Below, one piece after another: positions 1-10,538 of a stretch of 10,538 nucleotides of DNA. The DNA lies in the NCBI GenBank assembly GCA_038867615.1, contig JAWBYA010000018.1, positions 465-11,002 on the forward strand, in the 5' to 3' direction. Position numbers and translations under genes: made by a program. How positions within the stretch are numbered: the stretch's first letter is position 1; each line of letters begins with the position of its first letter. The notes beneath the pieces are model-generated. The model made no database searches, was not told the DNA's origin, and was given only the letters and a program-made list of their open reading frames with translations. This DNA is from Sulfolobales archaeon (GTDB lineage: Archaea; Thermoproteota; Thermoprotei_A; Sulfolobales; AG1).

Positions 1-37
1 AGTAATCAGAAGTGTTTAAAAGTATTTAAATTTATCG

Positions 38-1264
38 CTAAACCTGCAACAGCCTGTTAAGCATGTCTATCTTCTCTTTATCTGGTATATAATCACCGAT
101 CTTCTTCATAAGGGTCTCCATAGCTTGCGGTATTATGAATTCGCTCTCAACAATCTTACCAATGATCATGCTAGCTAAGTTTGGTCTCCTCCTAACTACC
201 TCCTCTATCAAATCAACCTGTTTCCCATCTCTCCCCCTTATCTTCATGAACGAGAATATCAGCAGCTCATCCGCTGGGTTCCAATCCCTGTCCGCTTTGC
301 TGTGGAGGATGGTCAGCAGTATTAGCTCTCCAGCATCTACTGGGTCATAGCCATACTCAGCTAGCTCGTCCAATATCTTCCTGTAGTATCTATATTTGAT
401 GTGGAGCCAAACATATCTAGCGTAGATCCTCATCCAATAATCCCTGCTAATGAAAACGCCAATTTTACCGAAGTCGAGGGGCTCTATCTTCTTGCCCTTA
501 ACGTATAGACCGTCTCTCCTAAGCCTTATCTCTCCCTTCTCTATTAGGTGTTTCAAAAGACTTGTACCATACTTAGACGGATCTGGCATGTCGAAGATAG
601 CATCATAGTGAGCTATGGTGTGATATACACCGTAGCTTCCGAGCTTTGCCATGTAGTCCTCGAATATGGCTCTATCCTTATCGCTGATCTGATCGTAGAG
701 CTTATCTATATATTCAGCTTTCTTCACTAGCGGGCTGTTTCTATCCAATGCAATATCATTGATCATGAGGATTCTGAGAACCTCTATGCCAAGAACCCAC
801 TTCAACCGCTCATCCTTGTTGCTACTAGCCCTTCTAAGATCCTGAATCATCTCTCTAAACTCGGAGCCAAGCTTATATCCAAGATTGAAGGGATCATCAT
901 CAGAAGTGGCTTTAGCAATTTTACTACAGAAATCCTCAACACATATATATCTATACTTGCTGGCAACTAGAACCTCATACGATGATTCAATCTTAGTTGC
1001 TAGCTTCAGATCTATGAATATCTCGATCTCATAATCATCTTCAAAGTCATATACCCGCATATGGACTGATAAGGTGTTGTCCACAGCACCATGTATCGGC
1101 TCTGCAATGTTATATTCATAGTAATAGAGGTCGGGGGATAAAATGGGTATATCATCGCTACTTATCCTAGTATATTTCTTTCCAAGTCCGCTTTCGAAGC
1201 CACGTAGAAAGGTCATGAGATATCTATGTAGCTTTGTGTTAATGGGACTGGCTTCTCCGCTCAA
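38..1264 (-). CDS. Hypothetical soluble protein (408 aa), mostly helical, possible internal winged-helix-like segment
   Basis: Long ORF with host-like codon usage. The TTG start has GGAGG 5 nt upstream (alternative ATG at 1216). No TM segments or catalytic motifs recognised. LLKHLIEKGEIRLRRDGLYV resembles a wHTH helix plus wing (weak). Confidence 0.8.
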   Translation of the reverse strand: MSGEASPINTKLHRYLMTFLRGFESGLGKKYTRISSDDIPILSPDLYYYEYNIAEPIHGAVDNTLSVHMRVYDFEDDYEIEIFIDLKLATKIESSYEVLVASKYRYICVEDFCSKIAKATSDDDPFNLGYKLGSEFREMIQDLRRASSNKDERLKWVLGIEVLRILMINDIALDRNSPLVKKAEYIDKLYDQISDKDRAIFEDYMAKLGSYGVYHTIAHYDAIFDMPDPSKYGTSLLKHLIEKGEIRLRRDGLYVKGKKIEPLDFGKIGVFISRDYWMRIYARYVWLHIKYRYYRKILDELAEYGYDPVDAGELILLTILHSKADRDWNPADELLIFSFMKIRGRDGKQVDLIEEVVRRRPNLASMIIGKIVESEFIIPQAMETLMKKIGDYIPDKEKIDMLNRLLQV

Positions 1265-1285
1265 CCTAGCCTCCGAAATATTCTA

Positions 1286-1303
1286 CTGAAAAAAACAGTT
1301 TTT
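1286..1303 (-). terminator. Putative oligo-T terminator / short palindrome between the large ORF and the 408-aa ORF
   Basis: The minus strand reads AAAAACTGTTTTTTTCAG just after the stop at 1312, giving a T7 tract. AAAAAC-A-GTTTTT (1291-1303) is palindromic. Confidence 0.35.
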
Positions 1304-1311
1304 ATTGAAAC

Positions 1312-4077
1312 CTAGCTCTTTCTAGCTTCTAGCTGTCTATCTACATACATTGATACCTTGCCCTGTGGTGTGAATCCTAGGCTTGACCTTATCAATGCTG
1401 ATGATATTGCGAACGCCCTCTCTGGGGGTATTATCTTGAGACCAGCGGATGCTATCGCTGTCCCCACACCTGCTAGGGGTATCAGATGCTCCACAAATGT
1501 TAAAACTGCTGCCGCCATGTGCATCCCGAGCACCCCGCCAGTTATGCCTATTGCTGGTGCTACGAGGAGGACTGTGTTTTTGAATGCCTCCCCGACATCG
1601 CCCCATGTTCTGTGAGCCTGTGTAAGCCTTCTAGCCATTATAGCCTCGTTCCTGATAACCTCAAGAAGCTCAGTCCTACCCATAACCGCTACGAGGTGAT
1701 TGAGGTTCATAGCGTAGTATGCATTGCTATATATCCTGCTAACAACCTCCTCATTGCTCAGAGCCTTTGCAATCGCCATGTCAAATGGTATCTTCTCCAT
1801 CTCCCTTATCCTCTGAGCCTCCTGGATGATAGCTGTTGCAGCATCCATATTTACTGGAGGGCTATCAACACCCTGTGGAAGCGGGGGCGCCCCGTGGAAT
1901 ACAGAGGCGTTCTTCCTGCTGACCTCATGCATCACATACCTCTCAATATTCACACCAGATAGCCATACCCCAAGTATTGCTGCGTTCGACTTGACCGATT
2001 CGCTGGTCTCTATATACCTCCTAACCCTTATAATCTTCTCCTCAGGCATATCCTGGATCGAGGGGTTCTGCCCAAACACAACAACCTTCAAACCCTCAGC
2101 AGATGAGAGCTCCCCCGCCTTGGATGGATCTGAGTATCTTATGGATTGGTTGGTGGGCATAGCGACTATAACATATACCTTGTCCTTTGTCTCCCTAACA
2201 GAGTAGCCATTGACAAGGCTCTCACCAACAACACTACTCCTAGCATATACCCTCCACTCATTCCCAGCCCTGCTAATACCAACAACCCTGAGCCAGTCAT
2301 CAGCAATGCTCGTAGCCCCTCCACCCCTAGCATCATTGATGTACTTAGAGAGCCCTGTGATGCTAACATTACCGCTACCCCTGTCAATCTCTATAACAAC
2401 ACCCCTTATAGAGACCCACATGTTATCCCTATCCTTAGACACCTCCATAGGGTCTTTAAACCTGTATGAGGATGACACATCGCTTAGAAGGTGGATACCC
2501 TCATAGCCGATCTCATCCGCAAGGCTACTCTCAATAGTCTGTGATAGCTGCTGCGGCTGGTGCCCCAAACCAGATAGTATATCCCCAACCTTGTCAGACA
2601 CCCTGTTGATATAGTCATTGATATCGCTATCAACACCATTCACGGTATAGCCCTGATTAACCCTGTATAGGAGGGCTGGTATCTCCACAGGGACTTTCTT
2701 GCCTTTCTGATCAACCTCCACCTTTACATATCTCACGCTATCCACAGCACCATCGTTATACCTAGCAATGATAGATGCAAGGACTCCAAGGGATGAAACC
2801 CTGACAGCCCTCTCAATAGCTGTTCCAGGGGTTGTTATGTTAAGACTATTCGGATCCTGATTATGGGATATAGCTCCTCTTCTAAGGCTATATACGTGGC
2901 TAAACACATCAGCAGTTTGCTTAGCATCTCCAGGGAGGTAGCTGAATCTCTGGAGGTTTATGAGCTCCTCCAATGTGTTGAGGAACCTGCTAGCCTTATC
3001 CCTATTCTCCTCTCTCATGGTATCCACAGCACCTAGTATGAGATCCTCCTCCATGTTTCGGATCTTCGATAGGATATCATTGGTATTAACCCCACTATGC
3101 TTAGAATCATAGTACATCACCCTATAACCCTCAAGACGATCCAGAAGACCACCCATAGCAGAATACCCAGATGCATAGTCCCTGACAACACCCATGTCCA
3201 TGAGTATATATGCCTTTTGTATCAGATTCTGGGTTGATATGCCGCTATCAACCTTTAGGTGGGAGGCTATATCGCCTATAGATAGATCCTCAACTGCGTC
3301 TCTGGGATTGTGGATGGGTTCATAGACATATGGGTTATACTTCTTGGGAAGACCAGATGCCATCCCATCGAGGGCATATACATCGCTTAGCTTCAGCTTA
3401 GTAGAGAGATCCTTCCATTTATCAGCATATATATTAACACCATTATTAACATGGTTTCCAATGTTATTCAGAAGCTTATAGATCTTGTCAGGGTTGGGGC
3501 TAGAAGCCCTAAGCTCATTACCAATTTCATAAATGGCGTTCTGTATCTCTGCTAGGTGGAACCCGAGTTCTCTGTATTCCTGCTCCTTGGTATAGCCTAT
3601 GCTTGCATTGAATGGAGAGCTATCGCTAAAGAACCTAGCGTTAAGATCGTCCTTCACACTACTGTATAGATTTTGCATCTGTGTCTTTAGATTGTTTAGC
3701 TGGTTGGCTAGGTTATTTATTGCTGTGGTGTTGTTGGGGTTGAACACAGCTTCAAATCCCAGCTCTGTTAGTATGCTGTGGTAATTATCTAACGCTTGTT
3801 TCAGGTTATTTTTCAGGTTATTTACTTTTTTCTTGAATTCCTCTAGGTTGTATATCACCTCTGCTGCGAATCTCGTGTCTTCTGTTACTACTAGGGTTGC
3901 TGGTGATGATGCGTATAGACCCATGTGGGCTAGGTTTGCTGATGATCTGTTTGCAGCCCTCTCAAGATCACCAATATCTACCGTGAATATCCTTGCAAGC
4001 TCTCTATATGCCTCACGCCTGCTAAGCTCCTCGGTAAGGGATTCATGCTCCTTCCTAGCCATGAATAGCCGGGACAT
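1312..4077 (-). CDS. Large hypothetical protein (~921 aa): N-terminal Asn-rich coiled coil, central beta-rich region, C-terminal Gly/Ala-rich hydrophobic helical hairpin
   Basis: The ORF track gives 1312..4191. ATG 4077 (MSRLFMARK) is preferred because it has GAGGAG upstream and avoids overlap with the divergent ATPase. Heptad-like segment EEFKKKVNNLKNNLKQALDNY...NNLANQLNNLKTQMQNLY. Hydrophobic stretch VLLVAPAIGITGGVLGMHMAAAVLTFVEHLIPLAGVGTAIASAGLKII at ~1428-1572. No N-terminal signal peptide. Confidence 0.85.
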   Translation of the reverse strand: MSRLFMARKEHESLTEELSRREAYRELARIFTVDIGDLERAANRSSANLAHMGLYASSPATLVVTEDTRFAAEVIYNLEEFKKKVNNLKNNLKQALDNYHSILTELGFEAVFNPNNTTAINNLANQLNNLKTQMQNLYSSVKDDLNARFFSDSSPFNASIGYTKEQEYRELGFHLAEIQNAIYEIGNELRASSPNPDKIYKLLNNIGNHVNNGVNIYADKWKDLSTKLKLSDVYALDGMASGLPKKYNPYVYEPIHNPRDAVEDLSIGDIASHLKVDSGISTQNLIQKAYILMDMGVVRDYASGYSAMGGLLDRLEGYRVMYYDSKHSGVNTNDILSKIRNMEEDLILGAVDTMREENRDKASRFLNTLEELINLQRFSYLPGDAKQTADVFSHVYSLRRGAISHNQDPNSLNITTPGTAIERAVRVSSLGVLASIIARYNDGAVDSVRYVKVEVDQKGKKVPVEIPALLYRVNQGYTVNGVDSDINDYINRVSDKVGDILSGLGHQPQQLSQTIESSLADEIGYEGIHLLSDVSSSYRFKDPMEVSKDRDNMWVSIRGVVIEIDRGSGNVSITGLSKYINDARGGGATSIADDWLRVVGISRAGNEWRVYARSSVVGESLVNGYSVRETKDKVYVIVAMPTNQSIRYSDPSKAGELSSAEGLKVVVFGQNPSIQDMPEEKIIRVRRYIETSESVKSNAAILGVWLSGVNIERYVMHEVSRKNASVFHGAPPLPQGVDSPPVNMDAATAIIQEAQRIREMEKIPFDMAIAKALSNEEVVSRIYSNAYYAMNLNHLVAVMGRTELLEVIRNEAIMARRLTQAHRTWGDVGEAFKNTVLLVAPAIGITGGVLGMHMAAAVLTFVEHLIPLAGVGTAIASAGLKIIPPERAFAISSALIRSSLGFTPQGKVSMYVDRQLEARKS

Positions 4078-4105
4078 ACCATCTCCTCTCAAATAGCTTG
4101 GATGT

Positions 4106-4121
4106 AAAAGCAAATGCTTTT
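4106..4121. promoter_or_regulatory. Inverted repeat in the divergent intergenic region (candidate operator)
   Basis: AAAAGCA-AA-TGCTTTT has perfect 7-bp arms and lies between the divergent starts at 4077 (-) and 4150 (+). Confidence 0.4.
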
Positions 4122-4149
4122 TGATAGATGGGATGTTCTTGGGATTGTC

Positions 4150-5568
4150 ATGTCTTGGTTCTACTCGAATATTGGTAGGAAGAGGCTTCACAGCCCATAC
4201 TATGTCAAGGATCTTGCTGTCAGAAGCCCTAGGGTTATGAGCATTCCAGAGCCTGACACAGGCTTGTTGATACCAACAGCAGGTGGTATTGCTCCAGAGG
4301 ATACTAGTAGGTATAACATATACATAGGGACTACGAAGATCAAGAAGGCTCCATACTACTACAACCCATTCGCACCCGTGAACCCGATGTTCGCCATACT
4401 CGGGGCGCCTGGATATGGGAAGAGTGAGTTTCTCCAGAACTTCATATTCAGGCTAAAACTCAAAAACCCCATAGACCCAGTAGTCATAATAATAGATCCT
4501 CAGGGGGAGTATAAGAGGGTCTTGAGCGCCCTAGCATCTAGGGGTATATATGGTGTTGAGCTTAGGGTTGGTGTGGACACGTTTATAAACATATTCGATA
4601 GACCTGAGGGTGTTAGCTACCAGAGGTGGGTGGCAGACGCAGTAGTACCCTCGATCCTAGAGGCACTCAAGATAACCTCGGAGAGGGGTCCGAGGATGGA
4701 GTCTGTTTTTCAGAGGATTATTATGCAGGTTTATGAGAGGAAGGGCTTTGTCCCAGCAGATCCATCTACTTGGAGGGACGATCCAACACTCCTAGATGTT
4801 ATGGAGCAGGTTCTGAGCGAGATAGAGAGGCTCACAACCAATAGGGAGAAGGGGACAGGGGATCTCATCAGAAGCCTAGCATCTATAAGGGATAGGCTTG
4901 GCAAATATGTATATGGCATTGGAACTGACTACTTCGCAAGAGCATCAACAATAAACATAGCCAGCCTGCTGAAAACACCTGTAGTTGTTGTTAATGTTAA
5001 GTATCTGGGGAGTGATGAGCCTAGAAACCTAGTGATACTATATATATTCAATGTCCTCTACCAGCTCATGTATAGAATGCTCCCCGTGAGAAACACCATA
5101 AGACTTGTATTCATAGTTGATGAGGGGTGGATCCTCCTGAAGAAAACCTCAAAGGGAGAATCCCCGCTTGAGAAGCTCGTTAGACAGGCAAGGAAATTCG
5201 GCTTCATGGTCGGTGTTGCCACGCAGAAGTTTGAGGATCTCAGCGAATCTATATTAAGCCTAGTGGGAACTCTATTCATATTCAACCCAAACGACCCAAA
5301 GGTTGTTGAGTATGCCAAGAAAGCAGGCGTCCCCGAGAAGACCGCCAAGCAGATACTAAACCTTGAGAGGGGCTGGTGCTTGGTAAGAACACAATGGGTG
5401 TCTAAGGAGGGGATGGAGAACCCCAACACATCGTTCTTCGTAAAGATAGACAGCACAGTAGATAGACCAGCAAACATACAAACACCAAAAACAATAACAC
5501 CACAGGAATTCATAAGAATAGCAGAATCAATAGCAATAACAAAAGAATACGCATCAAGAATAAAATAA
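4150..5568 (+). CDS. VirB4/HerA/FtsK-superfamily P-loop ATPase (VirB4 C-terminal-domain-like, no TM segments)
   Basis: Walker A GAPGYGKS (4402-4425), IIIDPQGEY motif, helical insertion, Walker B FIVDEGW (~5110-5130), arginine-finger region RQARKFG and the ATQ motif. The start is ATG 4114 or 4150. ATG 4150 has GGGA upstream and leaves room for divergent promoters. Confidence 0.9.
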   Translation: MSWFYSNIGRKRLHSPYYVKDLAVRSPRVMSIPEPDTGLLIPTAGGIAPEDTSRYNIYIGTTKIKKAPYYYNPFAPVNPMFAILGAPGYGKSEFLQNFIFRLKLKNPIDPVVIIIDPQGEYKRVLSALASRGIYGVELRVGVDTFINIFDRPEGVSYQRWVADAVVPSILEALKITSERGPRMESVFQRIIMQVYERKGFVPADPSTWRDDPTLLDVMEQVLSEIERLTTNREKGTGDLIRSLASIRDRLGKYVYGIGTDYFARASTINIASLLKTPVVVVNVKYLGSDEPRNLVILYIFNVLYQLMYRMLPVRNTIRLVFIVDEGWILLKKTSKGESPLEKLVRQARKFGFMVGVATQKFEDLSESILSLVGTLFIFNPNDPKVVEYAKKAGVPEKTAKQILNLERGWCLVRTQWVSKEGMENPNTSFFVKIDSTVDRPANIQTPKTITPQEFIRIAESIAITKEYASRIK

Positions 5569-5574
5569 ACATAC

Positions 5575-7143
5575 TTATGCTCTAATTAACGTCCAGCCAT
5601 CAAAATACTCAGCTATTTCTACATTTACTGTATACAGAAAAGCACTGCATACCTTATCCCTTAATATCTTGGCTAGAACATAAGTATCAGGTGTAGTAGC
5701 TACTCCTCCATCTGTGAATATAAGTATTAGATCACTTTTTTCTGCTATTTTGATAGCATATGCTAGAGCAGGATCTATAACTGTACCTCCACCACCTATT
5801 ATTTGCATGTGTAATATCTCTCCTAGTTTCAGCTTTCTATTTATATCTATGACATTTGTAACTTCCCTATCCCATTCTATTATTTTGATTTCATTTATTC
5901 CTAGCATGTAGGCTAGTGCTAGGGTATATTCAATGCCAAATTTGGGTAGTGAGGAATGGAATGTAGATCCGCTTACATCTATCAAGGAGATTATCCTGCC
6001 TAGCCTGTAGGTAACTTCTTTACATATTTTTAACGTCTTTTCAGTCTCTATCATGGCGGTAGCTAGGCTGGTTCTTATTGATTTGATTCTACCTGGTAGG
6101 TCGTATCCGAGTTTTCTGTGGGGCATCACCCAAGATCTCCTAATCACCTCTGCCCTACTCGGTAGCTTTATTATCTTCACATCTTTCTCAGTTTTTGTTT
6201 CACACTCTATGCTAACGCACAAACCTGACTTGAACCTATCCACGATACTATTTAGGAAGGGTGATATTGTAGATGCATCTGCATTTACAATTACAATAAC
6301 TCTATATGCTGAAAGACCTCCTCCACTACCTATGCCAACAGTTGTAATAATAGGTGTAGTAGTATTAATAAGATTGTTAGTGTCTTCAGCTCCATAAAGT
6401 CCATAGATTTCATATGTCTTAATTGGTGTTTTTCTAGGTGTAAGTACTTGTATTGGTTGTTTTTCCCATGTTTGTTTTAGTATTGTTAGTATTTCTAGTA
6501 GGGTTGTATATGTTTCGTATGTTCCGTTTTCCTGTAGTGATGTTCTGAGTTTTGAGTATAGCTTTGTTAGCCTCTCTATCTGTTTCTTCTCTTCTGGTTT
6601 GTTCTCTGCTCTGGATGCTATTTCTTTGATTGTGTCTCTTATCCATTTATCTAGTTCTTCTATTTCTTTCTCTGTGTTCAGGGTTTTCCATCTTCTTAGT
6701 GGGCATTGGTCTGATGGGTTATACTGGGGTATCGGGTATCCCTTTTTCCTGAGTTCTCTGTGTATCACGTAGTTTGCTACTAGGTTGTATAGCTTTGCTG
6801 AGTCTGCTTGGCTTATTGTTGGGGAGAGCTTTGTGATCAGCTCTCTAGCCCTTTCCACTAGGTTCTCCCTTGTGTTCTGCTTGATCGCTGTTGCCACATA
6901 TGCTAGTATGTATTTCATGTCCTCCTCTACATGTTCTTTCTCCCCGCTTCTGAGATGCTCTGCTAGGGATTTGCTGATATATAGCTTAAACCCTCCCCCT
7001 ATGCTCGATATCTCTAGGGGGTTGTCATCTGATAGGTCTCTTACCTCGATATCTATCTGGGATAGCTCTGGGCTGAAGAGCTCTAGACCTGTGCCCTTTT
7101 CTATGCCCCTGCCCAGGAGTTTTCTGAGTATGTCTCTAATCAT
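5575..7143 (-). CDS. vWA-domain protein, DUF2201-like (N-terminal degenerate metallopeptidase-like domain plus C-terminal vWA)
   Basis: MIDAS motif DVSGS (5965-5979), GGGGT and LILIFTDG. N-terminal YILAYVATAI...LYNLVANYVIHREL matches the spacing of the HExxH...NxAxD region of DUF2201_N. Overlaps the AAA gene stop by 8 nt (ATGATTAG). Confidence 0.85.
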   Translation of the reverse strand: MIRDILRKLLGRGIEKGTGLELFSPELSQIDIEVRDLSDDNPLEISSIGGGFKLYISKSLAEHLRSGEKEHVEEDMKYILAYVATAIKQNTRENLVERARELITKLSPTISQADSAKLYNLVANYVIHRELRKKGYPIPQYNPSDQCPLRRWKTLNTEKEIEELDKWIRDTIKEIASRAENKPEEKKQIERLTKLYSKLRTSLQENGTYETYTTLLEILTILKQTWEKQPIQVLTPRKTPIKTYEIYGLYGAEDTNNLINTTTPIITTVGIGSGGGLSAYRVIVIVNADASTISPFLNSIVDRFKSGLCVSIECETKTEKDVKIIKLPSRAEVIRRSWVMPHRKLGYDLPGRIKSIRTSLATAMIETEKTLKICKEVTYRLGRIISLIDVSGSTFHSSLPKFGIEYTLALAYMLGINEIKIIEWDREVTNVIDINRKLKLGEILHMQIIGGGGTVIDPALAYAIKIAEKSDLILIFTDGGVATTPDTYVLAKILRDKVCSAFLYTVNVEIAEYFDGWTLIRA

Positions 7144-8518
7144 CTGTCTTTATCCCTGCGATCTCTAGGATCTCCTTCTCCTTCTTCTCTATCTCCTGCA
7201 GTCTCTTCACCCTCTTCGTGATCTCTTTCCTCAGTTTCTTCTTCATCTTCTCGATCTTTCCGAATGTTTTTTCAGCGGTTACTAGGGCTGTTATTAGAAG
7301 GCTATCCCCGTCTGGGTATGATGCCAGCTTGTTCAGGATATCTATGTATTCCTCTGGAACCTCGTTTCTCTCATTGAATGCAGCACCTATCCTCTCCCCC
7401 ACCTTTCTTGCTAGGCTGTATCTCTCTAGGCTGTCTAGCTCATCTATCTTGGATTTGTCCCTCAGAGCCTCTTCGATCTTCTTGTTTGTGCTCTCAAGTA
7501 TATATGATGCCAGCTCACCAGCCACGTTCAGCCCTACGAAGCCTGCTAGATGTGCCTTCAGAGCGTCTATATCGTATGACAGCTCTCTCAGCTTCTCTAT
7601 CGGTGTTGCTAGCAGCAGCTTCTCCCACGACCTCGGGGTTGGGTAGTTCTCGTCTATCTCCTGGTTTCTGCTTGTTGGGAGGGCTAGCAGGTATTTGGAT
7701 CCTGTTCTCCTGTGGAAGCCTATGAGGAGCTCTAGGGTCGCCATATAGCTCTCCCTCAGATCATCATCGGCTATCGAGGATATCCTCCTCTTAACAACCC
7801 TTACCCACGAGTCGAGGTCTCCAGCCGTTACATAGAATATCTTAACCCTGTTCACAACAGGCTCTGGTATAACATCTGCCAGCGATGAGTGGGATGGTGC
7901 GTTCCCAGCACAGACAACAAAGCTCCTCGGATGCATCCTCACAAAGCCCGCTGACTTCTCGTTAAGTATCTTCTGGGTTGCAGCCTTCACATCGTGATCC
8001 TGGACATTTGTGAACTCATCCAGGAATAGAACCCCTGGGGCTAGTGAGAGGGCGTATGCCCATGATATCGGCTTATACTCAACATACCTCCCAGCATCCC
8101 TTGGGATACCGCTTACATCGTGTGGCTCCACCTCTGTAAGCCTTATATCCTGGAATAGGAAGTACCTCTCAGAGGCGCTTGGATCCCTCTCAAGCTCCTC
8201 AACAACCCTAGCCCTAGCCCTGTGATCAGTAATATCAACAAACACCCTTCCAAGCCTCTCAGCAGCCTCCCTAGAAGCCTCATACACAACCTGCGTCTTA
8301 CCAATACCTGGCGGCCCTATCAATATATAGTTTGGATATGTCCTGGCAATATCCTCTGGGAGTCTCTGGAGATATAGAATAGCCTCTATAATCTCGTTCT
8401 TAACATAGTCAGGACTAACAACAGGAACATTAGGAGGGAAACCAGTATCCCCGCCAAAGATAGCCCTTCTAATAAACTTGGGTAGCTTTGTAGATATAGA
8501 TATATCTCCACACCCCAT
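7136..8518 (-). CDS. MoxR-like AAA+ ATPase (AAA_5-type, partner of DUF2201 vWA proteins)
   Basis: Walker A GPPGIGKT, DIRLTEVEPHDVSGIP insert, Walker B LFLDEF, sensor I CAGN, Arg finger NR, sensor II PTPRSWE and a charged C-terminal helix. Translationally coupled to the vWA gene. Confidence 0.9.
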   Translation of the reverse strand: MGCGDISISTKLPKFIRRAIFGGDTGFPPNVPVVSPDYVKNEIIEAILYLQRLPEDIARTYPNYILIGPPGIGKTQVVYEASREAAERLGRVFVDITDHRARARVVEELERDPSASERYFLFQDIRLTEVEPHDVSGIPRDAGRYVEYKPISWAYALSLAPGVLFLDEFTNVQDHDVKAATQKILNEKSAGFVRMHPRSFVVCAGNAPSHSSLADVIPEPVVNRVKIFYVTAGDLDSWVRVVKRRISSIADDDLRESYMATLELLIGFHRRTGSKYLLALPTSRNQEIDENYPTPRSWEKLLLATPIEKLRELSYDIDALKAHLAGFVGLNVAGELASYILESTNKKIEEALRDKSKIDELDSLERYSLARKVGERIGAAFNERNEVPEEYIDILNKLASYPDGDSLLITALVTAEKTFGKIEKMKKKLRKEITKRVKRLQEIEKKEKEILEIAGIKTDD

Positions 8519-8534
8519 AATATATATATCAAAT

Positions 8535-8551
8535 CTTAAAAAGCTTATATA
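8535..8551 (-). promoter_or_regulatory. Putative archaeal TATA box for the AAA/vWA operon (probably leaderless)
   Basis: The minus strand reads CTATATAAGCTTTTTAAG 17-33 nt upstream of ATG 8518 in an AT-rich 172-bp intergenic region. There is no SD motif before the ATG. Confidence 0.4.
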
Positions 8552-8610
8552 GATCTTATCTCACGCAAAATATACATATACACTTTATATCATGTGGAAA
8601 GCTAGCAATA

Positions 8611-8635
8611 AATGTTCTATAAGGCTAAGAACATT
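8611..8635. repeat. Perfect 8-bp inverted repeat (candidate operator or terminator)
   Basis: AATGTTCT-N9-AGAACATT. Confidence 0.55.
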
Positions 8636-8690
8636 ACATAGTATATCGGGCTGTTTTGAAAAACATATATACAGATTATAGATCATCTTT

Positions 8691-9002
8691 CTATGCTGGT
8701 TGTGGATGTCTCCTCCTTATCTCTATTATCTTCTCAGTTGTTATCATCTTCGACAGCTCTCTATCCATCTCCTCCCCAAGCTGTTTCTTCCTATCATCGC
8801 CGCTTCTCCTTAAATACGATATTAGTCTTACGAGGGCTGATAGCTCGTCTATTGATAGCCTGGCTATATCGCCCTCCCTCTTCAGCTTCTTCCAAGCATA
8901 TACACCCTCCTCGTAGGTTATAGGGATCCTAACCATATCAATGGGATCTACAGCTTCTTCTTCCTCATTCTTTTCCTCCCATTCCTCATCATATTCGCTC
9001 AA
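8691..9002 (-). CDS. Small hypothetical protein (103 aa) with acidic N-terminus and helical C-terminal domain
   Basis: TTG start preceded by GGGGA. The N-terminus is SEYDEEWEEKNEEEE. It is co-oriented with and 42 bp downstream of the pilin-like gene. Confidence 0.7.
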   Translation of the reverse strand: MSEYDEEWEEKNEEEEAVDPIDMVRIPITYEEGVYAWKKLKREGDIARLSIDELSALVRLISYLRRSGDDRKKQLGEEMDRELSKMITTEKIIEIRRRHPQPA

Positions 9003-9044
9003 TAGATATCCCCAATATATACCATCTAAAAGGGAGGGTTGTTT

Positions 9045-9470
9045 TTATGCAACCACTTTTGATCCGTCTCTGAGGATGTAGATTGGATATACCCTGACCA
9101 CTGATCCGCTACATATCTGGTTCCCAATGTCTATTCTGAATGTGAGCTCTCTCGTCTTGCCAGCCTCTATAGGTATTGATACCCAGATCCTTGAGGTTAT
9201 TATGTTGTTATTCTGACACGCTACGACAGCCGTTACGCTCTGGAGTGTTGCATCCACGCTCCCCCCTATCACAACCATAGAGACTATTATTGTTCTCTGG
9301 TCTCCCAGTATGTTTAGGGAGGTTATCGAGGATCTCGGGTGGGATACCCCTCCAGATGCTGCGTATATAGTGTTGAGGGCTATTGGATAGGCTATGAGGA
9401 ACGATACTATGGCTACGCTTAGAACCATTATGGCTGCTACTATCTCGCTTATAGCCCTCCTCGTATTCAT
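9045..9470 (-). CDS. Archaeal type IV pilin-like protein with class III signal peptide
   Basis: MNTRRA/ISEIVAAIMVLSVAIVSFLIAYPIAL: short basic leader, [RK][GA] cleavage site for PibD/FlaK-type peptidase, then a hydrophobic helix. The C-terminal domain is beta-rich with two Cys. ATG 9470 overlaps the upstream TGA (ATGA) and has GGTGGAG upstream. Confidence 0.85.
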   Translation of the reverse strand: MNTRRAISEIVAAIMVLSVAIVSFLIAYPIALNTIYAASGGVSHPRSSITSLNILGDQRTIIVSMVVIGGSVDATLQSVTAVVACQNNNIITSRIWVSIPIEAGKTRELTFRIDIGNQICSGSVVRVYPIYILRDGSKVVA

Positions 9471-10240
9471 ACTTCGCTCCACCTCAGAGCCCTGTCTCCG
9501 AGCATAGCCTCCACGAGGTTCCTAAGATCTATACCAGTTATCTTCTTAGATGTGCATCCTATCTGCTGGGCTATGTTCTCTATCTGCTGAGCCTGCACCT
9601 TCACCCTCGTGATAGCCTCTTGAGCTGTTCTCCCCTTAGCCTGTATCATTATGAATGAGACAGCGGCTACAGCCTGGCTCTTCATAAGCCTAGACCTCTC
9701 CCTCTCAATCTCCATCCTCTTGAAGCTCTGGAGAGCGCTGAATATAGACTGTCTCCCCATAGATGCTTGTGCCTGCAGCTTTCTCATCTCATGCTCAAGC
9801 CTCTTAACCTCAGCAGGTATTATCGTGTCTTGTGTCTTGTGTATGCAGTATAGGGTTCCTACTGGGAGGCTGAACACAGCACCCTCGACACTCTGGATCA
9901 TGGCTTTCATCTCACTATCATCCATATCGGTTACAGGTTGTAGGGGCAGAAGTTTGAATGCCATCGCAGCGGAGCATATATCCTCAGCCTTTGTTGTGTC
10001 TCTATTGCATATCACTAGCACATCCCTATCTATCCAAGCATCCCCCAGATAGATCTTGAATAGTCTTGGAAGTATTATGTGCCCGTAGAGGGAGAAAACA
10101 CCAGCTAAGGCGTATAGCGCTAGGATTGCGAATACCCATGTCATGGTTATGGGGGAGATACCTATCTGCAGGATCACCAGGGAGACTAGGATCGTCATGA
10201 ATATGAAGAACATCTGAGACCATCTAGATATCGAGGGCAT
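9467..10240 (-). CDS. Membrane protein (2 N-terminal TM helices) with a soluble domain resembling the VirB4 N-terminal / conjugation accessory region
   Basis: ATG 10240 (MPSISR) has GGTGG upstream, while the ORF track starts at 10276. TM1 is MFFIFMTILVSLVILQIGI and TM2 is WVFAILALYALAGVFSLYGHIIL. A coiled coil EVKRLEHEMRKLQ follows. The C-terminal SFIMIQAKGRTAQEAITRVKVQAQQIENIAQQIGCTSKKITGIDLRNLVEAML matches by eye the strand-helix-strand-helix that precedes VirB4 ATPase domains. Confidence 0.75.
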   Translation of the reverse strand: MPSISRWSQMFFIFMTILVSLVILQIGISPITMTWVFAILALYALAGVFSLYGHIILPRLFKIYLGDAWIDRDVLVICNRDTTKAEDICSAAMAFKLLPLQPVTDMDDSEMKAMIQSVEGAVFSLPVGTLYCIHKTQDTIIPAEVKRLEHEMRKLQAQASMGRQSIFSALQSFKRMEIERERSRLMKSQAVAAVSFIMIQAKGRTAQEAITRVKVQAQQIENIAQQIGCTSKKITGIDLRNLVEAMLGDRALRWSEV

Positions 10241-10300
10241 TTTCCACCAAATAAAGAGATAACTAGGTAAAAGCAACCGCTTCTAAGATGGGTTAGGATT

Positions 10301-10495
10301 TTAGGGGGTTCGGGTTTCATTGGGCTTGATATTGTTTGATTTCAAGCCCTCTTCCCTTGGCTTCATCGCCCTCAGGATCCCATCGCCCTCAGGATCCCAT
10401 TTCATCGGGATCCATATCGCTGGGCTCCGCCCGCTTTGGGCGACCCCTACCCACAGCTTCACCCTCATTGTTTCCTCAGGTTCATTGCTGTAGGG
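10301..10495 (-). ncRNA. Candidate structured RNA or cis-element (cluster of GC-rich hairpins)
   Basis: Stems at 10322-10329/10342-10349, 10359-10361/10368-10370, 10392-10398/10407-10413, 10428-10432/10438-10442 and 10450-10457/10487-10494, plus a possible closing helix 10302-10312/10441-10449. Confidence 0.35.
10364..10400. repeat. 17-bp perfect tandem duplication
   Basis: CATCGCCCTCAGGATCC occurs at 10364-10380 and 10381-10397, followed by CAT. Confidence 0.95.
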
Positions 10496-10536
10496 AATTC
10501 CGCATCCTGGTTTTCCTCTTCCCTCTCCTCTTGCCT
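10465..10536 (-). CDS. Possible C-terminus of an upstream gene truncated by the window edge
   Basis: Open frame ...RQEEREEENQDAEFPTAMNLRKQ* with protein-like composition, co-oriented with the downstream operon. Only 24 codons are visible. Confidence 0.3.
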   Translation of the reverse strand, partial: RQEEREEENQDAEFPTAMNLRKQ

Positions 10537-10538
10537 CA

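Follow-up and report, generated by a model that had tools for sequence, protein, structure and literature searches.

The locus described here raises the question of whether a VirB4-like ATPase, a pilin-like protein, an AAA+/vWA pair and several orphan proteins, encoded side by side in a Sulfolobales archaeon, work together as a secretion or DNA-transfer machine, as an earlier note on this DNA had proposed. We analyzed the whole stretch of 10,538 nucleotides (hereafter, the window), whose 11-kb contig belongs to a pool of mosaic mobile elements that are related to each other and tangled in the assembly. The gene content claimed in that note, i.e., a soluble ATPase, a 2-TM protein with a class III pilin, an AAA+/vWA pair and two orphans, is indeed encoded there: all the genes described are long intact ORFs, and the window lacks housekeeping genes.

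The genes of the window

The gene gC (4150..5568, forward strand, most likely starting at 4150) encodes a soluble CedB/VirB4-like ATPase of 472 aa. It has the P-loop domain of the FtsK-HerA superfamily, with the Walker motifs A (GAPGYGKS) and B (FIVDEG) read from the sequence, and passes the Pfam cut-offs of AAA_10 (8.5e-12) and DUF87 (2.4e-9). It lacks the N-terminal VirB4 domain: profiles match from about residue 68, and the protein covers the C-terminal halves of VirB4-type profiles of 750-800 positions. We looked for a hydrophobic segment or membrane anchor in gC and saw none. Among the NCBIfam models, CedB (1.9e-17) and the CD1110 VirB4-like family (7e-17) match it with scores far below their cut-offs, and no curated VirB4, TraC or CedB cut-off is reached (63.1 bits against 700 for CedB, 60.9 against 325 for CD1110, 43.8 against 567 for TraC, and 32.4 against 643 for VirB4_CagE). 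The VirB4-type NCBIfam models nevertheless extend across the entire ATPase domain; those for HerA cover only about 80 residues. The top single HMM is PADLOC mad8, a defence-system HerA-like model (6.7e-22, 76.4 bits, residues 78-412); several HerA and DndH models of defence systems come next.

Structural comparison used an AF2 model with a mean pLDDT of 56.4. The four best Foldseek structures are those of the VirB4 C-terminal domain (4AG5/4AG6, E from 1.7e-11 to 8.7e-11, TM 0.60-0.63), with DndH-C, TdpAB and Sir2-HerA structures just under them; at this low pLDDT, the scores of DndH-C and HerA fall within 2-3 orders of magnitude of those of VirB4. The ATPase phylogeny that the earlier note had proposed groups gC with CedB-like sequences (support 81/83, on long branches), favouring this placement over the CedD/HerA side. 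Its tree partner is a CedB-like protein from a Ced locus of genome G036, and the nearest relatives that we found are CedB-like proteins as well, at 25-29% identity in G036 and 24% for the host's own. The assignment of the ATPase to the VirB4 kind is thus supported, in that the NCBIfam alignments, the tree and, less clearly, the top Foldseek structures tend to put gC on the VirB4/CedB side of the superfamily.

Two genes on the reverse strand, gE (7136..8518, 460 aa) and gD (5575..7143, 522 aa), overlap by 8 nt and encode the AAA+/vWA pair. The AAA+ ATPase gE, MoxR-like or phage N4 gp24-like, has Walker A (GPPGIGKT) and Walker B (LFLDEF) motifs, read likewise, and matches Pfam AAA (3.2e-7, 31.3 bits for a cut-off of 21.2) and phrog_1297 (1.6e-35), with no PDB sequence match at E<=0.01. 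A protein 94% identical to it is called 'MoxR-like ATPase' in one source. The label MoxR given to gE in the earlier note is a loose one, the score of the MoxR-related model AAA_5 lying exactly at the cut-off (1.8e-4, 22.0 bits for a cut-off of 22). Its vWA neighbour gD carries a MIDAS motif (DVSGS) in a C-terminal vWA-like domain, for which the vWA-like models stay below cut-off (DUF2201, 9.4e-4, 19.7 against 26.4 bits; VWA_2, 0.016). It matches phrog_1314 (9.3e-15), and its residues 381-486 match N4 gp25-like proteins of Pseudomonas phages by tblastn; its N-terminal part of 375 residues has no match. Among close relatives, gD is the most divergent gene (72% identity). The pair resembles MoxR AAA+/vWA and phage N4 gp24/gp25-like pairs in its adjacent, overlapping genes and strong PHROG matches, and departs from MoxR/vWA pairs in reaching AAA_5 only at the cut-off and the vWA models only below it. 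The AT-rich spacer 5' of gE (8519..8690), with TATA-like runs, is probably a separate promoter for gE-gD.

The divergent intergenic region between gB and gC (4078..4149, about 72 nt, with both starts placed from homologues) separates the ATPase from the first of the orphans, gB (1312..4077, reverse strand, 921 aa). Its ORF is open to 4191, and the most likely start is residue 39 of the ORF, at window position 4077, as suggested by an Atlas record and the homologue P0006. The gB family is tiny: a search of 1.84 billion representative proteins gave 4 matches at E<=0.001. Homologues have 985-1248 aa and align over the whole length. The protein is mostly helical and coiled-coil-like, with a conserved C-terminal region that is hydrophobic and Gly/Ala-rich (hydrophobic segments at ORF residues 873-921). 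Its description as a large membrane-inserting protein has its sole basis in a weakly hydrophobic C-terminal stretch (Kyte-Doolittle 1.6-1.75), which is sub-threshold in the 1029-aa homologue. Weak, sub-threshold matches to tape-measure and tail models were seen (phrog_1272, 0.0052; NF047706, 2.3e-4).

Downstream of gB and in the same orientation lies gA (38..1264, reverse strand, 408 aa). Profile searches gave no family match for either protein, and for gA this covers Pfam, PHROG, NCBIfam and PADLOC. The only relative of gA is a longer form of 649 aa in the metagenome locus L012 (54.5% identity); the C-terminus of gA may be truncated, since the gene's 3' end directly adjoins window positions 1-55, a 55-bp overlap in the assembly graph. 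The small acidic protein gF (8691..9002, reverse strand, 103 aa) likewise has no family in these four collections and is conserved in locus L013 only.

The remaining genes, gH (9467..10240) and gG (9045..9470), both on the reverse strand, are translationally coupled, the TGA stop of gH overlapping the ATG of gG as ATGA. The protein gH (257 aa) has an N-terminal 2-TM hairpin, i.e., two hydrophobic helices in the hydrophobicity analysis, followed by a soluble domain of about 190 aa. Its AF2 model, of low confidence (pLDDT 48), has helices at 6-26 and 30-65. For neither gB nor gH was similarity to secretion components detectable. The small protein gG (141 aa) has an N-terminus, RRA|ISEIVAAIMVLSVAIV, that agrees with the class III signal of type IV pilin-like proteins, and MNTRRA|ISEIVAAIMVLSVAIVSFLIAY has all of its elements: the basic N-terminus, the [KR][GA] cleavage motif and a hydrophobic helix of about 20 residues. 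No Pfam or NCBIfam family, pilin and archaellin models included, matches gG at E<=0.1.

A fragment of a mosaic mobile element

The window represents one piece of a rare, mosaic mobile genetic element, either plasmid-like or integrative, that is confined to a single genus of hot-spring archaea. The location on a mobile element put forward in the earlier note is borne out by a sporadic, multi-copy and mosaic occurrence and by a relative, in locus L017, that is integrated beside host genes (glyoxalase, cytochrome bd and PGM). At E<=1e-20, the ATPase was detected in 3 of 41 genomes of relatives, namely G000, G001 and, as a weak CedB-like match, G036; it occurs in one of the five other genomes of the genus. 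A second copy (67-69% identity) and a 57%-identical copy of gH are found on other small contigs. Related contigs bear ParA-like, KaiC-like and TFIIB genes, the latter on C12, C13 and C19 and, weakly matched, on C27, and all 10 large ORFs of C11 and C12 are without a Pfam family. No tRNA turned up in the window, nor in 19 related loci.

At one end of the window, the segment 10301-10538 has no gene and holds a diverged copy (10304..10520) of a hairpin-rich chromosomal repeat of about 215 nt. The repeat gave 23 blastn rows, the window's own copy counted, all on C1-C7 plus C18 and C22, and it was not found in the related element loci. This copy denotes the border of the element fragment, and also where the contig ends.

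The eight genes do not form one conserved machine or a fixed operon: cassettes, namely the AAA+/vWA pair and gF-gG-gH, are swapped among close relatives. In locus L014, gB-gC-gD-gE are kept at 83-95% identity and a different pilin-like gene replaces gF-gG-gH. Genome G001 has the ATPase, a gB-like protein, gH and gG, and neither type of AAA+/vWA pair was found in it with the queries used. A diverged element type has the ATPase on one contig and gB'-gH'-gG' on another; ParA-like, 887-aa and KaiC-like genes come after the ATPase on G001:C27 and G000:C20, and G001:C74 has the order gB' (1029 aa), a 1061-aa ORF, an 89-aa ORF, gH' and gG'. The conservation of the neighbourhood is thus partial: the full block is not kept, but gC, a gB-like protein, gH and gG co-occur at the genome level: the ATPase family is confined to G000 and G001, and each of these also bears the other three. 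These two genomes are kin and perhaps share one element lineage, and they therefore count as one or two independent observations. The ATPase homologue P0002 and the gH homologue P0011 are each recorded with a longest contig of 108,858 b. The protein gH is rare: it has 3 relatives in a search of 5.8 billion proteins and occurs in 2 of the 351 genomes of the class. The gH-gG pair is kept at 57% (gH) and 39% (gG) identity, the gG homologue adjoining the gH homologue on G000:C19 and G001:C74.

In a single hot-spring run, contigs of the RNA library span relatives of gA/gB, gC, gE and gF-gG-gH at 90-99% identity. The genes of these relatives are possibly expressed, the evidence being weak because the library may contain DNA.

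Transfer and pilus genes in the genome and in known systems

In line with the earlier note, the contig is devoid of a PilB/TadC locus, and of a standard module for conjugation, that would explain its genes separately; the genome has these on other contigs, C5 and C10. No VirD4/TraG-type coupling ATPase, no VirB2/CedA1-type pilin and no recognisable polytopic channel of the VirB6/CedA/TedA type were found on it either. The search for an integrase, att sites and a relaxase that the note had advised gave nothing on the contig, Phage_integrase being found only on C3 and C10; the assembly, tangled by 55-bp graph overlaps, neither includes the ends of the element nor shows its replicon state. The T2SSE model, for PilB/FlaI genes, matches only on C5, C3 and C2, and T2SSF, for TadC/FlaJ, only on C5, with none on C11-C28. 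The host genome does bear type IV pilus loci away from the element, as well as a Ced system with CedA-, CedB- and CedD-like genes on C3. The single T4SS-DNA_transf match of the genome is on C10, where paired VirD4/TraG-like (944 aa) and VirB4/TrbE-like (618 aa) ATPases stand with a DprA-like gene and integrases. At E<=1e-3, tblastn did not link gC to the C10 proteins.

The conjugation module of pNOB8-type crenarchaeal plasmids consists of TraG and TrbE, and C10 apparently carries an example. These plasmids are like the window in having a VirB4-superfamily ATPase amid lineage-specific membrane or ORFan proteins; unlike the module on C10, the window has one short ATPase. The Sulfolobales Ced system and the Ted system of Thermoproteales, as presented in passages of PMC9905601, share with it a single VirB4/CedB-like motor without coupling ATPase or relaxase, and small membrane partners with two TM helices. 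However, they are chromosomal and vertically conserved, whereas this locus is mosaic, with a class III pilin-like protein and no recognisable CedA/TedA-like channel or VirB2-like pilin, and the host already has its own Ced-like genes. The window proteins gave no match at E<=0.1 to CedA, CedA1, CedA2 and CedE models; as these families are very divergent (PMC9905601), the window may still encode a remote homologue.

The earlier note held that a VirB4-type ATPase with a class III pilin fits neither Ced nor the conjugative plasmids, and thereby overlooked the integrative and conjugative elements (ICEs) of Thaumarchaeota/Nitrososphaeria. The combination is not new: passages of Krupovic et al. 2019 (PMC6563490) describe thaumarchaeal ICEs bearing VirB4, VirD4, VirB6, VirB3, TadC, FlaI/PilT, a prepilin peptidase, pilins and TFIIB. 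The likeness lies in an archaeal element with a VirB4-type ATPase, class III pilins and its own TFIIB. Unlike the elements described there, we did not find VirD4/TraG, VirB6, VirB3, TadC, FlaI/PilT or the peptidase on the contig or on related small contigs; the partner proteins gB, gH and gA are orphans, and the host phylum and habitat are different.

Possible functions of the locus

Several readings compete. An unlikely one is a virus or provirus morphogenesis module, in which gC would be the FtsK/HerA-type motor of genome packaging, gB a tape-measure-like or structural protein, the class III proteins part of the virion surface or fibre, and gE/gD a virion-remodelling chaperone. The Acidianus two-tailed virus (ATV) reportedly encodes a MoxR-type ATPase and a vWA protein proposed as such a chaperone, which supports this reading, and the strongest matches of gE/gD are to the virus-borne N4 gp24/gp25-like pair. 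The match of gC to phrog_7035 (8.5e-21) and to a PHROG labelled terminase large subunit (2.9e-9) and the weak resemblance of gB to tape-measure and tail models point the same way, as do the many large ORFan proteins of related contigs, which are typical of crenarchaeal viruses. Moreover, stand-alone HerA-like ATPases of archaeal dark-matter islands are annotated as possible viral DNA-pumping ATPases in a passage of PMC4158269. However, neither a capsid nor any further hallmark of viruses could be recognised, gC and gB were unmatched by tblastn in 50,697 phage and archaeal-virus records, and four pattern scans of IMG/VR (gC, gE, and the gC and gH alignments) gave no relative. Known PRD1/STIV-type packaging ATPases are much smaller, which also counts against a virus, and a plasmid or ICE would account no less well for the ParA-like, KaiC-like and TFIIB genes.

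We consider quite improbable a defence or conflict island, where HerA-like gC would act with an unrecognised effector, gE/gD would be a MoxR-vWA conflict module, and the genes for pilin-like and membrane proteins would be cargo with no relation to it. In all the architectures examined, the neighbours of gC include no known effector such as a nuclease, Sir2 or methyltransferase, gA, gB, gD, gF, gG and gH have no PADLOC match, and gE has only three weak ones (best MkoA, 2.2e-5). The tree and the NCBIfam alignments of gC argue against it too, while its PADLOC ranking, the defence structures just below VirB4 in Foldseek and the exchangeability of the AAA+/vWA pair between elements argue for it, along with the description of MAD7-MAD8 as an ATPase-nuclease module (in a passage of PMC13662399) and of MoxR-vWA conflict systems as a class (PMC7159879). 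The genes may also have no joint function, the ATPase with gB, the AAA+/vWA pair and the pilin cassette having met by chance in a recombining pool of elements. The swapping seen in L014, the other genes that follow the ATPase on G001:C27 and G000:C20, and the separate, partly convergent transcription units of the window all fit this. We nevertheless judge it rather unlikely: gC, a gB-like protein, gH and gG are found together in both genomes bearing any of them, gH was not found in the other 349 genomes of the class searched, and the coupled gH-gG pair is conserved.

The reading that we prefer, tentatively and at somewhat less than an even chance, is that a mobile element here carries a non-canonical module for DNA transfer or contact and makes use of the pilus machinery of its host. 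In the scheme that we infer, physical interactions, substrate, transport direction and DNA-transfer function included, gC would supply energy as a soluble hexameric CedB/VirB4-like ATPase, drawn to the membrane by gH and possibly also by gB through its hydrophobic C-terminus. The host prepilin peptidase would cleave gG, which the host type IV pilus machinery would display or polymerise to bring cells into contact, and together these proteins would carry either a protein or the DNA of the element through the envelope. The exchangeable gE/gD pair would have an accessory part, in which gE most likely acts as an assembly chaperone of the MoxR kind and gD as the vWA adaptor. Since a conjugation-type motor is here combined with pilin-like and membrane proteins that are almost unique to this element, such a module may represent a new route for archaeal DNA elements between cells. 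Several results speak against this reading: the coupling ATPase, channel, VirB2-type pilin, relaxase and integrase that were not found on the contig, the short gC with its low VirB4/CedB scores and its top match to mad8, the incomplete conservation of the block, the orphan nature of gB and gH, and the low-confidence model of gH. In its favour are the mobile context, the placement of gC, the co-occurrence of gC, gB-like, gH and gG, the coupling of gH to gG, the thaumarchaeal precedent and, weakly, the possible expression.

Also in favour of this reading, pilin-like genes recur beside the ATPase across the element loci, in three forms: gG itself in the window and L013, a 164-aa class III family in L014 and G001:C27, and a class III protein of 973-988 aa directly upstream of the ATPase in L016 and L017. 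The class III pattern is also present in the gG homologue of C19/C74 and in 20 ORFs of element loci. In its crude form, it is enriched on the small contigs C11-C28 (14 of 223 ORFs) relative to C1-C10 (32 of 1994).

Gene content of the window and placement of the ATPase

The source genome (G000, 2.22 Mb) is assembled in 28 contigs, and the window (C18:465-11002) makes up nearly all of one of them, an 11,002-b contig (C18). Its eight long ORFs are all intact, and none is a housekeeping gene; this bears out the existence of the genes described in the earlier note. Two of them are orphans: gA (38-1264, minus strand, 408 aa) and gB, whose ORF spans 1312-4191 on the minus strand and whose likely start, residue 39 at position 4077, gives a product of 921 aa. 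The ATPase gene gC probably occupies 4150-5568 on the plus strand (472 aa; its homologues start at MSWFY). The others lie on the minus strand: gD (5575-7143, 522 aa), gE (7136-8518, 460 aa), gF (8691-9002, 103 aa), gG (9045-9470, 141 aa counted from the ATG) and gH (9467-10240, 257 aa), whose stop codon overlaps the ATG of gG in an ATGA. No family was found for gA, gB, gF and gH in Pfam, PHROGs, NCBIfam or PADLOC, and the best score of gB in the ESM Atlas, 0.76, gave no usable lead. Two TM helices are predicted at the N-terminus of gH; its AF2 model, built from a 4-row alignment, has a mean pLDDT of 48, too low for a fold search. The N-terminus of gG is a textbook class III signal, and the protein matches no Pfam pilin model. 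The pair formed by gE and gD is accessory. The former is an AAA+ ATPase (AAA at 3.2e-7, AAA_5 exactly at its cut-off, phrog_1297 at 1.6e-35) and the C-terminus of the latter is vWA-like and contains a DVSGS motif (phrog_1314 at 9.3e-15, DUF2201 and VWA_2 under cut-off). PDB sequence searches returned nothing for gE and only matches with E>0.1 for gD. A second, unrelated-looking pair, a vWA protein of 608 aa and an AAA_5/MoxR-type protein of 391 aa, is encoded on another small contig of the genome (C23:69-2925). At the RNA level, the window has no Rfam match at the gathering threshold, and scanning it and 19 loci for tRNA genes turned up none. Rfam searches of two compared loci, L013 and L037, at an E-value threshold gave two sub-threshold sRNA matches, in L013 only, which we do not rely on.

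The ATPase gC scores over the cut-off for Pfam AAA_10 and DUF87. Its best NCBIfam models are CedB (1.9e-17), the CD1110 VirB4-like family (7e-17) and TraC, all far under their curated cut-offs. VirB4-type models cover the whole ATPase domain, and HerA models only about 80 residues of it. The AF2 model, built from 11 sequences, averages a pLDDT of just 56.4, with values of 65-85 over much of the core; with this low-confidence model, the best four Foldseek matches in the PDB are the C-terminal domain of Thermoanaerobacter VirB4 (E 1.7e-11 to 8.7e-11, TM 0.60-0.63). To place the protein, we built a tree with the CedB-like, CedD-like, TrbE-like and TraG-like proteins of the same genome, labelled by NCBIfam, and the ATPase of a Ced-like locus from another family of the order. 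The tree joins the gC family to the CedB-like protein (support 81/83) and puts it on the VirB4/CedB side; the branches are long and the deeper support is weak (67/77). The identity between gC and the host CedB-like protein is 24%, and gC has neither a hydrophobic segment nor the VirB4 N-terminal domain. A tblastn search of PLSDB with gC retrieved only distant bacterial VirB4/TraC/DUF87 matches (22-34% identity). The ATPase is CedB/VirB4-like, yet it falls outside the curated VirB4 and CedB families. The Ced-like locus used in the tree (G036:C59:70227-78452) encodes two ATPases, one CedB-like (660 aa) and a second of 448 aa, along with a CedA-like protein of 469 aa and an Lhr-type helicase.

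Rarity and mosaic make-up of the mobile element

The locus belongs to a mobile element, rare and mosaic, of which it is a fragment. Five metagenome loci (L010-L014) carry window genes in the same order, with 72-97% protein identity. A second type of ATPase (66-69% identity) is found on contig C20 of the source genome, on C27 of its kin genome G001 and in three further loci (L015-L017), with different neighbours. In L017, this type-2 element adjoins glyoxalase, hydrolase, cytochrome bd and phosphoglucomutase genes; since these are chromosomal in the source genome, the relative in L017 is integrated. The small contigs C11-C27 of the source genome form a gene-sharing network of related elements. 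The 116 ORFs surveyed on small contigs include TFIIB (2), KaiC-like (2) and ParA/CbiA (2) genes, helicases, a resolvase, Cas genes and others; TFIIB genes are on C12, C13 and C19, and C27 has a weak one. All 10 large ORFs tested on C11 and C12 lack a Pfam family. No integrase was found on the small element contigs, the only Phage_integrase matches being on C3 and C10.

The first 55 bases of the window are identical to C18:272-326 and C20:12-66, and contigs from public runs break at window positions 51-55 and 4489-4520. It follows from these coinciding breakpoints that the contig ends are assembly-graph junctions. The 55-bp stretches look like assembly-graph overlaps, so the scaffold join of C18 across an N gap may not be a real adjacency. 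Attachment sites and element ends were not found in this contig, whose ends are a chromosomal repeat and 55-bp overlaps shared with C20 and with C18's other piece.

The proteins of this element are extremely rare in databases. Only 4 matches to gB at E≤0.001 were found among 1.84 billion cluster representatives, one being gB itself at 87% identity. Word searches of 5.8 billion proteins gave 3 relatives of gH, and 3 close and 2 distant relatives of gC. The gH profile is positive in two genomes of the class out of 351, the source genome and its kin. Of the 41 genomes of relatives, 3 have the ATPase at E≤1e-20, one of them only as a 30%-identical CedB-like protein, and it is present in one of the five other genomes of the genus. 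A scan of the genome-contig collection with the ATPase alignment found none, in a collection from which records close to the source genome may be absent. Public runs nevertheless tell of a family that is abundant in nature, though its proteins are nearly without relatives: among the matches listed, 14 runs each contain half or more of the words sampled from the window. The runs with the whole stretch or a part of it stem from 15 studies, and almost all bear the label hot springs metagenome.

One machine or separate cassettes

The source genome encodes other systems for pilus assembly and DNA transfer. T2SSE ATPases are on C5, C3 and C2, with a T2SSF platform on C5. C10 carries a TraG/VirD4-like protein (944 aa) and a TrbE/VirB4-like one (618 aa), together with integrases and genes for a methyltransferase and a DprA-like protein. 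A host Ced-like set, with CedA-like, CedA1-like, CedB-like and CedD-like genes, lies on C3. None of these three sets occurs on the small element contigs, and none is close to the window proteins. Canonical PilB/TadC or conjugation loci, which in the flanks would have spoken against the proposal of the earlier note, are present elsewhere in the genome and were not found on the small element contigs, the flanks being unassembled. The stretch C10:7648-19877 appears to be a canonical crenarchaeal conjugative module, on a contig of 41 kb that also has a MAD2/PglX-like methyltransferase and two integrase matches.

The window genes do not behave as one fixed operon. In L014, gB-gC-gD-gE are kept and a different class-III-signal gene replaces gF-gG-gH, and the genes that come after gH in L013 are found about 7 kb from the ATPase in a type-2 element. 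The kin genome has no gE relative at E≤1e-6, and also lacks the vWA and AAA_5 pair of C23; its ATPase (C27) and its diverged gB'-gH'-gG' homologues (C74) are on different contigs. The swaps are in keeping with independent cassettes, a reading that we consider unlikely. On the other side, gH and gG turn up in the same two genomes as the ATPase family; as these genomes are kin, this makes few independent observations. On C74 of the kin genome, a 1029-aa homologue of gB (E 7e-28) lies about 4 kb from gH'-gG', and the homologues P0002 (of the ATPase) and P0011 (of gH) both give 108,858 b as the longest contig. In all architectures whose flank is long enough, a class-III-signal gene is found close to the ATPase. 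In L016 and L017, a class-III-signal protein of 973-988 aa is encoded directly upstream of the type-2 ATPase. The candidate functional core consists of gC, gB, gH and gG.

By a crude pattern, class-III-signal ORFs number 14 among 223 on C11-C28, against 32 among 1994 on C1-C10. Half of the latter (16 of 32) are on C2, where they may mark a pilin-rich island or an element that has integrated. Small class-III-signal ORFs also form runs of several at C16:3602-6532 and on C14 and C15, with no PilB/TadC gene close by; only one of them gave a match, a weak one to an archaellin model (6.5e-4). The 973-988-aa family (L017:5561-8527, minus strand; G000:C11:9371-12292, plus strand) has the N-terminus RRG|ISSVASALIIMAIVL and no Pfam family, and may represent a giant pilin-like or adhesin-like protein.

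The earlier note had proposed a hybrid secretion or DNA-transfer locus on a mobile element, fitting neither Ced nor known pilus systems. This interpretation is partly supported: the mobile element and the CedB/VirB4-like ATPase stand, and the genes are not a fixed operon. The reading we favour, if with less than even confidence, is that the core is a non-canonical transfer or contact module, which would borrow the host pilus machinery. According to passages of published work, thaumarchaeal ICEs encode VirB4, VirD4, VirB6, VirB3, TadC, FlaI/PilT, a prepilin peptidase, pilins and TFIIB (PMC6563490), so that the combination of a VirB4-type ATPase, class III pilins and TFIIB is not unprecedented. 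The Ced and Ted systems are described as chromosomal and as combining a VirB4-like ATPase with a VirB6-like channel and a VirB2-like pilin; the same source states, where it treats archaeal conjugative plasmids, that none has a recognisable relaxase or pilus protein (PMC9905601). A more specific proposal, which we regard as quite unlikely, is a third kind of archaeal DNA-transfer apparatus on a mobile element, where a pared-down CedB/VirB4-like motor would work with new membrane partners (gH and gB) and with class III pilins of the element assembled by host pilus machinery, in place of VirB2-type pilins and the VirB6 channel. If so, the element would hijack host pili for its mating bridge. Little is understood of how plasmids and integrated elements of archaea pass from cell to cell, and cooperation between the ATPase, gH, gB and class III pilins would make a minimal transfer machine reliant on host pili. 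Such a host-pilus-dependent machine would account for the enrichment of class-III-signal genes on these elements.

Two other readings are a virus morphogenesis module and a defence island. In archaeal dark-matter islands, HerA-like ATPases are reported among the commonest genes and are annotated as possible viral DNA-pumping ATPases (PMC4158269), and the phage proteins closest to gE and gD are N4 gp24-like and gp25-like. IMG/VR scans found no relative, and we think it rather unlikely that the core is a virus morphogenesis module; if virus-derived, it would point to a group of viruses, not yet described, of a hot-spring archaeal genus. A defence island seems improbable. The best PADLOC model for gC is mad8 (6.7e-22, 76.4 bits), followed by HerA and DndH models, and in the Foldseek search DndH-C, HerA, TdpAB, TrwK and Sir2-HerA rank below VirB4.

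RNA-library signal and a hairpin-rich repeat

One metatranscriptomic run yielded contigs with 90-99% identity to the window; they span 636-3299, 3590-3885, 4175-5573, parts of 6887-8096, and 8679-10240. Relatives of the window are present in this RNA library, which is not proof of transcription or of operon structure. Because the sequences of the run are contigs, its depth was not used to rank genes. The coverage gap over gD may reflect the divergence of gD alone.

We rejected the ORF at 10301-10537 as a gene. What lies there (10304-10520) is a copy, the most diverged one, of a hairpin-rich repeat of about 215 nt, which starts with GGGGTTCGGGCTTCAT and ends with CCCCACATCCTGG. The repeat gave 23 blastn rows, the window copy included, with 68-84% identity, on the chromosomal contigs C1-C7 and on C18 and C22. 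It matches no Rfam family at the gathering threshold. RNAalifold on 14 copies gave about -63 kcal/mol. In one metatranscriptome, contig depth summed over the window copy of the repeat reaches about 1,700-3,500, and neighbour genes have about 25. This repeat may be an expressed structured RNA or a MITE.
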